Sequence record: NC_048048.2
Length of the DNA: 64,000 bases
Strand: one strand, 5' to 3'
The position numbers were made by a program, and so were the translations under genes. How positions within the stretch are numbered: the stretch's first letter is position 1; every line of letters starts with the position of its first letter. Positions 1 to 64,000 of this stretch are shown here, piece by piece. The notes beneath the pieces were generated by a model. That model saw only the letters and a list, made by a program, of their open reading frames with translations. It did not search any database and was not told the DNA's origin.

Positions 1-10
1 GAGGCGTCTG

Positions 11-541
11 ATGCTCGGTTTCCTCTTTGGGCACTTTGATCTTTTCGGGTTCATCTTCGGCCATCCGAAGGTGATCCTCGGCGTCATCGTCCTGGCGCTG
101 GCCGCCGGCCTGATCGTCTTCAAGGGCGCGTTCCTGAAGTTCATCACCAACGCCCGCGTGCTGCTGGTGATCGCCGTCGCCGTCGGCATCCTGTCGGTGG
201 CGAGCGTCAAGCGCGACATGGCCGCGCTCGAAGCCAAGAACGCCCACCTGACCGAACAGGTTCAGGCTGCCGCCGATGGCGCCAAGGCCGTTTCCCACAA
301 ATCCGAAGCGCAGCGCGTGAACGCCCGAAACACCGCGCGCCTGCATGAGGTTATTTCCAATGCAAAGCCCGACCAAGCCCTCGACGACGTCCTCGACGAG
401 ATCGCCCTTCAACAAGGCCAGAGCGTCCCTGGCGGCGCTGGCCATGATCCTGTCGCTCAGCCTGTCGGCGTGCGCAACGACGCCCCCGCCGCCTATCAAC
501 CCGGAAGCATTGATCCCAACGACATTGACCGTCTGCGCTGA
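11..541 (+). CDS. inner-membrane spanin (i-spanin, Rz-like)
   Basis: N-terminal TM segments, then a coiled-coil periplasmic region; its 3' part overlaps a +1-frame lipoprotein ORF. Confidence 0.75.
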   Translation: MLGFLFGHFDLFGFIFGHPKVILGVIVLALAAGLIVFKGAFLKFITNARVLLVIAVAVGILSVASVKRDMAALEAKNAHLTEQVQAAADGAKAVSHKSEAQRVNARNTARLHEVISNAKPDQALDDVLDEIALQQGQSVPGGAGHDPVAQPVGVRNDAPAAYQPGSIDPNDIDRLR

Positions 542-746
542 CGCGCCGAAGGTTCCCGATCGGATCAGTCCAGGCGAGCCGCGTTCCGACGCGGTCCAGG
601 CCAACTATGTCGTCGGCCTCTACGACGCCTATAAGGACTGCAAAGCCACGGTCGAGGCGGTCAAGGTCCGCCGCCAATCCCTGGATCAGCGCGAATTCGA
701 GGCCAAGCCCTGGTACCAGCGCCTGTTCAAGAAGGCTCCCCAATGA
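360..746 (+). CDS. outer-membrane spanin (o-spanin, Rz1-like lipoprotein)
   Basis: Lipobox LSLSA-C followed by a Pro-rich segment; overlaps the i-spanin in another frame; start could be 345, 360 or 444. Confidence 0.75.
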   Translation: MQSPTKPSTTSSTRSPFNKARASLAALAMILSLSLSACATTPPPPINPEALIPTTLTVCADAPKVPDRISPGEPRSDAVQANYVVGLYDAYKDCKATVEAVKVRRQSLDQREFEAKPWYQRLFKKAPQ

Positions 747-1099
747 TCCCGCATCTCCGCCAAGACCATGACGATCTCCTGGCGCGTATCGCCGCGCTGG
801 AGGCCGAGGTCGAGAAGCTGAAGAACGCCCTGTTCCATCGCCATCCCGACCCCGTGGTTCCGCTTCCGGCGCGACCCATCCCCGCGCCGTCGCCCATGGT
901 GCCCTACACGCCACAACCGTTCGACTATCCGACGGTCGTGCCGATGACTCCCATGGTGCCGCTCCAGCCGGGTTTCCCGAGCTTTCCGGGCGTGCCGACC
1001 TATCCGGCGTATCCAGCCCTGGACCCCACGTCGCCCTACGCGCCCTGGGTAACGCCCATCACCATCTGCGCGACCGACAACGCCTCGGATGCGGCATAG
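743..1099 (+). CDS. hypothetical protein, coiled-coil plus Pro-rich
   Basis: ATGA overlap with the upstream stop; phage-like codon usage. Confidence 0.6.
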   Translation: MIPHLRQDHDDLLARIAALEAEVEKLKNALFHRHPDPVVPLPARPIPAPSPMVPYTPQPFDYPTVVPMTPMVPLQPGFPSFPGVPTYPAYPALDPTSPYAPWVTPITICATDNASDAA

Positions 1100-2091
1100 G
1101 CCGCGCCCCGCGCCTCGATCGCCTTCAGATAATCCTCGCCGGCCAGGAAGACTTCGACGTTTTCCTGGTCGTCGCCTTTTTTGATGTCCTTCATGTTGGA
1201 CTTCAGGACCGAGGCATGCTTGGTCAGCATGTCCATCTCGCCCGATCCATCACGCTTGACGACCCCGACGCGAACGGCGCCGGCCGTCTTGCGCACATCC
1301 TCGATGGGCCGGTCAATCAGCACATAGGCCACCTTGACGCCCTTGGGCGCCAGCTTGGCCAGCGCCACGCGATCGGCGCGCCGGATATTCGTGGCGTCCA
1401 CCACCGTCGGCAGGCCGCCGTCCATTCGCGCCGCGACCACCTTGTGAACGGCGGCGAAGACCGCCGCATTGCGGTCCTGGATGTGCGGCGAGCCGGTCAG
1501 GAGGCGCCGGAACGCGTCCGACGAGACGATCGTCGCCGGATCGAAGTGGCGGCTGGCGAAGGTCGACTTGCCTGCGCCCGAGATGCCGATCAACACCGTC
1601 AGCAGCGGCACGCCCCCGTCGACATACACGCCATAGGGCCGCACCCTCGGCGGTTCGTCGAAGTCGCCCGGCGCGACCTGGAAGCAGGCCACGCCGTTGT
1701 CGCGCCACATGTCCACGACCTTCTGACGATCATCGAAGATCGCGTCGGGCTCGTTGCCCAGGGCGCGCTCCTCCAAGAGCCAGGACAGCTTCAGCTTCTC
1801 GTCGGGCGTGTTGTCGCCTTCCACCCGCATGCGCTTGAGGTGTGCGCGATCGATGCCCTGGGCCTCCAGCCACACCGCCGATTTTTCGAAAACGATATCG
1901 CTGCGGCCCGACCAGATTTCGACTCGGTGGCCAGCCTGGATCAGGTCCTTCATGATGTTGAGGACGGCGTGGACCGGCTCGTCCTGATCGCAGGCCTGGA
2001 AGAACTCGTCCCACTTCTTCATCGCCACCAGATGGCGTCGATGATCGATCCAGGCGATCGTGCCGTCGAAATCGAAGATGTAGTAGCCCAC
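1036..2091 (-). CDS. polynucleotide 3'-phosphatase/5'-kinase (Pnkp; HAD domain then P-loop kinase)
   Basis: DFDGT HAD motif, FDDR motif, GISGAGKST Walker A, VVDATN; GTG start with AGGAG SD. Confidence 0.88.
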   Translation of the reverse strand: MGYYIFDFDGTIAWIDHRRHLVAMKKWDEFFQACDQDEPVHAVLNIMKDLIQAGHRVEIWSGRSDIVFEKSAVWLEAQGIDRAHLKRMRVEGDNTPDEKLKLSWLLEERALGNEPDAIFDDRQKVVDMWRDNGVACFQVAPGDFDEPPRVRPYGVYVDGGVPLLTVLIGISGAGKSTFASRHFDPATIVSSDAFRRLLTGSPHIQDRNAAVFAAVHKVVAARMDGGLPTVVDATNIRRADRVALAKLAPKGVKVAYVLIDRPIEDVRKTAGAVRVGVVKRDGSGEMDMLTKHASVLKSNMKDIKKGDDQENVEVFLAGEDYLKAIEARGAAYAASEALSVAQMVMGVTQGA

Positions 2092-2124
2092 GCCCGTCTC
2101 CTATGAGGTTCGGCTGGGACATTA

Positions 2125-2150
2125 TCCACGTCACGGGCGCCCGTCAACGA
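2125..2150 (-). promoter_or_regulatory. sigma70-type promoter for pnkp
   Basis: TTGACG-N16/17-GATAAT on the minus strand. Confidence 0.6.
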
Positions 2151-2203
2151 AAACCGTGGCGCATTTCTTGACACGGTGACGTGGATCGTGACATGGACGT
2201 GCC

Positions 2204-2845
2204 ATGCTCCTCTCTCCCGCCGTCCGCAAGGACCCGTCCATGCTCGGGCAGCAGCAGTATGCGCGCTCCGAGCATGATCACTACCCCACGCCGCCCAAGG
2301 CGACCCAGGCGTTCCTCGACCATCCCTATGTCGCTTCCCTGATCGCCGACCGCGTGATCTGGGAGCCGGCGTGCGGAAACGGGGCCATCGTTAAGGTTAT
2401 CGCCCCGCAGGTCCGCGCCACCTATGCCACCGATCTGGTGGTCTATCCAGGCGATTTCGAACCGGACGGCCTGGGCGATTTCTACGCCATCAAGGACCTC
2501 GCCAACGACTTGTCGCTGGTGATTGGCAAGACCGCCGAGGTCCCCGACGGCATCATCACCAACCCGCCCTATGGCAAGGACGCCGAGCGCTTCGCCCGAC
2601 ACGCGCTCGACCTGATGCGTCCCGTCGGGGGCTTCGTGGCCATGCTGTGCCGGCACGAATGGGACGCGGCCAAGGGCCGCAAGGACCTCTTCGACAGCCC
2701 GGCCTTCGCCGCCAAGATCACCCTGCGCTTTCGTCCGCGCTGGTTCGAGAACACCACCGGCGCGCCGCGCCACTCCTATGCTTGGTACGTCTGGTCCTGG
2801 GCCAAAGACGCTGCCACGCCCCCGATGACCCTTTACGCAGGCTGA
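2204..2845 (+). CDS. N6-adenine (amino) DNA methyltransferase
   Basis: WEPACGNG SAM-binding motif and IITNPPY catalytic motif. Confidence 0.85.
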   Translation: MLLSPAVRKDPSMLGQQQYARSEHDHYPTPPKATQAFLDHPYVASLIADRVIWEPACGNGAIVKVIAPQVRATYATDLVVYPGDFEPDGLGDFYAIKDLANDLSLVIGKTAEVPDGIITNPPYGKDAERFARHALDLMRPVGGFVAMLCRHEWDAAKGRKDLFDSPAFAAKITLRFRPRWFENTTGAPRHSYAWYVWSWAKDAATPPMTLYAG

Positions 2846-2851
2846 GTACCC

Positions 2852-4744
2852 ATGGGCTGGCTTTACCCCCAATACGACCAGGAACCGGCGCCCGAGCCGC
2901 GCGAATACACCGAAGCCGAAGCGATCGCCGCGCGGGCGCGCCTGGAAGAGGCCCGAGCCGAACGCGCCGAGGAGATCGCCGACTGGCTGACGAATGGCCC
3001 GAACCATTATCGGCCCAGCGAAGCTGAAGTCGAGGCTGCCGAGACCCAGGTGGTGGAAGACGTCCCGCGCAAGGTCAAGCTCGAAGGCCTGACCCTCACC
3101 GAACTCGCCTCCCTGGCGCACACCGAAATCCTCGCCCTGGTCAAAAAGGCCGGCGGCCAACGCGCTTTCGCCCGCAAGACCGGCATCCCGCGCACCACGC
3201 TGCAAGGCTATCTCAACAAGTCCCGCGAGGACCCGTTCGGTCACAGGCCCGCGCCCGAGCCCGTCGAGATGATTACCGACTTCGGGCCGGCCATGCGCCG
3301 CGTAGTGCGGCGGTTCATCCTGACCTCGGCCCAGGACGGCACCAAGGTCCACGAGCCTTTCCTGCGCAACCTGGAAGCCTACGTCTCCTACCTCAACACG
3401 CCCGAAGGCGACACCTGCGAACTCTTCGTCGCCGGCTTCACCTACAACAAGTCGCTGTTCGAGGACCACTCCAAGCAGAAGGTCTTCTGGCCCGAGTCGA
3501 TCAAGAAGTACATGCGCGACGAGCGCCTGCGCTTCAACGATCGCGTCGACTTCTGCGCCGAGATGAACACGCTGCCGACGGCCGTTTCGCCCTTGTCGGG
3601 CTTCGACGGCTACACCCATGACAAATGGGGCATCTTCCCCCATCCCAAGGTGCAGTTGGTCTCGGTTCCGACCATGGCCCACAAGCCGGCCAAGATGAAC
3701 ATGACCACCGGCGCGGTCACCATGCCCAACTATGTGCCCAAGAAGGCCGGGCTCAAGGCCGCCTTCCACCACATCATCGGCGCGGTGATCCTGGAAATGG
3801 ACGCGCGCGGCCGGTTCTTCTGCCGCCACCTGATCGCCGACGAAGCCGATGGCAGCTTCTACGACCTGGACCGCTTTGTGTTCGACGGCGAGGTCACCAC
3901 GGGCCATCGCGCCCGCGCCCTGACCCCCGGCGACGTCCACGTCTTCCAGATCGATCCGATGGTCTCGGCCGTCACCTTCGGCATGTCGCCCACCAACCTC
4001 GAACACGAGGAGCATGGCCGCGTCTGGGAGGCGACCGATCAGGTCTCGATCATCGACCACCTGCGCCCCGAATACCTCTTCATCCATGATGTGTGCGACT
4101 TCAGGGTCCGCAACCACCACTCGATCGCCGATCCGCTCGACCGTTTCCGCCTGTTCGTCGACGGCACCGAGTCGGTCGAGGATGAGTTGAAGGAAGTCGC
4201 CTTCTTCCTGTCGACCGTGGGTCGCGAAGACATGCAGACCGTGGTGGTCGAAAGCAACCACGATCTGGCGCTCAAGAAGTGGCTCAACACTGCCGACTAC
4301 CGGCACGATCCGGTCAACGCTCTCTTTTTCCTGCGCTGCCAGACGGCCTCCTACGAGGCCGTGGCCAACCGGATCGATCACTTCTCGATCTTCGAGCACG
4401 TGATGAAGACCTCGTTCGAGGACTACGACTGCAAGGACGTCGTCTTCCTGCGCGAGGACGACACCTTCGTCGTCGACGGCGTCGAGATGGCCAACCATGG
4501 CCACAACGGCGCCAACGGGTCGCGGGGCAACATCAAGCAGTTCTCCAAGGTCGCCTCCAAGGTGACGATCGGCCATTCCCATTCGGCCGGCATCAACGAC
4601 GGCGCGGTGCAGACTGGCACTTCGACGAAGATGAAGCTCGGCTACAACAAGGGACCGGGCTCCTGGTCCTGGTCGCATGCCCTCCAGTACCAGAACGGCA
4701 AGCGCACCCTGCTGACCATCCAAGACGGTCTCGCCTATCTGTGA
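2852..4744 (+). CDS. HTH plus calcineurin-like metallophosphoesterase (T5 A1-like)
   Basis: HTH-like GGQRAFARKTGIPRTTLQGYL; GDVH, HDVCD, SNHD, NHGH and GHSH metallophosphoesterase motifs. Confidence 0.7.
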   Translation: MGWLYPQYDQEPAPEPREYTEAEAIAARARLEEARAERAEEIADWLTNGPNHYRPSEAEVEAAETQVVEDVPRKVKLEGLTLTELASLAHTEILALVKKAGGQRAFARKTGIPRTTLQGYLNKSREDPFGHRPAPEPVEMITDFGPAMRRVVRRFILTSAQDGTKVHEPFLRNLEAYVSYLNTPEGDTCELFVAGFTYNKSLFEDHSKQKVFWPESIKKYMRDERLRFNDRVDFCAEMNTLPTAVSPLSGFDGYTHDKWGIFPHPKVQLVSVPTMAHKPAKMNMTTGAVTMPNYVPKKAGLKAAFHHIIGAVILEMDARGRFFCRHLIADEADGSFYDLDRFVFDGEVTTGHRARALTPGDVHVFQIDPMVSAVTFGMSPTNLEHEEHGRVWEATDQVSIIDHLRPEYLFIHDVCDFRVRNHHSIADPLDRFRLFVDGTESVEDELKEVAFFLSTVGREDMQTVVVESNHDLALKKWLNTADYRHDPVNALFFLRCQTASYEAVANRIDHFSIFEHVMKTSFEDYDCKDVVFLREDDTFVVDGVEMANHGHNGANGSRGNIKQFSKVASKVTIGHSHSAGINDGAVQTGTSTKMKLGYNKGPGSWSWSHALQYQNGKRTLLTIQDGLAYL

Positions 4745-4772
4745 CGTTATTCTTGACATGGCCGTTAACCAT
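4741..4772 (+). promoter_or_regulatory. GTGACG-TCTTGAC promoter motif with TTAACCAT (CtrA-like) box
   Basis: GTGACGTTATTCTTGAC...TTAACCAT. Confidence 0.6.
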
Positions 4773-4807
4773 GTCATGAATGGCGTCACCAAAGCCCCCG
4801 GACATCC

Positions 4808-5794
4808 ATGACCTTCCGCTACCTGACGACCTGCTCGGGCGTCGAGGCGGTGACGCTCGGCTGGGCGCCGCTTGGCGCCCGCGCCGTCGCCTATTCCGAC
4901 TACGACCCCGACAACGACTTCCCCACGCGCTTCCTGAAGGAGCGCTTTCCCGAAACCCCCAACCTTGGCGACATGCTGAAGATCGACGGCCGCCTCTGGC
5001 GCGGCCGGGTCGACGTGCTCTGGGGCTCCACGCCCTGCCAGAGCTTCAGCCTGGGCGGTCTGCGCAAGGGCATCAAGGACCCACGAGGCGCCTTGACCCC
5101 GGCCCTGGTCGGCCTCGCCAACGAAATCGCCCCAAAGGTTCTCTGCTGGGAGAACGTCGACGGGGTCCTTACCGACGGAGACAACGCTTTTGGATGCTTT
5201 CTCGCAGCGCTGGCCGGAAGCGATACTGTCCTCGTCGCTCCAGGGAACAAATGGCCAAGTGCAGGTTACGTTGTTGGACCCGAACGCCGTGTTGCGTGGC
5301 GACTCCTCGATGCCAAACACTTCTTCCTCCCCCAGCAGCGCCGGCGAGTGTTCCTTGTCGCGTGTCCTGTTGACGGACCCGATCCCCGAGAAGTTCTATT
5401 TGAAGGCTTCGCGCCTTTCGACACTCTTGGCGAACGCCGAGAAAGCTGGGCGCCAGTTGTCGAGCGCCGCGATGTCAGCGCTGACGCTTACGCCTGCGCG
5501 ATCCGAGGCCGCAAGCACGGACAGCAGTTCGAGCAAGGCGGCCTGATCGCCAACTGCCTGCGCGCCAGCCAGGGCGGCTCCGACAAGCCCCAGGTCTTGG
5601 CCAAGGAAGCCGGCGAGCAATGGCGGGTCCGCAACATGACCCCCGTCGAGGCCGAGCGGTGCATGGGCATGCCCGACAACTGGACCCTGATCCCCGGCGC
5701 CTCCGACAGCGACCGCTACCACGCCATCGGCAACAGCCTTGCCGTCCCCTGCGTCCGCTACATCGGCGAACGCCTCCTCAAAGTGCTCGGGTAA
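4808..5794 (+). CDS. C5-cytosine DNA methyltransferase (alpha-type polypeptide)
   Basis: CSGVEA motif I, PCQ motif IV, ENV motif VI, QQRRRVF motif VIII, GNSL motif X. Confidence 0.92.
   Translation: MTFRYLTTCSGVEAVTLGWAPLGARAVAYSDYDPDNDFPTRFLKERFPETPNLGDMLKIDGRLWRGRVDVLWGSTPCQSFSLGGLRKGIKDPRGALTPALVGLANEIAPKVLCWENVDGVLTDGDNAFGCFLAALAGSDTVLVAPGNKWPSAGYVVGPERRVAWRLLDAKHFFLPQQRRRVFLVACPVDGPDPREVLFEGFAPFDTLGERRESWAPVVERRDVSADAYACAIRGRKHGQQFEQGGLIANCLRASQGGSDKPQVLAKEAGEQWRVRNMTPVEAERCMGMPDNWTLIPGASDSDRYHAIGNSLAVPCVRYIGERLLKVLG
5190..5546 (+). CDS. putative beta polypeptide of a split C5-MTase, encoded in the +1 frame inside the MTase gene
   Basis: CSLSRVLLTDPIPEKFYLKASRLSTLLANAEKAGRQL resembles alternative-frame beta chains of the M.EcoHK31I type; local loss of GC3 bias. 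Confidence 0.6.
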   Translation: MDAFSQRWPEAILSSSLQGTNGQVQVTLLDPNAVLRGDSSMPNTSSSPSSAGECSLSRVLLTDPIPEKFYLKASRLSTLLANAEKAGRQLSSAAMSALTLTPARSEAASTDSSSSKAA

Positions 5795-5894
5795 GACGAA
5801 CCCCGTCAACCCGGCCTCCTGGCGCTGATGAAGCGCCGACACCTGCCTACCCGCGACGGAAATGCGCGGCCCTGGGCCTGGAGACCTCGACACC

Positions 5895-8171
5895 ATGAAA
5901 CTGCGCCGCCGCCGGCTCATCTGGGACATCGAAACCGATGGCCTGCTCCACGAACTGACCCGCGTCCACGTCCTGACCATTCGCGACATCGACACGCGGC
6001 AGACCTTCGTCTTCCGCCGCAACGATGTGATGGACAACATCCGCGATGGGCTGAAGATGCTCAACGAGGCCGACCTGATCGTCGGCCACAACATCATCGG
6101 GTTCGATAACTACGCGCTGTGGAAGGTCTACGGCGACGAGTACAATCCCCAGGGCACCATGCGCGACACGCTGATCATGTCGCGCATGCTCTACTCGCAG
6201 ATCAAGGACGACGACTTCCGCCTCTGGAAGCGCGGCACCCTGCCGGGCGAGTACATCGGCAGTCACACCCTGGGCGCCTGGGGCGCTCGTCTGGGCTTTC
6301 CCAAGGACGACTACGCCGCTCGCCGCAAGACCGAGGCTACCGAGAACTGGCAGACGATCTGGGGGCTGCCCGACCAGTTCAACAACGACCTGAAGGCCTA
6401 CATCCACTGGTACACCTGGGCCAACTGGAACCAGGACATGGAAGACTACGGCATCCAGGACCTGGACCCGACCGAGGCCCTTTGGCTGAAGATGGAAAAG
6501 GTCGAGTGGTCCGAGGACGCCACGATCCTGGAGCACATGATCTGCGACCTGATGGCGCGGGTCGAGCAGAACGGCATCAACTTCGACCGCACCCTGGCGC
6601 TCCAGATGGAGGCCGAGCTTCGCGCCGAATATGACGCCAAGACCAAGGAAGCCATCCAGCACTTTGGCAAGTGGTTCACCGCCACCAAGTGGCGCAAGGG
6701 CGAGCCGCCGCGCCCCGAGTTTGGCGAGGATGACAGCCGCCTCAACTGGGGCGAGGTCACCGTCCCCAAACGGTCGATCAAGTTCAAGGACCCGATGTCC
6801 AAGGGCGGCGACAAGACCGAAGGCTGCGCCTACTGCCCGATCGTTCTGAAGGAGTTCAATCCCAACTCCCGTCCCATGATCGTCAACCGTCTGGAGACGA
6901 TCTACGAGTGGGTGCCCGAGCGCTTCACCGAGAAGAACACGCCCATCGTCGACGACGAGGTGCTGCGCAACCTTGGCTTGACCATTCCGATCTGCGTCGA
7001 ACTGGCTGAAATCTTCTATTACAAAAAGCGCCTGGGCCAGCTTGCCGACGGCGCCGAATCCTGGCTGCACAACTGTGACGCCGAAGGCCGCATCCACGCC
7101 CGGATCAATCCGGGCGGCACGGTGACCAACCGCGCCAGCCACTCCAAGCCCAACATCGCCCAGGTCCCCCGCGTCGTCTACAAGAAGCTCAAGCAATGGG
7201 TTGAAAAGGACGTCACCTATCGCTGGATCGGCGGCAAGATCGCCTACGGCGTCGTCAAGACCGACAAGCGCACGGGCGAGGAGTATTTCGACCAGAACCT
7301 GACCCCGCTGCTCGATCCGAACGGTGAGCAGTTCGTTGGCGTGCCCGTGGTCGACAAGGAGACGGGCCAGTATGTCCTGGATCGCGACGGCACGATCAAG
7401 ACCAAGCCGACCCTGCTGAAGGGACGCGCCGGCGATCACGGCTGGGACAGCCGCAACCTCTTCATGGTGCCCGAAGGCTGGGTCATGATGGGCGCCGACC
7501 AGAAGGGCATCGAGCTTCGCGCCCTGGCCCACTTCATGTGGGAGTTCGACGACGGCGAATACGCCCAAATCCTACTCGAAGCCGACATCCACGACGCCCA
7601 CACCGCCGCCATGGGACTGGACTCGCGGGACAAGGCTAAGACGTTCATCTATGCGATGATCTACGGGGCGCAGGACTTCAAGCTCGGTGTCACCATCGAC
7701 CCGACGCTCGAAAACTACCCCACCAAGGCCAAGGCCCTGGGCGCCCAGATGCGCGAGCGTCTGATGTCCAGGTATCCCGCCTTGCGGAAACTGATCAAGT
7801 CGGTCCAGCGCACCGCCAAGAAGGGCTACGTCGAGGCCCTGGATGGGCGTCAACTGTTCGTCCGGGCCAAGCACAGCGCGCTCAACACGCTGCTGCAAGG
7901 CGCCGGCGCCACCCTGGCCAAAATCTGGTGCGTCTCGTTCGAGTCGTTCATGGAAGAGGCCGGGTTCAAGCACGGGTGGGACGGAGACTTCGTCATCCTG
8001 GCGTGGATTCACGACGAACTCCAGGTCGCCGTGCGCGACGACCCCGCCGTCAAGATGGCAGCCGAACGCTACATCACCGAGGCCGCCACCTACTCGGGCG
8101 AGCGCGTCAATTTCCGCCTTCCGGTCGAGATCGACGTCAAGTGGGGCACGCGCTGGAGCCACACCCACTAG
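5895..8171 (+). CDS. polA: family A DNA polymerase, T7 gp5-like, with 3'-5' exonuclease
   Basis: WDIETDG and GHNIIGFD exonuclease motifs; DQKGIELR motif A; KTFIYAMIYG motif B (Tyr at the 762-equivalent position); IHDELQ motif C. Confidence 0.95.
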   Translation: MKLRRRRLIWDIETDGLLHELTRVHVLTIRDIDTRQTFVFRRNDVMDNIRDGLKMLNEADLIVGHNIIGFDNYALWKVYGDEYNPQGTMRDTLIMSRMLYSQIKDDDFRLWKRGTLPGEYIGSHTLGAWGARLGFPKDDYAARRKTEATENWQTIWGLPDQFNNDLKAYIHWYTWANWNQDMEDYGIQDLDPTEALWLKMEKVEWSEDATILEHMICDLMARVEQNGINFDRTLALQMEAELRAEYDAKTKEAIQHFGKWFTATKWRKGEPPRPEFGEDDSRLNWGEVTVPKRSIKFKDPMSKGGDKTEGCAYCPIVLKEFNPNSRPMIVNRLETIYEWVPERFTEKNTPIVDDEVLRNLGLTIPICVELAEIFYYKKRLGQLADGAESWLHNCDAEGRIHARINPGGTVTNRASHSKPNIAQVPRVVYKKLKQWVEKDVTYRWIGGKIAYGVVKTDKRTGEEYFDQNLTPLLDPNGEQFVGVPVVDKETGQYVLDRDGTIKTKPTLLKGRAGDHGWDSRNLFMVPEGWVMMGADQKGIELRALAHFMWEFDDGEYAQILLEADIHDAHTAAMGLDSRDKAKTFIYAMIYGAQDFKLGVTIDPTLENYPTKAKALGAQMRERLMSRYPALRKLIKSVQRTAKKGYVEALDGRQLFVRAKHSALNTLLQGAGATLAKIWCVSFESFMEEAGFKHGWDGDFVILAWIHDELQVAVRDDPAVKMAAERYITEAATYSGERVNFRLPVEIDVKWGTRWSHTH

Positions 8172-8186
8172 GGCTTCGTGTCGCCA

Positions 8187-8241
8187 AAAATATCCTGTGA
8201 CGCAATTCTTGACACCGTCCCAGGCCTCCTCTATTAACCAT
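8187..8241 (+). promoter_or_regulatory. GTGACG-TCTTGAC promoter motif with TTAACCAT box
   Basis: 29-nt near-identical copy at 33294-33322. Confidence 0.65.
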
Positions 8242-8265
8242 GACAACGGGAAGGGGCTGACGCCC

Positions 8266-8625
8266 ATGACCAACTCCTCCACCACCCACGAGCCGGAATT
8301 CTTGGCGGCCAACCCCGCCACGGCCAACCTCTTCGACATCGCTCGCGTCGGTGCGCCTCTCCTGGTGCTCGGTGCGGCTGTCTCGACCTTCGCGGCGCTG
8401 CTCACCTTGGGCCTGCACGCCTGGGTCAACCCCTCCATCCCTGTTGTAGGCTTTGGACCCGCCGCGTTCTTCGCGGCTGTCCTGGTCCTCTACATCAGCC
8501 TGCAAAGCCTGATCGCCTCGACGCTTCTGAGCGTCCTAGGCGTGGCCGGCGAAGTGATGGCTGCTGGGGAGCAGGCCAGAACGGTGTCGTCGGAAGACGT
8601 CAAGAAGTTCTTGAGCCTTCGCTGA
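8266..8625 (+). CDS. hypothetical membrane protein
   Basis: Two to three hydrophobic helices; follows a promoter motif. Confidence 0.6.
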   Translation: MTNSSTTHEPEFLAANPATANLFDIARVGAPLLVLGAAVSTFAALLTLGLHAWVNPSIPVVGFGPAAFFAAVLVLYISLQSLIASTLLSVLGVAGEVMAAGEQARTVSSEDVKKFLSLR

Positions 8626-8684
8626 TCGGCGGTGCCGATCAGTCATGAACAATCGCCAAGTCTAAGTCCAATCGAAGGCTAAGT

Positions 8685-9272
8685 ATGCTCCTCTTTTTCG
8701 ACACCGAAACCACGGGCCTGTGGAATAAAGGCCTCCCGATGGGCTCCCCCGAGCAGCCCAAGATCGTTCAGATCGCCGCGCTCCTGACCGAGGACGACGG
8801 CACCGAGGTTCAGAGCCTGAACTTCATCGTCCGCCAGGACCACGTGCCTGAAAAGGCCGCCGCCGTTCACGGCATCACCACCGAAGTCTCCCAGCGCCTG
8901 GGCCTCAACGAAGGCACCGTCCTGACGGTGTTCGAGGAACTGCTGATGCTGGCCGACGTCGTCGTCGCCCACAACGACGAATACGACCGTCAGGTCGTCC
9001 TCAACGCCATCGCCCTGATCGACCAGAAGATTTCCGACCCGTTCGCGGGCAAGAAGGCCTTCTGCACCATGAAGGCCTCCACGCCGATCTGCAAGATCAA
9101 GGGTCCGCGCGGCTACAAGTGGCCCAAGCTGATCGAAGCCCACCAAATCCTGCTGGGCGAAGGCTTCGACGGCGCCCACGACGCCTTGGCCGACGTCCGC
9201 GCCTGCAAGCGCGTCTTCTTCAAGCTCCAGGAAATCATCGCCGAGCGCATCGCCGCCCAGAAGGCCGCCTGA
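8685..9272 (+). CDS. DnaQ-like DEDDh 3'-5' exonuclease
   Basis: FDTETTG, HNDEYD and HDALADV motifs. Confidence 0.9.
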   Translation: MLLFFDTETTGLWNKGLPMGSPEQPKIVQIAALLTEDDGTEVQSLNFIVRQDHVPEKAAAVHGITTEVSQRLGLNEGTVLTVFEELLMLADVVVAHNDEYDRQVVLNAIALIDQKISDPFAGKKAFCTMKASTPICKIKGPRGYKWPKLIEAHQILLGEGFDGAHDALADVRACKRVFFKLQEIIAERIAAQKAA

Positions 9273-9373
9273 TGCCCTGGTTCATGGTCATCACGATCAT
9301 GATCGGCGTCACCTGGATGATCCTGCCGCCGGGCGGGGACCCGCCCAACAACTCCGGCCTCGCGCCCGCTTAA
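9272..9373 (+). CDS. small membrane peptide (33 aa)
   Basis: TGATG coupling; single TM helix. Confidence 0.45.
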   Translation: MPWFMVITIMIGVTWMILPPGGDPPNNSGLAPA

Positions 9374-9382
9374 GACCCCTAC

Positions 9383-10474
9383 ATGACCGCTATCAACTTC
9401 GCCAAGGGCTTCGACGAGTATGTCGCCGCCCACCAAAAGAAGTGGCGTCACGATCGCTCCAAGAGCGTCGGCGCCTCCGAGGCCTTCGGTTGCCTGCGCA
9501 AGGCGTGGTTCGGCAAGCACAACACGCCCAAGGACCGCAACTACAAGGACGACTGGGGCGCCCTCAAGCGCGGCGACGTGATGGAGGAGCACTGGGTCGA
9601 GCCGGTGGTCAAGTGGTACCTGGATCAGCTTCCCGGCAACGTGCGGCTGATCTGGGGCGGCAAGCACCAACGCACCCTGGTTGGCAAGACCGCGCCGGCC
9701 TCGGCCACGCCTGACGGCCTCATCGTCGACGCCGATGATGACGCCCTGGCGCTCTATGGCATCCCGAGCCTGGGCGGCACGGGTTGCTTCAACTTCGAAA
9801 TCAAGTCCATCGATCCGAGAGTAAATCTCAAGGAGGAAAAGGGCATCCATCGCGGTCAGACGATCATGCAGATGGGACTCACCCGTGAGTTGACTTCGTA
9901 TCGCCCGAACTATGCTCTGATCATCTACGTGGATGCGTCGTTCTACAGTGACATGAACTTCTACGTCATCCCGTTCAACCAGGAGACCTTCGAGGCCGGC
10001 AAGGAACGCGCCCGACAGGCCTTCGAGATCAAGAGCGTCGCCGACATCTTCCCGGAAGGTAAGCTGGATGGGTCGTGCGACTACTGCCCCTACACCACCG
10101 CCTGCGCGGTCGCCACTGGCGAAGCCACCCCGACCGACGGCGTCACGACCGAGACGAACACCCCGTCTCCGATCGTCAAGGAATTCGAGGACCTGATCTT
10201 CCTGGAGCGCGAGCTTCAGGCCGAGAAGAAGGTCGCGGAAAAGGCCCACAAGGAGGCCCAGGAACGGCTCAAAGAGCTTTTCCGAGAGGTCGGCACCCGC
10301 CGTTTCCAAGTTGGAGACATCAAGGCGTCGATCACCTGGAACAAGGGCAAAAAGTCCTTGGACCGTAAGGCTATGGAAGAAGACGGCATCGACCTTACTC
10401 CCTACGAGAAGGAAGGCAACGGTTTCGACACCCTGAGGATCACCGAAAAGGGGTCCGGGGTCGACGACACCTAA
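9383..10474 (+). CDS. Cas4/RecB-like PD-(D/E)XK exonuclease with 4-Cys cluster
   Basis: GASEAFGC...TPDG...FEIK...CDYCPYTTAC. Confidence 0.8.
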   Translation: MTAINFAKGFDEYVAAHQKKWRHDRSKSVGASEAFGCLRKAWFGKHNTPKDRNYKDDWGALKRGDVMEEHWVEPVVKWYLDQLPGNVRLIWGGKHQRTLVGKTAPASATPDGLIVDADDDALALYGIPSLGGTGCFNFEIKSIDPRVNLKEEKGIHRGQTIMQMGLTRELTSYRPNYALIIYVDASFYSDMNFYVIPFNQETFEAGKERARQAFEIKSVADIFPEGKLDGSCDYCPYTTACAVATGEATPTDGVTTETNTPSPIVKEFEDLIFLERELQAEKKVAEKAHKEAQERLKELFREVGTRRFQVGDIKASITWNKGKKSLDRKAMEEDGIDLTPYEKEGNGFDTLRITEKGSGVDDT

Positions 10475-10691
10475 CGCGTAAGAGCACGGTAAGCGTACTC
10501 TAAGCTAAGCCAGAGCTAATCGAAGACTATGTCACGGTAAGCCAAGCCCAAGCTACGTCTAAGACCTACCAAGACAAGAACAAGTCCAAGCCTAAGCTAA
10601 GACTGCATTACGCCTAAGACGAAGGCACTCCCCAAAATCTAAGACCACCCCGCCGGCGGCATCCCGCCGCCGGCCAATCCCAAGGATAAGT
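10475..10691 (+). repeat. non-coding YAAG/CTAAG short-motif array ending in a 9-bp GC hairpin
   Basis: About 20 AAG motifs (18 YAAG) in 215 bp, strand-biased; hairpin GCCGGCGGC-ATCCC-GCCGCCGGC at 10652-10674. Confidence 0.85.
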
Positions 10692-11534
10692 ATGTCCACC
10701 CAACTCACCACCACCTCGACCGGCTTCATGGCCACCACCGACGACGCCTTCGCCCTGCTGTCGGAAGTCGCCAATGAAATGGGCGGCGGCTCGGGCGTCT
10801 TCCTGAAGTTCAACGGCAACGACGGCCTGTTCACCTACGGCGCCACCGGCGACGAACTGCCCCTGGGCTCGCAACTGGCCTTCAACGGCATGTCGCTGGA
10901 ACGCGGCTGGATTTGCTGGAAGGACGAAGAAGTCGTCGGCGAGGAAATGGTCTCGTTCCTGACCGGCAAGCCGAAGGACAAGAGCCAACTGCCCGACAAC
11001 GGCCCCTACGAGTCCAACCAGGACGGCTGGCAGGAGCAGATGGCGGTCACCTTCAAGATGACCGAGGCGCCGTTCCACGAACTGTCGTTCAAGGCCACCG
11101 GCGTGACCAAGCTGAACGCCGTCAAGCGTCTGGTGCAGGACTACATCAAGTCGATGAAGGCCAATCCGGGCCTGATCCCGATCGTCGAGATCGACGAGAC
11201 CGAGTTCGAGTCCAAGGCCAAGGGCGCCCGTGGCGCGCGCAAGCACGCTCCGGTCTTCAAGATCGTGGCCTGGGTCACCGAGCAGCAACTGATCGACGCC
11301 CAGGAAGGCGCCGAAGGCGAGTACGAGCCCGAGCCGGAACCGGCGCCGAAGGCCCTGGCCGCCCCGAAGGCGACCGCCGCCAAGCCGGCCGCGCGCCGCG
11401 CCGCCCCGGCTCCCGAGCCGGAACCGGAAGCCGAGGACGACGCTGGCGCCTATGAAGACGAGGCCGAGGCCGAACCGGCTCCCGCGCCGGCGCCGAACCC
11501 GCGCCAAGCCGCCGCCCGTCGCGGCCGCTTCTAG
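10692..11534 (+). CDS. putative single-stranded DNA-binding protein
   Basis: Beta-rich, aromatic N-terminal domain; acidic Pro/Ala-rich tail; lies beside the exonuclease in the replication module. Confidence 0.6.
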   Translation: MSTQLTTTSTGFMATTDDAFALLSEVANEMGGGSGVFLKFNGNDGLFTYGATGDELPLGSQLAFNGMSLERGWICWKDEEVVGEEMVSFLTGKPKDKSQLPDNGPYESNQDGWQEQMAVTFKMTEAPFHELSFKATGVTKLNAVKRLVQDYIKSMKANPGLIPIVEIDETEFESKAKGARGARKHAPVFKIVAWVTEQQLIDAQEGAEGEYEPEPEPAPKALAAPKATAAKPAARRAAPAPEPEPEAEDDAGAYEDEAEAEPAPAPAPNPRQAAARRGRF

Positions 11535-11618
11535 GCCTTAGCGCCCACGACCCCGAAGGCCCGTCCACTCCGGTGGGCGGGCCACCTTCTACCCCGACAA
11601 TTTGAAGAGAGGACTCCC

Positions 11619-12203
11619 ATGACGACGTTCGTGGCGTTTCCCAAGATCGCGCGCCTGAACCGCGAGATCGTGATCACCGAGAAGCTCGACGGCACCAATG
11701 CCCAGGTCGAGATCAACGACGCCGGCGACGACATCGTCTCGGCCGGCTCGCGCAACCGCTACATCACCCCCGAGATGGACAATCACGGCTTTGCGCGCTG
11801 GGTGCGCGACAACCGTGACGAACTGATCAAGCTCGGGCCGGGTCGCCACTACGGCGAATGGTGGGGCAATGGCATCCAGCACGGCTACGGCCTGGGCAAG
11901 GGTGACAAGCGCTTCTCCCTCTTCAATGTCGGCCGCTGGGAAGACCCCGCGACGCGTCCGGCCTGCTGCGGCGTCGTGCCGGTGCTCTATCGTGGCCCGT
12001 TCTCCGAGGCCGCCATCCAGGACGCCGTGGAGCGGCTGCGCACCGAAGGCTCGATGGCTGCGCCCGGCTGGATGCGCCCCGAGGGCGTCATCGTCTACCA
12101 CACCGCCGCTGGCACCCTCTTCAAGGTCACCCTGGAGAAGGACGCCGCCCCCAAGTCGACCTATGACGCCGAGCACGCGGCGCGCATCGCTCAGGCGGCC
12201 TAG
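11619..12203 (+). CDS. RNA ligase, Rnl2-like nucleotidyltransferase domain
   Basis: EKLDGTNA (motif I), YGEWWG, FSLF, EGVIV and FK motifs. Confidence 0.8.
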   Translation: MTTFVAFPKIARLNREIVITEKLDGTNAQVEINDAGDDIVSAGSRNRYITPEMDNHGFARWVRDNRDELIKLGPGRHYGEWWGNGIQHGYGLGKGDKRFSLFNVGRWEDPATRPACCGVVPVLYRGPFSEAAIQDAVERLRTEGSMAAPGWMRPEGVIVYHTAAGTLFKVTLEKDAAPKSTYDAEHAARIAQAA

Positions 12204-12204
12204 G

Positions 12205-12399
12205 ATGAGCACCGCCGCCTGGATCGACGCGCTTTTCGGCGACGGTTTCGTCGACACGCGCACCCCCACCCAGAAGAGGATCGACGACGCCATTGGTGCT
12301 GTCGTCCTCATCCTGGCCTTGGCCATCTCCGCCGCGCCCTGGCTGATCGGCGCCTTCGTCATTCTCCGTTGGCTGGCCAAGCTCGGAGGCGTGATCTGA
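12205..12399 (+). CDS. small membrane protein
   Basis: 64 aa with a C-terminal hydrophobic segment; translationally coupled. Confidence 0.5.
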   Translation: MSTAAWIDALFGDGFVDTRTPTQKRIDDAIGAVVLILALAISAAPWLIGAFVILRWLAKLGGVI

Positions 12400-13721
12400 T
12401 GCAGCTTTCTGGCCAACAGGAAGAGGCGATCAAGGTCATCGTCAAGCGCCTCGTCGGTGACTATCCCGAGCCCCTGACCTATCTGGCGGGCTATGCCGGC
12501 ACGGGTAAGTCGACCATCCTGCCGTTCATCATCGCCTCGCTGGGCTTTGACCCCAAGGACATCGCCTTCCTGGCGCCGACGGGTAAGGCCGCCAAGGTCA
12601 TGACCCAAAAGCTGATGGCCCAGGGCTTCAAGCTGTCGGCCGCCGCCACGATCCACTCGGCGATCTATCGTGCGCGCCCCGCGCCGATCTCGCAACTGGA
12701 AGCGGAGCTTTACGAGGCCCAGACCAGCCGCGAGCGTCTGAAGCTCAACGGCGGCCAACCCGAGGCGATCAATGCGCTGACGCGCACCATCAACCGCCTG
12801 GAGAAGGAACTGGACGACCTCTACACCGAGGAGAAAATCCACTTCCAACTCAACCCCGACAGCCTCGTCAAGGACAAGAAGCTCATCGTCGTCGACGAAG
12901 CGTCGATGGTGGGCCGCAGCATCGCCGATGACCTTCTCTACTTCGGCGTGCCGATCCTGGCCATGGGCGATCCTGGCCAGCTTCCGCCGGTGCAGGACGA
13001 TGCAGGCCTGACCGCCGGCGAGCCCGACTACTTCCTGACCGAAATCCATCGTCAGGCCGCCGACAACCCGATCCTGCAACTGGCGACCATGGCGCGCCAA
13101 GGCAAGATTCTGGTCCCCGGCGTCTACGGTGACGGCCGCGCCGTGGTCATGAAGCGTCGCGACTTTAACAACGGGCACTTCGACTGGGACGCGCCGGCCC
13201 CGCAGTTCATCGTCGGCACCAACGCCACGCGTTGGCGTGTGACTAAGATGCTGCGCCAGGGCTACTGCGTCCCCGGCGCCGAGCATCCGAACTCCGGCCC
13301 GCAGGAAGGCGAGCCGCTGATCATCTGCAAGAACAATCGCGCCTACCCGACCCTGGTCAACGGCACCGAGGTCGATGCGATCGCCTCGCACATGCTCCAC
13401 AAGGGCCAAACCACCTTCCCGTTCAAAATCCAGGACGAGGATGGGCGCAAGTACGAGATCAACGCCTTCCAGGGCCTGTTCGAGGAGCACTACGCCGGCA
13501 AGAAGAACGCCTTCTCGTCGACCTCGCGCTCGGCCTTCAAGGCCCGCAAGAACTCCGTCGAACTGGACTGGGGCTGGGCGATCACCTGCCACAAGTCCCA
13601 GGGCTCCCAATACCCCGAAGTCGTCGTCATCGACGAGAGCGGGGTCTTCCGCGACGACAGCGCCAAGTGGGCCTACACGGCCATCACCCGCGCGGCCGAA
13701 AAACTCACCATCCTGGTCTAG
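12399..13721 (+). CDS. SF1B helicase (Dda/RecD-like)
   Basis: GYAGTGKST, VVDEASM, GDPGQLPPV, RQAADNPI and TCHKSQGSQY motifs. Confidence 0.92.
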   Translation: MQLSGQQEEAIKVIVKRLVGDYPEPLTYLAGYAGTGKSTILPFIIASLGFDPKDIAFLAPTGKAAKVMTQKLMAQGFKLSAAATIHSAIYRARPAPISQLEAELYEAQTSRERLKLNGGQPEAINALTRTINRLEKELDDLYTEEKIHFQLNPDSLVKDKKLIVVDEASMVGRSIADDLLYFGVPILAMGDPGQLPPVQDDAGLTAGEPDYFLTEIHRQAADNPILQLATMARQGKILVPGVYGDGRAVVMKRRDFNNGHFDWDAPAPQFIVGTNATRWRVTKMLRQGYCVPGAEHPNSGPQEGEPLIICKNNRAYPTLVNGTEVDAIASHMLHKGQTTFPFKIQDEDGRKYEINAFQGLFEEHYAGKKNAFSSTSRSAFKARKNSVELDWGWAITCHKSQGSQYPEVVVIDESGVFRDDSAKWAYTAITRAAEKLTILV

Positions 13722-13732
13722 GGATTTTCTCC

Positions 13733-14275
13733 ATGCAAATCATCGCCTTCAATGGCAAGAGGGGCGCCGGCAAGGATACCGCCGCCGACGTCCTGGTCGA
13801 ACAGGGCTACACCCGGTTCGCGCTGACCGACCTGACGAAGGCGATCGTCCGCGACGTCTTTGGCGTCACGGTCGAGGAGCAGACCGATCGGGTCCTTAAG
13901 GAAACGCCGCTCAAGCGCTATCCGTTCAAGAGCCCCCGCCAACTCGATCGGCTCGTGGCCGAGGAGATGTTCCGCGAGGTCTTCGACCCGGACGTCTGGT
14001 GCCATTACGCCGTGCGCGAAATCCGCAAGCTCAAGGCCGCCGGCGTCAAGAAGATCGTCATCCCGGACGTGCGCCGGCCCAATGAGGCGGCGTTCCTGCG
14101 CGACGCCTTCGAGAGCGCCGTGACGATCATCAAGATCGTCAATCCGCGCCTGCGCGACAACGACAGCCATCCCTCGGAAACCGAGGTCGACGACGTCGTG
14201 CCCAACATCACGATCTACAACGAGCGCGCCGTCCACGACCTTAAGCAAGCCGTCCTGGCCATCACCGAGGAATAG
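13733..14275 (+). CDS. deoxynucleoside monophosphate kinase
   Basis: IIAFNGKRGAGKDT P-loop; IPDVR.PNEA motif. Confidence 0.85.
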   Translation: MQIIAFNGKRGAGKDTAADVLVEQGYTRFALTDLTKAIVRDVFGVTVEEQTDRVLKETPLKRYPFKSPRQLDRLVAEEMFREVFDPDVWCHYAVREIRKLKAAGVKKIVIPDVRRPNEAAFLRDAFESAVTIIKIVNPRLRDNDSHPSETEVDDVVPNITIYNERAVHDLKQAVLAITEE

Positions 14276-14281
14276 GACGCC

Positions 14282-15211
14282 ATGTTCACCTCCAAGCAAG
14301 ACGCCTCCAAGGCCATTTCGATCACCGCGTCGATCTTCCCCAATGGCGTCCGGGTCGATAGCGCCCAGCTTCGCTACTGGCGGCCGATCCACGGCGAGTT
14401 CATGACCCACCGGGACTTCTCGCGCAACGGCGCCTCGGGGCGCGCGGTGCCGGTCGGGGCGGTTCTGGCGCGCGATGAAGTCTACATCCCGCAGTTCAAG
14501 CACAACAAGCCGGGCATGCAGCCGGGCGAGTACCTGTCGCCGGAAAAGCAGGCGCGCGCCGAGAAGGCGTGGCTCAAGGCCGTCGGCGCCTGCCGCGAGA
14601 TGGCGGCCTTGCTGTCGGACAAGGACGACCTCAACGTCCACAAGCAGTGGCCCAACCGCATGATCGAATGGTTCGGCTGGATCGACGTCCTGGTGACCTC
14701 GACCCGCTGGTCCAACTGGGACGCCCTGCGCCTGCATCCCGAGGCTCAGGACGAGATCAGGTTCCTGGCCGAGGCCCTCTACGAGGCGCGCCGAAACGCC
14801 AAGGTGCAAATCCTCAAGCCGGGCGAATGGCACAAGCCCTACGTCCGCGAGGAGGATGGCGAGACGGTCGACCGGATGCTGCGCAATCAGGACCTTCCCG
14901 ACGACGTGCGCGAAGCCCTGTATCTGATGGACACCCGCGACCTCAAGGACGTCTCGGTACGCGAGAAGGTGCTGCTGGCCATCTCGGCGGCCCGCGCCTG
15001 CCGCGTCTCCTACGCCAAGATGGACGGCTCGCCTACCACCATGGCCGACGACATGCGCCGTTTCCTGCTGCTGGCCAAGTCCAAGCCGATGCACGCCAGC
15101 CCGCTGGAGCACCAGTGCCGCGAACTGACCATGTTCGATTCGCCGCGCCTGCAAGGCAATCTGCTGGGCACGGTGCAGTTCCGCAAGTGCTTCCCCCACG
15201 AGTGTCAGTGA
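14282..15211 (+). CDS. thyX: flavin-dependent thymidylate synthase (ThyX-like)
   Basis: EFMTHRDFSRNGASGRA and HASPLEH motifs of phage ThyX. Confidence 0.8.
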   Translation: MFTSKQDASKAISITASIFPNGVRVDSAQLRYWRPIHGEFMTHRDFSRNGASGRAVPVGAVLARDEVYIPQFKHNKPGMQPGEYLSPEKQARAEKAWLKAVGACREMAALLSDKDDLNVHKQWPNRMIEWFGWIDVLVTSTRWSNWDALRLHPEAQDEIRFLAEALYEARRNAKVQILKPGEWHKPYVREEDGETVDRMLRNQDLPDDVREALYLMDTRDLKDVSVREKVLLAISAARACRVSYAKMDGSPTTMADDMRRFLLLAKSKPMHASPLEHQCRELTMFDSPRLQGNLLGTVQFRKCFPHECQ

Positions 15212-15552
15212 TGGGCGGGCTCCAGCAGCGTCTCTGGCTCTGGTTCCACGCCGCCTTTGGCGGGCGCTGGAGCACGCCCCAGGACCGCGCCCTGCGCGTC
15301 CTGGAGGAGGCGGTCGAACTGGCCCAGGCCGTCGGCATCATCCGGGGCGTGGCCCTGCACATGGTCGATCACGTCTATGATCGGCCGCCCGGAGAGCCGC
15401 TTCAGGAACTGGCCGGCGTCTTCAACACCGTGCTGCTCACCGCTCAGTCCATGGGCGTGGATGCCGAGCAGGCGGGCGAACACGAACTTCAACAGGCCTG
15501 GGGCCGGATCGACGAAATCCGCGCCAAGCAGGCGGACAAGGTGATGCTGTGA
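15211..15552 (+). CDS. MazG-like NTP pyrophosphohydrolase family protein
   Basis: RALRVLEEAVEL...QELAGV all-alpha acidic motif; GTGATG coupling. Confidence 0.55.
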   Translation: MGGLQQRLWLWFHAAFGGRWSTPQDRALRVLEEAVELAQAVGIIRGVALHMVDHVYDRPPGEPLQELAGVFNTVLLTAQSMGVDAEQAGEHELQQAWGRIDEIRAKQADKVML

Positions 15553-15695
15553 TCTGGTGGCTCCTCGGCGGCGCGCTTGGCGTCGGCATCATCTGGTGGC
15601 TCATCCGCGTCGGCGCGGGCCTCTTCCTGCTGGAGGCTGCCGGCGAGGTTCTCGAAGGTCTCGCCGACTGCCTGGGCGACATCAGCTTCGACTGA
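15549..15695 (+). CDS. small membrane protein (48 aa)
   Basis: GTGA overlap; MIWWLLGGALGVGIIWWL... Confidence 0.5.
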   Translation: MIWWLLGGALGVGIIWWLIRVGAGLFLLEAAGEVLEGLADCLGDISFD

Positions 15696-15713
15696 AGAAA
15701 GTACGCGCGTCTC

Positions 15714-15762
15714 GTGACGTTGGGCTTGACCCGTGTCACGAACTGCGTCACACATTAACCAT
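15714..15762 (+). promoter_or_regulatory. promoter motif with TTAACCAT box
   Basis: GTGACGTTGGGCTTGACC...TTAACCAT. Confidence 0.6.
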
Positions 15763-15794
15763 AAGGCCGCAAAAGCCTTCCTGTTCGGTAGCGT

Positions 15795-16079
15795 ATGACC
15801 CTCGACACTCCCCAAGACATCCACGTCCCCGAATTTGGCCTCGCGATCTACAAGATCGAAGGCGCCGAATTCGATCAGGCCGCCCTGGACGTCCATGTTC
15901 CTGAATTCGCCTCGACCGAGGAGCCGGCCTCGGCCGCCCTCCTGCACGGGCTGGGCATCATGATCCTCGATCACCAGGGCGAGATCGCCCGCATGGTCGA
16001 CTCCCTCTTCGGCGACAAGCGGCCCACCGAGGCCGAAGCCGTCCGCATGATCAACTCCCTGCTCCTGAAAGCCGACTGA
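15795..16079 (+). CDS. hypothetical protein
   Basis: ORF downstream of a promoter; internal D(I/V)HVPEF duplication. Confidence 0.6.
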   Translation: MTLDTPQDIHVPEFGLAIYKIEGAEFDQAALDVHVPEFASTEEPASAALLHGLGIMILDHQGEIARMVDSLFGDKRPTEAEAVRMINSLLLKAD

Positions 16080-16381
16080 TGTCCCAGCGTATTCCCGAAG
16101 CCATCCTCACCATCCATGACGATCTGGGCGCGCCCGGCAGCGTCCTGTTCTCCCTCGACCTCGACATGGAGACCAATCCCGACAGCGAGGTCATCCCCTA
16201 CAGCGACGTGGTGGCCCTGACCCTCTTCAACATCGCCCGCCGCCAGCCGGAGGCCTTCACCGAGACCTACCTGCAAGTCCTGGGCTGTCTGGCCGAGTTC
16301 GCCGAAGAAGTCCAGGCCGGCGCCGATCCCGAGAAGCTGGCGGCGATCCGCCAAAAGTGGGGCATCGAACTCCGTGCGTAA
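16079..16381 (+). CDS. hypothetical protein
   Basis: TGATG coupling; codon bias. Confidence 0.6.
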   Translation: MSQRIPEAILTIHDDLGAPGSVLFSLDLDMETNPDSEVIPYSDVVALTLFNIARRQPEAFTETYLQVLGCLAEFAEEVQAGADPEKLAAIRQKWGIELRA

Positions 16382-16820
16382 GCCTGACCTTGCTCTGATG
16401 CGCGCCAGCTTCGAGCAAGAGTTCGGAAGCGACGACGACGCGCTCGATATCGACGAGTTCTTCACCCCCGACGACATCGCCGATCTCGTCGATCCGGCCT
16501 CGGATATCGCCTTCGATGACGAGGAGGATGACGAGGACGAGGTCCCTGCCAAGGGGCGCAAGTCCAACCTCTCCAACCGCCTGCCCCGCGAGGACTTCGC
16601 GCCGGTCGTTCACTTCGACGACCGCCCGCCGCTGATCGAGCGTTGCCAGGAAATCCTCAAGGACCGGCTGAAGATCAAGAACGGCTGCTTCTTCCTGGAT
16701 CGCAACCCCGTCCATACCGACAAGGTCGTGGAGGCCGCCGGCCTCCAGTACCTGGAGGACGAGGCCCCGATGCGCTCGCCGCCGCCGCGCCGGCCCAAGC
16801 GTCGCCGCAAGGTGCTCTGA
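16374..16820 (+). CDS. hypothetical protein, acidic N-terminus and basic C-terminus
   Basis: Coupled ORF; codon bias. Confidence 0.6.
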   Translation: MRKPDLALMRASFEQEFGSDDDALDIDEFFTPDDIADLVDPASDIAFDDEEDDEDEVPAKGRKSNLSNRLPREDFAPVVHFDDRPPLIERCQEILKDRLKIKNGCFFLDRNPVHTDKVVEAAGLQYLEDEAPMRSPPPRRPKRRRKVL

Positions 16821-17119
16821 TGTCGTTCGGTTGGGAGCCCTACTATGCCGCCGTCGCCGCCTTGGTCTACGTCGGCATCGTCATCTACCTGCTGGTCGAT
16901 CCCAGCGAGGACGATGAGAAGTGGCAGTTCCTGATGTGGGGCGTCATGATCGGCATCATGTGGGGGCCGATCCTGGCGATGATCATCGTCTTCGGCGCCA
17001 TCCCGGAGGGTTTCAAGGCCCTTCACCGGTGGATTCACAAGGACCGTAGCAAGCCCCTGCCACCTGCGCCGGCCAAGCGCGTGACGCCGCCGGGCAAGCT
17101 TTCGATCGACAAGGACTAG
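16820..17119 (+). CDS. membrane protein
   Basis: Two TM helices; TGATG coupling. Confidence 0.55.
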   Translation: MSFGWEPYYAAVAALVYVGIVIYLLVDPSEDDEKWQFLMWGVMIGIMWGPILAMIIVFGAIPEGFKALHRWIHKDRSKPLPPAPAKRVTPPGKLSIDKD

Positions 17120-17123
17120 CGCC

Positions 17124-17405
17124 GTGGTCGAGATCACCCGCAAGACCGTGATCGTCAATGTCAACCGACAGACGATCGACGCCAACTCCAAGAAGGCCCG
17201 CCTCGGCGAGCCTTCGGAGCCCGCCGCTCCCATTCGTGTCCAGAAAGGCAAGAGCGGCAAAGCCACCTATGGTTCCGAGGTGGCTGTTCTGGACGCCAAG
17301 GGCGAGGAAGTCGCCCGTTTCATCTACAACCCGCAAGGCGCTCTTGTCTCCTGCGGCGCCCGGCTGGTGCTGGTCGCCCACCATGGGGCCAAGGTGGTCG
17401 CCTAG
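17124..17405 (+). CDS. hypothetical protein
   Basis: Compact ORF in operon orientation. Confidence 0.6.
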   Translation: MVEITRKTVIVNVNRQTIDANSKKARLGEPSEPAAPIRVQKGKSGKATYGSEVAVLDAKGEEVARFIYNPQGALVSCGARLVLVAHHGAKVVA

Positions 17406-17416
17406 GAAATCAGACA

Positions 17417-17608
17417 ATGACTAAGCTCCTTCTGGCCCTCGTGCCGATCATCCTGTGGCTCGGCTTCATCGTGGGCACGGCCGCCGCGTGGCTGACCCAC
17501 GTCATCCACTGCATCCAGACCCAGGAATGGGTGTTCCTGATCGCCGGCGCCCTGGCCTTCCCCGTGGCCGTCATCCACGGCATCGGCATCTGGTTCGGCC
17601 TCTGGTAG
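17417..17608 (+). CDS. small membrane protein
   Basis: 63 aa, two TM helices; AGGA SD. Confidence 0.6.
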   Translation: MTKLLLALVPIILWLGFIVGTAAAWLTHVIHCIQTQEWVFLIAGALAFPVAVIHGIGIWFGLW

Positions 17609-17804
17609 AGGCTGTCACCGACGACCGCCTGAGGCGGGAGTTCAAGAAGCTCCTGACCCAGGGGTTCTACGTCGTCGATGAGGACGGCGTCGTCCTGGAG
17701 GGCGAGGCGCACGACGCCGCCCTCCAGATCACCAAACTCTGGCGCGGCGATCTCTGGAGAGCCTTCCGCCGATTGGAAGACCGGCTTTGGCCGGAACAAG
17801 CCCC

Positions 17805-18269
17805 ATGACCACCTTCCTCTTCATGCTGTTTACGGTCTCGATTGTCCTGGCTGCGATCGTCGTGCCGGTGCTGGTCTTGACGCACGACGAGGCGCCGCGT
17901 TCGATCACCCGCGTACCCGGCGGCGTAAACATCCAGCCGACCTATCGTTCGACCATCACCTACACGCCGGTCGAGCGCCCCAAGACGAGCAGTTCGGGTG
18001 GCTATTCGCCGTCCCCCAAGCTTTCGACCAGTAAGGCGCCGGCGGCCAAGAAGGCCTCCAGCAGCGCCAAGACGCCATCCCGCAGATCGTCCAGCGGGTC
18101 TTCGTCCAGCTATTCGTCGACGTCCGACGACAGCTACCTCTACGCCGCCGCTGCGGCGGCTTCGAGCTACGATTACGGCTCCTCGTACGACTCGTCCTCG
18201 TCGAGCAGCTACGATTGCGGATCGTCCTCGTTCGACAGCGGTTCCTGCGACACTTCGGGCGGCTTCTAG
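17805..18269 (+). CDS. membrane-anchored Ser-rich low-complexity protein
   Basis: N-terminal TM helix; SSYD...CD repeats at the C-terminus. Confidence 0.6.
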   Translation: MTTFLFMLFTVSIVLAAIVVPVLVLTHDEAPRSITRVPGGVNIQPTYRSTITYTPVERPKTSSSGGYSPSPKLSTSKAPAAKKASSSAKTPSRRSSSGSSSSYSSTSDDSYLYAAAAAASSYDYGSSYDSSSSSSYDCGSSSFDSGSCDTSGGF

Positions 18270-18362
18270 CCCGATTCCAAAACCCTGGAGATACAAGAAG
18301 TTGTGTCTCCAGGGGCTCTGGCGCCCTCAGTCTGGTGGTGGTTCGTACTATGTCAAGCTGCG

Positions 18363-18395
18363 CGTCACGTGACGCGAATCTTGACTTTTAACCAT
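18363..18395 (+). promoter_or_regulatory. nrdA promoter motif with TTAACCAT box
   Basis: CGTCACGTGACGCGAATCTTGACTTTTAACCAT. Confidence 0.6.
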
Positions 18396-18434
18396 GTTTC
18401 AGGCACCTTGCCAAACCCTCTCGAAATGAACCTC

Positions 18435-18458
18435 AAGCCCCGTTCCGGGGCTTTTCTT
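18435..18458 (+). terminator. intrinsic terminator-like hairpin in the nrdA leader
   Basis: AAGCCCC-GTTCC-GGGGCTT followed by TTCTTT. Confidence 0.55.
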
Positions 18459-18471
18459 TGCGGACCCCTAC

Positions 18472-21243
18472 ATGCCAGTTTCTCCTGCTTCCGTGCGGAT
18501 CGATTCCGCGCGCGACTCTCGTTTGGACGATTTTTCGAAGCAGACCCTCAAGGAACGGTATCTCCTCCCCCACGAAACGTCTCCCCAAGAGGCCTATGCG
18601 CGCGCCTCGGCGGCTTTTGCCGACGACGCGGACCACGCCCAGCGCCTCTACGACTACGCCTCCAAGGGTTGGCTCTCCTTCGCCACCCCGGTGCTGTCGA
18701 ATGGCGGGTCCGAACGTGGGCAGGCGATCTCCTGCTTCCTGACGTCGGTCGAAGACAGTCGCCAGGGCATCTTCGATCACTGGGATGAGATTGGCTGGCT
18801 CTCCAGCGTGGGCGGCGGGGTTGGCGCCAACTGGTCGGAACTGCGCGGCAACGGCGAGAAGACCTCGCGTGGCAGCCAGTCGACCGGCATCATTCCCTTC
18901 ATCGCCGTCACCGACCGCATCATCCTGTCGGTCAGCCAAGGCGGCACGCGCCGGGGCTCGCTGGCCGTCTATCTCGACGTCAACCACCCCGAGATCGAAG
19001 AGTTCATCGTCGGGCGCAAGCCCACCGGCGGTGATCAAAACCGCAAGTTCACGAACCTGCATAACGCGGTGAACATCACCGACGAGTTCATGCACCACGT
19101 GATGTCGGGCGCGCCGTTCCCGCTGCGCTCGCCCAAGACCGGCGAGATCATCCGAACGGTCAACCCGCGCGAACTCTGGAAGCTGATCCTTGAGACGCGC
19201 ATGCAGACCGGGGAACCGTATCTGCATTTCATCGACACCACCAATCGTCACCTGCCCGAGACCCAGAAGGCCAAGGGCCTGAAGGTGCGTCAGTCCAACC
19301 TCTGCGTCACGCCCGACACCGAGGTCCTGACCGACACCGGCTATCTGCCGATCGAGGCGCTGGCCGGCGGTAAGCACAAGGTCTGGAACGGCGAGGCCTT
19401 CAGCGAGGTCGAGGTCGTCCAGACCGCGCTCTCGGCTGAACTGGTCCGCGTCTGGTTCAGCGATGGCTCCTATCTGGACTGCACCCCCTATCACAAGTTC
19501 TACGACGAGGACGGTGTCGAGCACCGCGCCGGCGAACTGGCCAATGGACTAGTTCTGGAGCCCACGCGCCACCCGATCATCGAAGGCGGCGTCGTTGTCT
19601 CCGATGAGAAAGCCTATGCCGCCGGCTGGGCCACCATGGCCGGGTTCGAGGACGACAACCGCACCGCCGTGTTCGTGCCCGGCAAGCCGCGCCCCGAGCA
19701 AGCCCGCCGGCTGGTCGTCCATTCCCTCGACAGCACCGTCAGCGAAGACGGCCTGCTGGTGCGTTTCGAGCCCCTGGCCGTCCCGGCGGGCGTGGTTCCG
19801 GCTCATTGGTCGCGCCGCGCGCGTGAAATGTGGCTGGGCGCGGCCCTCGACGCCATCGGCGAATGGATCGAGACCGAGCACGGCCCGATGCTGGGCTTCG
19901 TCTCGCCCGACGCCGACCTCGTCAAGGAAGTCCGTCTGCTGGCCAAGACCCTGGGCCTGGAGCCGATCATCCGCCTGACGGACGCGGGCAACGCCTTCCT
20001 GCTGCCGGCCGGGGACGGCAATCGCCTGATCACCCATGGCTATGTCTGCATGCACGATCATGCCGACATCGTCATGACCGCCCAGTACATCGAGCCCACG
20101 GTCAGCGTCGTCGATGTCCACGCCCTGCCCTACCAGACCGCCACCTACTGCTTCACCGAGCCGCAGCGCAATCGCGGCACGTTCAACGGCGTCCTGACGG
20201 GCAACTGCACCGAGATCACCCTGCCCACCGGCCGCGACGATCAGGGCAAGATGCGCACGGCCGTCTGCTGCCTGTCGTCGCTGAACGCCGAGAAGTATCG
20301 CGAGTGGCGCCACCACCCGACCTTCATCGAAGACGTCTTCCGCTTCCTGGACAACTGCCTCCAGGTCTTCATCGACGACGAGACGCCGGGCCTGGAAAAC
20401 GCCCGCTACTCCGCGTCTATGGAGCGTTCGGTCGGCGCCGGTCTCCTGGGCTTCCACTATCTCCTCCAGTCGGAGAACATCGCCTTCGCCAGCGAAGAGG
20501 CGCGGGCTCTGAACCAGGAGATTTTCGCCCACTACTCGGCCGAGGCCACCAAGGCCTCGCTGAAGCTGGGCGCCGAGCGCGGCGAAGCCCCCGACATGAT
20601 CGGCACGGGCCATCGTTTCGCCCATCGTATGGCCGTGGCGCCCAACGCCTCGACCTCGATCCTGCTCAACACCAGTCCCTCGATCGAGCCCGTCCGCGCC
20701 AACGTCTTCCTGCACAAGACGCTGTCGGGCAGCTTCCGGGTCCGCAACCCCTATCTCCAGAAGCTGCTGGAGACGATCGCCATCGAAAAGGCCCCCGAAA
20801 CCGAGGGCTTCACCGACGAGGATCGCGTCGCCTGGGTCGAGGCCCAGTGGAAGCTGATCAACGCCGATGAGGGCTCCGTCCAGGGCCTGGACTACCTCTC
20901 CGACCACGAAAAGGCGGTCTTCGCCACGGCCATGGAGATCGACCAGGAATGGGTGATCACCCACGCGGCCGATCGCCAACCCTATATCGACCAAGCCCAG
21001 TCGGTGAACCTCTTCATGAAGGCCGGCACCAACGCCGTCGACCTGATGAAGGTCCACTACCAAGCCTGGGCCAAGGGCCTGAAGTCCCTCTACTACCTGC
21101 GTTCGACGACCGCCAAGCGCGGTGAAAACGTCAACGCCAAGGTCGAGCGCAAGCACATCCCCGAACATGTCGAGACCCTCGACGTCGAGAAGGGACCGGC
21201 CAGCCCGATCGAGGATAGCGCCTGCCTGTCCTGCGAGGGCTGA
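18472..21243 (+). CDS. nrdA: ribonucleotide reductase class Ia alpha subunit with intein
   Basis: ATP.LSN, SCF, GGG.G, SNL[intein]CTE, APNASTS, SLYY and C-terminal CLSC; no ATP cone. Confidence 0.95.
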   Translation: MPVSPASVRIDSARDSRLDDFSKQTLKERYLLPHETSPQEAYARASAAFADDADHAQRLYDYASKGWLSFATPVLSNGGSERGQAISCFLTSVEDSRQGIFDHWDEIGWLSSVGGGVGANWSELRGNGEKTSRGSQSTGIIPFIAVTDRIILSVSQGGTRRGSLAVYLDVNHPEIEEFIVGRKPTGGDQNRKFTNLHNAVNITDEFMHHVMSGAPFPLRSPKTGEIIRTVNPRELWKLILETRMQTGEPYLHFIDTTNRHLPETQKAKGLKVRQSNLCVTPDTEVLTDTGYLPIEALAGGKHKVWNGEAFSEVEVVQTALSAELVRVWFSDGSYLDCTPYHKFYDEDGVEHRAGELANGLVLEPTRHPIIEGGVVVSDEKAYAAGWATMAGFEDDNRTAVFVPGKPRPEQARRLVVHSLDSTVSEDGLLVRFEPLAVPAGVVPAHWSRRAREMWLGAALDAIGEWIETEHGPMLGFVSPDADLVKEVRLLAKTLGLEPIIRLTDAGNAFLLPAGDGNRLITHGYVCMHDHADIVMTAQYIEPTVSVVDVHALPYQTATYCFTEPQRNRGTFNGVLTGNCTEITLPTGRDDQGKMRTAVCCLSSLNAEKYREWRHHPTFIEDVFRFLDNCLQVFIDDETPGLENARYSASMERSVGAGLLGFHYLLQSENIAFASEEARALNQEIFAHYSAEATKASLKLGAERGEAPDMIGTGHRFAHRMAVAPNASTSILLNTSPSIEPVRANVFLHKTLSGSFRVRNPYLQKLLETIAIEKAPETEGFTDEDRVAWVEAQWKLINADEGSVQGLDYLSDHEKAVFATAMEIDQEWVITHAADRQPYIDQAQSVNLFMKAGTNAVDLMKVHYQAWAKGLKSLYYLRSTTAKRGENVNAKVERKHIPEHVETLDVEKGPASPIEDSACLSCEG
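19303..20205 (+). mobile_element. intein (301 aa) in NrdA with a degenerate LAGLIDADG domain
   Basis: Begins CVTPDT, ends GVLTGN, followed by the catalytic Cys of SNLCxE; TPYHKF block B. Confidence 0.92.
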
Positions 21244-21312
21244 CCCGCTCTCGCTTCGTTGAGGCCGCCGGCCGTGGCGGCCTCCGACCCCTTTTCTGAC
21301 TTTGGATCACCC

Positions 21313-22593
21313 ATGAGCCTCCTTGAGCCCCGCGACTACTACAAGCCCTTCGCCTACCCCTGGGCCTACGACGCCTTCAAGAAGATGCGCGCCATGGCCT
21401 GGGAGCCGCACGAGGCCCCGATGGCCGATGACGTGAAGGACTGGAACCAGCGACTCACCAATGACGAGCGCGAATTCCTTACGCAACTTTTCCGATTCTT
21501 CACCCAGGCCGACATCGACATCGCCAAGGGTTACCGGAGCAAGTACATGCCCCGGTTCGAGCATCCCGAAATCCAGATGATGTTCGCCGCCTTCGTCGAC
21601 GCCGAGGCCAACCACATCGACGCCTATTCGACGCTGATGGAGACCATCGGCATCTCGGAAGGCGAATACAAGGCCTTCCACAACTACAAGGCCATGAGCG
21701 AGAAGCACGAGTACCTGTTCGAGAACAGTCAGGGCAAGGGACTCGCCGATCTGGCCGTCGACATCGCCAAGTTCTCCGCCTTCGGTGAAGGCCTGCAACT
21801 GTTCTCCTCGTTCGCCCTTCTGATGAGCTTCCAGCGCCGCCCCGGCGGCCTGATGAAGGGCATGACGACGATCGTGGAATGGTCGATCCGCGACGAGACC
21901 CACCACGTCGAGTCGATGATCAAGCTGTTCCACGAACTGATCAAGGAACATCCGCGCATCTGGAACGACGAGACCAAGGCTCGCGTCTACCAGACCTGCC
22001 GCGACATGGTCGAACTGGAAGACGCCTTCATCGACCAAGCCTTCGGCTTGACCGCCATCGAAGGCGTCACCGCCGCCGAGACCAAGGCCTATATCCGCTA
22101 CATCGCCGACCGGCGCCTGCTGCAACTGGGCCTCAAGCCCAACTACGACCAGAAGACCAATCCGTTCGAGTGGCTGGAGGAGATCATGAACCTCCCCACC
22201 CACACCAACTTCTTCGAGCAGCGCTCGACCGAATACTCCAAGGGCGAGATCGAGGGCTGGGACGAGGCCTTCGAACTGATGAGCCACGGCTTTGCCCTGC
22301 CGCAACTCAAGCCCCAGGTCGAAGCCTTCTCCCTGGTCCCCAAGATCGCCTACATCGTTCACACCAAGCCCGGCTGCCCGCATTGCGATCGCGCCAAGGC
22401 CCTGCTGGACGCGCGCAAGATCAGCTACGTCGCCCAGGTCCACGATGACGACGAGGACCGGTTCAACCTGCTGTCCCAGATCAAAGAGCAGTTCGGCGTG
22501 CCCTGGCGCACTTTCCCGGCGATCATCGCCCTGGGCGAAGCGACCCCGCGTTTCGTGGGCGGCGCCGATGCTCTGACGCAGGAGCTTTCGTGA
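21313..22593 (+). CDS. nrdB: ribonucleotide reductase beta subunit fused to a C-terminal glutaredoxin
   Basis: FFTQAD, EANH..AY, DETHH, NFFE di-iron motifs; C-terminal KPGCPHC Grx domain. Confidence 0.93.
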   Translation: MSLLEPRDYYKPFAYPWAYDAFKKMRAMAWEPHEAPMADDVKDWNQRLTNDEREFLTQLFRFFTQADIDIAKGYRSKYMPRFEHPEIQMMFAAFVDAEANHIDAYSTLMETIGISEGEYKAFHNYKAMSEKHEYLFENSQGKGLADLAVDIAKFSAFGEGLQLFSSFALLMSFQRRPGGLMKGMTTIVEWSIRDETHHVESMIKLFHELIKEHPRIWNDETKARVYQTCRDMVELEDAFIDQAFGLTAIEGVTAAETKAYIRYIADRRLLQLGLKPNYDQKTNPFEWLEEIMNLPTHTNFFEQRSTEYSKGEIEGWDEAFELMSHGFALPQLKPQVEAFSLVPKIAYIVHTKPGCPHCDRAKALLDARKISYVAQVHDDDEDRFNLLSQIKEQFGVPWRTFPAIIALGEATPRFVGGADALTQELS

Positions 22594-23033
22594 TGACGGC
22601 GACCGCGTCCTTCCGTAAGCTCACCGAGACGGCGACCCTCCCCACCAGGGGGTCGCCGCAGGCGGCCGGCCTTGATCTCTATTACGATGGCGCCAAGACG
22701 GTCCAACTCTGGGCAGGTCAAATGGTAATGCTGGGCACCGGCATCGCCATTGAGGCCATGCCCGAGGGCTGTTATGGTCGAGTGGCTCCGCGTTCAGGCA
22801 TGTCGATCAAGGGCAGTGACGTCCTGGCCGGCGTGATCGACGCAGACTATCGAGGCGAGTTGAAAGTCGTTCTGCTTGGAGTAAACTTCGAACGCGGCGC
22901 GATCACCATCGAGCCCGGCGACCGCATCGCTCAGTTGATTTTTGAGCGATACACGCATGCGGAAGTGCTTGAAGTCTTCGACACGAATGATACACAACGG
23001 GGCGCCGACGGTTTCGGTTCCACCGGAACGTGA
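22590..23033 (+). CDS. dut: trimeric dUTPase
   Basis: APRSG, GVIDADYRGE, RIAQL and RGADGFGSTG motifs. Confidence 0.95.
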   Translation: MMTATASFRKLTETATLPTRGSPQAAGLDLYYDGAKTVQLWAGQMVMLGTGIAIEAMPEGCYGRVAPRSGMSIKGSDVLAGVIDADYRGELKVVLLGVNFERGAITIEPGDRIAQLIFERYTHAEVLEVFDTNDTQRGADGFGSTGT

Positions 23034-23163
23034 CGGGGTACATCTTTTTGTAGAAAGTCGCGTCTATTTGACGCGATACTTCAATTTTCGCTTGCACCTA
23101 GTTGGTGACGTGATACACGACGTAAGTCATGTACCGTGACACACAACTCGGAGGTGAAAATTA

Positions 23164-23880
23164 ATGGTTGCAAGCGCTGCTTTGAGGGCCGCTCCGGCGG
23201 CTTCCTCGCGGACCGCCGCCCAGAAGGCCCCGGCCCGCACCAAGTCGTCCCGCACGACCAATGTCTGGATGCGCAACGGCGATGAATCGACGATTCCCGG
23301 TCGCCTGACTTCGCGTCGCGTGCAACTGGGCATGGACCAGATCGACGTCGCCAACAAGATGGGCGTGGCCCGCGCGGCCTATTCCCAGTACGAGACCGGC
23401 AAGGTCACCCCGACGCTCGACAAGATCATCAAGGCCGCCGAGGCCCTGGAGACGACGCCGCAATGGATCGCGTTCGGCGGCATGAACCACGAAATCCCGA
23501 TCCTCACCTACAACTCGTCCAACCGCACCTGGGTCAACACGGACCAGACGTGGCCGGTGCCGGCGTCCTGGATCAAGGACCGCCTGTCCAACGTCGATCC
23601 CCACAAGCTCGACGCCTACGAAGCCACGACCAGCAGCCCCAGCGCCATGGTCCAGGCCGGCGACGTCGTGCTCGTCGATCGCGAGGAAAAGCCCGGCACG
23701 CGGCTGTACCAGGAGTTCGTCTTCGCCATGGATGGCGAATGTCTCACCGACAACCTGCGCAAGACCGACGGCGGCTACCTCGTCGGCCTCGCCGAAGAAG
23801 GCGGCAAGCAGCCGGTCCTGGTCAACGCGCGGGCCATCCGCATCCTCGGCAAGGTCGTCGCCGTCTTCGGCGCCCCCTAG
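23164..23880 (+). CDS. XRE/cI-like HTH transcriptional regulator with S24-like C-terminal domain
   Basis: QIDVANKMGVARAAYSQYETG HTH; C-terminal beta domain ending ILGKVVAVF. Confidence 0.8.
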   Translation: MVASAALRAAPAASSRTAAQKAPARTKSSRTTNVWMRNGDESTIPGRLTSRRVQLGMDQIDVANKMGVARAAYSQYETGKVTPTLDKIIKAAEALETTPQWIAFGGMNHEIPILTYNSSNRTWVNTDQTWPVPASWIKDRLSNVDPHKLDAYEATTSSPSAMVQAGDVVLVDREEKPGTRLYQEFVFAMDGECLTDNLRKTDGGYLVGLAEEGGKQPVLVNARAIRILGKVVAVFGAP

Positions 23881-23905
23881 GTCTCCGCTGGCTCATGGTA
23901 CATGG

Positions 23906-23940
23906 AAAAGGCCCGCCAGAGCGATCTGGCGGGCCTTCCT
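23906..23940. terminator. bidirectional intrinsic terminator
   Basis: AAAAGGCCCGCCAGA-GCGA-TCTGGCGGGCCTTCC perfect stem. Confidence 0.8.
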
Positions 23941-24197
23941 GTAGGTCGCCCGCAGGCGACAGCATCCAAGATTTAGGCGAAGCGCCAGGGCTCTTGGTAG
24001 CGCAGACTTCGGCAGGTGATCCGGGGTAACGGGGTATCCCGCGCCCTCACCTGCGTCAGCCGACTCCGACTCGCACTCGCTCGGCCATCCAGCCTCGCTT
24101 CTCCGCACTCCGCGTGGTCCCATCACCGATGGGCGGCGCCTGCTCTCCCTTTCAGTCGGACCGGAGCAGGACAGGGACGCGTCACAGCGCCCTTGAT
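23906..24197 (-). ncRNA. candidate ~290-nt ncRNA
   Basis: Own TTGACA...GCTAAGC promoter (24205-24231) and a terminator; several stems; no credible ORF. Confidence 0.5.
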
Positions 24198-24444
24198 GTC
24201 TTCAGCTTAGCGTCCAACGCTTCTGTGTCAAGAAACGCGACACGAAGAAAGTGCGCTTGACGCATAGCCTAAGCTCGGCCATCCTCCCCTGGCATCGACA
24301 ACCCTGTCTCTAGCACGTCAGGACCGGATTGCGAGCGTGGGGCGCTTCGGCGCGCTGGACTTCGGCGGAGCGCCCCTCGCTGACAAAATTAGCGTCCCGA
24401 CGACACAATGCTTGACACGGAAAACGAGGTAGGTTACAGGTCAG

Positions 24445-24840
24445 GAGTTGTCGGCTGAAGGGCCTTCGGGACCTGGATGACGGAATACACGGAGACTGTT
24501 CTGGACCGGGGTGCGATTCCCCGCGCCTCCACCACCAAGTCTCCCGGCCGGTCCCCACCCAGGGACCTGGGCGTCGCCTTCAGCGACGGCGCCCGATCTG
24601 AACGGCGCGGGAGACTTTGTTATGGGGGCGATCAGCATCGACAGGCAGGGTAAGTAGAAGACGCGACACGGCATGGCTGCCGGTTCCTTCGGGAGCGCTA
24701 GGCCGACTTTGACAAATGTCAACGCTGCTAACGACAACGACGTCGTGGTTTCGACCATGACCTCGGTCAAGCTGGCCGCTTAACGGCTCGGGGTTCAGAA
24801 GGCGCCTTTTCACCCAATGGCCTTCAGCTTGCCCTAAGGG
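24445..24840 (+). ncRNA. ssrA: circularly permuted (two-piece) tmRNA; tag ANDNDVVVSTMTSVKLAA
   Basis: T-arm and CGCCTCC-ACCA (24507-24534) precede the GGGGGCG 5' acceptor strand (24624) giving G3.U70; tag ORF 24727-24783; intervening segment closes a 10-bp stem; outer ends approximate. Confidence 0.92.
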
Positions 24841-24879
24841 GCTCAGAGGACAGGCGGCGCAAGCCGCGCGATCAACACC

Positions 24880-25032
24880 AGGGGGCGGCCTGGGTCCCGA
24901 AACCGCCCACCCTCCTGCTTTCGCAGGCGGGATCAAAGGGTCGGCCTCAAAATAGGCGATCTGTCGGAAGAAACCCCGTTTCGCCGGCCTTTTGATCCCG
25001 TCTACGAAAGCTGGAGGTTCGGCGCCGCCCTC
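24880..25032 (+). ncRNA. candidate long-hairpin ncRNA (6S-like architecture)
   Basis: About 35-bp interrupted stem (24910-24944 with 24984-25018), internal bubble and outer stem. Confidence 0.5.
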
Positions 25033-25055
25033 GGGAGGCATCGAGCTTTCACTGA

Positions 25056-25132
25056 TGCGGGGTGGAGCAGTCCGGTAGCTCGTCTGGCTCATAACCAGAA
25101 GGTCGAGGGTTCAAATCCCTCCCCCGCACCCA
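25056..25132 (+). tRNA. tRNA-Met(CAT), initiator-like body
   Basis: Cloverleaf; loop CTCATAA; A11-U24, G2-C71, C3-G70; encoded CCA. Confidence 0.92.
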
Positions 25133-25139
25133 GTTTTCT

Positions 25140-25478
25140 GTGCTATACAGGAAAGCACACAAGGCCGCTGAACCGGCGTCTTCGGACGTCGATGAAAGGT
25201 CTAACCTCGCGTCCTTCCCTGGTCAGTAGGGGAGGGGCAGTCGGAGCAGATAAGGCGGGCGCGCTGCGGCCGAGATAAGGGCTTCGATTAGTCGGCCGGC
25301 GGGCTAGGGGGTTGAGAGGCCAGATGTCTCCTGCCGGAGAGACGCTGGCCGACCTACGATCTGTTTTCCAGGCCTCATGCTCGGCCCCGATCACACGGGG
25401 TCAGGGACTGAGGCTAGGTCCCGGCGAGACGCCTGTAGCAGGCTCCCAAGCTAGGGCATGCGGCCTGGAAACCAGATC
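25140..25478 (+). ncRNA. candidate multi-hairpin ncRNA between tRNAs
   Basis: 17-bp closing stem (25358-25374 with 25462-25478) enclosing 3-4 hairpins; further hairpins and a cUUCGg loop upstream. Confidence 0.5.
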
Positions 25479-25480
25479 GG

Positions 25481-25557
25481 GGTGGTATAGCTCAGCCCGG
25501 TAGAGCGGGAGGCTCATTCCCTCCTTGTCCTAGGTTCAAATCCTAGTGCCACCTCCA
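25481..25557 (+). tRNA. tRNA with CAT anticodon (Met/Ile2?), atypical U37 and U73
   Basis: Cloverleaf: GGTGGTA/TGCCACC acceptor, GGAGG-CTCATTC-CCTCC, TTCAAAT loop, CCA. Confidence 0.85.
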
Positions 25558-25651
25558 ACCATAGCAGCGCCGTTTCGGTCACTGGGCATTGCGACCCACA
25601 CCCACGGCTCAAGGACCCGGCGCCGGGCCTTGACGGGGTTGTCCAGACCCG

Positions 25652-25708
25652 GCACAAGGGCAAAAGGAACCCAGCCCCAGGTACGCCTCGGGCTGGGTTT
25701 TCCTTTTT
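25652..25708. terminator. intrinsic terminator (possibly bidirectional)
   Basis: AAAAGGAACCCAGCCC...GGGCTGGGTTTTCCTTTT. Confidence 0.7.
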
Positions 25709-25711
25709 ATG

Positions 25712-25788
25712 GATGCCGTGGACTGAATGGTTTAGGCGCGAGACTGCAAATCTCGATCATGCGGGTTCGAGCCCCGTCGGCATCTCCA
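25712..25788 (+). tRNA. tRNA-Cys(GCA)
   Basis: GATGCCG/CGGCATC acceptor, CGAGA-CTGCAAA-TCTCG, U73, CCA. Confidence 0.92.
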
Positions 25789-25803
25789 CCGTTCCAGGAC
25801 ACC

Positions 25804-26061
25804 ATGCCTCCCATCCCCAAGCCATCGCCAGAGTTCTTGGCCTCGCCCGAGGGGCAAGCCCTCGAAGCTCACTTCGCCGCGATCAGGGAGAAGCACCGGC
25901 CGGCCATGGACGCGGTGATCGCCGAGGCTGCTGCCTACCGTCGCGAAGCCCTCGCCACGCTGAACTCGATCACCGACAAGGCCCTACGCGACAGCGTCGA
26001 GTCTGGCATGTACTGCTGGTTGCCCGCCAGGATCGTTCTGCCCATCCCAGGCTTCGAATGA
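25804..26061 (+). CDS. hypothetical protein
   Basis: AGGA SD; followed by a terminator. Confidence 0.6.
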   Translation: MPPIPKPSPEFLASPEGQALEAHFAAIREKHRPAMDAVIAEAAAYRREALATLNSITDKALRDSVESGMYCWLPARIVLPIPGFE

Positions 26062-26098
26062 AAAAGCCGCCGACCTCAGGTCGGCGGCTTTTCCTTTT
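26061..26098. terminator. bidirectional terminator
   Basis: AAAAAGCCGCCGAC-CTCAG-GTCGGCGGCTTTT. Confidence 0.75.
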
Positions 26099-26345
26099 CC
26101 AGGGCCTCCAGGACCGCTTCTCGCGAAGGAGGGGGCGACAGCATCGCCGGGCTCGCCCCGCCTGAGTAGAACTTCGCCCGGAGGCTGGGCGAGAACGCCC
26201 CCTCGATCCCCGTCGCCAGGGCCATCAGGTCGAAAGCATCGCCTGGGCTGAACCTGATCGTGCCTGTCGAGGGCGCATCGCTGATCTGCTCGCCGGACGA
26301 GCGCAAATCCTTGATGTTCATGATGGTCTCCGTCCTGACCGCCAT
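26076..26345 (-). CDS. hypothetical protein
   Basis: 89-aa ORF converging on the terminator. Confidence 0.45.
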   Translation of the reverse strand: MAVRTETIMNIKDLRSSGEQISDAPSTGTIRFSPGDAFDLMALATGIEGAFSPSLRAKFYSGGASPAMLSPPPSREAVLEALEKEKPPT

Positions 26346-26504
26346 ACCCGATCCGGGGGCCTCGCGCCAGGAGAAATCGGCATTTCACCGAGGGTTCACA
26401 CAGCCGAAGGCTGCCAAAGGGCAATTCCGCAATAGAAACAGGCACTTGAAGTATCTTTCAGCTTGTGCTATAGTCCTTATAAGATCAGAGGGTGGCTCTG
26501 ATCC

Positions 26505-27056
26505 ATGAAGGAAATGAACACGATGCAGGAAGAACGTGATAGCCAGCGGTCCAAGCTCTATAAAGCCGAATTAGTTCTTGCAACTATCAGCCAACCATTG
26601 AAGACGGTCGAAGACATCGACGCCTATCTTCAAAAAGTCATCAACAAAGCTCCCGTACAGGCCCGCTTCAAGCGCGAGACGCGCCGGTCCTTCAAGATCA
26701 AGGATGGGAGAGGGCGCAGGAAACCCGCCGCGACGGGCGACTACATCACCATGCCGGCCTATGGCCGCACCCAGTGGGTCGCCCTACATGAATTCGCGCA
26801 CGTCATCACCATTCGCCGACACGGCATGGCGACCGCTGGCCATGGCTGGCAGTTCGCCGCCATTTACCTGGACCTCGTTCGCTTTGGCATGGGCGTGGAA
26901 GCCCACAGGATGCTCAAGGAGAGCTTCAAGGCCCACAAGGTGCGCTGGACACCCAAGCGCACGCGCACGGCCTCTCCTGAAGCCCTGGAGCGCCTCGCTA
27001 AGGCCCGCGCCGAGATGGCGGCACGACGAAAGGGCCACACGACAGGCGCCGTATAG
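26505..27056 (+). CDS. SprT-like zinc metalloprotease domain protein
   Basis: LHEFAH (HExxH) plus GHG..F; AT-rich TTGAAG...TATAGT promoter upstream. Confidence 0.65.
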   Translation: MKEMNTMQEERDSQRSKLYKAELVLATISQPLKTVEDIDAYLQKVINKAPVQARFKRETRRSFKIKDGRGRRKPAATGDYITMPAYGRTQWVALHEFAHVITIRRHGMATAGHGWQFAAIYLDLVRFGMGVEAHRMLKESFKAHKVRWTPKRTRTASPEALERLAKARAEMAARRKGHTTGAV

Positions 27057-27101
27057 CCTTCAGGTTATATCTTCGTCAGATTTTATAGCCTGTAGGCTAT
27101 G
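27052..27101. promoter_or_regulatory. tandem palindromic operator-like sites TATAGCCT-NN-AGG(C/T)TAT(A/G)
   Basis: Two copies, 27052-27069 and 27084-27101, 32 bp apart. Confidence 0.55.
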
Positions 27102-27109
27102 AGGAAAGA

Positions 27110-27270
27110 TGCGCGACCGGCGAGCGGGCGAAGCCCGTGAGGTGGGAAGCGACCAGGATAAAGGCCTCCCACGACAGTTCCGTGTCGTTGAATGGGGAAA
27201 CGCCATTCGTGGGAGGCCTGCTTGTCTCAGCGGACAGGCTTTGCAGCCTAGGCCGCATCGGGCCTGGGCT
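27110..27270. ncRNA. candidate structured ncRNA
   Basis: Perfect 13-bp inverted repeat (27162-27174 with 27207-27219) plus flanking hairpins; leftward TTGACA promoter at 27293-27298. Confidence 0.45.
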
Positions 27271-27294
27271 CTCTAGGGTGAAGCTTAGAGGCTG

Positions 27295-27894
27295 TCAACC
27301 CGGCGGGCGGACGATAAGATCATCCTGGGTCACCATCACCAGGACACGCGGCTCGTGCTTCAGGGTCGAGGCCTGGGCGCCACGGACCTGATCGCCTGGA
27401 AGGGAAAGTTCCACATAGCCCATCCTCCAGTCGCCGGCGACCTCGGCCCCATCACCGATATCGCTTTGCCCGCCCCTATGGCTCATCATCCTGGCGCGTT
27501 GCTTGGTGGTCAGCATGACCTGGAAGTAGGGAAACTCGTAGGCCAAGTCCGCCAGGAACCCGGTGTGCTTGGAGGGGTAGTGGACGTGAGCGCCGGGCGC
27601 CCGGAACACCCAGACCTCCTGCTCGCCCAGGCGGTCGGGGACCATCAGCGCCTCACGCGCCCGCTTGCGCTCGATGGCCACAGTCTTGCGCATCGCTTCC
27701 ATCTCGACCAGCTTGGCCTGGGACAGTCTCGTCTCCTCGCTTCGGCCCAGGAGTTCGCAGGTCGCGTCGAAACGCGCCTGGACGTCCTTCTTGACCGCCT
27801 CGTAGAGACTGAGGTCCTTGACCTCGGGCGGCGCGCACAGCACCCTGGTCAGGTCCGCGAGCTTGTCGGCGATGTCGGCATAGGCAAGGCTCAC
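27295..27894 (-). CDS. hypothetical protein
   Basis: GTGA overlap with the helicase stop. Confidence 0.6.
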   Translation of the reverse strand: MSLAYADIADKLADLTRVLCAPPEVKDLSLYEAVKKDVQARFDATCELLGRSEETRLSQAKLVEMEAMRKTVAIERKRAREALMVPDRLGEQEVWVFRAPGAHVHYPSKHTGFLADLAYEFPYFQVMLTTKQRARMMSHRGGQSDIGDGAEVAGDWRMGYVELSLPGDQVRGAQASTLKHEPRVLVMVTQDDLIVRPPG

Positions 27895-29771
27895 CCGATG
27901 GTCTCCACGATGTTGTCTTCCTTGACCTTCAGGGCCTGGGCGATGCGAGCGTCCAGTGAGCCGTTTGCCACGAGGTAGTAGATGAAAATCTTGTCGGACG
28001 TCTGCCCGATCCGGCAGACGCGGTCCTCGCACTGCTCCATCATCGCCGGCGTCCAGTCCAGTTCGACGAACGCCACGTCGTGGGCCGTCGTCAAGGTGTG
28101 ACCCACGCCCATGGCGTGGATGTTGCCGATGATCACCCGGCAGCGGTCGGTCTGCTGGAAGGCGTCCACCATGTTCTGGCGTTCGCGCTGGGGGACCTTG
28201 CCGTAGATGTAGGCCGGATTGTACTTCTTCAGACCCTCGATCAGGGCCTCGACCACATCGGTGTGATAGGCGAAGACGACCAGCTTCTCGCCGCCGTCCA
28301 GGAAGGTCTTGATCCAGTCGATCGCGGCCTTGACCTTGGCCATGCCCAGTTCGCGGCGGACCTGGGCGATTTCCTCGAAGTCGATCTTGACGGCCGGCGG
28401 CTCCAGCCCCAGGACCGCCGAGGCAAAGTCCATGTTGAGCTTGCGCGCGTCGGTCTTCTGCTCGCCGTCGCCCATCGCCATGTCCAGGCCCAGGGCCTTG
28501 GCGCGATCGGCGATCATCTGGCCCTGGAAGGCTTCGTAGTCCTCGACGCTGTTGAAGACCTTGTTGGGGTCCGGCGCCGCCATCATGTGCTCGAACAGCC
28601 GCAGGCTCTGGGCCAGTTCGTCTTCCTTGGTGACGAGGTCCCTGATTTCGGCGCTGTCAAGCGCCACGATAGAGCGCGTCTTGGGCGGAAGCTCGGGCAG
28701 GACCTCGCGTTTGAGGCGCCGGATCATGAAGGTGCGGCGCAGCTTCTCGCCCAGTTCCTTCAGGTTGGTGGCGCCCGAGGTGTCCAGGCCATGGTGCGTG
28801 CGGTAGGCGCCGCAGTAGCGGTAGTAGAAGGCTTCCTGATTTCGGCCCAGCCCCGTGGGATCGAAGGCCTTGACGATCGACCAGAACTCCGCCGGCCGAC
28901 TCATCATCGGCGTTCCGGTCAGGAACACCCGGCGACGCGCCTCGATCGGTTTCCAGGTGACCGGCAGGCGCCGGCCTTTCTTGAAGTCCGCCGGCTGGAC
29001 GCCGCCGCAGATGAAGAGGGTTCTCAAGCTGTCGGGGGTCTTCAGGGCGTGGGCCTCGTCGCAGACGAGGTAGTCCCATTCGCGCTCCTTGATCCTCGCG
29101 GTGAAGCGGTCCAGGATTTCGTAGTTGATGATCACCACGTCGGTGTCGGGCCAGACGTCGACGCGCTTGACCCGCTTAAAGCGCGGCTTTCCGTTCTTGA
29201 AATAGCCGTCGGGGACCTTCTCGACGAAGCTCGCCTCGGCGATGCCGACCGTGAGGCCCTGGGTCTGCCATTTGACCCATTCGCGGCGCCAGTTTTCCTT
29301 CAGCGACGCAGGCACCACGACCAACGCGCTGGTGATCGGTGCATCGTCCGTATAGACCCCGATGCTGTTGCCGCCCAGGATCGCCTGGATCGTCTTGCCA
29401 AGGCCCGGCTGGTCGCCGACCAGCGTGTCCTTGCGCATCAGGATGTACTCGACGCCCGCCTTCTGGAACGGGAATGGCCCGATGCCCTGGTCCTTCAGGG
29501 CCTGGGGGATCGGCGGCTCGAAGTCGGTGAAGGCCTGATAGCTGCGCTCCAGGCTGTCGATCGAATGGGCGCGTTGCAGGGATGCGGCCGAAATCGCCGC
29601 TTCGGTCCACACCACGCCTTCGACGGCCGTGGCGATATCGAGATTGGCTGCCACCCAGGCGCGAGGCTTGGAGTCGGCGTCGAGCGTAAAGCCCGCCTTC
29701 TGCCAGATGATCCGTTCTTCATACGTGCCCAGGCCGACGAACCGGCCGTTGCGATAATCAATCCTGGCCAT
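27891..29771 (-). CDS. SNF2/SWI2-family (HARP-like) helicase
   Basis: GDQPGLGKT, DEAH, LTGTP, RRLKREVL.ELP and EQCEDRVCRIGQ motifs. Confidence 0.92.
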   Translation of the reverse strand: MARIDYRNGRFVGLGTYEERIIWQKAGFTLDADSKPRAWVAANLDIATAVEGVVWTEAAISAASLQRAHSIDSLERSYQAFTDFEPPIPQALKDQGIGPFPFQKAGVEYILMRKDTLVGDQPGLGKTIQAILGGNSIGVYTDDAPITSALVVVPASLKENWRREWVKWQTQGLTVGIAEASFVEKVPDGYFKNGKPRFKRVKRVDVWPDTDVVIINYEILDRFTARIKEREWDYLVCDEAHALKTPDSLRTLFICGGVQPADFKKGRRLPVTWKPIEARRRVFLTGTPMMSRPAEFWSIVKAFDPTGLGRNQEAFYYRYCGAYRTHHGLDTSGATNLKELGEKLRRTFMIRRLKREVLPELPPKTRSIVALDSAEIRDLVTKEDELAQSLRLFEHMMAAPDPNKVFNSVEDYEAFQGQMIADRAKALGLDMAMGDGEQKTDARKLNMDFASAVLGLEPPAVKIDFEEIAQVRRELGMAKVKAAIDWIKTFLDGGEKLVVFAYHTDVVEALIEGLKKYNPAYIYGKVPQRERQNMVDAFQQTDRCRVIIGNIHAMGVGHTLTTAHDVAFVELDWTPAMMEQCEDRVCRIGQTSDKIFIYYLVANGSLDARIAQALKVKEDNIVETIG

Positions 29772-30171
29772 GAGCCGCCTGCTGCGCGCGCGATGCCAGG
29801 ATCAGGGCTTCGAGCTTGGTCTGGAGGTATTCGAACGTCGTGGGCGCGGTGATCGCCATGCGCGCGCGGTTGGTCCCGACGCCATCGGCTGGCCAGACCA
29901 CGATGCCGCCCTGCTGGACATGCTTGAAGAGGCGGCGCATGTCCTGGTCGATCATCTTCTTCTGGGCTTCGGTCTCCAGCGGCGCCTCGACGAAGTACAT
30001 CTCGCCGGGGGTGTACTTGGTGCGGATGCCGACGGCGTTCGGCTCGCCGCGTAGCTCGGCGGCTTGGCCGCCGTAGCCCTTGCGCGCCACGTTGTCGCCG
30101 AAGGCGTAGAGCAGGTACGGGTTTCGGCGCGCGTCTTCGCGCTTGATGATCTTCTGGAAGATGACGGGCAT
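29758..30171 (-). CDS. conserved phage protein, possibly macro-like/ADP-ribose related
   Basis: YAFGDN.ARKGYGGQA...NAVGI...DGVGT pattern. Confidence 0.45.
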   Translation of the reverse strand: MPVIFQKIIKREDARRNPYLLYAFGDNVARKGYGGQAAELRGEPNAVGIRTKYTPGEMYFVEAPLETEAQKKMIDQDMRRLFKHVQQGGIVVWPADGVGTNRARMAITAPTTFEYLQTKLEALILASRAQQAAHGQD

Positions 30172-30186
30172 GCCGCCAACTAAGCG

Positions 30187-30218
30187 TTAACCATGTTCCG
30201 TGTCAAGAATTGCGTCAT
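30187..30218 (-). promoter_or_regulatory. leftward promoter motif with TTAACCAT box
   Basis: Minus strand TGACGCAATTCTTGACACGGAACATGGTTAA. Confidence 0.6.
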
Positions 30219-30284
30219 GTGCAAGAGGGCTTGACCTGGGTCACATTCCTTGACACGGTAGGGTATTTCGGCCATGCTTGCCGG

Positions 30285-30542
30285 ATGAATTGTACTTGCC
30301 AGGAACCCGGCTCGAAGCTGGACCTGATCGAGATTTTCGATCGGGATGGCAACCGCGTATGGTATGCGAGGAAGACGTGTCCAATCCACAACCTGATCCT
30401 CGCGGTGAGCGAGACGACCGTGCCGATGACCTCGGCCGCCGAGCCGCCATTCTCCGCCAAGTCCTCGACGACGACACCCCCGACGGAAGACTGGTCCAGC
30501 GTCCGAGCAACCGTCAGAAGGTCGAACAAATTTGCCGATTGA
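30285..30542 (+). CDS. hypothetical Cys/His protein overlapping the next gene
   Basis: High GC3 in this frame for the first ~45 codons; CxC...CPIH. Confidence 0.45.
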   Translation: MNCTCQEPGSKLDLIEIFDRDGNRVWYARKTCPIHNLILAVSETTVPMTSAAEPPFSAKSSTTTPPTEDWSSVRATVRRSNKFAD

Positions 30543-30784
30543 TCGGCGGCAAGCCCGACCAGTTCGACTTGACCGACGACTATGATTTCGATCGGCTGAT
30601 CAGGACGCTGAGCGTCGACAACGCCGTCGCTGGTCTCTATCTGGCCGATCTCCGCGCCCAGTACCACGGCCGCCTCCAGGAGCCGCAGGAAGAGGCGATC
30701 AACGAGTGGTGGTTCGAGCAGTTCGACAACATGCTCATCCTCCTGCGCACGGGCGACGCCCCGCCCAAGAAGCGTCTGCACTGA
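30359..30784 (+). CDS. hypothetical protein
   Basis: High GC3 in the 3' part; start uncertain (30278 or 30359). Confidence 0.55.
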   Translation: MVCEEDVSNPQPDPRGERDDRADDLGRRAAILRQVLDDDTPDGRLVQRPSNRQKVEQICRLIGGKPDQFDLTDDYDFDRLIRTLSVDNAVAGLYLADLRAQYHGRLQEPQEEAINEWWFEQFDNMLILLRTGDAPPKKRLH

Positions 30785-31182
30785 TGTCCGTCAAGAAGCA
30801 CCTGATCCTCTACGCCGATCACGAGACCGGCGGCCTCAAGGCGCGCGTCATCGGCTCGTTCATGCGCAACGGCCAGACCTTCAACGTCATCGCCCCCGGC
30901 TACGATTCCCAGGGCCGCCGGCGCCAATCCTGGACCCAGGTCTGCGTCGACGACGTGCCGGTCTGGGAATGGAAGCTCAAGGCGCCCGTCGCCGACGTTC
31001 TCAAGCAGTTCGACAAGCTGATGTCCAAGTCGATCGGCAAGAACAAGAAGCTTCTCAAGGCCGCAATCGCCCAGACCCAGGCCAATCGTCGATCACGCTT
31101 CAAGGATGGCGTCTCCGGCGTCGAACCGGCGCCGGCCCTGACCAGGGACGGGCGCGAAGCCGGTCCCAGCTACGTGGCGTAG
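30784..31182 (+). CDS. hypothetical protein
   Basis: TGATG coupling; codon bias. Confidence 0.6.
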   Translation: MSVKKHLILYADHETGGLKARVIGSFMRNGQTFNVIAPGYDSQGRRRQSWTQVCVDDVPVWEWKLKAPVADVLKQFDKLMSKSIGKNKKLLKAAIAQTQANRRSRFKDGVSGVEPAPALTRDGREAGPSYVA

Positions 31183-31263
31183 TTAATTCTGCCAGAAGTC
31201 TGTTGACTCCTGTCACGAAACCGCATACCTCTGCTTCACGAAACGTGACACGGAGACACCCGT

Positions 31264-31992
31264 ATGCGCCAAGCCGCCGATATCGTCCACCTCAACCAGT
31301 TGCGGGTCCACGCCCGTCCGTCGACCTTGGCGACCGCGCGCCGCGCGCCGGCCAAGACCAAGAAGGGCGTCCTGCACCGCGCCAAAATCCTCACCCCCGC
31401 CCAGTTCCAGGAACTGCGCGGGCTGGTCGAGGAAGATAGCAAGACGCCTGAGCGTGATCTGGTCGGCATCCTCCTGTCCTTCTACTGCGGCCTGCGCGCC
31501 CAGGAGATCGCCTACCTGGAGTGGGATCGCCACATCCTCGACGCCAAGGGCCGCTTCCGCACCACCGTCCTGGAGGACGGCACGGTCCAGCACACGATCT
31601 TCATCTCGGGCGACATTGGCAAGCGGGGGCGCGAGCGCACCCTGCCGATCCCGCCCCAGATGGTCCAGGCGTTGAAGGACCTGCGCGCCCTGCGCAAGAC
31701 CGATGTCTACGTTTTCCATCGCCTGGACTGCCCGCCGGGCTACGGCCCGCTGCTGGCCAACTCGGTGGCCAAGTGGTTCGGCCGCATCTATGAGCGCTAC
31801 AACTACGACGGCTGCTCCAGCCACAGCGGTCGGCGCACCTTCGTCACTCAGGCCGCGCGCAAGATGCAGTTCGCCGGCTGCTCGCTGCGTGACGTCCAGA
31901 TCATGGCCGGCCACGCCAGCCTCGCCACCACCCAGGCCTATATCGAGCCTTCCGAACAGCAAGGCGCGCTGGTATCGAGCCTCTACGACTAA
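31264..31992 (+). CDS. tyrosine recombinase (catalytic domain only)
   Basis: GLRAQEI (R), HSGRRTF (HxxR), AGHASLATTQAY (H, Y). Confidence 0.9.
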   Translation: MRQAADIVHLNQLRVHARPSTLATARRAPAKTKKGVLHRAKILTPAQFQELRGLVEEDSKTPERDLVGILLSFYCGLRAQEIAYLEWDRHILDAKGRFRTTVLEDGTVQHTIFISGDIGKRGRERTLPIPPQMVQALKDLRALRKTDVYVFHRLDCPPGYGPLLANSVAKWFGRIYERYNYDGCSSHSGRRTFVTQAARKMQFAGCSLRDVQIMAGHASLATTQAYIEPSEQQGALVSSLYD

Positions 31993-32029
31993 GAGCGGTC
32001 GCCCTGTCAACCAGGGCGACCGCAATCCA

Positions 32030-32458
32030 TTAGGAGGCCTGTGGGACTTGCTTGACGACCTGGAGCCACGTGGTGCCGGTCCAGCGGAAGATTGCGATCG
32101 CCGGCCCGAAGTAGTTGGGTTCGATCGAGAACGCCGGGAAGCTAAAGTAGCTCAACCGACCAAAGCCTAGATAGTTGTCGTCGATCTGGAGAGAGCCCGG
32201 CACGAGCGTCTTCAGCGTCAGGGTCGCCTTGTTGCTGATGTCGACGCCGTTACTGATGTGCGACGCACGCCGGATCAGCCGGATGATCAGTTCGTCCCCC
32301 ACTTCCGCGCCTGGGCGCACGAGGCCCGCAAGATTGACGGCGCTATCGGTGCCGAGCAGAAGGTCAACGGCCTTCTCGCCGTTGGGGTTGATGATGAAGG
32401 GCTCGGGCTGATAAAGGTCAGTCGACGAGGCAGGGACCGTAACGATGGGCTTGGACAT
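32030..32458 (-). CDS. hypothetical protein, beta-rich
   Basis: AGGAG SD. Confidence 0.6.
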   Translation of the reverse strand: MSKPIVTVPASSTDLYQPEPFIINPNGEKAVDLLLGTDSAVNLAGLVRPGAEVGDELIIRLIRRASHISNGVDISNKATLTLKTLVPGSLQIDDNYLGFGRLSYFSFPAFSIEPNYFGPAIAIFRWTGTTWLQVVKQVPQAS

Positions 32459-32574
32459 TGATATCTCCTGCGACGACATGTCGCATTGACGACATTAGGT
32501 AAGACTTATGACAGAGTCATTACTGAAAATGAGTATTTCTTGACTGTCCAAACCCTTGACCTTAAGATCAAAGT

Positions 32575-33228
32575 ATGCCGCACCTTTCCCCTACTATTTT
32601 CACCGAAAATCCCTATCAGCCTGAGTGGTTTGAGAGGGACTTTCTGCATAGCCCCGACGGCATCCGGGAGTACCCGGATCACCACTGCAAGCAGACCTTC
32701 AATCTCTCCTTGCCCTTCGTGTCCCGACTGCGACACGCCGTCGACGTGGGATGCCGTGATGGCGAGTACAGCCGCTATCTCCAGCACCATTTCGACAGGG
32801 TGACCTGTTTCGATCCGCGTCACCGGACCCTCTTTCCCTACAACGTCGACCTGACAAAGGTCACGCACTATCTCACCGCCCTGGGCGATGCGCCGGGCGA
32901 GATCGAGATGTTCGGCGGCGGGCACGACCCCAAGGCCGGCAAGCAGGTTACGATGCCCTGCCATACCCTGGACAGCTTTGGCCTTGAGGACGTTGACTAT
33001 CTCAAGATCGACGTCGAAGGCTTCGAGCTTCGGGTGCTGCGAGGCGCCGAGGCCACCATCGAGCGCTTCCGCCCCGTGATCGTCATCGAGCAGAACGATG
33101 CCAGCCTGCCTGGGGAAGACCCCTCTGGCGCCCGCAAATGGCTGGAGGAGCGGGGTTACCAGCACGTGGCGACTTGCCCGCGAGGTTGGGATCACATCAT
33201 GGTTTCGCGGCGCAACAAGGCCGCCTGA
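32575..33228 (+). CDS. FkbM-family SAM-dependent methyltransferase
   Basis: VDVGCRDG; YLKIDVEGFELRVLRGA...RPVIVIE. Confidence 0.85.
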   Translation: MPHLSPTIFTENPYQPEWFERDFLHSPDGIREYPDHHCKQTFNLSLPFVSRLRHAVDVGCRDGEYSRYLQHHFDRVTCFDPRHRTLFPYNVDLTKVTHYLTALGDAPGEIEMFGGGHDPKAGKQVTMPCHTLDSFGLEDVDYLKIDVEGFELRVLRGAEATIERFRPVIVIEQNDASLPGEDPSGARKWLEERGYQHVATCPRGWDHIMVSRRNKAA

Positions 33229-33293
33229 ATCGCGCTCGGAGCTACCCGGAGTGGCTCCGAGTTTCCTGTCGTTTCCGACGTCACATGACGCCG

Positions 33294-33322
33294 AAAATAT
33301 CCTGTGACGCAAATCTTGACAC
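33294..33322 (+). promoter_or_regulatory. primase-helicase promoter motif
   Basis: AAAATATCCTGTGACGCAAATCTTGACAC. Confidence 0.65.
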
Positions 33323-33394
33323 GGGCGCGGAAGTGGTAAATGGTGCCACCCGCAGTGAGGTTGTCGTACCGACGCCTCCCAGAAAAGTTCCCGC

Positions 33395-36300
33395 ATGTCC
33401 GATTTGCTCGATTTCGCCGGAGCCCTCACGGGGCTCTATGACGGTCCGATCGCCTTCGATCTCAATGGCGAGCCGTATCCCGCCTCGGAAGCCGAGGCCA
33501 TTACCGCCCAGGAAGGGCAACTCTACATCCAGGCCCTGCAAGAAGACGGCACCGTGCCGTTCGTCTGGGGCATCCAGGACGAGGCCTCGCCGACCGATTG
33601 GAACGCCTGCCGCCTGAAGCCGACGGCTGTCCTGCACCAGGACGGCACGATGATCCTGTTCTGGGCCTTCGACACGCCCATGCCGGCCGAGGCCCTGGGC
33701 TGGGTCGAAGAAGCCTTTGACATGAAGCTCGACGAGCCGGTGCCCACGCCGGGCGCCAACGGCTGGGAACTCGTGCGCCTGGACGCCGAGACCTTCTACA
33801 CCTACGAGGACTTCGAACGCGCCTATGGCGACCCCGCGCCTTCCGACGGCGCGATCTATGCGGCCGTCTCCAAGGCTGACGCCGACAAGGCCGCCCAGGC
33901 CGAGATCGAAGCCCTGGCCGCCGAGGTCCAGGCCGAGCCGCAAGCCAAGCCCAAGAAGAAGGCCGCCGCCAAAAAGAAGGCGCCGGTTAAGGTTAAGGCC
34001 GAAGACGAGGCGCCCTGGGACGAGGAGCCGGTCAAGTACGGCGACGCCTTCATCCGCTCGGCCTACGACGAGAGCAATCCGGTCCTGCATCAGGACATCG
34101 TCGTGACCGTCGGCGCCAACGCCGAGACCTACAACTGGAAGCCCCAGACCATCAAGCTTGGCCAGATGATGGCCATGCTCTGCCAGCACAAGGAGGGCAA
34201 GAAGGACGGTCTGGCCTGGGTGCTGGGCGACATGGTCGCCGGCAAGCGCGGCATCAACTCGGTCAAGACCCTGACCTCGGTCGGCCTCGACATCGACACC
34301 GGCATGAGCGGCGCGGACCTGGACAAGGCCCTCAAGAAGCTTGGCTTGATGGCGGTGCGCTACACCACCCACAGCCACATGAAGTCCCGCACCAAGGTGC
34401 GCAAGGACATCATCCTCAACTGGATCGAGAAGAACCACGCCGGCCTCGACATCGAGGACCCTGAGACGGTCCAACTCTACCTGATCGAGGCCAAGAAGTA
34501 CGAGCCCCAGGTCGTCACCGACGCCAGGATCGTCAGCTACGACCACTCCGATCGCGGCATCGAGGCCGTCATCGAGCACATGCCGATGCCCAAGCACCGG
34601 ATCGTGCTGCCGATGGCCGCGCCCTACGACATCGCCGAGGAGTCCAAGGGCACCTCCCAGAAGGCCGCCCTGGAAAAGTGGCGCCTGATCCCCAAGGCTC
34701 TGGCCCGCGATCTGGGCGACCTGCCGATCGACAAGACCGGCAGCGATCCCAACCGCCTGTTCTACCTGCCGCGTCACGACAAAGGCGCGCCGTTCGAGAT
34801 CAGCCTGTTTGGCGGCGACCTGTTCGACTGGCGCACCATCCAGCTTGTCGATAGCGGCGAGGAACTGGACAAGTTCCTCAACCAGGGCAAGTCCAAGTCG
34901 ACGACGTCCGAAGGTCGCGACCTTGGTCGCTGGTCGATCAAGCGCGCCCACGGCTTCCAGATCGCCGATCTGGTGCGAAGCTTCGCGCCCGAACGCATCC
35001 GCTCCGATACCGGCCTGAAGATCGAGATCGAGTGCCCGTTCGACGAGCATCACTCCAACCCCGGCGATCCCGAGGACCGGGCCTGCATGGCCGTCAACGC
35101 CGGCGACGGTCCGAGCGAAATCTTCACCGTCTCGTGCCGCCACGAGTCGTGCCAGGAGCGTACGAACCTGGACATGGTCGGCAAGATGATCGCCGACGGC
35201 TGGTTCGATCGCGAGGACATCGACAAGGAGGACTTCAACGCCCTCCTCGACGAAGAAGCCGTCGAGAACGCCACGCCCCAGCAGGCCAAGCGGATCGAGG
35301 AAGCCACGCGCATCGAGCTTGAGGATACCGCGCGTGAGGAATACCAGATCAAGGCCGAGGCGATCACCGCCAAGTCGACGGCCGGCGAGATCGAGGACGC
35401 CCTGAAGACGATCCTCGAAGCCAACCTCTCGTCCCTGGACGAGGCGCGGGCCATCGAGATGATCCAGAAGAAGCTGGGCCTGTCCTCGCCGCGCTTCAAG
35501 GCCGAACTCAACCGCATCAAGCGTGAGATCACCGCCAGCAAGGACAAGAAGGGCCAAAAGCAGGTCCAGTTGGACGATGGCAAGCGCCTGATGTTCACCT
35601 ACTCGGGCGAGATCGACTTTCACGCCGCGACCGAGGCCTGCTTTGGCATCCTGCGCGCCAAGAACGAGGAAGAGGGTCTGCCCCATTTCGCGTCCCTGGA
35701 GCATCGGCCCGTCCGCCTGACCCACTCCAAGACCGGCCGCACGCGCTATGACGAAATCTCGTCCAAGACGCTGTGGTCGGAACTGAACAAGTACATCACC
35801 TTCGTCCGCACCACGGACGACGGAGGGTACGGTCCTCGCGCCTCGGTGCCCAAGGAAGTCGGCGATCAGGTCTACGAGACCATCTACGAGGAAATGCCCT
35901 ACGCGCCGGAGATCATCTACACCCCGATCTTCGACAGCAAGGGCCGCCTGATCTCCGAGCCCGGCTATTACGAAGACGAGGGCCTGCTGATCCCGTCCCT
36001 CGACTTCGAGGCGCCGAACGTCCCCGAAGCCCCCTCTGAGGAGGAGGTCAAGGAGGCCGTGCGCCTGCTGGCCGACGAGATGCTGATCGACTTCCCGTTC
36101 TCGGACTACGACAGCAAGGGCGTCGAGCGTCGCGAGCCGTCCAGGGCCAACGCCCTGGCCATGATCCTGACGCCGTTCATGCGCCGGATGATCAATGGCT
36201 GCACGCCGGTCTTCTTCGTCTCCAAGCCGGTCCCCGGCACGGGCGGCACCTATCTCGGGAAGATTCCGATCCTCCTGTTCGATGGGGAAGAGGGCGCTCC

Positions 36301-37099
36301 GATGATCTACACGGAGAACCCGGACGAAATGGCCAAGGCCCTGCTCGCGGGCGCCCTGGCGGCCAAGTCCCACATGTTCTTCGACGACGTCAAGAGCTTC
36401 AACAACCGCGAGATCATGCGCGCGATCACCTCCACCCAGGTGGGTGGTCGCGTCCTGGGCGCCTCGCGCAACATCGAAGTCGCCAACCGGTTCAACTGGA
36501 TCGCCACCGGCAACAACCCGGACATCAAGCCGGAAATGGGCCGTCGCGTCGTCACCATCCGCCTGAACCTGAAGGACGAGGAGATCAACAACCGCGTCTT
36601 CAAGGGCCACCCGAACCTCCACGAGTGGCTCAAGGACAACCGCTCGCAGATCATCGGCGCCATCCTGACCCTGATCCAGCACTGGCAGGTCAACACCAAG
36701 TCCAAGCCGTTCAAGGACCGCAAGCTCGCCTCGTTCGAGGACTGGGCCGAAAAGGTCGGCGGCGTGCTCCAGGCCGCCGGCATCGAAGGTTTCCTCGACA
36801 ATCGCAAGATGGCCGAGGCGGACATGGACGAAGCGGCCACCCGCATGCTGGTCCGCGACTGGTTCAAGAAGTATTCGGATCGCCCGGTGACGGCGAATGA
36901 CCTGTTCGGTCTGGCCGAAGACAATAGTAACGATCTGATCGACGGCAACCCTGAAGACAAGCGTACGCGCAACAAGTTCTTCAAGCACCTAAATCATATC
37001 GAAAACCGCGTTTTCATCATCGGCGCCGCCCGCGTCGTGGTCATCAAGACCATCGACGAGCAGTTGCAGCCGGTCTTCATCCTGCAAATCCAGGACTAA
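33395..37099 (+). CDS. primase-helicase-like replication protein (AEP/RepB-like N-terminus, P-loop-like C-terminus)
   Basis: LDID...YTTHSH...HRIVLP AEP-like motifs; CPF..H...C.H Zn finger; PGTGGT/FFDD P-loop-like region. Confidence 0.7.
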   Translation: MSDLLDFAGALTGLYDGPIAFDLNGEPYPASEAEAITAQEGQLYIQALQEDGTVPFVWGIQDEASPTDWNACRLKPTAVLHQDGTMILFWAFDTPMPAEALGWVEEAFDMKLDEPVPTPGANGWELVRLDAETFYTYEDFERAYGDPAPSDGAIYAAVSKADADKAAQAEIEALAAEVQAEPQAKPKKKAAAKKKAPVKVKAEDEAPWDEEPVKYGDAFIRSAYDESNPVLHQDIVVTVGANAETYNWKPQTIKLGQMMAMLCQHKEGKKDGLAWVLGDMVAGKRGINSVKTLTSVGLDIDTGMSGADLDKALKKLGLMAVRYTTHSHMKSRTKVRKDIILNWIEKNHAGLDIEDPETVQLYLIEAKKYEPQVVTDARIVSYDHSDRGIEAVIEHMPMPKHRIVLPMAAPYDIAEESKGTSQKAALEKWRLIPKALARDLGDLPIDKTGSDPNRLFYLPRHDKGAPFEISLFGGDLFDWRTIQLVDSGEELDKFLNQGKSKSTTSEGRDLGRWSIKRAHGFQIADLVRSFAPERIRSDTGLKIEIECPFDEHHSNPGDPEDRACMAVNAGDGPSEIFTVSCRHESCQERTNLDMVGKMIADGWFDREDIDKEDFNALLDEEAVENATPQQAKRIEEATRIELEDTAREEYQIKAEAITAKSTAGEIEDALKTILEANLSSLDEARAIEMIQKKLGLSSPRFKAELNRIKREITASKDKKGQKQVQLDDGKRLMFTYSGEIDFHAATEACFGILRAKNEEEGLPHFASLEHRPVRLTHSKTGRTRYDEISSKTLWSELNKYITFVRTTDDGGYGPRASVPKEVGDQVYETIYEEMPYAPEIIYTPIFDSKGRLISEPGYYEDEGLLIPSLDFEAPNVPEAPSEEEVKEAVRLLADEMLIDFPFSDYDSKGVERREPSRANALAMILTPFMRRMINGCTPVFFVSKPVPGTGGTYLGKIPILLFDGEEGAPMIYTENPDEMAKALLAGALAAKSHMFFDDVKSFNNREIMRAITSTQVGGRVLGASRNIEVANRFNWIATGNNPDIKPEMGRRVVTIRLNLKDEEINNRVFKGHPNLHEWLKDNRSQIIGAILTLIQHWQVNTKSKPFKDRKLASFEDWAEKVGGVLQAAGIEGFLDNRKMAEADMDEAATRMLVRDWFKKYSDRPVTANDLFGLAEDNSNDLIDGNPEDKRTRNKFFKHLNHIENRVFIIGAARVVVIKTIDEQLQPVFILQIQD

Positions 37100-37104
37100 A
37101 CTAC

Positions 37105-38259
37105 ATGTCCATCTTCCCGCTGATCGAGCACATCGATCAGCTTCTCCCGGCCCTCGCGGGCCGGGAGGAGTTTGTTGTGGCCAAAAAGGACGGCTACACG
37201 GTCATCGACTACCGCTACGTCCTGGCCGACAGTTTCGACGAGCCGCTGCGCCGCGAGTGCCGGGGCATCAAGTTCGACGAGGAGGGCGTGATCATCGCCC
37301 GCCCGCTGCACAAGTTCTTCAACTGGGGCGAAAAGCCAGAGACGGGCTTGCAGCAGGTCGATTTCGCCAAGCCTCATGTCGTCATGGAGAAGATGGACGG
37401 ATCGATGATCCATCCGGCCTTCGTCAAGGACAAGCTGGTCTTCATGACCCGCATGGGCCGCACCGACGTGGCCCTGGAAGCCGAGAGGCTGTTCCTGGAA
37501 GGCAACGACTATCTTCGCCAGGGCCTGATCGAGAGCCTCGTCAGCGGCTTCACGCCGGTGTTCGAGTACATCGGCCCGGACAACCGCATCGTCGAGGCCT
37601 ACGACAAGCCCGAACTGGTGCTGCTTCAGGCGCGTGACATCGCCAACGGCGACTACCTCTCCCTGGACGCCTTGCAGGTCCTGTCCGTCGAATACGGCGT
37701 GCGCGTCGCCCCGACCTATCCGGCCTTCTCCAGGCACGAGGACGTCCTGGCCGTCCACAGCCGCGCCGAGGGCGGCGAAGGCGTGGTCCTGGTGTTCGAG
37801 GACGGCCTGTTCGTCAAGATCAAGACCGACGAGTACCGGCGCCTGCATCGGATCAAGGACGACGTCAGCCGCGAGCACGATCTGGCCCGCCTGATCCTCG
37901 ACGGCCAGATCGACGACGCCCTGCCGTTGTTCGACGAGCGCACCCGCGCCCAGGTCGAAGCCTTCGCCGGCACGCTGATGTCGGCCTATGCCGGCCTCGG
38001 CGATCGTGTCCAGATGCTGGTCACCGCCGGCCAGGACGTCGACCAGAAGACCTTCGCCACGGTGACCCTGAAGGATGCGCCCAACGGCGTGCGCTCGTGC
38101 GCCTTCAGCCTGCGCAAGGACCCCTCGATCGGCGCCGGCAAGGTGGTCCACGACTTCCTGATCGCCCACACCAAGGACGCCAAGGCGTTCGACTCGGTGC
38201 GCGACATGCTGGGCGGCGTGCGCTTCGAGGGCAAGGTCGCCCGCATGGAAGCCGGCTGA
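37105..38259 (+). CDS. RNA ligase 1 (T4 Rnl1-like)
   Basis: ECRGIKF, RPLHKFFN, EKMDGSMI, FEY, NRIV, EGVV, KIK motifs. Confidence 0.9.
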   Translation: MSIFPLIEHIDQLLPALAGREEFVVAKKDGYTVIDYRYVLADSFDEPLRRECRGIKFDEEGVIIARPLHKFFNWGEKPETGLQQVDFAKPHVVMEKMDGSMIHPAFVKDKLVFMTRMGRTDVALEAERLFLEGNDYLRQGLIESLVSGFTPVFEYIGPDNRIVEAYDKPELVLLQARDIANGDYLSLDALQVLSVEYGVRVAPTYPAFSRHEDVLAVHSRAEGGEGVVLVFEDGLFVKIKTDEYRRLHRIKDDVSREHDLARLILDGQIDDALPLFDERTRAQVEAFAGTLMSAYAGLGDRVQMLVTAGQDVDQKTFATVTLKDAPNGVRSCAFSLRKDPSIGAGKVVHDFLIAHTKDAKAFDSVRDMLGGVRFEGKVARMEAG

Positions 38260-38261
38260 CC

Positions 38262-38693
38262 ATGCTGATGGTCATCACGGGACCTCGGGTCAAGATCGCC
38301 CGCGCCTCGGTCCGCAATGTCCTGGACATCCTGTTCCCGGACCCCAGTCAGATCACCATGATCTCCGGCCGCGCCAAGGGCACGGATCAGTTTGGTGAGG
38401 ACTGGGCGCGCGATCGCGGCGCGGGCCTGATCCGCGTCCCGATCGACGACGCCTATGATGGCCACAACCCCTACACCGCGCCCAAGAACCGCAACCAGCG
38501 CATGGTCGATCTGAAGCCGCAATTGTGCGTCGGCTTCCCCGGCCACGGTGGCACCAACGACATGCTCGACCGCTGCCACAAGGCCGGCATGACCGTCTGG
38601 GAAGTCGAGTTCAAGGGCGGGGACTTCGAGGTTTGGCAATGGCCAAACGCCCGTGAACCTAAGGCCCGGCTGATCGCCGCCGGCGCCCACTGA
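38262..38693 (+). CDS. SLOG-family protein (YspA/DUF2493-like)
   Basis: ITG.R, SGRAKGTD, RNQRM, FPG..GT..M motifs. Confidence 0.7.
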   Translation: MLMVITGPRVKIARASVRNVLDILFPDPSQITMISGRAKGTDQFGEDWARDRGAGLIRVPIDDAYDGHNPYTAPKNRNQRMVDLKPQLCVGFPGHGGTNDMLDRCHKAGMTVWEVEFKGGDFEVWQWPNAREPKARLIAAGAH

Positions 38694-38709
38694 CCCCGAG
38701 AAACCATCC

Positions 38710-39894
38710 ATGACCACCGATACCCTCATCGTGGGGCCGCCGCTCTACAAGTACGACAGCAAGGGCAAGCTGCGCGTCTGGCGCATGGAGCAGGAAGGCT
38801 CCAAGCACCGCACCGTCGCCGGCCTCGACGGCGGCGCCCTGACCACCAGCGAGTGGACCCAGTGCGTGGGCAAGCAGAAACGCTCCGACGAGGAGCAGGC
38901 TGCCTTCGAGATCGCCTCGGGCTACGAGTACCAGTTGAAGCGCGAATATTTCGAGACGCCCGAGGCGGCGGCTGGCGAAGCGCGTTTCTTCAAGCCGATG
39001 CTGGCCCAGAAATGGAGCGATCTGGGCTGGGACGGCGCCCAAAAGCGCCTGAAGAAGTCCGGCTGGACCCCGCGCTTCGATGGCGACACCGGCGTCTACG
39101 CCCAGCCCAAGCTCGACGGCTTCTGCTGCATCGCCCAGAAGACCGGCCTGACCTCGCGCGAGGGCCAGCCGATCGTCGCCGTGCCTCACATCATGGAAGC
39201 CCTGGCCGGCTTCTTCGAGGAGTACCCGGACGCGGTCCTCCACGGCGAACTCTACAACCACGTCTTCAAGGACGATTTCGAAACCCTGGTCTCGATCCTG
39301 AAGAAGCAGAAGAACATCTCCGAGGAGCAATATGCCCTCGCTCGCGAGATGGCGCAGTTCCACCTCTACGACTACGCCGCCCCGCACGTGCGCGACGACC
39401 GCTACCCGGATCGCTACGAAGCCCTGGTCGCGCAGACCGCCGAACATGTCGAACTGGCCGACGGCATCCTGCACATCGTGCCGCTGGAGCCGATCACCAG
39501 CGCCGAGCACCTGGAGCAGCACCGCTCCAAGCAGGTCGACCTGGGCTACGAGGGCCAGATGCCCAAGCTTGATCTCTGCGGCTACGAGCAGAAGCGCTCC
39601 TGGAGCGTCCTGAAGAACAAGGTCTTCGACGACGGCGAGTTCGAGGTCGTCGACATCATCGAAGGCAAGGGCAACTACAGCGGCTACGCCAAGCGCGTCA
39701 CCTGCCGCCTGCCAGACGGCCGCACTTTCGGCGCCGGCATCAAGGGCGGCCAGTCGAAGTTCAACAAGGACCTGCTGGGCGAGGCCGGCCAGGAGCAGAA
39801 GGTGGTGACCATCACCCACTTCGGCTGGACCGGCGAAGGCATCCCCCGCATGGGCGTGGCCACCAAGTGGCACGGCGCCGAACGCACCCTCTAA
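38710..39894 (+). CDS. lig: ATP-dependent DNA ligase
   Basis: PMLA, QPKLDG, LHGELY, YD, YEG.M and LK.K motifs; C-terminal OB fold. Confidence 0.9.
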   Translation: MTTDTLIVGPPLYKYDSKGKLRVWRMEQEGSKHRTVAGLDGGALTTSEWTQCVGKQKRSDEEQAAFEIASGYEYQLKREYFETPEAAAGEARFFKPMLAQKWSDLGWDGAQKRLKKSGWTPRFDGDTGVYAQPKLDGFCCIAQKTGLTSREGQPIVAVPHIMEALAGFFEEYPDAVLHGELYNHVFKDDFETLVSILKKQKNISEEQYALAREMAQFHLYDYAAPHVRDDRYPDRYEALVAQTAEHVELADGILHIVPLEPITSAEHLEQHRSKQVDLGYEGQMPKLDLCGYEQKRSWSVLKNKVFDDGEFEVVDIIEGKGNYSGYAKRVTCRLPDGRTFGAGIKGGQSKFNKDLLGEAGQEQKVVTITHFGWTGEGIPRMGVATKWHGAERTL

Positions 39895-39905
39895 GGAGAA
39901 CCACC

Positions 39906-40280
39906 ATGGGTTATGACTACGCCTACAGCGGCACCATCAAGATCACCCCCGAAGTCTCGATGAGGAAGGCCAAGGAGGTCAACCGCTATCAGGACGGCCA
40001 CAACGATCGCTTTGCGCCCCAGCAGTGGTGTGGCCTGGGGATCAACGAGGACGGCGAACTGGAGTACACCGCCGGCGAAGGCCTGTGTGAGGTGGCCGCC
40101 TGGATTACCTACTTCCTCGAAGGTCCGCTCAAGGGCTATACCCTCAACGGCACCATCACCGAGACCTGCGGCGATTTCCAGTCCCAGACCGACATCGAGG
40201 TCGAGGACAACGTCATCTACACCATCGACTACGAAATGCGCCCCGGCCCCAGGGTCCGCTACCCCGCCGAGCCGGTCTAA
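39906..40280 (+). CDS. hypothetical protein
   Basis: AGGAG SD; last rightward gene. Confidence 0.6.
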   Translation: MGYDYAYSGTIKITPEVSMRKAKEVNRYQDGHNDRFAPQQWCGLGINEDGELEYTAGEGLCEVAAWITYFLEGPLKGYTLNGTITETCGDFQSQTDIEVEDNVIYTIDYEMRPGPRVRYPAEPV

Positions 40281-40289
40281 CACCCACGA

Positions 40290-40325
40290 GAAAGGCCCCA
40301 GGATCGCTCCTGGGGCCTTCTTCTT
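40290..40325. terminator. terminator at the convergence of the two transcription blocks
   Basis: AAGGCCCCAGGA-TCGC-TCCTGGGGCCTT-CTTCTT. Confidence 0.75.
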
Positions 40326-40347
40326 ATCTCGCCGCTAGGTCGGTGGC

Positions 40348-40551
40348 CTAGGCCTTTCTCGCAGCCTCCTGGGCGGCGTTCCAGCCCTTGCCCCACGAAA
40401 CGGCCATGGCGTGCTCGACGACGGCGCCGAACAGTCGATAAGGCCGCGCCGCCGACGCCGCGTCCACCGACGTGACCCCGCTCTCGTAGCAGGCCTTGCC
40501 TTCGTCGAAGCAGTCCTGGAAGAACGGGAGCGGCTTGGTTCGCCGAGCCAT
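40348..40551 (-). CDS. hypothetical protein
   Basis: TGATG coupling. Confidence 0.5.
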   Translation of the reverse strand: MARRTKPLPFFQDCFDEGKACYESGVTSVDAASAARPYRLFGAVVEHAMAVSWGKGWNAAQEAARKA

Positions 40552-40910
40552 CAGGCGGCCTGCTTGGCTTCGGCCTTGGTCGCGCTCGACACCCGGCGCT
40601 TGGCGCGAATGACCGCGTCCCGGTCGCCGTTGGCCACCAGGACCGCCTCGCGGATCAGGTCGGCGGCGGCGCGCGACTCGAAGCTTCCGGCTTCGGGCAT
40701 GCCGGGCAGGTTCAGGATGTCGGCGAAGTCGGCCAGCTTGTTGATGACCGCCGGGCGGATGCGTTCGACCAGGGTCGGCGACATGGCGCGCGTGCCCGTG
40801 ATGATGCGCGAGATCAGGCCCTTGTTGAGGCTGGTCGCGGTGGCCACTTCGGACTGCCACATCTGCGCCCAGGCGCGCTGACCGATTTCCTTCAATTGCA
40901 GAGGCGTCAT
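40551..40910 (-). CDS. HTH DNA-binding protein
   Basis: QSEVATATSLNKGLISRIITG HTH-like segment. Confidence 0.6.
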   Translation of the reverse strand: MTPLQLKEIGQRAWAQMWQSEVATATSLNKGLISRIITGTRAMSPTLVERIRPAVINKLADFADILNLPGMPEAGSFESRAAADLIREAVLVANGDRDAVIRAKRRVSSATKAEAKQAA

Positions 40911-40925
40911 CTTTCGGGTCTCCTT

Positions 40926-41513
40926 CTAGGCGAGGTTGCGGCGGATCAGGTCGGCATGTTGGAAAAGGTTCGGCGGTTCGGACTGGCTTCGGTCCTTCCA
41001 GGCGTTCGAGGTCGAGCCAACCTGGACCATGACGCCTTCTCCCCAACGCTCGGCCATGGCGAAGAGTTCACGGCCCAAATCCGTGGGATAGTAGCGGGCC
41101 GTGTAGCCCTGCCATCCAAGGTGGGTGGCCTTGGACCGCACGGCTTGGTTCTTGACCAGACTGGCGATCACCGACCGAACCTTCTCGGGCGGCAACTCGG
41201 CGATCGCGGCGATGTCGCTGATCGAGGCGCCAGGATCGACCTCGCCCTTGGTGCGGCGAATGAGGTTGGCGCGGATCAGGGCGCGGAAGACGGGCACGTG
41301 GGCGATCGTGACCTTGGCCACGCCCCAGGGCGCCCGGATCAGCAGGAACTCACGCCGGGCGCGGTCGCCGGCGGCCTGGACGCGCGCCATCCGTCCGCCG
41401 ATCGGTTCCTGGATCACCTCTTCGAGGCTTTTCGCAGGAACCCTGGCGCGGGCGGGACGATCGGTAACGACCTCGTGGGCGCCGTCGTCGAGAAGGTGTG
41501 CGTCGGTGTTCAT
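40926..41513 (-). CDS. winged-HTH-like protein
   Basis: SISDIAAIAELPPEKVRSVIASLVKNQAV wHTH pattern. Confidence 0.55.
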   Translation of the reverse strand: MNTDAHLLDDGAHEVVTDRPARARVPAKSLEEVIQEPIGGRMARVQAAGDRARREFLLIRAPWGVAKVTIAHVPVFRALIRANLIRRTKGEVDPGASISDIAAIAELPPEKVRSVIASLVKNQAVRSKATHLGWQGYTARYYPTDLGRELFAMAERWGEGVMVQVGSTSNAWKDRSQSEPPNLFQHADLIRRNLA

Positions 41514-41560
41514 GGCGCCCTTTTAGACGGCTTGCGGCAGGCTGTCAACAGATTTCTTGC

Positions 41561-41695
41561 TCAGGTCAACCAGATTATCAGGGGCGCTTTGCCCGGCCGA
41601 CGGACGACCTTGACGATCCCGGCGCTGATCAGGTCCGCATAGAAGACCTCGGGCGGCGGGATTTGGTGCTTGGGGTTCTTGCGGGGAGGCGGCAC
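41561..41695 (-). CDS. small hypothetical protein (44 aa, MPPPRKNPKHQIPPPEVF...)
   Basis: GTG start after an AT-rich promoter region; not in the ORF track. Confidence 0.4.
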   Translation of the reverse strand: MPPPRKNPKHQIPPPEVFYADLISAGIVKVVRRPGKAPLIIWLT

Positions 41696-41782
41696 GGAGG
41701 GCCTTTTATAAGCTATAAAGACAAAACCCTGGGATTGGTGAAAATCCCAGGGAAATCATAGGTTTGCTTATTTATAGACCTG

Positions 41783-42295
41783 CTAGGCTTGAAGCTTCAT
41801 CTGCTGGATGTGGAACTCATAGGAGCCCTTCAGACCCTGTCGGGTGACCTCGGCCATCTCCCTGGCCATGGCGTTTTCGGCCTCGGTCCGGTTGATGTAG
41901 ATCGAGTCGACCATGAGGCAGTCTTCGACGCGATCGTATTCGATCAGGGCGTAGACGACGCCATCCTCGGCGATGTCGCCGGAAATGTGGTTCTGATAAT
42001 AGTGGAACGAACTGTCGCGATCGGGGATGGCGTCCACGAACGACTCGGCCGCCTCGAACGAGCGGAATGGGTCATGGATCGTGATGGCCGGCTCATCGCC
42101 GCTGGCGACTTCGATGACCACCCAGCATGAGGTCTCGGTCCGCAGGATACGGTCGTAGGAGACCCGATGGCCCAGGCGATTTAGGATCATGTCGGCGACG
42201 ACCTCGGGGCCGCCGTTGCCCATGTAGCGAGGGCTGTCGGCGGCCTCCTCGTAGAGGATTTCGATGATCGCGTCGCGGGCTTCTTCACGAGTCAC
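41783..42295 (-). CDS. hypothetical protein
   Basis: Acidic, codon-biased ORF. Confidence 0.55.
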   Translation of the reverse strand: MTREEARDAIIEILYEEAADSPRYMGNGGPEVVADMILNRLGHRVSYDRILRTETSCWVVIEVASGDEPAITIHDPFRSFEAAESFVDAIPDRDSSFHYYQNHISGDIAEDGVVYALIEYDRVEDCLMVDSIYINRTEAENAMAREMAEVTRQGLKGSYEFHIQQMKLQA

Positions 42296-42488
42296 GAGGC
42301 ACCTCGTCGATGATGCGGGCCGCGCTGATCGCCAGATCGCAATAGGCCACGATCTTGCGCTGGCGGGCCGCGCTTGGGGTCGGGCCATCGGCGGCGGCGA
42401 TCGCCTCCACCTCGTCACGCGCATCGCGCAGCGCGTGACGAAGCTGGTTGATCACCGTCTCGTACTGGACGCTGGTCAGGACGGCCAA
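42285..42488 (-). CDS. hypothetical protein
   Basis: Coupled ORF. Confidence 0.55.
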   Translation of the reverse strand: MAVLTSVQYETVINQLRHALRDARDEVEAIAAADGPTPSAARQRKIVAYCDLAISAARIIDEVPRDS

Positions 42489-42490
42489 GG

Positions 42491-43216
42491 TCAGACTTCG
42501 CCGTTCAGGATCGCCACGAGGCGATCCAGACCGATGGCCACCTCGAAGCAGGTGAGCTTACGCGCGCCGTTGATCTCCGGGAAGTCGGTGCGTCGTGACG
42601 TCGAGGCCACTTCCTTCCAGTCGCCCTTCCAGCCCGTCTCGATGTCGATCGTCTCGGTGGCGTAGGCCGGCAGACGATCGCTGGGGATCAGGCGCGCCTG
42701 ATCGCCGACGATCAATTCGACCTCGCGCAGGACGCTTTCACGCACCGGCGTGGCGTAATCGGCCTTGGTGTCCTCGGCGTAGAGGCACTGGAACTCCAGT
42801 TGCCAGAACTGGTTGAAGCGTAGCTTCTCGGCCGTGGCGCCGTCGCTGCTCTCGCGGCGGAACGACGGACCGGCCTGCCAGACGCACAGCGGCGCCTTGA
42901 AGCCCGACTGACGCAGCAGGTGCTCGGCGATCTTGTAGGTGCCCGGCGTGGTCTCCGCGCGCAGCGCGAAAGGCTTGTCGCCCAGGACGCCGGCCAGTTC
43001 GAAGATGTCGCCGCCGTCGTAGGCGCACGAGAAGTCTTCTCGCGGCATCATCAGCGGCGTCTCGACGCGTTCGAAGCGCCAAGCCGAGTTGAGGTCGAGG
43101 AGGGGTCGCGAGACGGCCTCCAGGAGGCGGGCGATCATCTGGTCACGCAGCAGGATTTCCCGCTGCGTCCAGAAGCGCAGGCCACCACTTTGTCGGTTGT
43201 AAAGGGCGTAGCTCAT
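42491..43216 (-). CDS. stand-alone class II aaRS catalytic domain (GlyRS-1-like), no anticodon-binding domain
   Basis: Motif 1 FERVETPL, LRAETT, motif 2 GPSFRRE...RFNQFWQLEFQ, AYATETIDIE, RTDF, motif 3 EVAIGLDRL. Confidence 0.8.
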   Translation of the reverse strand: MSYALYNRQSGGLRFWTQREILLRDQMIARLLEAVSRPLLDLNSAWRFERVETPLMMPREDFSCAYDGGDIFELAGVLGDKPFALRAETTPGTYKIAEHLLRQSGFKAPLCVWQAGPSFRRESSDGATAEKLRFNQFWQLEFQCLYAEDTKADYATPVRESVLREVELIVGDQARLIPSDRLPAYATETIDIETGWKGDWKEVASTSRRTDFPEINGARKLTCFEVAIGLDRLVAILNGEV

Positions 43217-43248
43217 GGGGCTTTCATGTCATGATCCACGACACGCTG

Positions 43249-43554
43249 TCAACCACCCTTACTGAGAGCGGCCAGCGCGTCGTTCAGCTTCTTGTGGATG
43301 ATCGGCCGATCCTGGGCGTCGGTCAGGCGCTTGGGCATCCTCTGGGGCAGCCCCAGGTATTCGCGCCCGCGCCGGCGCAGTTCGGCCGGGTCGGTGATCT
43401 GGTCCTCGAAGAGAGCGCGCAGGAGTTTTCCGACGCCGATCATCTTGCCGATCAGGACTTCCTCGACGACCCGCTTGCTAGGCGGCTTGCGATTCTCGAA
43501 GGCCTGTAGATCGAGACACAGATCGACCCAGACTAAGTTGGCGGAGTCTCTCAC
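43249..43554 (-). CDS. hypothetical protein
   Basis: Start uncertain; overlaps the end of the upstream gene. Confidence 0.4.
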   Translation of the reverse strand: MRDSANLVWVDLCLDLQAFENRKPPSKRVVEEVLIGKMIGVGKLLRALFEDQITDPAELRRRGREYLGLPQRMPKRLTDAQDRPIIHKKLNDALAALSKGG

Positions 43555-43873
43555 GCGCTGATGGACGGTTTGGCTCCACCACTTTGGGGGCGGGGCGGAG
43601 GCTTCTTTGGATGAGGTCTTCATAGGCCTTGGCGCCAATCTCGATCTTGGTGTTGTCCATCCGGCGGTACTGCCGCTCGCAATAGCCCCAGACCATCGCC
43701 CAGTCGGCGTCTTCACGGGTAAAGCCCAGCACCCCCAGGGCAAGGTCAAGGTCGCCGACGGTGAAGTCCATCAGGCAGATGCGTTCCTCGGGGCAGGCTT
43801 CGTCGAAGCGCGCCAATTCGGCGTCGCGTTCGGAGACGTAGCGGCGTTCACGGGTGTTGAGGGAAGGACTCAT
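43478..43873 (-). CDS. hypothetical protein
   Basis: Follows a promoter motif. Confidence 0.55.
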   Translation of the reverse strand: MSPSLNTRERRYVSERDAELARFDEACPEERICLMDFTVGDLDLALGVLGFTREDADWAMVWGYCERQYRRMDNTKIEIGAKAYEDLIQRSLRPAPKVVEPNRPSARERLRQLSLGRSVSRSTGLRESQAA

Positions 43874-43983
43874 GGGTCGGAGCCTTCATGTCACGCCTCG
43901 TGACACGGGTCAAGATTTGCGCAATGGCACCAGCAACCAGACGATGCCCGTCAGGACCAGCGCCGCGAAGACAACGGCCTCCA

Positions 43984-44499
43984 TCACAGCGCTCCGGCGC
44001 AGGCCAGGGCCATCTTCCAGCCGCGCTCGGTCGGTTCGAAGCGGGCCACCGGCGAGATCAGCTTGGGGTCGTTCAGGAAGTGGGGATCGAGCCATCCCTT
44101 GTTCTTCTCGACGATGGCGTCCAGGCTGGAGGCCTGGAACACCAGGACCTTGCGGCCCTCGTAGTTCGTGCAACCTGGATAATCGATCTCCAGGACCAAG
44201 CCCCGGCCGTTCCGCTGCTCGCGAATCAGCTTCCACTTGACCGGATCGGGATCGCCGGGCGCCAGGGACATGGGCGACACCCCGCCCCGCGTCTTAGGCG
44301 CGCTGCCTGGAGACACCGAGCCTCGGATCGGCTCGGGCTCCCGATAGGAACTGCCGGGCGAGATCGACGACCTGACAGCGCGGGGCGCCCCGCCGATCGA
44401 GAAGGGCCGAGGACTAGCCTCGGTCTTTCCCGTCGACAGGATGCGTGGGCCGCTCGCCGCCCTGGGCGAGCGCCCCGAGGAGAACAGCCGCATGCCCAT
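43984..44499 (-). CDS. hypothetical protein (conserved C-terminal phage domain)
   Basis: YPGCTNYEGRKVLVF...DPHF...PVARF.PT..GW. Confidence 0.55.
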   Translation of the reverse strand: MGMRLFSSGRSPRAASGPRILSTGKTEASPRPFSIGGAPRAVRSSISPGSSYREPEPIRGSVSPGSAPKTRGGVSPMSLAPGDPDPVKWKLIREQRNGRGLVLEIDYPGCTNYEGRKVLVFQASSLDAIVEKNKGWLDPHFLNDPKLISPVARFEPTERGWKMALACAGAL

Positions 44500-45932
44500 C
44501 AGAATTGCGACGCGACCAGGGCGCGGATGTCGTCCAGGTAGTGGGCGTTGACGACGCGGCCGGTGTTGAAGCGCTCGACCAGGAGATCGTCGGGCCGAAC
44601 CTCGCCCGCGACGATGTTGACCGACTGATAGCCGGTCTCGGGGTTGTAGATCAGCGCGAACCGCCCGGCCTTGGAGGCCTTGCCAGGATCGGTGATCGGG
44701 TCCTTCATGATCGGCGTCTCGACGCCGTCGATCACGTGGTTGGAGGCCTTCATCGCCCAGCGGTTCTTGTCGCGATCCATGTCGGCCGTCGCCATGCCGC
44801 CGCCCGCCGCCGTCATGACGCTGTCGGGCGCGATGGCCAGGGATTCGGCGACCTCGAACGGCTGCATGTGCGTCTTCTCGTTCATGCCGTCGCCGGTCAG
44901 GACCTTGACGCCGTAGCGGATGACATCGCGGCCCTTGGAGTTGCGGTCGGTGCCGAACCCGCCGGCCAGGATGCGCAGGACCTCCGGGTTGACGTCGAAG
45001 ATTTCACCCGAGTCCGGCCGGCAGACCATGGTGATGTTCTTGTTGATGATCGCTTCCTTGCGGGTGACCAGCGTCTTGGAGAACTCGAAGATGTTCCAGG
45101 TGTCGCCGACCAGCGACAGGATGGAACCTTCGGGCACGCGCTCGATGGCGTTGTCGATGTAGTCGGCGTCGTTGTCGCGTCCGAAGCCGCACGAGATCGA
45201 GTGCTCCGACGCGATGACCGAATAGCCGGCCATCTCGTGATGGTAGTAGTAGTTGACGTGCCGGATCGCCGGATAGTTGTCCGAACCCATGAAATGGAAC
45301 AGATGGCCGATGCCGGCGAGGCACGAATGGTCGTAGCCCATTACCCCCCGCGAGGAGAAGTCCAGGAACGCGAACGGGCTCATCGGGTTGTCGCTGCGGT
45401 CGACCCACGAGGCGTTGATGCGCTGGGCGATGTAGAAGTTCCGCGTCGCGATCGAGCAGGCCGTCCACAGGTCGCGCAGGATCATCGTCTCGAAGTAGCT
45501 GGTCAGCCAGTAGAGGTCCGGGTCCAGGTTCTCGACGGTGAAGAGGACGTTCCTGACCGGCACCAGGGTGCCCTCGGCGACGGCCTTGATCCGCAGCGGC
45601 AGCCAGCCGTCGTAGACGTCGATGATCTTGCGCCAGCCGGCCTCGTTGAACGGCACGCCGTGCTTGGGAAGGTCACGCCGCAGTTCGGCGAGGTCTTCTT
45701 CGGTGACGCGCTGGCCCAGCTTGGCGTAAAGCAGCGGCTGGAGTCCGGCGAACATGATCGCCGGATAGTGGCCGCCACGGCTCTCGATGTAGCTGTAGAC
45801 GCTCGTCGTGCCCGTCCGGTAGATCAGGAAGTGGCTGAACTTGTAGCTGTCGGTGTCGGCCACGAGGTTGTACCGCAGCGGCGGCATGTGCTCGGGCAGG
45901 CGTTCCTTGATGCGCAAGGCGTGTCTCCTCAA
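44499..45932 (-). CDS. nadV: nicotinamide phosphoribosyltransferase (NAMPT/NadV)
   Basis: DTDSYKFSH, DFSSRG, SEHS, GDTWN, RPDSG, KDPITDPGKASK.GR motifs. Confidence 0.92.
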   Translation of the reverse strand: MRRHALRIKERLPEHMPPLRYNLVADTDSYKFSHFLIYRTGTTSVYSYIESRGGHYPAIMFAGLQPLLYAKLGQRVTEEDLAELRRDLPKHGVPFNEAGWRKIIDVYDGWLPLRIKAVAEGTLVPVRNVLFTVENLDPDLYWLTSYFETMILRDLWTACSIATRNFYIAQRINASWVDRSDNPMSPFAFLDFSSRGVMGYDHSCLAGIGHLFHFMGSDNYPAIRHVNYYYHHEMAGYSVIASEHSISCGFGRDNDADYIDNAIERVPEGSILSLVGDTWNIFEFSKTLVTRKEAIINKNITMVCRPDSGEIFDVNPEVLRILAGGFGTDRNSKGRDVIRYGVKVLTGDGMNEKTHMQPFEVAESLAIAPDSVMTAAGGGMATADMDRDKNRWAMKASNHVIDGVETPIMKDPITDPGKASKAGRFALIYNPETGYQSVNIVAGEVRPDDLLVERFNTGRVVNAHYLDDIRALVASQF

Positions 45933-47101
45933 AAGCTGGCGTAGCGGCCGATCATGTAGTCGGCGATGTGGGCGTGGTCCTCGAAGGTGTCGGTCGGATC
46001 GAGGTCGAAGGTGGGCATCCAGAAGGCGGACTTGGCGTCGTCGCTGCCGATCAGGCGCGGCAGGCCATAGCCCTTCGGGATTTGGAACAGGAACGCTTCG
46101 GTGATCAGGTGACCGCGCCGCGAGCGGTTGGGATCGTCAAACCGGTGGCCCTCGCCCTGGTGGAAGGACTTCAGCAGAGCGATCGCCTCGCGCAGGAAGC
46201 CGGGGTCTGTCGGCGCCTCGCGATTGGCGACGCGCGCCTCGTGGCACTCGCCCAGATAGGCCGTGAAGGCCGGCAGGTCGCGGTCTTCGATGAAGATGCC
46301 CGTCTCCTCGACCCCTTCGCGCGCGGCGCCGTCCAGCAACCGCTCGCCAGGGTTAAGGAAGCCGCCGGGCAGGCCCTTCATGCCAGTGCCCTCCTCGCCG
46401 CCGCGCTCGATCATCGCGATCTGGTCGCCGGCCAGGATCACCGGGTCGACGGTTTGGTGCGGACCTGGACCCCATTTCTCGCGATAGGCGATCTCGGCCG
46501 CCAGTTGCTTCATGAGGTAGGCATAGACCGGGCGGTCACGGAAGCGGCGCAGGAACTCGACGGTGGGGCGCGGCACAGTGCTCCAGTCAAAGCCGTCGTT
46601 CCACCCCTTGGCGTCGAAGTCGACGGCGCCGGTGAAATAGGCCTTGCGGATCGCCGTGGCGTTGGAGCCGGTGTCGGTGACCGCCACGTAGTCCCAGGCC
46701 CGGAACCACGTCAGATATTCGCTGGTGGCGTCGCGGATGTTGCCGACCAGGGCCACGCGCGGGCGCAGCGCCTTGGTCGAGCCCCGGACCGAGGCGTTGA
46801 CCGAGTCGATCCAGCCGGCCTTGTTGTAGGGCAGGTCGTTCAGCGGCGCGAAGGAGATGCGCTCCATGTCGCCGGCGCTGTAGCGTTCCCGCAGGCAGGC
46901 CTCCATCACATCACGACGCTCCTCGTAGGTGAACGGATTGCGCGTGTCTCGGGCGACATTGGCCGACCCGATCATGATGTGGACGCGGTCGGAGACATCC
47001 ATGGCCTTGTCGATCACCCGTCCGTGCCCCTCTTGGAAGCACTGGAAGCGGCCGATGACGCCGGCGACGTCGTAGAGAGCGGTCGAGCGGTACGAAGTCA
47101 T
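45929..47101 (-). CDS. nadM: bifunctional NMN adenylyltransferase / Nudix ADP-ribose pyrophosphatase (NadM-Nudix)
   Basis: IGRFQ.F..GH, IGSAN, RNPFTYEER, NATAIR; Nudix box GGF...GE...GAAREGVEETG. Confidence 0.9.
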   Translation of the reverse strand: MTSYRSTALYDVAGVIGRFQCFQEGHGRVIDKAMDVSDRVHIMIGSANVARDTRNPFTYEERRDVMEACLRERYSAGDMERISFAPLNDLPYNKAGWIDSVNASVRGSTKALRPRVALVGNIRDATSEYLTWFRAWDYVAVTDTGSNATAIRKAYFTGAVDFDAKGWNDGFDWSTVPRPTVEFLRRFRDRPVYAYLMKQLAAEIAYREKWGPGPHQTVDPVILAGDQIAMIERGGEEGTGMKGLPGGFLNPGERLLDGAAREGVEETGIFIEDRDLPAFTAYLGECHEARVANREAPTDPGFLREAIALLKSFHQGEGHRFDDPNRSRRGHLITEAFLFQIPKGYGLPRLIGSDDAKSAFWMPTFDLDPTDTFEDHAHIADYMIGRYASF

Positions 47102-47122
47102 GGATGTCCCCGAGATTGGCGC

Positions 47123-47536
47123 TTAGGCTTCGGCGGCCGGTTCGTCGCCCGCCGGGGCGGTCTCGGCCTTGGCGGCGCGGCCCTTGGCCGGGGCAGCCTT
47201 TTCCGGTTCCGCGACCGGGGCGGCGGCGGCGTTGCTCGACTCGTCAGCGGCCGGCGCGGCGCCGACTTCCTCGAACAATTCGGCGAACGCGGCCGGCGAG
47301 TAGACTTCGATCTTGTTCTTGCCGACCAGGACCAGGAAGTCGCCGTTGTTGGCGTTGGTCACCACACCGTTGGACGGGACCAGCAGCGTGCCCACGCCCG
47401 ACATGCCGAGCGGCGCCCAGGTGTTCAGCGAGGTCAGGCCTTCGTACTTCTGCGCCCATTCCGGCCACGTCGAGCGATCAGCGTGGCGGTCCCAGGCGAA
47501 CGCCTCGACGGGCAGCGGCTTGCGTTGATAGGGCAT
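47123..47536 (-). CDS. hypothetical protein
   Basis: YQRKPLPVEAF...GDFLV phage-type pattern; AGGAGG SD. Confidence 0.6.
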   Translation of the reverse strand: MPYQRKPLPVEAFAWDRHADRSTWPEWAQKYEGLTSLNTWAPLGMSGVGTLLVPSNGVVTNANNGDFLVLVGKNKIEVYSPAAFAELFEEVGAAPAADESSNAAAAPVAEPEKAAPAKGRAAKAETAPAGDEPAAEA

Positions 47537-47612
47537 CAGGCCCTCCTTGTTACAGATGCGGGAGAGGTAGCATGTCCATGACGCGAGAACTAGCCCCGCG
47601 CCATGAATTCTA

Positions 47613-48038
47613 TCACGCCGTTTCGGCGGTCTTCGCGAGGTTCTTGGCCAGTTGCGTGACCGCCCGTTGGTTGGTCTGATCCAGGCCCAGATAGGACTCG
47701 GCCAGTTCAAGGCCGCCGACGGCGGCGAACTTGGTGAAGGTGTCGGGCTCGATCACGTCTTCCTGGTCGCTGACCGCCGGGAAGAAGTAGCTGACCGGCA
47801 CTTGCAGGAACTTGGCGATGTCGTAGAGCTTGGAGGCCGACACGCGGTTGGAGCCGCGCTCGTACTTCTGGACCTGCTGGAACGTCAGGTCCAGGGCGCC
47901 GGCTAGTTGCTGCTGCGAAAAGCCCATGACCTTGCGGCGGGCGCGGATTTTCTCGCCGACGTGCTTGTCGACGGGCGCGGGCTGCTTCTCGGGCGCGCCG
48001 AGCTTGGCCGGCGCGATGGCGTTCGTGTCTTGGGTCAT
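47613..48038 (-). CDS. XRE-family transcription factor resembling host alphaproteobacterial XREs
   Basis: VDKHVGEKIRARR...SQQQLA.ALDLTFQQVQKYERG.NRVSASKL. Confidence 0.9.
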   Translation of the reverse strand: MTQDTNAIAPAKLGAPEKQPAPVDKHVGEKIRARRKVMGFSQQQLAGALDLTFQQVQKYERGSNRVSASKLYDIAKFLQVPVSYFFPAVSDQEDVIEPDTFTKFAAVGGLELAESYLGLDQTNQRAVTQLAKNLAKTAETA

Positions 48039-48484
48039 CAGAGTTCTTTCCCTTCGGGATCGAGGATCGCCAGCTTGTAGCCGCAGGCCTTGAGCGTGGC
48101 GTTCAGGGTTGAAACCAGCGGACGCCGGGTGCGGTAATCCGTCCAGTTGCGCAGGGTCGTGGAGGACGCGCCCCCACGGCGGGTGATCTCGGCCTTCGAG
48201 AGATCGGTGTCTCCCAGGACCGTGATGGTCTTGACCAGCAGTCCGTCGATTTCGGCGACGGGCACACGGCGATCACGCGGCGGCGCGGGCGAGGTGTTGC
48301 GGCCGATCGGGCCTTCCACCGGCGCGCCCGACGAATTGACGAGCTTGGCCTGGACCTTGACCTCCTCGGGCACGACCGCCAGGGGGTTGTCCTTGGCGCG
48401 CCGTTTCACCAGCTTGGGACCGCCGCGCACCGTGTCTCGGCGCCCGGAGACCTTCCAGCCCTTCTTCTTCGTGAACGTCATCAT
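48038..48484 (-). CDS. protein with C-terminal HTH
   Basis: LSKAEITRRGGASSTTLRNW...P...TLNA.L.ACGY. Confidence 0.65.
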   Translation of the reverse strand: MMTFTKKKGWKVSGRRDTVRGGPKLVKRRAKDNPLAVVPEEVKVQAKLVNSSGAPVEGPIGRNTSPAPPRDRRVPVAEIDGLLVKTITVLGDTDLSKAEITRRGGASSTTLRNWTDYRTRRPLVSTLNATLKACGYKLAILDPEGKEL

Positions 48485-48490
48485 GACCTC

Positions 48491-48727
48491 CTAGCTGAAG
48501 TCTTCCATGTCCTCGATCGCGCCGATCGCGACCAGATACTGCTTGTTCCCCGAGCCGATCCACCCGACCTTTCCACGGGGCGTCAGCGTGTTGACATTGA
48601 CCCAGGACGGGCGAGCGACGGTTCGGACGGGCTTGTCGCCATGGCCTTCGGCGAAGACCGGCGTGCCCTTCCTGATCCGCACCCGCGAACCGACCTTGAT
48701 CTTCTTCTTGACTTCCGTCGGGCTCAT
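48491..48727 (-). CDS. hypothetical protein (SH3-like)
   Basis: KVGSRVRI pattern; GGAGG SD. Confidence 0.5.
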   Translation of the reverse strand: MSPTEVKKKIKVGSRVRIRKGTPVFAEGHGDKPVRTVARPSWVNVNTLTPRGKVGWIGSGNKQYLVAIGAIEDMEDFS

Positions 48728-48924
48728 AGGAGGCCTCGGGACGCCAGGACTTTCTCGGCGCCTTCGACCGGACGCAGCCGGCCGCAGGCCTCTTCGCCAT
48801 CTTGACGTCGAGAGTTGCCCCAGGATTGCCAGAATGGCTTGGGCTCGGTGCCGCTCTCGGGGCTCCGCGCGCAGAGCCGCGCGCTGGGGCACTTACGATC
48901 GCCACACATCTCGAAGTCAGGCAT
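48724..48924 (-). CDS. small Cys-rich protein
   Basis: MPDFEMC...CP....C.R pattern. Confidence 0.5.
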   Translation of the reverse strand: MPDFEMCGDRKCPSARLCARSPESGTEPKPFWQSWGNSRRQDGEEACGRLRPVEGAEKVLASRGLL

Positions 48925-49153
48925 GGGTGTCACCCAGGATTTCGCGGATCGCCTCCCCTTGCAGCCGCAGCGCTTGATGGTCTTCATCCAGCACATGCAA
49001 AGCATGGCTGATAGACGCCTTGGTTGCAACAGGAAGTTCGCGATTAACGATCATTTCGATGAGGTCAGCGGTATCCGCGAGCAACTCCCGATAGGTAGCT
49101 GCCTTCTTCCTCGCGGCACGCGCCGCGTCGAGGGAGAAGAGGACGGCGGTCAC
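48917..49153 (-). CDS. hypothetical protein
   Basis: Coupled ORF. Confidence 0.5.
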   Translation of the reverse strand: MTAVLFSLDAARAARKKAATYRELLADTADLIEMIVNRELPVATKASISHALHVLDEDHQALRLQGEAIREILGDTHA

Positions 49154-49422
49154 AGGTTCTTCATCGCCAGGGACTGGATGTTGGTCTTGGCGCTGTCGAG
49201 CACGCGTTCCAGGCGCTGGGCCGCGTCGACGATCCCCGGCGGGATCATGTCGCCCTGGGCGGCCAGTTCCTTGCTGGCGGCGATTAGGCCCTCGACCTGA
49301 TCGACATAGTCCTGGACCTGCTGGCGGCTCTCGGCCTTGGCGGCGGCCAGGAGATCGGCCAGCTTCTGGCGGGGGGCTGGCGCGTTCGGATGCAGGGTCT
49401 TGACGTTGGCGGTAGCCGGCAT
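49150..49422 (-). CDS. hypothetical helical protein
   Basis: AGGA SD. Confidence 0.55.
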   Translation of the reverse strand: MPATANVKTLHPNAPAPRQKLADLLAAAKAESRQQVQDYVDQVEGLIAASKELAAQGDMIPPGIVDAAQRLERVLDSAKTNIQSLAMKNL

Positions 49423-49438
49423 CGGGGTAATCTTCCTT

Positions 49439-49663
49439 TTACTTGTCGTTGGCGATGTCGAGATACTCGACGTCAATGGTGTAGCCGGTGATCTTGGGCT
49501 GCGGCCCAAAGATCATGTTCTCGTGTATGCCGTCGGTGAGGACCTCCGACTTGATCGAGCGCACGTCGGGGTCCATGGCCAAGCGCATCAGCATGGCGTT
49601 GAACGCCTCGCCGGCCTGTTCCATGGTCCCGAAGGCGCCGCGAACGTCGAAGACCCTCTTCAT
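49439..49663 (-). CDS. hypothetical protein
   Basis: Compact ORF in operon. Confidence 0.55.
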   Translation of the reverse strand: MKRVFDVRGAFGTMEQAGEAFNAMLMRLAMDPDVRSIKSEVLTDGIHENMIFGPQPKITGYTIDVEYLDIANDK

Positions 49664-49667
49664 GGCG

Positions 49668-50231
49668 CTATCCAGCCCCGAGCGTCGTGGGGACGTAGGC
49701 GAAGGGCTCCAGGTCGTGGGCCTCCACCACGCTGGCCGCTTCGCCCGCCCAGCGGTTTTCCTGCTTGCTGATCCAGGACGACAGCACGTCCAGGCCGGCG
49801 GTCAGTCCCGGAGCCTCACTCTCGGCGATCGCCTTGATGATCTCGCAGAAGAGGTCGTTGACCTCCGGCGGGTTCACGCGGAAGAGGGCGGCGGCGCGCG
49901 CCGGCTCGAAGGGGTCCTTGCCCGTCAAGCCCATCGCCACCACGGCGCGGGCATAGACGTCGACCGGCACGCCCGAACCCCACGACCCGGCCAGGGCGTA
50001 GAGGTCCTCGAACTCGGGGAAGATGTCCAGCAGGTCCTCGGTGGCCGCGCCCTGGGTCACGACCGTATCGCCGCTCTCCTGGCGATCGACGATCCGATAG
50101 CCCAGCATGAAGATCGGATCGGGATTGCCGGAAGTCTGCGCCAGACCGCCCAGGGCTTGGTAGAACTGGGTCGGTGAGGCCGCCGACAGCGGCATCTCGG
50201 CCAGGATCGGGATGAGAACTTGGACGGTCAT
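49668..50231 (-). CDS. hypothetical protein
   Basis: Codon-biased ORF. Confidence 0.6.
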   Translation of the reverse strand: MTVQVLIPILAEMPLSAASPTQFYQALGGLAQTSGNPDPIFMLGYRIVDRQESGDTVVTQGAATEDLLDIFPEFEDLYALAGSWGSGVPVDVYARAVVAMGLTGKDPFEPARAAALFRVNPPEVNDLFCEIIKAIAESEAPGLTAGLDVLSSWISKQENRWAGEAASVVEAHDLEPFAYVPTTLGAG

Positions 50232-50246
50232 GAGGTCTCCGGCGCC

Positions 50247-50573
50247 TTAGGCGGCTTGGTTTTCGTAGTTGAGTTTGCGGGCGTATTGGCTGCCGCCCAG
50301 GCTGTCGCGCGGCAGGACGGTCGCCTCGGCTTCGGCCAGCGGCTCGATGTGCGTGCGGAAGGTCGACGAGGACGAGAACTTCTTGGGCACGTACTCACGG
50401 CAGCGTCCCGGCGCCCCTCGCACGTACTTGTGGTCGGCGCGGCCAGCGTAGATGAACTTGTCCGTCACCTTGGTAACCGTCTCGATGCGGATGTTGACGA
50501 GCTTACCCGTACGCGCCGAGATCGCCACGTACTTGACCAGTTCGCCCACCTGGGGGCTCCACAGATCAGTCAT
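50247..50573 (-). CDS. hypothetical protein
   Basis: GGAGG SD. Confidence 0.55.
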   Translation of the reverse strand: MTDLWSPQVGELVKYVAISARTGKLVNIRIETVTKVTDKFIYAGRADHKYVRGAPGRCREYVPKKFSSSSTFRTHIEPLAEAEATVLPRDSLGGSQYARKLNYENQAA

Positions 50574-51408
50574 CGTCGTTGCCTCCTGTCGAAAAGCGCG
50601 GGTTCTTGATCACGGTTTGCGGCTCGTCCTTGTAGGTCTCGTGCGCCGAGATCGTCGCCTTGCCGGCGACCGGCGTGCCTTGGCGGATGAAGCGCGAGCC
50701 GAAATAGGTGAGTATCTGACCGTTCTCGATCCTGATCTTGATCAGGTAGCGACCCGACATCCACGAGGTGGCCTCGCGCAGGCAGCGGGCGTCGACGACC
50801 TCGCCGGAGAACTCGATCCGCTCGCCCACCACGCCAACATGCCGGGCGTTGGCCAGCCGGGCGCGAGTCTCGTTGTCGCGGTCGATGAATTTCTGCACCG
50901 CCTCGATCTGGGCCAGGGTGAGGTCCTGGTGTTGGATCAGCCGCCACATCGAGGCGAGGAAACCGCCGGGTTGATCACGACCGTCTTCGGCCATCGCCTT
51001 GCGGGCGTAGAGGGCCGAAAAGCTTTGATAGAAGGGATCGGCCGCCAGCTTGTCCTTACGGGCTTCCCTGGCCTCTTCCTCGGCCTTCAGGCGCGCGGCC
51101 TGGGCGGCCTCGTAGGCGCCGCGCTTCTTCTCGCGTTGCTTGTCGCGCACGGCGTTGAGCTTGGCCAGTTCTTCGGCGGTGTAGAGCCGCTCGTGGCGGG
51201 TCTTGCCGCGACCATGGCCTCCGCATTGATAGCAGGTGTAGCCGGTCGCCGCCCATTGCTCGGAGCGACCCGCGCCGCCACAGCGACCGCACGGGTACTG
51301 GATGGCCGCGACGGGGCGACCCTTGTCGTCGACGCCGGTCTGGCGCGCGGACTGACCTTCCCGCAGGAAGAGTTCGACGATCTGTTCGGCGCTCTGGGGC
51401 AAGGTCAA
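50566..51408 (-). CDS. DnaJ-type zinc finger plus coiled-coil plus OB-like domain protein
   Basis: CGRCGG.G...CYQCGG.G; C-terminal GERIEF.GEV...G..LTYF pattern. Confidence 0.65.
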   Translation of the reverse strand: MTLPQSAEQIVELFLREGQSARQTGVDDKGRPVAAIQYPCGRCGGAGRSEQWAATGYTCYQCGGHGRGKTRHERLYTAEELAKLNAVRDKQREKKRGAYEAAQAARLKAEEEAREARKDKLAADPFYQSFSALYARKAMAEDGRDQPGGFLASMWRLIQHQDLTLAQIEAVQKFIDRDNETRARLANARHVGVVGERIEFSGEVVDARCLREATSWMSGRYLIKIRIENGQILTYFGSRFIRQGTPVAGKATISAHETYKDEPQTVIKNPRFSTGGNDDD

Positions 51409-51472
51409 CTCCTTTCGTTGACCAGACCATAGGGCGCACCCTGCGAGGCTGTCAACCGAAATCTCGCAGAAT

Positions 51473-51814
51473 TTACGGCTTGGCCTTGGGATGGGTGTTC
51501 GCCGCGATCCAGGCGCGCACGTGTTGAGGAAAGCCCTCCAGTTCCTCCTCCGAGCATCGCCACGGGATGCCGTCGGTCCCCACGCCGAAGGCGGTACGCA
51601 TCGGCACGATCGTGTACTGGTGGGCCATCAGGTCGTGGGCATAGGTGGCGATTGTGTCCTTGGTCCAGCGATCGTCGCCATCGGTGGCCGTGTCGATAAC
51701 GCCGTCCTTGCGGATGGCCACGATGATCACGGCGCGCAGATTGTGCTTCTCGCGCAGGGCGATGGCGTCGTCGGAGGTCACGATGCAGGCGGGGTCGTCA
51801 CGTTCAGTGGGCAT
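51473..51814 (-). CDS. hypothetical protein
   Basis: Compact ORF. Confidence 0.55.
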   Translation of the reverse strand: MPTERDDPACIVTSDDAIALREKHNLRAVIIVAIRKDGVIDTATDGDDRWTKDTIATYAHDLMAHQYTIVPMRTAFGVGTDGIPWRCSEEELEGFPQHVRAWIAANTHPKAKP

Positions 51815-51820
51815 GGGCGT

Positions 51821-52078
51821 TTACTTGGAAAGACGGGCTTCGATGTCTTCGGAGATGTGGGCCAGGATCAGTTCCCGCGCCTGGGCCGAGGCCATGTCGA
51901 CGAATTCCTCGGACAGGGTCGCCGGGTCGACATCCAGGCCCACCGCGTCCAGGGCGGCAAAGACCAGCGGATGGGAGAACTCGCGAAAGAGGCTGCGGAT
52001 GGTCACGGGCGCAGCTTCGATGCGCTCGTGGCTCAAGGCCTCGTTGGTGAGTTTCTGATAGCGGCTGATGTCAAGCAT
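51821..52078 (-). CDS. hypothetical protein
   Basis: Coupled to the upstream gene. Confidence 0.55.
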   Translation of the reverse strand: MLDISRYQKLTNEALSHERIEAAPVTIRSLFREFSHPLVFAALDAVGLDVDPATLSEEFVDMASAQARELILAHISEDIEARLSK

Positions 52079-53042
52079 TGGCGACGGCGACCTTCCAGTT
52101 GGGGATGACGCTGGTCAGCAGCATGTCGGCATCGCCCACGTCCTGGATGATCTGCATCTGAAGTTGTTCGAACGAGGCCACCGCCACCAGCGCCGTCTGG
52201 GCGCCGGAAAGCAGGGTCCTGATCCGGTTGGACGCCAGCATCTGGTGCATGGAGTCCGTCAGGCCCTCGGCCGCCACCTGCATGGCCACGCAATGCAGTT
52301 GCAGGTTTTCGACCTTGGGCTTGATCGTCGACATGAACGGCCCGATCTGCCCCAGCAATCGCTGGCATTGGTCGCGGGCGCCAGTCAGCATCGACTCGTA
52401 GTAGCCGGGCTTGGACTTGCCGCTCAGCTTGTCCAGAAAGCCCATGGGCTTGCTCGACGCTTCCTTGGTGTCGGCGATCCAGTTCTTGATCCGCGTGCCG
52501 CTGTAGGCCTGCGCGATCTTGACCTGTTCATTGGTCACGCTGACGTTGATCGCAAGATCGTCAGCACCCCAGTTCGTCCATTCGGTGACCGGGATGTCCA
52601 GGATTTCTCTGATCTTCGGACGGATGCGCGGATTGGCCCCGACGACCGGGTCCAGTTCGAGCGCTCGGGCCGCCAGGGCGTCGATCCGGTCAGGGACGCG
52701 AGCCGGCGAGACGGCGGGGACCGCCGACGAGATCGGGGATGCGAAAGAGGGAGCCGGCGGCCATGTCGAGGTCTGCTCGAAGTAGGGCGTGCGCTCGGGC
52801 TCGGGGGAGGAAGCAATGGTCCGACCCTTCGGGGCGGGACGCGGGGCCTCCTGGGGCTCCTCCGACGCGACGATCTGGCGGCCGACCGGCGGACTGCGCA
52901 GAGGCGCTTCGGGCTCGGGGCTGCTGTTGATGATCCTGGGACGCATGGAGGGTGCTGCCTTGGAGGGGTGGTCGACGATCGGCGAGGGCTCGATTGGAGC
53001 CCCCGCCGAGGCCGGCGTGATGATGCGAGGTCTGATCGCCAC
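52071..53042 (-). CDS. ter/tel-cluster-associated protein (Pro-rich repeats plus helical domain)
   Basis: GTG start with AAGGA SD; R..I..S.EP repeats; last gene of the ter operon. Confidence 0.55.
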   Translation of the reverse strand: MAIRPRIITPASAGAPIEPSPIVDHPSKAAPSMRPRIINSSPEPEAPLRSPPVGRQIVASEEPQEAPRPAPKGRTIASSPEPERTPYFEQTSTWPPAPSFASPISSAVPAVSPARVPDRIDALAARALELDPVVGANPRIRPKIREILDIPVTEWTNWGADDLAINVSVTNEQVKIAQAYSGTRIKNWIADTKEASSKPMGFLDKLSGKSKPGYYESMLTGARDQCQRLLGQIGPFMSTIKPKVENLQLHCVAMQVAAEGLTDSMHQMLASNRIRTLLSGAQTALVAVASFEQLQMQIIQDVGDADMLLTSVIPNWKVAVANA

Positions 53043-53059
53043 GCGGTAGTCCTTACTGG

Positions 53060-53689
53060 CTAGGCGACGGCGCCCGGCAGGTAGCTGTTGATGATGTCCT
53101 TGATCGTCGCCTTCTGGCCGACGTCCAGGGCCTGGAAGCGCCACTGGTTGTCCTTCAGGTACAGCGAGCCGAACTGGAGGGCGTTGTAGCGCGAGTAGTC
53201 CTCGGTCAGGTCATAGCGCAGGATGACCTCGCCGGTCAGCGGCTTGCCGTTCTCGTCCAGGGCCACGTTACCGGCCGCGTCGCGCACGCCCTTGTAGAGG
53301 CGGCAGTAGGCGTTCTTGACCGAACCGAAGTTGATGCCGGTGTCGTAGATGTTGACCCACAGGTCGAGTTGGTCGACGCCGCCGGTCAGTCGGCCCAGGT
53401 CCAGGATGATGCGCTCGTCGTCCTGGTCGGACGCGTTGCCCTGACCGGTGCGGTTGTCGCCGGTGTGGATGATGGCGCGGTCCGACGATTCGAGTTGACC
53501 GAAGTAGATGGCGCCGGGGTTGCCGATGCACTTGGCCGGCTCGTCGTTCGGCTGCTGCTTGCACAGGAAGACCGACGAGTCGAGGTCGGCTTCCGTGGTC
53601 CAGCCGATACCCAGGATGAAGAGGGTGTCGCCACCGGCTTCCTTCTGGATGTTGATCCGTTCGCCCTTTTCGACGCTCAGATTAGCCAT
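53060..53689 (-). CDS. terD: TerD-family stress protein
   Basis: GIGW..EADLDSS, IYFGQLES.D.AI.HTGDNRTG.G...DDE.I, WRFQA. Confidence 0.9.
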   Translation of the reverse strand: MANLSVEKGERINIQKEAGGDTLFILGIGWTTEADLDSSVFLCKQQPNDEPAKCIGNPGAIYFGQLESSDRAIIHTGDNRTGQGNASDQDDERIILDLGRLTGGVDQLDLWVNIYDTGINFGSVKNAYCRLYKGVRDAAGNVALDENGKPLTGEVILRYDLTEDYSRYNALQFGSLYLKDNQWRFQALDVGQKATIKDIINSYLPGAVA

Positions 53690-53759
53690 GGGTGTCTCCT
53701 TAAAATCCGTTGCAGGGAGGGTAGAGAGGCGAGGCCGCGAAGGCCTCGCCCGGAGGGAA

Positions 53760-54791
53760 TTAGGCCGAAGCCAGCAGGCCGTCGGCCTGTTTCTTGTTCT
53801 CGATCAGCGACGTGATGAACGCCGCGCCGATGATGATAGCGCCCAGCAGGCCCGTGATCCACTCGGGGACCTCGAACACCGGCGAGATCAGCATCAGGCC
53901 GCCCAGGGCGATGATCGCCCAGAAGGCGCCGTGTTCCAGATGCGGATAGGCTTGCAGCGTGCCACGATCGACGGCCAGCAGCGTCAGTTCCCGCACCGCG
54001 AAGGCGCCGACGAACAGGCCCACGGTGATCCAGACGATGTTGTTGGTCAAGGCGAAGGCGCCGATCACGCCGTCGAAGCTGAACGAGGCGTCCAGGACTT
54101 CGAGGTAGATGAAACCGCCGATGCCGGCCTTGATCACCTTGTCGGCGACGTCGCCGCCGCCAGTCGCCAGGGTGCCCACGGCCTTGGTGGCCAGATAGGT
54201 CACCAGACCCAGGGCGCCGGCGAAGATGTAGCCGTAGCGTTCTTCGGCGGGCAGGATGCCGGCCAGGGCCAGGACGGCGATCAGCACGATCATGATTTCG
54301 GCCGAGTCCAGCATGCCGATCTTCGACAGGAAGCGCTCGATCGGACCGAGCCAGTGATGGTCCTTTTCCTTGTCCAGGAAGTGGGTCAGGCCCACCTTGA
54401 GCAGGAACACGCCGCCGAAGGCCGCCACCATGTAGTGGACGCCGGTCAGGGTCGCGGCGTACTTGGCCGGATCGGTCAGGGCCATCACCGTGGCGTCGAC
54501 GGGCGACATGTGCGCGGCGACCGACACGATGGCGATCGGGAACAGCAGACGCATGCCGAAGACGGCGATCAGGATGCCCCAGGTCAGGAAGATTTTGCGC
54601 CACTTCTCGTCCCAGTTCTCCAGGACGTGGGCGTTGACCACGGCGTTGTCGAAGCTCAGCGAGACTTCGAGGATCGCCAGGACGGCGACGGTGATCGCCA
54701 TCGCCGGGCCGGCGATGATGAAGGCGGCGATGACTGCCAGCACGAAGGCCAGGATCGGCAGTCGGAAGTAGTGGAATACGGGCTTGTGCAA
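53760..54791 (-). CDS. TerC-like integral membrane protein (DUF475 type)
   Basis: LEVSLSFDNAVVNA, FGMRL, YLEVLDASFSFDGVIGAFA, LEHGA motifs. Confidence 0.88.
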   Translation of the reverse strand: MHKPVFHYFRLPILAFVLAVIAAFIIAGPAMAITVAVLAILEVSLSFDNAVVNAHVLENWDEKWRKIFLTWGILIAVFGMRLLFPIAIVSVAAHMSPVDATVMALTDPAKYAATLTGVHYMVAAFGGVFLLKVGLTHFLDKEKDHHWLGPIERFLSKIGMLDSAEIMIVLIAVLALAGILPAEERYGYIFAGALGLVTYLATKAVGTLATGGGDVADKVIKAGIGGFIYLEVLDASFSFDGVIGAFALTNNIVWITVGLFVGAFAVRELTLLAVDRGTLQAYPHLEHGAFWAIIALGGLMLISPVFEVPEWITGLLGAIIIGAAFITSLIENKKQADGLLASA

Positions 54792-54857
54792 GGGGTCCCC
54801 CTGTTTGCCGTGGATGGGAAAGGCGTCGAGTCCAGGGGGACCCGAGCCCGACGCGGT

Positions 54858-55604
54858 TTACTTGCCGCCGATCTTCTTGGCGAAGGCGGCGAACTCGGGC
54901 GTGAACAGCGACGCGTACATCGCCTCGTCCGAGATGTTGAGGTCACGGATGGCGATGAAGCCGACGTGGTCGTACTTGTCCGCCATCTGTTGCAGGAACG
55001 GGAACGTCGTGCCCATGCCCACGCCGACCATGAAGAAGTAGATCGGCTTGTCGGCGCAGGCCTTGATCGCGGCTTCAGCTTCGCGCGCGTCGCTGTTGTC
55101 GCCGTCGGTCAGGAAGAAGATCACCGCCGGATCGTTCGAGGGCGCGGACGCAGCCTTCGGAGCCTCGGGCTTCTTGCCGAAGAGGCCGCCGAACATGCCG
55201 GCCGGCTTGACCGCCGCCGGGGCGGGCTTGCCCAGGAACAGGTCACCGTGGATCAGGTTGATGATCGGCGCGTACGAGGTCGAGCCCCAGAGGTGCTGGT
55301 CGCCCACCTTCAGCAGCTTGTCGCGCATGAAGGTGCCGAAGTCTTCCGCCGTCGCCGAAGCGATCTTCAGGGCGCGGTGATCGAAGATGTAGGAGTCGAG
55401 ATTGCCGTCGTCGTCCAGGCGCACGGCGGCGCCAAGAAGCTGGTCGAACGACTTCTGCATGGTCCCGTTCTCGAACATCCATTTGGCCGAGTACGAGACA
55501 TCGAACACGGCGCCGGCGCGCACGGGCGGGATCGAGGTGATGCCGATCTTCTCGATGGCGAGGCCGGCGGCCTTGGCTTTCTTTTCGACGCTGAGTTGCG
55601 ACAA
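54858..55604 (-). CDS. vWA domain protein of ter clusters
   Basis: DVSYS MIDAS-like motif, GSTSYAP, FLTDG, FVGVG-like segment. Confidence 0.82.
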   Translation of the reverse strand: MSQLSVEKKAKAAGLAIEKIGITSIPPVRAGAVFDVSYSAKWMFENGTMQKSFDQLLGAAVRLDDDGNLDSYIFDHRALKIASATAEDFGTFMRDKLLKVGDQHLWGSTSYAPIINLIHGDLFLGKPAPAAVKPAGMFGGLFGKKPEAPKAASAPSNDPAVIFFLTDGDNSDAREAEAAIKACADKPIYFFMVGVGMGTTFPFLQQMADKYDHVGFIAIRDLNISDEAMYASLFTPEFAAFAKKIGGK

Positions 55605-55614
55605 GGGTGTCTCC

Positions 55615-56721
55615 TTAGTTGGTGCGGGCGAGCGCGGCGGAGACCTGCGAGGTCAGGGCAGCGATCTGCGGGGCTTCGGCGGTCAGGCGCGCGGCCATGT
55701 CCGAACGAATCTTGGCCATGTCGTCGATCGAGCCGACGACGCTGGCGGTGACGGCTTGCAGCGAGGCCATGTCGACGCTGCTGCGGGCCATGGCGTTGCC
55801 GATCGCCACCGTGTTCTGGCGCGTCAGATCGGCGTTCTTGACGATCGCCGCATTGAAGGCGTCGTCGATGTTGTTGGCCAGTTCGGCGCCCTTCTTCTGC
55901 TCCATCTGGATGATGTAGAGGGCGAATTGGCGCTTCATGGCCGGCAGGGTGTTGGCCTTCAGGTCCTTGAACTTCTCGGTCAGCAGGAACGAGTTGTTCT
56001 TGACCTGGGCCAGTTGCGGGCCTTGCAGCAGGCACAGGGTGCGCGTGCGCTCCAGGTCGTCGACCTTCTTCTTGGCGAAGGCGATCGCGTCGTTCCAGTT
56101 CGACACGGTCTGGGCCGAGGTCGGATCGTTGGGGTCGACCGCCGGCACGTTGGCTTCGGCCCAGGCGATGCGTTCGTTGGCGGCGAGGACCACCTGACCC
56201 AGCGCGTCGTAGAGCTTCTTGTTTTCGTCTTCCAGGCCCGTGATGTCGCCGATCCGGCGCTCGAACAGGGCGATCTGGGTCTGGACCTGATTGACCAGCT
56301 TGTCGACATTGTCGTTGACCGACGAGACGTGCGCGTCGATCTGTTTGGAGCCCCAGCGCTTGAGGAAGCCGAACGGCCCCTTGTTCCACTTCGACGGGTC
56401 GTACTGGCGCGCGGTGTCCAGCAGGGTCAGCAGGCCCTTGCCCAGTTCGTCCATGTCCTGGGCCTTGGCGATGCCCGTGACCTTGTCCGAGATCGTCGTG
56501 GCCCGGCTCATCTCGTTGGCGCCCAGCGAGCCGATCTCCGACAGCGTGAACGCTCGCCCCGAGGCCGGCGCATAGGCCGGAGCGGCGGCCGGCACGACCG
56601 ATTGAGTGACCGGCGACGTCAGCGGCGGCGCGAAGTCAGTCTTGGTTGCCTGGATCGGCGAGGCCGCAGCGGGAGCTTCGGAAGCGCCAAGAGTGCGAGG
56701 TTTCGGGGGCATGGGTTCCAC
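55615..56721 (-). CDS. telA: TelA/KlaB toxic-anion resistance family protein
   Basis: Long helical protein; D..GK.L..L...GPFGFL, NF.L..K...L...T.PA.K.Q pattern; first gene of the ter-like operon. Confidence 0.75.
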   Translation of the reverse strand: MEPMPPKPRTLGASEAPAAASPIQATKTDFAPPLTSPVTQSVVPAAAPAYAPASGRAFTLSEIGSLGANEMSRATTISDKVTGIAKAQDMDELGKGLLTLLDTARQYDPSKWNKGPFGFLKRWGSKQIDAHVSSVNDNVDKLVNQVQTQIALFERRIGDITGLEDENKKLYDALGQVVLAANERIAWAEANVPAVDPNDPTSAQTVSNWNDAIAFAKKKVDDLERTRTLCLLQGPQLAQVKNNSFLLTEKFKDLKANTLPAMKRQFALYIIQMEQKKGAELANNIDDAFNAAIVKNADLTRQNTVAIGNAMARSSVDMASLQAVTASVVGSIDDMAKIRSDMAARLTAEAPQIAALTSQVSAALARTN

Positions 56722-56780
56722 CTAGTTAGAATACGTGAACTCGTGTCACGACCCGCGTCACGGGTCAAGCGAAAATTGTG

Positions 56781-57425
56781 TCAGACGACCGGCGCAACAC
56801 CCTGGGACGTCAGCCACGCCAGAAGGTCTTCCTTCGTCGAGAACCCGTGGGCCTGGATCGAATTGGCGTTCTCGTCCTCGATCAGGCACGACCATTTCAG
56901 GTCTTCGTCGTACTCGATGTCGAAGGCCGACAGGGCTGAGTCCGAATCCGTGTCGAAGGCCTCGACGAACGCGACATAGATGTCGTCGCCCGGCTCCAGG
57001 ACCGTCTCGTTGAAGGCGTTGGTTTTCACCGAAAGCACTCCTTTCACCGCTTGCTGAAACTGGGGGTTTGAGTGAAAGCCTAGCTCCTCGGCGATCGCGT
57101 CGGCGATCGTGCCGTGATGGGCCTCGAACTCGGCCGTGTAGTTGAACACCGCCGGGTCAGCCTGGACTTCACCCACGGCGGCCATGAGCGCCCGATCGCG
57201 GGGCAGCTTGCAGTTGTTGCGGTAGTGAATGAGCGATCCGGCGCACATCGCCGGTTTCGCGCCCGCTTCCAGCGTCAGATGGCAGGGGATAGGCTTTTCG
57301 GCGCGAACCGAGTCAGTAAAGGCCGCCGCCGGGTAGCCGCCCAGGAAGCCTGGAGCCGAGCCACGTCGCCAAGGACATTCGCGACAGGGTTTCTTGTGAC
57401 GTACGGGAGGAGCGGCGTCGATCAA
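56781..57425 (-). CDS. Cys/His-rich hypothetical protein
   Basis: PC.ECPWR...PCH...CAG N-terminal domain. Confidence 0.6.
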   Translation of the reverse strand: MIDAAPPVRHKKPCRECPWRRGSAPGFLGGYPAAAFTDSVRAEKPIPCHLTLEAGAKPAMCAGSLIHYRNNCKLPRDRALMAAVGEVQADPAVFNYTAEFEAHHGTIADAIAEELGFHSNPQFQQAVKGVLSVKTNAFNETVLEPGDDIYVAFVEAFDTDSDSALSAFDIEYDEDLKWSCLIEDENANSIQAHGFSTKEDLLAWLTSQGVAPVV

Positions 57426-57631
57426 ATCGCCACCAGCCCTTCCTCGATCAGTTCGCCGAAGACCCAGTCGATCTGCTCGGAGCCTTCGATGACATAGGCG
57501 CCGTTGTGCCGAGGCGAGTTGGGCGAGACGTTCTCGTCGAACCAGCGCCGGCCGCCATAGGTGATGGGCTTCATGAGGATCAGGCCCGGCTCGACCGGGG
57601 TGACGTCGATATCGATCTGCATGCCCGACAT
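57422..57631 (-). CDS. hypothetical protein
   Basis: TAATG coupling. Confidence 0.55.
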   Translation of the reverse strand: MSGMQIDIDVTPVEPGLILMKPITYGGRRWFDENVSPNSPRHNGAYVIEGSEQIDWVFGELIEEGLVAI

Positions 57632-58044
57632 TACCGCAGGCTGACGCCGTTGACCTTGTCGGCGCAGCCGAAGGCGCCCAGCATGTCCTTGCCGACGTTG
57701 CGGTTGTAGAGCCGGCCTTCGTGCGTGCGGGCCTTGTCGCCGGTGTTCATGATGAAGACCGCGCTGCTGCCGAGCGTCCCGTAGACGCCGCAGTAGGTGT
57801 AAGAGCCGTCGGTCTCGGCGAACAGCGACACCATCAGGATGCGCGCCGGCTGGCCGATCTGGGCTTCGATCATCTCCTCGGCGCTGCGGGCCAGGATGGG
57901 ACGCTTGTGCGCCGGCACGGAGATCGGAGAGCGCAGGGCGTAGGGCGGCAGATAGTCGACACCCTGGGGCGGCACGAAATCGGCGGCCTGGGCGGCGCTG
58001 GCCATCAGGAGCGCGGCGGCAAGGCCAAACAGCGATCGTTTCAT
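57631..58044 (-). CDS. secreted/periplasmic protein
   Basis: Signal peptide MKRSLFGLAAALLMASAAQA; YCG..G motif. Confidence 0.65.
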   Translation of the reverse strand: MKRSLFGLAAALLMASAAQAADFVPPQGVDYLPPYALRSPISVPAHKRPILARSAEEMIEAQIGQPARILMVSLFAETDGSYTYCGVYGTLGSSAVFIMNTGDKARTHEGRLYNRNVGKDMLGAFGCADKVNGVSLR

Positions 58045-58184
58045 GGGGTCTCCTTCTTCTAGTGCAGGAGCCAGAGGACAAAGCAGCAGATCAGGAAAGT
58101 GATCAGGCGCATGGCGTCCTCCGTCTCAACGTTGCCCTAGTCGTAGAGCCCCATAATCGAGGTGTCAACTGTTTTCTTGTGAAA

Positions 58185-58679
58185 TCACCGGGTCTCGATC
58201 CAGATTTCCCCGATGCGGTGACGCACCTCATGCAGGTGGTCCAGCATCTCCAGGCCATAGCGCTTGGCCACCACCTGGACATTGCCTCGGCGCCAATAGC
58301 CTTCCGGGCAAACGATCAAGCACGTCTTGGTGCGGCAGGTCAGGCCCAGTTCCAGGAGCGTCACCGGTGCTTTGCCAGCCGGGTCGAAGTAGAACACCAC
58401 GATATCGGCCGCGTCCAGGTGATCGATCTCCCAGGTCACCTGCTCGACGAACGGCTCGCAAGAGATGTCCTGCACGAGCGCGGTGTCGAAGTCGGGGCGG
58501 CGCGGATTGAACACCGTGATCGGAAGGTCCGATAGGAGGTCGGTCAGATAGGTTTGCCACTCGACAGCCTTGCCCATGTCGATGCTGCCGGCCAGGAAGA
58601 CCTTGAGCCGTTCGGGCTGCGTGACGACGCGCGGATCGTATTGCGGCGCCGTTAGGACCCTAAATGCGGGGTGGGGCAT
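58185..58679 (-). CDS. nucleoside 2-deoxyribosyltransferase-like protein
   Basis: VFLAGSI, WQ, FNPRR, EQV.WE...L..AD, TLLELG motifs. Confidence 0.8.
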   Translation of the reverse strand: MPHPAFRVLTAPQYDPRVVTQPERLKVFLAGSIDMGKAVEWQTYLTDLLSDLPITVFNPRRPDFDTALVQDISCEPFVEQVTWEIDHLDAADIVVFYFDPAGKAPVTLLELGLTCRTKTCLIVCPEGYWRRGNVQVVAKRYGLEMLDHLHEVRHRIGEIWIETR

Positions 58680-58980
58680 ATTCGTTGGTCTCCTTGGCTG
58701 GATCGCCGCCTTCGCGCGTCCGGCCGGTCTTGGGGTGTTTGTGCCAGCCCTGGGGCTCGCCGTCGAAACCGTCGGCGGCCCAGGCGCGCAGGGCTGCGCT
58801 CGCCAGTTCACGGGTTTGATAGCACCAGCGATCGACATAGCTCCACTCGTTGTCGATCTCGCCGGTGTGCATCGTCCAGTGGAACATCAGCCGTTTGATG
58901 CCCGCCCACATGCCATTGCCCATGTCGACAAACTCGACATAGCCATTGTCGTGCAGGAAGGCCTCGAACTTCGGCGTCAT
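58660..58980 (-). CDS. hypothetical protein
   Basis: Y.DRWCY...GWH.HP.TGR pattern. Confidence 0.6.
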   Translation of the reverse strand: MTPKFEAFLHDNGYVEFVDMGNGMWAGIKRLMFHWTMHTGEIDNEWSYVDRWCYQTRELASAALRAWAADGFDGEPQGWHKHPKTGRTREGGDPAKETNEYAPPRI

Positions 58981-59438
58981 AGGCCGACGCGCTTACCGTT
59001 CAGAAAAATGATCTCGCCCGCCAGGGCATGACCGTTTCCGGGCTTTTCCAGCCAGCGCATGATCTTCAGGATCGACCCGGTGGGGCTGCTATGGACCTTT
59101 GGCGCCTTCTGGAGCCGCTTGTCATAGTAGGCGGGGGAGTCCAGGCGCGGGTTGACATGCACGTCGATCCAGCGCTCGAAGCTTTGCTCCGCAAACTGGC
59201 CGCGACGTCCGCCATAGAGTTCGCGAAGGAGGGCGTCGCTCGGGCGCCCGGTCTGGTAGTCGACGCACCAGAGATAGGCGTCGCGCCCGATGATCTTGAT
59301 CTCGGTGTCGCCATACTCGTCTTGGAAGACGACCAGATAGGCGGGCCTTGGGCCAGACCGCATGACCTTAGGCTTACGGTCCGGCTCCGGTTCCGCGCTG
59401 AACCGCAGCGTGGTGCGGGGCACGTCAGGCGAGTTCAT
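58977..59438 (-). CDS. hypothetical protein
   Basis: Coupled ORF. Confidence 0.5.
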   Translation of the reverse strand: MNSPDVPRTTLRFSAEPEPDRKPKVMRSGPRPAYLVVFQDEYGDTEIKIIGRDAYLWCVDYQTGRPSDALLRELYGGRRGQFAEQSFERWIDVHVNPRLDSPAYYDKRLQKAPKVHSSPTGSILKIMRWLEKPGNGHALAGEIIFLNGKRVGL

Positions 59439-59907
59439 GGGCCTCGGGCGTGTATCGGAAAGCCGCGAAGTGTCCCCCGGCCGCCTTGTGCGCCCGCAGC
59501 CGCGCGGCGACTTCCTGGCCCAGGGGCGTGAGGTGCAGAACCTCACCCGGCTCCATCTCCTCGACCAGGGGCATGATGAGATCGCGGCGACGCACGCCCA
59601 TCAGGCCAGCGTAGACCATGTCCTGGACGCAGTGCCAGTCGTCGTGATTCTCGATGAAGGTGCCGTTGTTCAGCCGTGAGCCGAACTCGGGTTTCATCAC
59701 GGCGCCATCGTGGCCGCCATTGACGCGTTTGGGCCGACGGCACTGCTCGTGCATGACGCGGAAATGCTGGCGGCCCTGACGCATGCGCGCGTCGAAGCCG
59801 ACCTGGAAGCCCTGGCAGTCGACCATGACGATCTCGGCATAGGCCAGCATCGACCAGTGGTCCTTGCCAAAGAGGGTGATCGGCACGTAGCCGTCGTCGA
59901 GCGTCAT
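59425..59907 (-). CDS. hypothetical protein
   Basis: AGGAGG SD. Confidence 0.6.
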   Translation of the reverse strand: MTLDDGYVPITLFGKDHWSMLAYAEIVMVDCQGFQVGFDARMRQGRQHFRVMHEQCRRPKRVNGGHDGAVMKPEFGSRLNNGTFIENHDDWHCVQDMVYAGLMGVRRRDLIMPLVEEMEPGEVLHLTPLGQEVAARLRAHKAAGGHFAAFRYTPEAHELA

Positions 59908-59915
59908 GGAGCCTC

Positions 59916-60278
59916 CTAGAGCTTGGCTTCGTAGGTCAGATCGTCATAGACGATCACGCGGAAGGTGCGCTCGGGACCGGCGCCCGTGCGCTTGAAGTTC
60001 AGTTGCACGATGTCCATGCGCTTCCCCTCGAACTTCTTCCTGTCGGCGTCCGAATAGCGCGAGGCGTGTCCATAGGTGAACTGCGCGCCTTCCCAGCCCA
60101 GCTTCGAGGTGAAGGTCGAGGCCTCGCGGATGGCTCGCAGCATGACGGCCAGGACCACCTCGTAGGACCATTCGCCGAATTTCGCCTTCTGCGGCTCGCG
60201 GTTGGCGATCGCCACCTCGTGGGCCAGCTTGAAGACCTCGTCGCCCGGCAGGGTGAGGGTGTGCATGGTTTCGCTCAA
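59916..60278 (-). CDS. hypothetical protein
   Basis: AGGAG SD. Confidence 0.55.
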   Translation of the reverse strand: MSETMHTLTLPGDEVFKLAHEVAIANREPQKAKFGEWSYEVVLAVMLRAIREASTFTSKLGWEGAQFTYGHASRYSDADRKKFEGKRMDIVQLNFKRTGAGPERTFRVIVYDDLTYEAKL

Positions 60279-60649
60279 CGGCTTCTCCTTTTGTCTCGGG
60301 CGAACGGGGAAGGCTTGCCTCGGTGTTTGGCCTGCTCGGCCTTACGGTCGGACATGGCGGCCTTCACGGCGCCGGCCTTGGTCTTGTAGAGCTTGGTCCA
60401 GGCGCTCGATCCGTTGACCCGCGCCGCCCAGCCCTCCTTGCGAGCGAAGGCATAGACCTCGCCGGCGCGGACGAACGGCACGAAGGACTCGGCCGTGACC
60501 CCGTCGCCGAACGGGTCGATCTGGTCGTTGAGCAGAGAAATGCTCTTACCGCCGATCAGAGTGGCTTCCCAGAACGAGGCGTAGACGTACTGGATGCCGT
60601 CGATGCTCTCGAAGGGGCCGAACGCGCGAGGATTGAGCGTGTCGGTCAT
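60275..60649 (-). CDS. hypothetical protein
   Basis: ATGA coupling. Confidence 0.55.
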   Translation of the reverse strand: MTDTLNPRAFGPFESIDGIQYVYASFWEATLIGGKSISLLNDQIDPFGDGVTAESFVPFVRAGEVYAFARKEGWAARVNGSSAWTKLYKTKAGAVKAAMSDRKAEQAKHRGKPSPFARDKRRSR

Positions 60650-60885
60650 GCCAGGACCCTTTGGCAGATGTGGGCGAACGCCGCCTGGAACGAGCCGAAC
60701 AACTGGTCGGTCTCGTAGAGGTGGGCGTAGGCGGGCCGCTCGGGACGGTCGATGCGGATGAACCATGCGCCGGTCGGTTGGAACTTGTCGTCCAGGCGGC
60801 TGCGGATCGCGGCGATCCGGCCGCGCTCGTCGCAGACGTCCCAGGCGTCTTCGCCGCGCTTGTGGATGGTGATGTAGTCGATCAT
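60646..60885 (-). CDS. hypothetical protein
   Basis: Coupled ORF. Confidence 0.55.
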   Translation of the reverse strand: MIDYITIHKRGEDAWDVCDERGRIAAIRSRLDDKFQPTGAWFIRIDRPERPAYAHLYETDQLFGSFQAAFAHICQRVLA

Positions 60886-61187
60886 CAGCGCACCCGGATG
60901 TTCTGGTCGAGGCCGCGCAGGGCCTCCTTTCGGGTGTGATAGCCGCCGAAGCGCTTGCCAGGACCATGGGCCACCGATTCGTAGTACCAGCGCATCGAGT
61001 CCCAGGACGAGGCGATGATGCGCTGTCCGGGGATGCCCTTTTCCTGCCGCTCCATGCGCTGACCGACCCAGCCGATCACGACGCCGTCGACGGACACCGA
61101 ATAGCGGTGCAGCTTCTGTTGCTTGCCGCCCTTGATGAGCACCGGCGAGAAGATCGCCGGGACGGCCGTCAGAACGTGTTCGGTCAT
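60885..61187 (-). CDS. hypothetical protein
   Basis: First gene after the promoter at 61235. Confidence 0.6.
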   Translation of the reverse strand: MTEHVLTAVPAIFSPVLIKGGKQQKLHRYSVSVDGVVIGWVGQRMERQEKGIPGQRIIASSWDSMRWYYESVAHGPGKRFGGYHTRKEALRGLDQNIRVR

Positions 61188-61209
61188 GGGGTCTCCTCTG
61201 TTCGATGTC

Positions 61210-61253
61210 CCTGCTTAAGCTACCCTAAAGAAGCTGTCAACAGTTTTCTTGCA
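61210..61253 (-). promoter_or_regulatory. early sigma70-type promoter (one of about 8 copies)
   Basis: GCAAGAAAACTGTTGACAGC...GCTTAAGC; siblings near 27293, 41543, 43247, 51450, 58163, 62520, 63603. Confidence 0.65.
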
Positions 61254-61541
61254 CTAGATCAGCAGATTGGTCGACGAGCCGCCATAGCCGGACTGGTGCG
61301 GCTTGATCGGGTCCTCGTGCCACCAGACCCCCGCCATGATCTCGTGATCAGGGCAGCCGCCGGCCTTGCGGACGGTGATGTCGGGCATGTGGCCGGTGTT
61401 GATGGTGATGGTCTTTTGACGATGCCGCTTCAGGCAGTAGAAGCCATCGTCCCAGAGCTTACAGTTGTTGCACGGCTCGCCGTACACCTTGCTGGCGTCG
61501 GGGATGCTTTCGTGGGCTTCGTTGACCCGTCTGGAGACCAT
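61254..61541 (-). CDS. Cys-rich hypothetical protein
   Basis: CNNC...C..H...CP motif. Confidence 0.5.
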   Translation of the reverse strand: MVSRRVNEAHESIPDASKVYGEPCNNCKLWDDGFYCLKRHRQKTITINTGHMPDITVRKAGGCPDHEIMAGVWWHEDPIKPHQSGYGGSSTNLLI

Positions 61542-61756
61542 CAGGACTTCTCGTAGTTGTCGTCGACTTCGTCCAGGAGTTCGCGTAGCTCCCGGCGGGC
61601 CTCGTGATTGTTCATGATCTTGAGCAGGAGCATGGCGGCGCTGTCCTGGGTGGTCCTGCCCAGCTTCTGGCTGAGCAGGTTGCCGACCCAGGCCACCAGC
61701 GTCACGTACTTCAGAACCCCTCGAAAGGTGATCAGAGGTTTAGGCGCCGGCTGCAT
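61541..61756 (-). CDS. hypothetical protein
   Basis: Coupled ORF. Confidence 0.45.
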   Translation of the reverse strand: MQPAPKPLITFRGVLKYVTLVAWVGNLLSQKLGRTTQDSAAMLLLKIMNNHEARRELRELLDEVDDNYEKS

Positions 61757-62471
61757 CGTCGTCCTGGGGCGCTTCGGGCTGGAAGGCCACGGCGAGCACT
61801 TCCTGGGCCTGGGCGCCGTTGAGGACGCCCTTGGCGACCGCCGCAGCCAGGGCGCGCTCACCCAGGTGCCGCATGCCCAGATCGAAGTAGGCTTCGACCT
61901 CGGCGGTGGCGCGGTCGCGGAACTTGCTGGCCTCTTCGGAGGCGCGCTCGACGACGTAGGGCAGGTTCGAGGTCGCCTCGCGCAGCGCCGTCTCCAGCAA
62001 CTTCTCAAGGTCGCGCAGGTCCCCCTTCTTAGGGGCGCCGCCGGCCAGGATCGTACGGCAGAGGTCACGGGCGTCCTTGGTGGCCTTGAGCGCCGTCGCC
62101 GCATCCTCCGCGATCGCCTGCGAAGCCAGATTGGCGGCGTCTTCCTTGGCGCTCGTCGGCGGCTCGGCCATGCCGACATACTTGCCGTCGCCCACCCAGC
62201 GACGCTGGATCGTGCAGGGCACGCCCATGGTGCCCACGCCGGTGATCAGTTGCGCGAACTGCACTTCGGAGAACGCGATCTTGAGGATTTCCTTGTGCCC
62301 GAAGAAACGCTGCTCGACGCCGCGCGTGAAGCGCTCAGCCTCCACGACCGTCAGGGTCATGTAGTGGCCCGTGGGCCAGTCGCAGCCGACGAGATTGCGT
62401 TCGCCCGAGGTGCGCAGGATTTGCACCATCCCGTAGGACTCGTGGGCTTCCCTGATTTCGTCGTCGGCCAT
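61740..62471 (-). CDS. hypothetical protein
   Basis: AGGAG SD after the promoter at 62520; HESYG...GVPCT pattern. Confidence 0.65.
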   Translation of the reverse strand: MADDEIREAHESYGMVQILRTSGERNLVGCDWPTGHYMTLTVVEAERFTRGVEQRFFGHKEILKIAFSEVQFAQLITGVGTMGVPCTIQRRWVGDGKYVGMAEPPTSAKEDAANLASQAIAEDAATALKATKDARDLCRTILAGGAPKKGDLRDLEKLLETALREATSNLPYVVERASEEASKFRDRATAEVEAYFDLGMRHLGERALAAAVAKGVLNGAQAQEVLAVAFQPEAPQDDDAAGA

Positions 62472-62565
62472 GGGGTCTCCTTTTCCGTTCGGGAGAGGTT
62501 TAGGACACCCCGCAAAGGGTGTCAACAGTTTTCTAGCGTGTCCTTTGTCCTGGGATCAAGGACGC

Positions 62566-62973
62566 CTAGTAGTGGTTGGACAGCAATCCGCGCTGGTCCC
62601 AGATGTTGGGGCGGGGCTGGATGTAGGGATTGCGCGGATCGTCCCAGGCCAGGGTGTACTCCAGACCGATCATCTTGGCGCAGTCGGCGCCGATCAGGAA
62701 CCAACCCATGTCCGAACCGTGGCGAGGCCAGCCGTCATGCGGCTCAGGATAGGGCTCGACCTGGGCGAAGAGATCAGTATCGTCCGGGTGCAGCGCATAG
62801 GGACCGCCGCCGACTGTGTGGACCACCCGGCGCGGCTGACCTTCCTTCAGGTCCTTCTGGCAGCGGCAGCAGAAGTGGTTGGACTTCGGATCACGGCGGT
62901 AGTCTGGCTCCATCCACACCGCCCGGTACGGGACGCCGGGCATGAACTCCTGCACGAAGGTCGCCTTAGCCAC
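62566..62973 (-). CDS. hypothetical protein (Zn-binding-like)
   Basis: CCRCQKDL...IGADCAK. Confidence 0.55.
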   Translation of the reverse strand: MAKATFVQEFMPGVPYRAVWMEPDYRRDPKSNHFCCRCQKDLKEGQPRRVVHTVGGGPYALHPDDTDLFAQVEPYPEPHDGWPRHGSDMGWFLIGADCAKMIGLEYTLAWDDPRNPYIQPRPNIWDQRGLLSNHY

Positions 62974-63271
62974 GCTGGTGGGCCTTCCAACGCGCGTCGA
63001 GGTCTTCCTTGGTCACGAAGGTGCGCGAGGCCTCTTCGCCGCCATAGGGACGCTCGCAGATGAACACCGTCCCCGGCGTCGCCAGCGCAATTTCGGCGCC
63101 TTTGCTGCCTCCCGCCTCCGAGCCGTACTGGCTCATGTGGTAGGCGGAGACCTCGAAGGCTTCGGCGGCCTTGGCCTTAGAGGTGGTGGCCACATAGGCG
63201 TCGCCCTGGCGAGAATTACCGGGGATCGCCGGGTGATAGAAGACGATGCTGAAGACTTTGAGCTTGGCCAT
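62966..63271 (-). CDS. hypothetical protein
   Basis: TGATG coupling. Confidence 0.55.
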   Translation of the reverse strand: MAKLKVFSIVFYHPAIPGNSRQGDAYVATTSKAKAAEAFEVSAYHMSQYGSEAGGSKGAEIALATPGTVFICERPYGGEEASRTFVTKEDLDARWKAHQRG

Positions 63272-63552
63272 CAGTCGATCACCGCGATGAAGTCGCTTCG
63301 ACGCCGCTTCCAGATGGCCGGACGCCCCGAGGCTTCCAGTTCGGCAGCCACCTCGGCGGTCACCGGCAGGTAGCCGATCTTGTCGTAGGTGGTGTATTCG
63401 AGGGGCGTCGGGCCAGTCTGCGAGGCAGCGTAGTCTTTCAGCCACGCTTCGGCCGTCGCTTCGGTCCGGGTCAGCATGAAGCCGTCGGGGCGCTGGCCCC
63501 AGCCGCTTTCATGTTCGGTCCCAACGAGAACGAAGAGGAAGGTGTGGGTCAT
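63271..63552 (-). CDS. hypothetical protein
   Basis: EHESGWGQRPDG motif; AGGAG SD. Confidence 0.6.
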   Translation of the reverse strand: MTHTFLFVLVGTEHESGWGQRPDGFMLTRTEATAEAWLKDYAASQTGPTPLEYTTYDKIGYLPVTAEVAAELEASGRPAIWKRRRSDFIAVID

Positions 63553-63621
63553 CGGTCTCTTTCTCCTGGTTGTGACACCATCTAGGCGCACGCCAGGAAC
63601 GATGTCAACCGTTTTCTCGCA

Positions 63622-63918
63622 CTAGGGACGGAACTCGATCTCGTCCCAGTGCTCGTGGATGTAGGCGGCCAGTTCCCGCCCCAGGGGCGTGATCACGTGC
63701 CAGCGCTTACCTTCGACCGCTTCGGCCACGCCCAGCGCCTTGAGGTGATTTTCAACACCGATCGCGGCGAGCGTGGTCCACTTGCCGCAGCCCGTGAAGA
63801 TGCGAGTATCACCCCACGGGCAGTCAGGATTAAGCACGCCAGGGTGGGTAATGAAACGCCGCAGATTGATGGCGCCGTTGAGCGTCAGGCGCGCGGCCAG
63901 GGCGGCAAGGTCAGCCAT
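63622..63918 (-). CDS. hypothetical protein
   Basis: Codon-biased ORF. Confidence 0.5.
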   Translation of the reverse strand: MADLAALAARLTLNGAINLRRFITHPGVLNPDCPWGDTRIFTGCGKWTTLAAIGVENHLKALGVAEAVEGKRWHVITPLGRELAAYIHEHWDEIEFRP

Positions 63919-64000
63919 CTTCGCGCACTCGCCGTTCGATGTAGGCGCGCATCGCCTCTGAAGAGGCATAGCGCCACGTCCAGGGGGCCTTGTCAGGATC

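What the first reader, a model, noticed from the sequence alone, without database searches (positions are those of the whole stretch)
10475..10691. Strand-biased 215-bp YAAG array upstream of the ssb-like gene: origin or RNA decoy?
Between the Cas4-like exonuclease and SSB lies a non-coding, stop-rich, A-rich stretch with about 20 AAG motifs (18 YAAG), all on one strand at 5-20 nt spacing. Higher-order repeats include CACGGTAAGC x2, CTAAGCTAAG x2 and CTAAGAC x4. It ends in a perfect 9-bp GC hairpin just before TAAGT-ATG. A miniature version (CCAAGTCTAAGTCCAATCGAAGGCTAAGT-ATG, about 8656-8687) precedes dnaQ with the same TAAGT-ATG junction. Hypotheses (inference): replication origin or primase-site cluster; an unstructured autoregulatory leader for SSB, as in T4 gene 32; or a multivalent RNA sponge or pseudo-antitoxin. 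No standard annotation explains it.
Basis: partly seen in the sequence, partly recalled or inferred. Interest (0 to 1): 0.78.

Follow-up and report, generated by a model that had tools for sequence, protein, structure and literature searches.

The report
Repeat-studded leader of a phage SSB gene
A 217-base non-coding stretch in a giant Caulobacter phage carries 20 one-strand AAG motifs and a GC hairpin just before a likely single-strand-DNA-binding protein gene, and the same layout recurs across the phage subfamily, so it is most likely an mRNA control region for that gene and not a replication origin.

Summary
The window is Caulobacter phage CcrSC (NC_048048.2, 124001-188000). Region 10475-10691 holds 20 AAG, 18 YAAG and 7 CTAAG on the + strand, and no CTT. 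This exceeded all 5000 dinucleotide shuffles and is unmatched in 288 kb of the genome.

The downstream gene gp497 is annotated 'nucleotidyltransferase'. It models as an OB-like protein whose only significant solved match is the phiC31 gp3 RDF, a family shown to bind ssDNA.

In 12 other fetched genomes and contigs of the subfamily (Dolichocephalovirinae), the leader of this gene has one-strand (T/A)AG triplets, most often 6 nt apart, plus a 9-12 bp GC hairpin with compensatory changes. The motif flavour differs by lineage. One further contig has only a weak version, one subfamily-like contig lacks the array, and so do five outside phages.

Between CcrSC and RB23 the array diverged about as fast as 4-fold sites, yet both keep 18 AAG where 6.8 are expected.

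Best explanation (confidence 0.45, inferred): an intercistronic mRNA operator that the SSB-like protein binds cooperatively to limit its own translation. It works like the T4 gene 32 operator but is not a member of it. Origin, primase-cluster and sponge readings found no support.

The parts
8209..8245 (+). Promoter- or operator-like motif (TTGAC ... TTAACCATGACA) before gp500. It is the nearest such motif upstream of the array and the likely start of the gp500-499-498-497 transcription unit.
   Evidence: The motif recurs before the portal gene, gp121, the endolysin gene, gp502, gp500 and gp489. It is absent from 10475-10691. Its promoter function is inferred.
8622..8642 (+). Hairpin (9-bp stem, 3-nt loop) at the end of gp500, on the 5' side of the mini-array.
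   Evidence: Hairpin scan. RB23 has a different sequence here (A3) that by my own reading can also form a hairpin; this was not tested with a tool.
8643..8684 (+). Mini-array: 4 AAG (2 CTAAG) and an AAGG Shine-Dalgarno-like element, ending in TAAGT directly before the ATG of gp499.
   Evidence: the 3' 30 nt are nearly identical in RB23, whereas the region as a whole is 67% identical. TAAGTATG occurs only at the gp499 and gp497 starts in 288 kb.
8685..9272 (+). gp499, a DEDDh (DnaQ-like) exonuclease. Its codon bias ranks 4th of 40 genes in the window.
   Evidence: Pfam RNase_T 8.8e-13; phrog_192; Nc 27.3.
9383..10474 (+). gp498, a RecE/Cas4-like PD-(D/E)XK exonuclease and the upstream neighbour of the array.
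   Evidence: phrog_434 1.6e-38; weak Cas4 match; Nc 37.1, rank 35 of 40.
10475..10651 (+). Main array: 18 AAG, extended motif C-Y-A-A-G-M-C, period 5-6 nt and multiples, no CTT, predicted to be weakly structured as RNA.
   Evidence: The motif count is kept at 18 in RB23 despite 35% divergence.
10612..10626 (+). Small hairpin (4-bp stem GCCU/AGGC) inside the array, presenting an AGACGA-containing loop.
   Evidence: The same loop, closed by different stems, occurs in CcrBL9, Colossus/CcrPW, L022 and L025. Variants occur in Kikimora, Papperlapapp and phiCbK. It is absent in RB23.
10652..10674 (+). Perfect 9-bp all-GC hairpin with a 5-nt loop and no T-run after it.
   Evidence: Twelve genomes and contigs carry a hairpin at the same place; all 117 cells pair and 8 of 12 pairs show compensatory change (A5).
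10675..10691 (+). Translation initiation region: a C-rich stretch, then CCAAGGATAAGT with an AAGGA Shine-Dalgarno element at 10682-10686. The last two AAG motifs lie here.
   Evidence: Together with the hairpin, this stretch is 92% identical between CcrSC and RB23, against 65% for the array.
10692..11534 (+). gp497, an SSB-like protein: an OB-like beta core (about residues 30-205) plus a disordered Pro/Ala/Glu-rich tail ending in an aromatic residue. It is annotated 'nucleotidyltransferase'.
   Evidence: AF2 core model pLDDT 94. The only PDB match with E<1e-3 is phiC31 gp3 RDF, chain 9teh_I. That family binds ssDNA in vitro (PMC11795197). It has the lowest Nc of 40 genes.

Best explanation
The stretch is the intercistronic mRNA leader of the phage's SSB-like gene gp497. 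It acts as a translational operator.

The RNA offers a long, weakly structured platform of phased AAG triplets (UAG in sister genera) about one every 6 nt. One or two small hairpins sit within it, and the last motifs overlap the Shine-Dalgarno element and start codon.

The proposed mechanism is as follows. Once free ssDNA is saturated, the SSB-like protein binds this platform cooperatively and covers the ribosome-binding site. That caps its own synthesis, and perhaps also that of the DnaQ-like exonuclease gp499, which has a miniature copy of the leader.

Shown here: the array, its significance, its uniqueness in the genome, its conservation as an architecture, the hairpin covariation, the selection on motif number, and the SSB-like fold.

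Inferred: that the element acts as RNA, that gp497 is the binding protein, and that binding represses translation.
For: - The array is real, strand-specific and unique in 288 kb of the genome.
- It sits only before the SSB-like gene. Twelve other genomes and contigs of the subfamily keep one-strand (T/A)AG arrays at 5.4-13.5 per 100 nt, against 2-3 per 100 nt in the flanks. They also keep a GC hairpin 8-53 nt before the ATG. The L021 contig has only a weak array and a 5-bp hairpin.
- Spacing peaks at 6 nt, with 81 of the listed spacings at 5-7 nt and secondary peaks at 10-11 and 16-17. This suits single-strand binding, one triplet per protomer, better than duplex binding.
- Motif number is under selection. 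CcrSC and RB23 arrays are 65% identical, close to the 62% at 4-fold sites of the adjacent exonuclease gene. Both still hold 18 AAG, 11 of them at shared positions. A neutral simulation gives 6.8 +- 2.1, and none of 20000 runs reached 18.
- In the hairpin all 117 cells pair, 8 of 12 pairs show compensatory change, and no shuffle matched this.
- As RNA the array ranks 3rd least structured of 1596 170-nt frames, at -35.5 against -63.7 +- 8.9 kcal/mol.
- No promoter-like motif lies inside the region; the nearest upstream one is before gp500. The hairpin has no T-run. The region is therefore probably transcribed through.
- gp497 has an OB-like core and a disordered tail. Its only significant solved match is phiC31 gp3 (E 4e-4 to 7e-4, probability 1.0). 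The TG1 homologue of gp3 binds ssDNA and was likened to the T4 gp32 core (PMC11795197). No other SSB is annotated in this genome, and none was found in phiCbK-like phages (PMC3556154).
- gp497 has the strongest codon bias in the window (Nc 26.6), equal to the major head protein (27.5). The head-protein leader has no array. The array is therefore not a generic device for high expression.
- Precedent: the T4 and RB69 gene 32 operator is a folded element plus an unstructured leader of more than 40 nt with repeated UUAAA/UAAA covering the ribosome-binding site. Both parts are needed for autogenous repression (PMC535899).
Against: - No binding, expression or transcript-end data were available. The phage sheet of the phiCbK RNA-seq table is not held as text.
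- The SSB assignment rests on a moderate fold match (TM 0.41, 12% identity). There is no sequence-level hit and no zinc site like that of gp3 or gp32.
- The low RNA structure follows from base composition. The array is no less structured than its own shuffles (z = -1.0).
- The layout differs from T4. Most motifs lie 5' of the hairpin, and no pseudoknot was predicted.
- One close relative, contig L020 (57% protein identity), has a C-rich 103-nt leader with no array. The element is therefore dispensable or replaceable.
- A conserved triplet core (UAG/AAG) is unexpected for a protein thought to bind without sequence preference.
Confidence: 0.45

Rival explanations
1. The leader is an mRNA processing, stability and translation-enhancer element read by host factors. 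A single-stranded A-rich platform recruits ribosomal protein S1, Hfq or RNase E. Cleavage within it separates the gp497 message from the weakly expressed exonuclease message. The GC hairpin then protects the new 5' end, giving a stable, heavily translated SSB mRNA.
For: - Codon bias jumps across the leader: Nc is 37.1 (rank 35 of 40) for gp498 and 26.6 (rank 1) for gp497. gp499, which has the mini-array, ranks 4th.
- The hairpin has no T-run and lies 17 nt before the ATG, a position typical of a 5' stabiliser.
- The platform is weakly structured.
- T4 gene 32 mRNA is also processed and unusually stable (own knowledge).
- Motif number, not motif position, is conserved, as expected for a low-specificity platform.
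Against: - The major head gene has equal codon bias but uses a GC-rich leader with a strong GAGGAG element and no array. The phage therefore does not need arrays for high expression.
- A host-factor site should keep the same motif in all phages of one host. Instead CcrSC (CTAAG), Colossus (CTAGA) and phiCbK (CCTAG) all infect Caulobacter with different motifs.
- UAG/AAG triplets with 2-4 nt spacers are not the known preference of S1, of the Hfq distal face (contiguous A-R-N) or of RNase E (own knowledge).
Confidence: 0.2
2. The arrays are operators for a different, dedicated RNA-binding regulator, phage- or host-encoded and multimeric like TRAP, HutP or T4 RegA. It co-regulates a small regulon of replisome genes, gp497 and gp499.
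For: - Two leaders share the layout and the exact junction TAAGTATG, which occurs nowhere else in 288 kb.
- Phased triplets with 2-4 nt spacers are the signature of ring-shaped RNA binders (TRAP: G/UAG with N2-3 spacers; HutP: UAG with N4 spacers; own knowledge).
- The lineage-specific motif flavour implies a co-evolving specific reader.
Against: - No candidate regulator was identified.
- In Colossus the gp499 homologue starts 2 nt after the preceding gene, leaving no room for a mini-array. Only the SSB-gene leader is shared by all lineages examined, so the adjacent gene product is the simplest reader.
Confidence: 0.15
3. The element works at the DNA level, as a replication origin, a primase-site cluster on the complementary strand (CTTAG/CTA), or a loading zone.
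For: - It lies inside the replication module, next to the DNA polymerase, exonucleases, SSB-like gene and Dda-like helicase.
- Its GC content is locally lower (53.5%).
- Its complement is rich in CTA and TTA, trinucleotides that some bacterial primases use (own knowledge).
Against: - GC skew does not turn here.
- It is not AT-rich enough for an unwinding element and has no iterons of 15-22 bp.
- No primase gene was detected; gp474 is SNF2-type, and PMC3556154 reports none.
- Strict strand bias and 5-7 nt phasing are not expected of duplex-binding sites.
- The motifs run up to and overlap the ribosome-binding site in every lineage.
- A classical origin-like hub exists at genome 2232-3702, with repeated 12-mers, phased A-tracts and TTGACGC boxes.
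Confidence: 0.07
4. The element is a multivalent RNA sponge, decoy or pseudo-antitoxin that titrates a host nuclease or defence protein.
For: Many copies of a short motif on one transcript. UAG- and UAA-like motifs might mimic nuclease targets.
Against: - There is no tandem unit, no Rfam family and no toxin or defence neighbour.
- The array is always fused to the start of the same gene and overlaps its ribosome-binding site. It is never a free-standing RNA gene with its own promoter and terminator.
Confidence: 0.03
5. The array is a neutral by-product, a decayed slippage microsatellite in a dispensable spacer.
For: Position-by-position identity of the array (65%) is close to the 4-fold-site rate of the adjacent exonuclease gene (62%). 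One relative lacks the array.
Against: Motif number is held at 18 against a neutral expectation of 6.8 +- 2.1. The architecture persists in lineages with only about 40% protein identity. TRF finds no tandem unit.
Confidence: 0.03

Closest known systems
Translational operator of bacteriophage T4 / RB69 gene 32 (autogenous control of the SSB gp32)
   Same: - Both lie in the leader of the phage's SSB gene.
- Both combine a stable folded element with a long unstructured stretch that carries several copies of a short A-rich word and includes the Shine-Dalgarno element and AUG (PMC535899).
- In both cases the operator sequence diverges quickly among relatives while the principle is kept.
   Different: - The word is AAG or UAG, not UUAAA.
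- The array is 100-200 nt with up to 20-37 copies, against about 40 nt in T4.
- The folded element is a plain GC hairpin (plus a small AGACGA-loop hairpin), placed 3' of most repeats. In T4 it is a 5' pseudoknot.
- The protein has no sequence similarity to gp32.
- The host genome is 64% GC.
- Repression has not been shown here.
TRAP-binding site of the Bacillus trp leader, and HutP-binding sites of the hut leader (facts from own knowledge)
   Same: Both have many (G/U)AG or UAG triplets on one RNA strand, separated by 2-4 non-conserved bases and read one triplet per subunit. The pooled spacing here peaks at 6 nt, with most values at 5-7. UAG is the core in most lineages.
   Different: No TRAP or HutP homologue was sought or seen. 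The likely reader is an OB-fold protein. The predicted outcome is translational control, not transcription attenuation. CcrSC uses AAG.
phiC31 gp3 / TG1 gp25 family (serine-integrase RDFs that are phage SSBs)
   Same: gp3 is the closest solved structure to gp497 (chain identity confirmed). The TG1 member binds ssDNA but not dsDNA in vitro, and the gene lies among replication genes (PMC11795197).
   Different: The match is at fold level only (12% identity, TM 0.41). gp497 has a single Cys and so no zinc site. It also has a long acidic Pro/Ala tail. An RDF role is not expected, although a tyrosine recombinase is annotated in the genome.
T4 RegA-type translational repression of several early mRNAs (own knowledge)
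   Same: A small set of replication-gene mRNAs share a recognition element at the ribosome-binding site; here these are gp497 and gp499, both with the junction TAAGTATG.
   Different: No RegA homologue was identified. The arrays here are far longer than a RegA site.

Membership tests
T4 gene 32-type autogenous SSB operator | Lies in the 5' leader of the phage SSB gene and reaches the Shine-Dalgarno element and AUG | tested here: met
   The array ends in CCAAGGATAAGT-ATG. The downstream gene has an SSB-like fold.
T4 gene 32-type autogenous SSB operator | Unstructured stretch of more than 40 nt with repeats of a short A-rich word | tested here: met
   MFE rank 3 of 1596 frames and 18-20 AAG. The word differs from UUAAA.
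T4 gene 32-type autogenous SSB operator | 5'-terminal RNA pseudoknot as nucleation site | tested here: not met
   Only simple hairpins were found (10612-10626, 10652-10674), and they lie 3' of most repeats. The folding tools used cannot predict pseudoknots, so a cryptic one is not excluded.
T4 gene 32-type autogenous SSB operator | Encoded protein homologous to gp32 | tested here: not met
   No sequence hit to any PDB chain. No gp32 chain appears among the listed fold matches.
T4 gene 32-type autogenous SSB operator | The protein represses translation of its own mRNA | not testable with these tools
   Needs binding and expression data.
Phage SSB (protein gp497) | OB-fold ssDNA-binding core | tested here: inconclusive
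   Core model pLDDT 94. Best match is phiC31 gp3 (E 6.6e-4, TM 0.41). Next come OB-containing MCM N-terminal domains and RPA at E 0.02-0.5. No Pfam or NCBIfam hit.
Phage SSB (protein gp497) | Flexible acidic C-terminal tail ending in an aromatic residue | tested here: met
   Residues from about 206 to 280 have pLDDT 48-62, are rich in Pro, Ala and Glu, and the last residue is Phe.
Phage SSB (protein gp497) | Sits in the replication module, and no other SSB is present in the genome | tested here: met
   It lies between the exonucleases and the Dda-like helicase. No SSB appears in the annotation tables seen. None was found in phiCbK-like phages (PMC3556154).
Iteron-type replication origin | Direct repeats of about 17-22 bp, an AT-rich unwinding element, and a skew or coverage inflection | tested here: not met
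   No tandem or long repeats beyond 28-nt families at 64-71% identity. GC is 53.5%. There is no skew turn at 10.5 kb.
Intrinsic terminator | GC hairpin followed by a T-run | tested here: not met
   The terminator scan finds none on the + strand here. The hairpin is followed by CAATCCCAAGGA.
ToxI-like repeat antitoxin RNA or other Rfam family | Tandem repeats of about 34-36 nt next to a toxin gene, or a match to a curated covariance model | tested here: not met
   TRF finds none. PADLOC finds nothing for the neighbours except a generic DEDDh match. Rfam gives no hit in the leader at E<=10 and none at gathering score in 12 related loci.
TRAP / HutP-type triplet-repeat RNA operator | At least 6-11 (G/U)AG triplets with 2-4 nt spacers on one strand | tested here: met
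   Spacing histogram: 19 at 5 nt, 45 at 6 nt, 17 at 7 nt. There are 6-37 (T/A)AG per leader. In CcrSC the triplet is AAG.
TRAP / HutP-type triplet-repeat RNA operator | A cognate TRAP or HutP protein is present | not tested
   No search for mtrB or hutP homologues was made.

The most novel reading that the evidence does not exclude
An OB-fold phage SSB of the gp3/gp32-like kind reads phased (U/A)AG triplets on its own mRNA, one triplet per protomer as TRAP and HutP do. Operator motif and protein co-evolve by lineage (CTAAG, CTAGA, CCTAG, GTTAG). The same protein also throttles the proofreading exonuclease through a miniature operator. This would be a new class of sequence-tuned SSB autoregulation in giant GC-rich phages.
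Probability: 0.25. Interest if true: 0.8.

Novelty: new variant of a known kind. Interest (0 to 1): 0.62.

Why it matters
- phiCbK-like phages are long-used tools of Caulobacter biology, yet their genome paper reported no SSB (PMC3556154). This analysis points to the missing SSB, which is mis-annotated as a nucleotidyltransferase.
- It also points to a conserved, unannotated control region in front of that gene.
- If the operator reading holds, it would be a second, independently evolved case of the T4 gene 32 circuit, in an unrelated phage group and in a GC-rich setting.
- Its unusually legible grammar (phased triplets, lineage-specific words) could show how a 'non-specific' SSB picks out its own message. 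That question is still open for gp32 itself (PMC535899).
- Even under the rival readings, it defines a new RNA motif class for annotating Dolichocephalovirinae genomes.

Tried and rejected
- Rfam search of the region at E<=10, and of 12 related loci at gathering score: nothing relevant.
- Tandem Repeats Finder: no array, so this is not a tandem satellite.
- Sigma-70 promoter scan: none in 8000-12500. The phage's own recurrent TTGAC...TTAACCATG motif is absent from the leader.
- Sequence searches for gp497 against PDB, Pfam and NCBIfam: no informative hit. A profile search of 5.8 billion proteins returned only unnamed proteins or ones carrying the 'nucleotidyltransferase' label.
- Test for selection on unstructuredness beyond composition: rejected. 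The array folds no worse than its own dinucleotide shuffles (z = -1.0). With the hairpin included the region is more structured than its shuffles (z = -3.7).
- RNAalifold on a MAFFT alignment from the small hairpin to the ATG for 9 lineages: the alignment put the hairpins out of register and no consensus structure came out. I therefore aligned the hairpins alone. Papperlapapp was dropped because MAFFT misaligned it.
- phiCbK infection RNA-seq (PMC10688885): the phage sheets of Table S3 are not in the stored text, so no expression values could be read.
- Generic translational enhancer: rejected, because the major head gene lacks any array.
- Generic intergenic feature: rejected.
- TAAG-rich spots at genome positions 3.1 kb and 22.9 kb belong to a different motif, GTTAAGGTTAAC.
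- Not done: whole-genome uniqueness test in a second genus, and a search for TRAP- or HutP-like proteins.
Full report
**What and where.** The window matches Caulobacter phage CcrSC (Bertelyvirus, Dolichocephalovirinae; NC_048048.2) at 100% identity. Window coordinate equals genome coordinate minus 124000. The finding is the 217-nt gap between gp498 and gp497. gp498 (9383-10474) is a RecE/Cas4-like exonuclease (phrog_434, 1.6e-38). gp497 (10692-11534) is annotated 'nucleotidyltransferase'. Both lie in the replication module, which runs: T7-like DNA polymerase, two DEDDh-type exonuclease genes, gp498, gp497, RNA ligase, Dda-like helicase.

**Observation.**
- The + strand has 20 AAG, 18 YAAG, 11 TAAG and 7 CTAAG, and no CTT.
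- A perfect 9-bp all-GC hairpin lies at 10652-10674, and TAAGT-ATG follows.
- The extended motif is C-Y-A-A-G-M-C, and half of all G in the array are the G of AAG.
- No dinucleotide shuffle of the region (0 of 5000) reached the observed count for any motif.
- In 288 kb of the genome (98% of its unique sequence) the next-densest 217-nt frame has 11 YAAG, in coding sequence. The region holds 7 of the 68 CTAAG.
- None of the other 36 intergenic regions in the window looks like it.
- TRF finds no tandem unit and Rfam finds nothing.

**The downstream gene.**
- gp497 has no Pfam, NCBIfam or PDB sequence match.
- AlphaFold models with 38 and 52 homologues give a confident beta-rich core (pLDDT 94 for residues 28-206) and a disordered Pro/Ala/Glu tail ending in Phe.
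- In both Foldseek searches the only PDB match below E = 1e-3 is chain 9teh_I (E 4.3e-4 and 6.6e-4, probability 1.0, TM 0.41 for the core). OB-containing MCM N-terminal domains and RPA follow.
- That chain is phiC31 gp3, residues 23-239.
- Its TG1 homologue binds ssDNA but not dsDNA, and was likened to the T4 gp32 core (PMC11795197).
- The phiCbK genome paper states that no SSB was detected in these phages (PMC3556154).
- gp497 has the strongest codon bias of the 40 longer genes in the window (Nc 26.6). The major head protein has Nc 27.5.
- I conclude that gp497 is probably the phage SSB. This is a fold-level inference, not proof.

**Conservation within the genus.** The array aligns in CcrBL9, RB23 and BL47 (A1).
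- Between CcrSC and RB23 the array part is 65% identical, close to the 62% at 4-fold sites of gp498. The stretch from the hairpin to the ATG is 92% identical.
- Each phage nevertheless has 18 AAG in the array part (20 in the whole leader in all four phages). Eleven sit in shared columns and seven have turned over in each lineage.
- Random substitution at 35% leaves 6.8 +- 2.1 AAG, and none of 20000 runs reached 18.
- Selection therefore acts on motif number, not on exact sequence.

**Conservation across the subfamily.** I fetched the leader of the gp497 homologue from 12 further phage genomes and metagenome contigs with the same gene order.
- All but contig L020 carry one-strand arrays of (T/A)AG triplets at 5.4-13.5 per 100 nt, against 2-3 per 100 nt in their flanks. 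In L021 the array and hairpin are weak.
- The word differs by lineage: CTAAG in Bertelyvirus, CTAGA in Colossus/CcrPW, CCTAG in phiCbK, CTTAGA in Papperlapapp, ATAGA in contigs L022-L024. Kikimora has mostly GTTAG, with 31 TAG in 274 nt.
- Pooled spacings peak at 6 nt (45 cases; 19 at 5 and 17 at 7), with secondary peaks at 10-11 and 16-17.
- Each leader also has a 9-12 bp GC-rich hairpin 8-53 nt before the ATG, followed by a C-rich stretch and, in several lineages, more motifs up to the ATG.
- On an alignment of 12 hairpins, all 117 cells pair and 8 of 12 pairs show changes on both sides. No shuffle (0 of 500) reached this, and slid registers pair only 28-57% of cells. One caveat applies: I picked the best hairpin in each leader, so the 100% pairing is partly by construction. 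The compensatory changes at a fixed place are the informative part.
- A second, small hairpin presenting an AGACGA loop, closed by different stems, occurs in CcrSC (10612-10626), CcrBL9, Colossus/CcrPW, L022 and L025, with variants elsewhere. RB23 lacks it.
- Contig L020 (57% protein identity) has a C-rich leader without any array.
- Five phages outside the subfamily also lack it: Cp1R7A-A1, Lacusarx, vB_EliS-L02, Mwe-JY26 and RpAliso.

**Transcription context.**
- The consensus scan finds no sigma-70-like promoter.
- The phage's own recurrent motif (TTGACA, a short spacer, GTTAACCATG) lies before the portal gene, the endolysin gene, gp502, gp500 and gp489, but not in the leader. The nearest upstream copy is at 8209, before gp500.
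- The hairpin has no T-run, unlike the terminator-type hairpins elsewhere in the window.
- The leader is therefore most likely transcribed as part of a gp500-499-498-497 message. This is inferred.
- As RNA the array is the third least structured of 1596 170-nt frames. This follows from its composition, since its own shuffles fold equally weakly.

**The miniature copy.** The 59-nt gap before gp499 (DEDDh exonuclease) has a 9-bp hairpin overlapping the gp500 stop, four AAG, an AAGG element and TAAGT-ATG.
- Its 3' 30 nt are almost unchanged in RB23.
- TAAGTATG occurs only at these two start codons in the genome.
- gp499 ranks 4th in codon bias.
- In Colossus the gp499 homologue starts 2 nt after the preceding gene, so no mini-array is present there.

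**Mechanism.** The element has six properties: strict strand bias, phasing of about 6 nt, motifs that overlap the ribosome-binding site, restriction to the SSB-like gene, selection on motif number, and a motif word that changes with lineage while the architecture stays.
- The simplest single account is an mRNA operator read by a co-evolving single-strand-binding protein. The adjacent gene product is the obvious candidate.
- This works like the T4/RB69 gene 32 operator, which has a folded nucleation element plus an unstructured leader with UUAAA repeats covering the ribosome-binding site (PMC535899).
- Its triplet-plus-spacer grammar recalls TRAP and HutP sites (own knowledge).
- It is not a member of the gene 32 operator family. 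The word differs, the hairpin is not a pseudoknot and lies on the other side of the array, and the protein is not a gp32 homologue.
- I give this model 0.45.
- The main rival (0.20) is a host-factor platform for processing, stability and translation. The codon-bias jump across the leader favours it. The array-free head-gene leader and the different words among phages of one host weaken it.
- A separate dedicated regulator gets 0.15.
- DNA-level origin or primase readings get 0.07. There is no skew turn, the region is not AT-rich, and there are no iterons and no primase. A far better origin-like hub lies at genome 2232-3702.
- Sponge or decoy (0.03) and neutral slippage (0.03) are disfavoured.

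**Novelty.** I found no description of this element in the held literature or in Rfam. It is best filed as a new variant of a known kind, autogenous SSB leader control. If the triplet-reading model holds it has real potential to be more than that.

**Limits.**
- No expression or binding data could be reached.
- Genome-wide uniqueness was tested only in CcrSC.
- 6 kb of the CcrSC genome (238001-244000) was not scanned.
- The SSB assignment is at fold level only.

Noticed in passing
window 24442-24874 (+): An unannotated permuted (two-piece) tmRNA gene sits in the 1175-nt 'empty' gap of the RefSeq record. Rfam RF04321 scores 75.8 bits. ARAGORN gives a tag peptide ending in KLAA. It lies just before three tRNA genes. 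The phiCbK genome paper does not mention a tmRNA.
   Followed up: partly
window 4753-4782, 8209-8245, 15726-15772; also genome 35291, 57310, 123016: A recurrent promoter- or operator-like motif (TTGACA, about 5 nt, GTTAACCATG then T/A/G then CA, partly palindromic) precedes the portal gene, gp121, the endolysin gene, gp502, gp500 and gp489. It may be a phage-specific promoter or regulator site.
   Followed up: partly
outside the window: NC_048048.2 2232-3702 and 22930-23000 (L014): A 1.47-kb non-coding hub in the 23.9-kb terminal repeat holds about 7 TTGACGC boxes, about 10 copies of GTTAAGGTTAAC and phased A-tracts (period about 10-11). It is the most origin- or regulatory-hub-like DNA seen in this genome.
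   Followed up: no
window 10692-11534: gp497 and its homologues carry the propagated label '(polyribonucleotide) nucleotidyltransferase', with no Pfam, NCBIfam or PDB sequence support. The fold points to an SSB. Identity at 4-fold sites between CcrSC and RB23 is 86% here, against 62% in the neighbouring exonuclease gene.
   Followed up: yes
L020:1398-1500 (metagenome contig JASCQV010009068.1): A Bertelyvirus-like relative (57% protein identity, same gene order) has a C-rich 103-nt leader with no array and no strong hairpin. It is a natural loss or replacement of the element.
   Followed up: partly
window about 40281-40347: Cumulative GC skew turns near 40 kb, where + strand genes meet - strand genes. 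A 12-bp hairpin flanked by AAGG and CCTT (40292-40319) looks like a bidirectional terminator. Throughout the window the coding strand has C>G.
   Followed up: no
window 10612-10626 and homologous places in L002, L005, L006, L022, L025: A small hairpin has a conserved AGACGA loop and covarying stems (GCCU/AGGC, GGACUU/AGGUCC, GACC/GGUC) just upstream of the large GC hairpin. It may be a specific recognition or nucleation site. RB23 lacks it.
   Followed up: partly
window 27891-29771 (-): The gene annotated 'DNA helicase' (gp474) is SNF2-type (SNF2-rel_dom plus Helicase_C), not a replicative DnaB or primase-helicase. No primase was seen in the annotation tables.
   Followed up: partly

Follow-up and report, generated by a model that had tools for sequence, protein, structure and literature searches.

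The stretch of DNA analysed here, hereafter the window, comprises 64,000 nucleotides of record NC_048048.2; it matches record MH588547.2 of Caulobacter phage CcrSC (Bertelyvirus SC) at 100% identity, and its base 1 corresponds to base 124,001 of that record. It contains a real, unannotated two-piece tmRNA gene of this phage, which a first-pass annotation made from the letters alone had placed at 24445–24840. Both the ARAGORN and the Rfam check suggested at that stage call one permuted tmRNA gene: ARAGORN reports a single permuted tmRNA at 24442–24874 (+) with the tag VNAANDNDVVVSTMTSVKLAA followed by a stop (*), and RF04321 (tmRNA_permuted; gathering score 47 bits) is matched over its full length (model positions 1–213) at 24478–24783, with 75.8 bits and an E value of 9.6e-13. 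The narrower alpha_tmRNA model, RF01849, which had also been suggested, does recognize the tRNA-like domain, but only that domain and in a local match whose 49.0 bits lie under the cut-off of 50. The CcrSC genome (317,489 bp) holds one tmRNA and 30 tRNA genes, and its GenBank record annotates tRNA-fMet, tRNA-Met and tRNA-Cys downstream of the tmRNA stretch, which itself carries no annotation. A protein-coding reading of the locus was considered and rejected, as the three open reading frames that run antisense across it (82, 109 and 170 aa) have no match in Pfam or PHROGs. Among public RNA runs, sequence words of the locus are found in three wastewater libraries only, with 5–7% of the sampled words in each; the contigs of these libraries at the locus are few (150–176 nt), and their depth lies mostly over the conserved tRNA-fMet. 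The features of the locus, in window coordinates, are as follows.

24412–24440 (+), putative promoter: −35 hexamer TTGACA at 24412–24417, 17-nt spacer, −10-like hexamer TACAGG at 24435–24440
24445–24534 (+), acceptor piece, ~88–90 nt, its 5′ end placed from the putative promoter
24458–24474 (+), 5′ UUCG hairpin within the acceptor piece
24496–24498 and 24501–24503 (+), P2a strands of the acceptor piece, CUG and CUG
24507–24523 (+), T-arm: 5-bp T-stem and 7-nt loop UGCGAUU
24524–24530 (+), acceptor 3′ strand CGCCUCC, followed by A73 at 24531 and an encoded CCA at 24532–24534
24535–24623 (+), intervening spacer, 89 nt, presumably excised
24624–24912 (+), coding piece, ~289 nt, its exact 3′ end estimated
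24624–24630 (+), acceptor 5′ strand GGGGGCG
24631–24641 (+), D-loop analogue AUCAGCAUCGA
24642–24644 and 24646–24648 (+), P2a strands of the coding piece, CAG and CAG
24669–24705 (+), PK1 candidate with an inserted UUCG hairpin at 24683–24696
24718–24783 (+), tag reading frame encoding VNAANDNDVVVSTMTSVKLAA: putative resume codon GUC at 24718–24720, stop codon UAA at 24781–24783
24775–24787 (+), stop-codon hairpin
~24790–24825 (+), PK2-like element
24831–24842 (+), small hairpin
24854–24867 (+), GNRA hairpin, GCAA/GUAA-capped
24878–24908 (+), terminal pseudoknot, CCAGG/CCUGG and GGGCGG/CCGCCC, then ACCC
25056–25132 (+), tRNA-fMet
25481–25557 (+), tRNA-Met
25712–25788 (+), tRNA-Cys

The pieces stand in the permuted order of the alphaproteobacterial type that had been claimed for this phage-encoded gene, with the acceptor 3′ strand (24524–24530) first, then the 89-nt spacer and then the acceptor 5′ strand (24624–24630). 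The perfect alanine acceptor stem described earlier can be read directly: GGGGGCG and CGCCUCC form seven pairs including G3.U70, next to a discriminator A, and G3.U70 is present in 13/13 sequences of a pairing comparison that covers 12 phage or viral-contig genes and the host tmRNA. All acceptor, T-stem and proximal P2a positions form standard pairs in each of these 13 sequences, among which acceptor pair 5:68 alternates between G-C and C-G and the closing pair of the T-stem takes four pair types. The P2a variants of the relatives comprise CUG/CAG, CAA/UUG and CCG/CGG, and both the proximal and the distal triplets are paired in 13/13 with at least three pair types, the distal ones as assigned by eye and with a 1-nt register shift. 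Given these compensatory changes in the acceptor stem and P2a, the acceptor and coding pieces are evidently built to pair together. Two candidates are available for the distal P2 pairing, namely UGACG at 24478–24482, with an A.A mismatch, and UGUCG at 24449–24453, which is perfect.

The tRNA-like domain is of the host type, since the D-loop analogue AUCAGCAUCGAC and the T-loop UGCGAUU are shared with 53/54 genomes that carry the Caulobacter tag and with 0/32 of the other alphaproteobacterial tmRNAs sampled. Together, the D-loop analogue and the T-arm are predicted to form an SmpB-binding tRNA-like domain of the Caulobacter type. Outside this domain, the gene is far diverged from host ssrA. BLAST against two Caulobacter genomes returns two patches only, of 34 and 24 nt, with the rest unalignable, and the longest exact match to host ssrA is 16 nt, in the D-loop. 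The score of 75.8 bits with RF04321 is low in comparison with cellular genes: 143 of 148 cellular alphaproteobacterial matches, drawn from a 151-genome sample with one unpublished genome (G042) included as an ordinary data point, reach at least 100 bits, and two fall below CcrSC.

The start of the tag is where our reading departs from the first-pass annotation, which had taken GCU 24727 as the resume codon. The sequence AAAU followed directly by GUC is invariant in 12/12 Dolichocephalovirinae genes and aligns with AAAU followed by GCG AAC GAU AAC in the host; Colossus and PW have AAC GAC AAC right after GUC and are host-like there except for GUC in place of GCG. The same two phages have no GCN codon ahead of NDN, and in RB23 the codon equivalent to GCU 24727 is UCG. 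We scored resume contexts with a weight matrix built from 39 distinct cellular alphaproteobacterial upstream contexts, whose own scores have a median of 9.0 and a minimum of −0.6 bits. In CcrSC, GUC scores 8.2 bits, compared with −11.0, −2.9 and −3.1 bits for the next three in-frame codons, the last value being that of GCU 24727, and GUC is the top-scoring candidate in 12/12 phages. From the conservation of AAAU and GUC and the matrix score, the resume codon is thus most likely GUC 24718 rather than GCU 24727, and the CcrSC tag is most likely (A)VNAANDNDVVVSTMTSVKLAA. The frame and the ...SVKLAA end of the tag proposed earlier stand, whereas its N-terminal boundary, three codons late, is probably wrong.

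No phage has an interruption in the tag frame, which always keeps NDN and runs to [L/I]AA and a stop codon but is otherwise mosaic; the stop codon lies within a hairpin loop in the phages as in the host. The host tag quoted for comparison, ANDNFAEEFAVAA, is matched exactly in 55 Caulobacter/Caulobacteraceae genomes, and the phage tag is indeed different and longer, with 21 encoded residues against 13. A cellular source of the CcrSC tag was also considered and rejected: the pattern NDN-[DEHQ]-VV-[AV] gives 10 matches in 401 alphaproteobacterial genomes and ~10 in the control, and the two matches that fall in tmRNA belong to the tag ANDNHVVALAA.

Upstream of the tag, the PK1 candidate consists of stem 1 (CGGC/GCCG) and stem 2 (UGGCU/GGCCG), both assigned by eye, and under this by-eye assignment stem 2 differs from that of Colossus (UGACC/GGUCA) by one compensatory change. 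Downstream of the stop codon, stem 2 of the PK2-like element is likewise compensatory between CcrSC (GAAGGC/GCCUUC) and BL9 (GGAGGC/GUCUCC), and the layout of the terminal pseudoknot resembles that of the last pseudoknot of host tmRNA. A comparison of CcrSC with RB23 gives identities of 92% in the acceptor piece, 65% in the spacer, where the fold is kept, 85% in the 5′ coding part through the PK1 candidate, 95.5% in the tag frame, 98.5% in the 129 nt past the stop codon and 70% in the downstream hairpin. This pattern is as expected if the two pieces make up the mature RNA after loss of the spacer. The identity past the stop codon further implies that the mature coding piece extends beyond both 24840 and ARAGORN's 24874, and its 3′ end, set by comparison with the host tmRNA, is likely to lie at ~24912. 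The 3′ limit of 24840 given earlier therefore cuts off ~70 nt of conserved coding-piece RNA, including the GNRA hairpin (24854–24867) and the pseudoknot (24878–24908). The hairpin and pseudoknot motifs of the 3′ end have no second copy in the CcrSC genome.

The intervening spacer is predicted to be highly structured, with a minimum free energy of −50 kcal/mol (z = −5.25) and a fold that comprises a three-way junction, a conserved CAGCGA loop and a AUCUGAACGG stretch. In six phage genes, RNAalifold identifies 10 pairs with both partners changed, most of them in the stem that closes the spacer, and the U at position −1 of the putative RNase P site (before G24624) is invariant. At 89 nt in CcrSC and 81–118 nt in its phage relatives, the spacer is longer than that of the host (28–33 nt). 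Spacers in other alphaproteobacteria span 5–133 nt, so the long phage spacer is unusual, not unique.

All 12 phage tmRNA genes are preceded by TTGACA, a 17–18 nt spacer and a TAnnnn hexamer, which we infer to be a promoter for host RNA polymerase. From this element, the transcription start of the tmRNA would fall at ~24446–24448. A generic sigma-70 scan instead calls CTGACA-18-CACAAT at 24380–24409 and misses the TTGACA promoter, because the −10 hexamer of the latter lacks the final T. The TTGACA promoter is preferred on comparative grounds, being conserved across the phages. The tmRNA and the tRNA genes downstream of it lie on the same strand and probably form one transcription unit.

A tmRNA occurs at the same locus in 12/12 Dolichocephalovirinae genomes, which represent four named genera and two phages without a genus, and the order TTGACA promoter, tmRNA, long hairpin and tRNA-fMet is conserved in all 12. 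The succession from tmRNA to tRNA-fMet to tRNA-Met is kept in every related phage examined. Relatives that carry the gene include members of Bertelyvirus (CcrBL9, RB23, BL47), Colossusvirus (Colossus, PW), Poindextervirus or close to it (Rogue, BL10, RBC8) and Shapirovirus (phiCbK, Magneto), as well as BL57 and Brevundimonas phage Bajun. By BLAST, the locus is present in 11 more Bertelyvirus and 31 phiCbK-type records, and it is annotated as tmRNA in Bajun only. About 40 GenBank records of these phages lack a tmRNA annotation, and a few carry a spurious CDS over the tmRNA. A scan of IMG/VR with the D-loop motif returned 21 loci, among them 7 genuine permuted tmRNAs and ~13 chance matches within coding regions.

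Within the subfamily, phiCbK, Magneto, Rogue, BL10, Colossus, PW and Bajun agree with CcrSC in locus, promoter type, permuted layout and the AAAU and GUC of the resume site. They also share a structured spacer of 81–118 nt and the long hairpin, then tRNA-fMet, after the tmRNA. Their tags differ from that of CcrSC, being VAANDNDVVAFASAREAIAA in phiCbK, VAANDNAPFAVREAIAA in both Rogue and Bajun, and VNDNDAPVMEQLLAA in Colossus. In Bertelyvirus (CcrSC, BL9, RB23, BL47), the tag is the longest, the 5′ end is extended by a UUCG hairpin and more RNA follows the stop codon, and RF01849 is matched over its full length in PW, Colossus and Bajun but not in CcrSC.

We consider it probable that the gene encodes a functional two-piece tmRNA by which the virulent phage CcrSC adds capacity for ribosome rescue and amino-acid recycling under its own control. 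In the mechanism that we propose, host RNA polymerase would start early at the TTGACA-type promoter and transcribe a small stable-RNA unit in which the tmRNA comes first and is followed by the long hairpin, tRNA-fMet, tRNA-Met and tRNA-Cys. Host RNase P would cleave before G24624 and the 3′ end of the acceptor piece would be trimmed to the CCA at 24534, with loss of the 89-nt spacer; the mature pieces, whose sizes we take to be ~90 nt (acceptor) and ~290 nt (coding), would stay together through pairing in the acceptor stem and in helix P2. Host AlaRS would add alanine, and host SmpB and EF-Tu would deliver the RNA to stalled ribosomes, where translation would resume at GUC and (A)VNAANDNDVVVSTMTSVKLAA would be appended. 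The internal AANDN and the terminal LAA may then direct the tagged product to host ClpXP; in E. coli and Caulobacter, the AANDN region binds SspB and the terminal LAA binds ClpX. A search of the CcrSC genome for a phage SmpB gave no PF01668 match at E ≤ 1, while the control found SmpB in Caulobacter vibrioides, and the RNA must therefore use the SmpB, AlaRS and RNase P of the host. Rescue capacity controlled by the phage would matter because the tmRNA and SmpB of Caulobacter are cell-cycle regulated. However, host SmpB falls in early S phase too, and extra tmRNA alone might therefore not help. Caulobacter tmRNA is degraded by RNase R (PMC12320835). Of the further roles put forward in the first-pass annotation, rescue of ribosomes that stall on mRNA cut by host defences may or may not apply, a change in adaptor or protease routing would be compatible with the Val at the second tag residue and the longer stretch from NDN to LAA, and resistance to the turnover of host tmRNA is speculative.

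A second reading also takes the tmRNA as functional and places its selected value in the different tag, which would alter handling by SspB and by ClpXP/ClpAP/Lon, so that tagged proteins in infected cells would be degraded faster or slower or by another route. We regard it as possible but unlikely. Compared with the host tag, that of CcrSC has Val for Ala at tag position 2 and an NDN-to-LAA spacer that is 8 residues longer (13 vs 5). A Val resume codon (GUC/GUG) is inferred in 12/12 Dolichocephalovirinae and in the viral contigs L068, L070, L073 and L085, whereas 33/34 cellular alphaproteobacterial tags (ARAGORN, class-wide sample) begin with Ala; related genes on uncultivated viral contigs have GUG-NDN tags such as VNDNHYQSHALAA and VNDNHFQPSALAA. 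The phage tags are diverse and mosaic, in contrast to a host tag that does not vary among 55 species, and the CcrSC tag exceeds 33/34 of the cellular tags in length, 33/34 of which have 10–16 residues. Flynn in 2001 and Hersch in 2004 reportedly found in E. coli that tag residues 1–4 bind SspB and that spacer length tunes delivery. On the other side, NDN and the hydrophobic-Ala-Ala end are retained, and as the CcrSC tag keeps the internal AANDN, standard recognition may be unchanged. The residue before NDN (A, S, D, V) may vary neutrally, and long tags of 20 and 22 residues occur in cells too. More speculatively, these genes could represent an old, vertically inherited phage tmRNA lineage that combines the Val resume codon, mosaic and lengthened tags altering SspB/ClpXP handling, and a conserved, structured spacer (CAGCGA, AUCUGAACGG) that is released on processing and has a function of its own, either in protein binding or as a small RNA. 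We find this combination rather doubtful; if true, such a lineage would uncouple trans-translation in infected cells from the cell-cycle control of the host.

It is improbable that the RNA serves mainly as a decoy that would block trans-translation in the host by titrating its SmpB, AlaRS or EF-Tu. In favour of a decoy, conservation is highest in the tRNA-like domain, which is also host-like, CcrSC has no SmpB of its own, and a precedent exists in that a molecule similar to the tRNA-like-domain-only RNA of mycobacteriophage DS6A strongly inhibits tmRNA (PMC4131195; PMC11915505). However, a pure decoy would have no use for the remaining conserved parts: every phage examined keeps an open tag frame, the hairpin at the stop codon, the context of the resume codon, the PK1 candidate and the pseudoknots at the 3′ end. 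The conservation of the tag frame, the PK1 candidate and these pseudoknots makes a pure SmpB decoy unlikely. Finally, a captured piece of host ssrA that marks a present or past integration site and has no RNA function is hardly credible: tmRNA genes are common integration sites and CcrSC encodes a tyrosine recombinase ~7 kb downstream (PF00589, 61.9 bits; window 31390–31956), but the gene has too little identity to host ssrA for an attachment-site relic, its 16-nt longest match does not lie at the gene 3′ end, it is complete, has its own putative promoter and shows compensatory changes among the phages of different lineages, and phiCbK-like phages were isolated as lytic plaque-formers.

The role of a functional tmRNA under phage control can be tested directly here, because the host is a genetically tractable model. 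The two-piece tmRNA, SmpB, SspB, ClpXP and RNase R of Caulobacter are well studied and under cell-cycle regulation, and ssrA is dispensable. To our knowledge, the role of a phage tmRNA has been shown by no one, and our literature search found no paper on the tag or structure of the present genes and none testing any phage tmRNA. An RNA-seq time course of phiCbK infection has been published (PMC10688885).

The existence of the gene is not new, since the permuted tmRNA of CcrSC is listed in Table S1 of Buchholz et al. (2022), where CcrSC, CcrBL9, CcrPW, phiCbK, Karma, Magneto and Swift are given as ‘Permuted’ (PMC9004378). That survey counts 53 two-piece genes among 133 distinct phage tmRNA structures (PMC9004378), and the tmRNA database of 2025 lists 79 unique sequences from phages (PMC11915505). 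A tmRNA goes unmentioned in the original genome paper on phiCbK; for the relatives Lacusarx and Shash, one is reported in their genome papers. What the present analysis adds is that the gene is conserved across the subfamily, with a structured spacer, a tRNA-like domain of the host type and, most likely, a resume codon for Val; it also corrects the tag and the 3′ boundary.

Among other phages, Melnitz, the pelagiphages HTVC008M/Mosig and cyanophages also carry a permuted ssrA by an early promoter, for which ribosome rescue and amino-acid recycling have been proposed (Buchholz et al., 2022; PMC9004378). These marine-phage tmRNAs differ from that of CcrSC in host and in tag sequence. A glutamine riboswitch is present in Melnitz and Mosig, while Table S1 of the same study lists none for Caulobacter phages, and its main text discusses no tag or structure of a Caulobacter phage (PMC9004378). 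The mycobacteriophage tmRNAs (Bxz1-type cluster C and DS6A) resemble the CcrSC gene in that the phage carries ssrA while no smpB has been reported from it (PMC4131195). They are unlike it in that they are one-piece standard genes or, in DS6A, a gene without a tag frame, and come from actinobacterial hosts. A phage with a tmRNA usually lacks SmpB, and its absence from CcrSC is compatible with a place in the permuted two-piece tmRNA family.

Another close counterpart is the two-piece tmRNA, SsrA, of Caulobacter crescentus (vibrioides), reportedly described by Keiler, Shapiro and Williams in 2000. Host SsrA and the CcrSC gene have the same permuted order, G3.U70, D-loop analogue AUCAGCAUCGAC and T-loop UGCGAUU. 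In both, a 5′ hairpin precedes P2, the stop codon sits within a hairpin loop and the 3′ end carries a pseudoknot; PK1 of the host has a candidate equivalent in CcrSC, and both tags combine an NDN core with a hydrophobic-Ala-Ala end. The distance between them is apparent in the covariance scores, with 49 bits (local) for CcrSC against 233.7 for the host under RF01849, and 75.8 against 126.6 under RF04321. Compared with the host, CcrSC has an extra hairpin within the PK1 candidate and ~80 nt more RNA past the tag, a tag that ends in LAA rather than VAA, and a resume codon that is read as GUC (Val) where the host has GCG (Ala).

Directly downstream of the tmRNA gene of CcrSC lies a long hairpin, which is set out here with two further features of the same phage.

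24912-25016: highly stable long hairpin of ~105 nt, beginning directly where the tmRNA has its 3' end
25133-25480: GC-rich non-coding stretch of ~350 nt between tRNA-fMet and tRNA-Met
31264-31992, + strand: 242-aa ORF for a small tyrosine recombinase; its Phage_integrase domain (PF00589) scores 61.9 bits

The 145-nt segment that contains the hairpin (24911-25055) has a folding energy of -80 kcal/mol, and the hairpin occurs only once in the CcrSC genome. All the Caulobacter phages examined keep the base of the hairpin (CUUUCGCAGGCGGG / CCCGUCUnCGAAAG) and the motif UCUGUCGG at its apex, while its mid-section is divergent among them. With a duplex of this length, the element resembles a 6S-like RNA less than it does a stalk, set between the tmRNA and tRNA-fMet, for processing of the RNase III type or for protection of the 3' end.

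The non-coding gap beyond tRNA-fMet has no Rfam hit that reaches the gathering score, and an equivalent gap is present in CcrBL9 and RB23. The tyrosine recombinase belongs to a phage that is regarded as virulent; the predicted enzyme might serve in concatemer resolution or as an integrase.

In four relatives, an unusually long 'tRNA-Cys' (85-89 nt) adjoins the tmRNA, whereas CcrSC has a normal 77-nt tRNA-Cys located downstream. The Rfam score is low in Rogue and BL10 (35.8 bits in Rogue).

L006:2258-2344: long 'tRNA-Cys', Colossus
L007:2262-2346: long 'tRNA-Cys', PW
L008:2128-2216, opposite strand: long 'tRNA-Cys', Rogue
L086:88-176, opposite strand: long 'tRNA-Cys', BL10

In GenBank entries for related phages the tmRNA gene is unannotated and is overlapped by 'hypothetical protein' CDS features, which are probably spurious gene calls.

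L005:1877-2002: CDS gp217c, BL47
PV745554.1, ~103087-103577: CDS, BL64

Permuted tmRNAs of the Caulobacter type, with spacers of 79-84 nt, are also found on five contigs of uncultivated viruses in IMG/VR (loci L068, L070, L073, L083 and L085); three of them have the tag VNDNHFQPSALAA, and the others VNDNHYQSHALAA or ANDNQVVVAQELPLAA. The spacer motif AUCUGAA is common to L083 and to the Bertelyvirus and Colossusvirus genes.

Among cellular genomes, the alphaproteobacterial genome G114 holds a second, divergent permuted tmRNA, with the tag ANDNSPVAMAA, a spacer of 80 nt and an adjoining tRNA-Pro/Met/Trp cluster; it looks like a prophage-borne copy.

L135:4910-5289, - strand: second permuted tmRNA of G114, 84 bits

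Two other cellular alphaproteobacterial tmRNAs, L140 (genome G139) and L127, encode the long tags ANDNVAFVAANDNTVVEVAVAA and ANENRIAMNDNYSMEALVAA, each with a second internal NDN block (the tag core motif), so phages are not alone in having tags that are long or duplicated.

What the first reader, a model, noticed from the sequence alone, without database searches (positions are those of the whole stretch)
42491..43216. Stand-alone 241-aa GlyRS-1-like catalytic core under an early promoter
All three class II motifs and GlyRS-1-like segments (AYATETIDIE, EVASTSRRTDF) are present, but there are no insertion or anticodon-binding domains, and Caulobacter-type hosts use the unrelated alpha2beta2 GlyRS. 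Known aaRS paralogs ligate amino acids to proteins or carriers or make Ap4A. Here it could recharge phage tRNAs or tmRNA, aminoacylate a host protein, or modify nucleotides. The function appears undescribed.
Basis: partly seen in the sequence, partly recalled or inferred. Interest (0 to 1): 0.68.

Follow-up and report, generated by a model that had tools for sequence, protein, structure and literature searches.

The report
Stand-alone minimal GlyRS catalytic core
A 241-residue protein of the giant Caulobacter phage CcrSC is a stripped-down glycyl-tRNA synthetase active site with no anticodon reader; it belongs to a large, uncharacterised family shared by giant phages and some soil bacteria, and it most likely loads glycine onto tRNA by reading the acceptor end only.

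Summary
The ORF is real: window 42491-43216, minus strand, 241 aa, CcrSC gp229c, deposited as 'hypothetical'. It is a complete class II aaRS catalytic core of the alpha2 GlyRS type. All 13 mapped glycyl-adenylate contacts of M. tuberculosis GlyRS have counterparts that are invariant across the family: 12 are identical and Glu218 is Gln, including the Glu triad and the Ala that excludes larger amino acids. The insertion and anticodon-binding domains are absent. CcrSC encodes no separate anticodon domain, tRNA_bind domain or GlyS beta subunit. The 'early promoter' is not supported. The gene is not an oddity of this phage. About 219 clusters at 50% identity match at E<=1e-10. Nearly all full-length members among the best 150 are 210-260 aa and stand alone, in diverse jumbo phages. 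There is also a chromosomal clade in Rhizobium, Phenylobacterium and Devosia, which keep a canonical glyQ. No partner gene is conserved. Recurrent neighbours are tRNA arrays, genuine aaRS genes (ThrRS, CysRS), PTH2 and Rnl1 RNA ligase. Best reading (about 0.5): an anticodon-blind glycine:tRNA ligase. Rivals are glycine ligation to another acceptor, and Ap4A or other signalling chemistry. I found no published characterisation. Interest is moderate to high.

The parts
42491..43216 (-). CDS gp229c, 241 aa, 27.4 kDa, pI 5.1: stand-alone alpha2-type GlyRS catalytic core
   Evidence: ORF; 100% identical to the MH588547.2 annotation; family, PDB and fold matches; AF2 model with pLDDT 86.9
43166..43216 (-). 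Residues 1-17 (MSYALYNRQSGGLRFWT): conserved N-terminal loop, the probable counterpart of the GlyRS 'YxG loop' (dimer contact and acceptor-stem recognition). S2, R14 and W16 are invariant
   Evidence: Invariant columns. The model start aligns to Mtb residue 17. The loop's role is taken from PMC12208437. The residue-to-residue match is inferred, and residues 1-11 have low pLDDT
43043..43078 (-). Residues 47-58: motif 1 strand and invariant P58
   Evidence: Alignment A1; secondary structure E47-50 and E56-58
42947..42961 (-). Residues 86-90, RAETT: counterpart of GlyRS RPETAQG. E88 corresponds to Mtb Glu165, the first Glu of the glycine-binding triad
   Evidence: HMMER alignments to 8u2q and 8t5n; residue roles from PMC12208437; invariant in A1 and A2
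42788..42871 (-). Residues 116-143: motif 2 and the ATP loop. R120=Arg197, E122=Glu199, F137=Phe212, Q139=Gln214, E141=Glu216, Q143=Glu218. The loop carries a family-specific invariant D125-G126-A127
   Evidence: the loop has low pLDDT (52), as expected for a flexible motif 2 loop
42638..42676 (-). Residues 181-193, RLPAYATETIDIE: counterpart of the GlyRS lid '[AS]HY[AS]' motif. Y185 corresponds to Mtb Tyr264
42581..42613 (-). Residues 202-212, EVASTSRRTDF: E202 corresponds to Mtb Glu284 (ribose and metal ligand) and R209 to Arg291
42506..42544 (-). Residues 225-237, EVAIGLDRLVAIL: motif 3. E225=Glu324 (third Glu of the triad), A227=Ala326 (blocks a side chain, so glycine-specific), R232=Arg331 (stacks on adenine)
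   Evidence: The spacing E+2=A and E+7=R is identical to Mtb 324/326/331; the pairing is by motif and spacing only, because the printed residue alignments to the mycobacterial chains end before this segment; invariant in A1 and A2
43247..43252 (-). TTGACA hexamer overlapping the stop codon of gp230c. This is the only promoter-like element upstream; there is no -10 match
41727..41752 (-). Intrinsic-terminator-like hairpin (10 bp stem plus a T run) after gp227c: the probable end of the transcription unit gp229c-gp228c-gp227c
   Evidence: gene spacing of a 2-nt gap and then an 11-nt overlap
41783..42488 (-). Two downstream ORFs, gp228c (67 aa, 42285-42488) and gp227c (170 aa, 41783-42295). They are tightly packed behind the target, have no Pfam family, and were not found next to homologs outside the close relatives

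Best explanation
gp229c is a minimalist enzyme descended from the alpha2-type glycyl-tRNA synthetase. It keeps the whole class II catalytic core and has lost the insertion domain, the beta-hairpin linker and the anticodon-binding domain. Step 1 (strongly inferred): it binds ATP and glycine and makes glycyl-adenylate exactly as GlyRS does. Step 2 (inferred, about even odds): it transfers glycine to the 3' terminal adenosine of tRNA(Gly). Recognition would use only the acceptor end (G1-C72, C2-G71, U73), through the retained motif 2 loop and N-terminal YxG-type loop, so the enzyme would be blind to the anticodon. It probably works as a homodimer, like other class II cores; this was not tested. 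Biological role (speculative): an auxiliary supply of Gly-tRNA that does not depend on the host's unrelated alpha2beta2 GlyRS, as part of the translation and tRNA-rescue toolkit of jumbo phages (tRNAs, aaRSs, PTH2, RNA ligase). The same enzyme has been captured as a stand-alone accessory gene by some Alphaproteobacteria.
Against: No biochemical data exist. In canonical alpha2 GlyRS the missing parts matter: the insertion-domain stem supplies the Phe that stacks on A76 (PMC12208437), and C35/C36 in the anticodon are identity elements (PMC9976931). Both the host and the paralog-bearing bacteria already have a working GlyRS, and the phage tRNA-Gly has an ordinary identity set, so no need for a dedicated enzyme is evident. 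The protein is acidic (pI 5.1; family median 5.4). Proximity to tRNA genes (14 of 32 loci within 10 kb) is not clearly above what tRNA-rich jumbo genomes give by chance; by my estimate about 36% of the CcrSC genome lies within 10 kb of a tRNA. PTH2 is common in jumbo phages in any case (PMC7824862). Scores are far below the curated GlyRS cut-offs (37 against 312 bits).
Confidence: 0.5

Rival explanations
1. Glycine ligase for a non-tRNA acceptor. The core makes glycyl-adenylate and hands glycine to a protein side chain, a carrier-protein thiol, a small-molecule amine or a nucleic-acid base. Precedents are the other truncated aaRS paralogues: aa:carrier-protein ligases, AsnA, PoxA/EpmA and MshC.
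For: Loss of both tRNA-binding appendages is the usual signature of aaRS paralogues that changed acceptor (table in PMC9437257). The family-specific invariant D125-G126-A127 in the motif 2 loop, and R175/R181, have no assigned role. The protein is acidic. The gene is an accessory one in bacteria that already have a GlyRS.
Against: No carrier protein, transferase or biosynthetic gene is conserved next to it in phages or bacteria. At E<=0.01 the PDB sequence searches list only tRNA ligases (GlyRS, SerRS, PylRS), and no ligase with another acceptor. No Mom-type Gly-tRNA-dependent DNA modifier occurs in 5 phage genomes. The acceptor-stem recognition loops are conserved.
Confidence: 0.25
2. Nucleotide-signal or alarmone enzyme. 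The core is used mainly to make Ap4A or related dinucleoside polyphosphates, or glycyl-AMP itself, to manipulate host stress or defence signalling.
For: Among the structural matches is human GlyRS crystallised with Ap4A (2zt5). From general knowledge, alpha2 GlyRS can make Ap4A. NAD-salvage and Nudix genes lie nearby in CcrSC and XbC2, and a Nudix gene is near the Brevundimonas phage homolog.
Against: The complete glycine pocket, including the specificity-determining Ala, is invariant, which would not be needed for ATP-only chemistry. The Nudix and NAD neighbours are not conserved across loci.
Confidence: 0.1
3. Non-catalytic aaRS-like subunit: a regulator or scaffold like HisZ or the DNA polymerase gamma accessory subunit.
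Against: All 13 mapped catalytic residues have counterparts that are invariant over a family diverged to below 40% identity, which is the opposite of the decay seen in pseudo-enzymes. No HisG or polymerase partner is nearby.
Confidence: 0.03

Closest known systems
Bacterial alpha2-type glycyl-tRNA synthetase (e.g. M. tuberculosis / M. thermoresistibile GlyRS, PDB 8U2P, 8SLG; T. thermophilus 1ATI)
   Different: About half the size (241 against 463 aa). There is no insertion domain, no beta-hairpin linker and no HGTP anticodon-binding domain. The segment between RTDF and motif 3 is shortened, and in the CcrSC subfamily the motif 2 loop is 2 residues longer with an invariant DGA. Identity is about 20%, and scores are far below the curated family cut-offs.
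Amino acid:[carrier protein] ligases (truncated SerRS homologues of Bradyrhizobium/Agrobacterium; Mocibob 2010, cited in PMC9437257)
   Same: They are stand-alone class II cores without a tRNA-binding domain, they occur in Alphaproteobacteria, and some activate glycine.
   Different: They derive from methanogen-type SerRS, not GlyRS. They are encoded next to their carrier protein. At E<=0.01 the PDB sequence searches list only tRNA ligases and no such entry, and no carrier protein is adjacent here.
GlyCA 'urzymes' and the alpha subunit of heterotetrameric GlyRS-B (PMC11602164)
   Same: They are minimal glycine-activating class II catalysts lacking an anticodon domain, and they are reported to glycylate tRNA(Gly) weakly.
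   Different: They belong to the unrelated GlyRS-B lineage, and glyQ models do not hit gp229c. GlyCA is a fragment found in a database record and not a conserved natural family, whereas this family is under strong purifying selection in hundreds of genomes.
N-terminal-domain-less pyrrolysyl-tRNA synthetases (about 270-aa class II enzymes, e.g. M. alvus PylRS 6JP2)
   Same: They are complete synthetases consisting of little more than the class II core, and they do not read the anticodon. There is weak sequence similarity (E 2e-4) and fold similarity.
   Different: They use a different amino-acid pocket and a dedicated tRNA(Pyl). They are a functional analogy only, not the nearest relatives.
HisZ and DNA polymerase gamma accessory subunit (non-catalytic class IIa paralogues)
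   Same: They share the class IIa core fold without canonical tRNA charging.
   Different: Those have lost their catalytic residues and depend on a partner enzyme. Here all 13 mapped catalytic residues have invariant counterparts, and no partner is conserved.

Membership tests
alpha2-type (class IIa) glycyl-tRNA synthetase | Class II catalytic fold with motifs 1, 2 and 3 | tested here: met
alpha2-type (class IIa) glycyl-tRNA synthetase | Glycine pocket: three glutamates plus a small residue (Ala/Ser) that excludes side chains | tested here: met
   E88, E141, E225 and A227 correspond to Mtb Glu165, Glu216, Glu324 and Ala326; E225 and A227 are placed by motif 3 spacing. All are invariant.
alpha2-type (class IIa) glycyl-tRNA synthetase | ATP/adenylate contacts (motif 2 Arg and Glu, Phe, Gln, ribose Glu, motif 3 Arg, lid Tyr) | tested here: met
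   R120, E122, F137, Q139, E202, R232 and Y185 correspond to Arg197, Glu199, Phe212, Gln214, Glu284, Arg331 and Tyr264; R232 is placed by motif 3 spacing.
alpha2-type (class IIa) glycyl-tRNA synthetase | Score above the curated family cut-off (NF003211 312 bits; TIGR00389 243 bits) | tested here: not met
   37.2 and 20.2 bits. The best E-value in the family is 8.6e-17, and every member matches only as a partial domain.
alpha2-type (class IIa) glycyl-tRNA synthetase | Insertion domain after the first core strand (positions A76 and the acceptor arm) | tested here: not met
   About 20 residues (59-80) replace Mtb 88-143. Only rare ~330-aa family members carry an insertion there.
alpha2-type (class IIa) glycyl-tRNA synthetase | C-terminal HGTP anticodon-binding domain (reads C35, C36) | tested here: not met
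   The protein ends 9 residues after motif 3. There is no PF03129 hit in the protein or in any frame of the 317-kb genome.
alpha2-type (class IIa) glycyl-tRNA synthetase | Homodimer | not tested
alpha2-type (class IIa) glycyl-tRNA synthetase | Glycylation of tRNA(Gly) | not testable with these tools
   This needs an aminoacylation assay.
amino acid:[carrier protein] ligase (SerRS-like) | Sequence kinship with methanogen-type SerRS / aa:CP ligase, and an adjacent carrier-protein gene | tested here: not met
   At E<=0.01 the PDB sequence searches list only tRNA ligases (GlyRS, SerRS, PylRS). The neighbours gp227c, gp228c and gp230c have no Pfam family, and the bacterial neighbours are unrelated housekeeping genes.
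HisZ (ATP-PRT regulatory subunit) | HisRS-like core with degenerate catalytic residues, working with HisG | tested here: not met
   HisZ models are weaker than GlyRS models (2.8e-5 against 1.5e-9) and hit only 14 of 32 members. The catalytic residues are intact.
GlyRS-B alpha subunit (glyQ) | Match to the glyQ model TIGR00388 | tested here: not met
   TIGR00388 is not among the NCBIfam hits at E<=1. The genuine glyQ genes of the paralog-bearing bacteria lie elsewhere in their genomes.

The most novel reading that the evidence does not exclude
The family is a natural anticodon-blind glycyl ligase whose purpose is not routine translation. One possibility is that it re-glycylates tRNAs independently of their anticodon, for example suppressor or otherwise altered phage tRNAs; CUA-anticodon tRNAs lie within 2.5 kb of the homolog in two unrelated huge phages. 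A second possibility is that it restores Gly-tRNA(Gly) together with PTH2 after attack by Gly-tRNA-specific toxins of the TacT type. A third is that it glycylates an acceptor of a kind not yet known. Any of these would make it a new functional class of aaRS paralogue shared by giant phages and soil bacteria.
Probability: 0.2. Interest if true: 0.8.

Novelty: new variant of a known kind. Interest (0 to 1): 0.6.

Why it matters
If it charges tRNA, this would be a naturally evolved and widely conserved class II synthetase reduced to its catalytic core. [quoted passage not shown] It would also be a compact, anticodon-independent glycylation tool for synthetic biology. For phage biology it adds a recurrent component to the translation and tRNA-rescue toolkit of jumbo phages, and it raises the question of why glycine in particular is provided. 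Two known facts make that question concrete: host toxins that target Gly-tRNA(Gly), and a huge-phage CRISPR spacer that targets the host GlyRS gene (PMC7162821). If it uses another acceptor, it defines a new aaRS-derived ligase. In either case more than a thousand database proteins now labelled 'aminoacyl--tRNA ligase-related' or 'hypothetical' would gain a testable function.

Tried and rejected
1. Split GlyRS with a separate anticodon domain: there is no PF03129 anywhere in CcrSC. In two other phages the only PF03129 hits are in long ORFs (500 and 665 aa), of which the G001 one is a full-length ThrRS.
2. Trans-acting tRNA-binding module (PF01588) or GlyS beta subunit (PF02092): absent in 5 phage genomes.
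3. Supplying Gly-tRNA to a Mom-like DNA hypermodifier (PMC13219725): there is no Mom homolog by protein search or by PF25680 in 5 phage genomes.
4. A phage tRNA-Gly with unusual identity that would need its own enzyme: the phage tRNA-Gly genes have standard G1-C72, C2-G71, G3-C70 and U73.
5. A conserved partner gene: none was found across 34 phage-type loci or 22 bacterial loci. The antisense 'clusters' are shadow ORFs.
6. Bacterial copies being prophage-borne or in a biosynthetic cluster: the neighbours are Mla transport, GGDEF, a DD-carboxypeptidase, isochorismatase, acyl-CoA dehydrogenase and thiolase genes.
7. A glycine riboswitch, T-box or other Rfam element upstream: none.
8. Extra glycine demand from the neighbouring 'PE-PGRS' protein: it is only 6.6% Gly.
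9. A sigma-70 promoter: none was found.
Profile and structure rankings were used instead.
13. Seven literature searches found no description of this family.

Full report
What is there. The window is part of Caulobacter phage CcrSC (MH588547.2, 317,489 bp, Bertelyvirus); it covers genome positions 124001-188000. At 42491-43216 on the minus strand there is an ATG-initiated ORF of 241 aa. It is identical to CcrSC_gp229c, which is deposited as 'hypothetical protein'. GC (65.4%) and GC3 (86%) are typical of the genome. The gene lies in a long co-directional array. It starts 32 bp after gp230c and is followed, after a 2-nt gap and then an 11-nt overlap, by two small unknown ORFs. A strong terminator-like hairpin follows at 41727-41752.

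The promoter claim. The consensus scan finds no sigma-70-type promoter in 41500-45000. The only promoter-like element is a TTGACA hexamer that overlaps the stop codon of gp230c, and it has no acceptable -10 element. 'Early' expression cannot be inferred from the sequence. The only sequencing runs that hold any of the region are wastewater metatranscriptomes with small shares.

Active site. PMC12208437 lists the contacts of glycyl-AMS in MtbGlyRS. Ten of the 13 contacts can be read from the HMMER residue alignments (chain numbering is offset by 13, which I checked on six residues); these alignments end near residue 221. The three motif 3 contacts (E225, A227, R232) are placed by motif and spacing (E+2=A, E+7=R, as in Mtb 324/326/331). 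The map is as follows:
- Glu165/Glu216/Glu324, which hold the glycine amino group, correspond to E88, E141 and E225.
- Ala326, which blocks any side chain and so gives glycine specificity, corresponds to A227.
- Arg197 corresponds to R120, Glu199 to E122, Phe212 to F137 and Gln214 to Q139.
- Tyr264 of the lid corresponds to Y185.
- Glu284, the ribose and metal ligand, corresponds to E202.
- Arg291 corresponds to R209 and Arg331 to R232.
- The buried, protonated Glu218 corresponds to Q143, a chemically equivalent residue.
All of these are invariant in the 32-sequence alignment. They remain invariant in a second alignment that spans both subfamilies and the bacterial members at 34-43% identity. 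Formation of glycyl-adenylate is therefore a strong inference.

What is missing. Compared with the 463-aa Mtb enzyme, three parts are reduced or absent. The insertion domain (residues 88-143) is reduced to a short hairpin. The stretch between the RTDF motif and motif 3 is shortened. The beta-hairpin linker and the HGTP anticodon-binding domain are gone. A six-frame search of the whole phage genome finds no HGTP anticodon domain. Five phage genomes that carry the family have no tRNA_bind domain and no GlyS beta subunit. Caulobacter vibrioides does use the glyQ/glyS type (controls).

The family. The gene is not a singleton.
- tblastn finds it in all Bertelyvirus-type Caulobacter phages (84-100% identity) and in the 350-kb Brevundimonas phages (55-58%).
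- It is also found in Sinorhizobium phage Phosso (469 kb), Xanthomonas phage XbC2 (368 kb) and two uncultured phages of about 635 kb.
- The word-indexed search gives 483 proteins, almost all 235-260 aa, several of them on contigs of 400-590 kb.
- An exhaustive profile search of 1.84 billion cluster representatives gives 219 clusters at E<=1e-10 and 106 at E<=1e-30. Among the 150 best listed, nearly all full-length members are 210-260 aa, and none carries an added C-terminal domain.
- Five representatives of about 330 aa carry a 70-90-residue insertion at exactly the position of the GlyRS insertion domain.

Cellular members. A scan of one genome per prokaryotic species found 110 hits. They include many Rhizobium species (some on complete chromosomes), Phenylobacterium, Devosia, Labrys, Shinella, Pseudaminobacter and a Caulobacter species, at 41-47% identity to the phage protein. 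RefSeq calls these 'aminoacyl--tRNA ligase-related protein', and 1725 proteins match the Rhizobium member at E<=1e-10. In these bacteria the gene stands alone among unrelated housekeeping genes and not in a prophage. The same genomes keep a canonical glyQ.

Phylogeny. A maximum-likelihood tree separates two groups. One is a shallow bacterial clade of 15 rows, with Phosso and XbC2 as its nearest outgroups (support 100/100). The other is a much more diverse, phage-dominated clade that contains CcrSC. Three 'bacterial' rows inside the phage clade come from MAG or scaffold contigs and may be phage DNA. The tree is unrooted, so the direction of transfer is not shown. The far greater phage diversity is consistent with a phage-borne family that bacteria captured.

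Context. No neighbour is conserved across 34 phage-type loci. The neighbours that do recur are translation or RNA-repair genes:
- tRNA genes lie within 10 kb in 14 of 32 loci. A tRNA-Gly(CCC) ends 19 bp before the gene in L007 and L014, a tRNA-Ser lies 20 bp before it in XbC2, and the gene sits inside tRNA arrays in L008 and L028.
- An Rnl1-type RNA ligase occurs in 4 loci, including the window (37105-38259).
- PTH2 occurs in 3 loci, a metallophosphatase in 5 and a YAcAr/SLOG protein in 5.
- In Phosso the gene lies two genes from a CysRS and next to a tRNA.
- In a 607-kb phage it lies 450 bp behind a full-length ThrRS.
- PTH2 is present in all five phage genomes tested.
These associations are suggestive only. 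Jumbo phages are rich in such genes. By my estimate about a third of the CcrSC genome lies within 10 kb of a tRNA.

Mechanism. Step 1, glycine activation, rests on the residue map above. Step 2, the acceptor, is inferred. Four points favour tRNA.
1. PMC12208437 identifies the ATP (motif 2) loop and the N-terminal YxG loop as the tRNA acceptor-stem recognition loops that become ordered when the adenylate binds. Both loops are retained here and carry invariant residues: R14 and W16 are probable counterparts of Arg29 and Trp32, and D125-G126-A127 lies in the motif 2 loop.
2. The lack of any co-encoded partner, in phages and in bacteria, points to a universal acceptor.
3. The gene keeps company with tRNA and aaRS genes.
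4. There is precedent. PylRS catalytic domains of about 270 aa are complete, anticodon-independent synthetases, and minimal GlyRS-B fragments glycylate tRNA(Gly) (PMC11602164).
Four points count against tRNA.
1. The canonical enzyme uses the insertion-domain stem to stack on A76 and reads C35/C36 (PMC9976931).
2. The protein is acidic.
3. The phage tRNA-Gly is ordinary.
4. The hosts already have a GlyRS.
I put an anticodon-blind Gly:tRNA ligase at about 0.5, another acceptor at about 0.25, Ap4A or signalling chemistry at about 0.1, and a non-catalytic role at about 0.03.

Ideas tested and dropped. Gly-tRNA(Gly) was recently shown to be the glycine donor for the Mom DNA hypermodification (PMC13219725). 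However, no Mom homolog exists in five phage genomes that carry the family. No riboswitch or T-box precedes the bacterial or phage genes. The neighbouring 'PE-PGRS' protein is not glycine-rich.

Possible biological role (speculative). Glycine is singled out by known conflict systems. The TacT toxin acetylates Gly-tRNA(Gly) specifically (PMC9976931); that peptidyl-tRNA hydrolases reverse such damage is from general knowledge. A huge-phage CRISPR spacer targets the host GlyRS gene (PMC7162821). A small GlyRS that is independent of the host enzyme, combined with phage PTH2 and tRNAs, would fit a strategy of keeping translation running. In addition, CUA-anticodon tRNAs lie within 2.5 kb of the homolog in Phosso and L025. 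An anticodon-blind enzyme could in principle charge such tRNAs. CcrSC itself has no suppressor tRNA.

Novelty. Seven full-text searches and targeted reading of the jumbo-phage, huge-phage and aaRS-paralogue literature found no description of this family. Databases label it generically. It is best classed as a new variant of a known kind: a naturally minimised GlyRS-A core whose acceptor is not yet established. The earlier scan notes for this genome concern other features and did not affect this reading.

Noticed in passing
window 44499-47101 (-): Nicotinamide phosphoribosyltransferase (44499-45932) and NadM-type NMN adenylyltransferase fused to a Nudix ADP-ribose pyrophosphatase (45929-47101) overlap by 4 nt, 1.3 kb upstream of the target. 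This is a two-gene NAD+ salvage unit of the kind phages use against NAD-depleting defences. XbC2 has NadR and PnuC near its homolog.
   Followed up: no
window 37105-39894 (+): An RNA-repair-like module: an Rnl1-type RNA ligase (37105-38259), a YAcAr/SLOG protein (38262-38693) and an ATP-dependent ligase-like protein (38710-39894). Rnl1 and YAcAr homologs recur within 10 kb of the GlyRS-like gene in other phages.
   Followed up: partly
L003:4573-4648 (Phosso) and L025:12439-12514 (-): CUA-anticodon (amber suppressor-type) tRNAs lie within 2.5 kb of the GlyRS-like gene in two unrelated huge phages, each with a PTH2 gene nearby. The L025 tRNA has a Gly-like acceptor stem (G1-C72, C2-G71, G3-C70) with A73.
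   Followed up: partly
L014:9907-9982 and L007:1554-1629: A tRNA-Gly(CCC) ends 19 bp before the start of the GlyRS-like gene, at the end of a 14-tRNA array, which suggests co-transcription.
   Followed up: no
L013:8084-9550 (+): A 607-kb phage encodes a 488-aa ThrRS (TIGR00418, 478 bits) that lacks the N-terminal editing region. It lies 450 bp upstream of the GlyRS-like gene.
   Followed up: partly
proteins P0143, P0148, P0161, P0169, P0189: Family variants of about 330 aa carry a 70-90-residue, poorly conserved insertion at exactly the site of the GlyRS insertion domain. They may be evolutionary intermediates or re-acquired acceptor-arm modules.
   Followed up: partly
L036-L115 (e.g. L070:7992-8741, Rhizobium binxianense chromosome): There is a chromosomal, stand-alone clade of the same family in Rhizobium, Phenylobacterium, Devosia, Labrys and Shinella, alongside a canonical glyQ. 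Placements such as Labrys inside the Rhizobium group and Devosia inside the Phenylobacterium group suggest horizontal spread.
   Followed up: partly
genome G000 positions 235407-235661 and 244353-244694: CcrSC carries two PTH2-type (archaeal/eukaryotic-type) peptidyl-tRNA hydrolase genes. PTH2 was found in all five phage genomes examined that carry the GlyRS-like gene.
   Followed up: no
window 43247-43252 (-): A perfect TTGACA overlaps the stop codon of gp230c, 31 nt before the ATG of gp229c. No Shine-Dalgarno-like sequence is evident in between. If it were a real -35 element, the transcript would be nearly leaderless.
   Followed up: partly
L052:10389-10552 (-): A 6S RNA gene lies about 1.6 kb downstream of the Caulobacter sp. 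KR2-114 homolog. This is probably coincidental.
   Followed up: no
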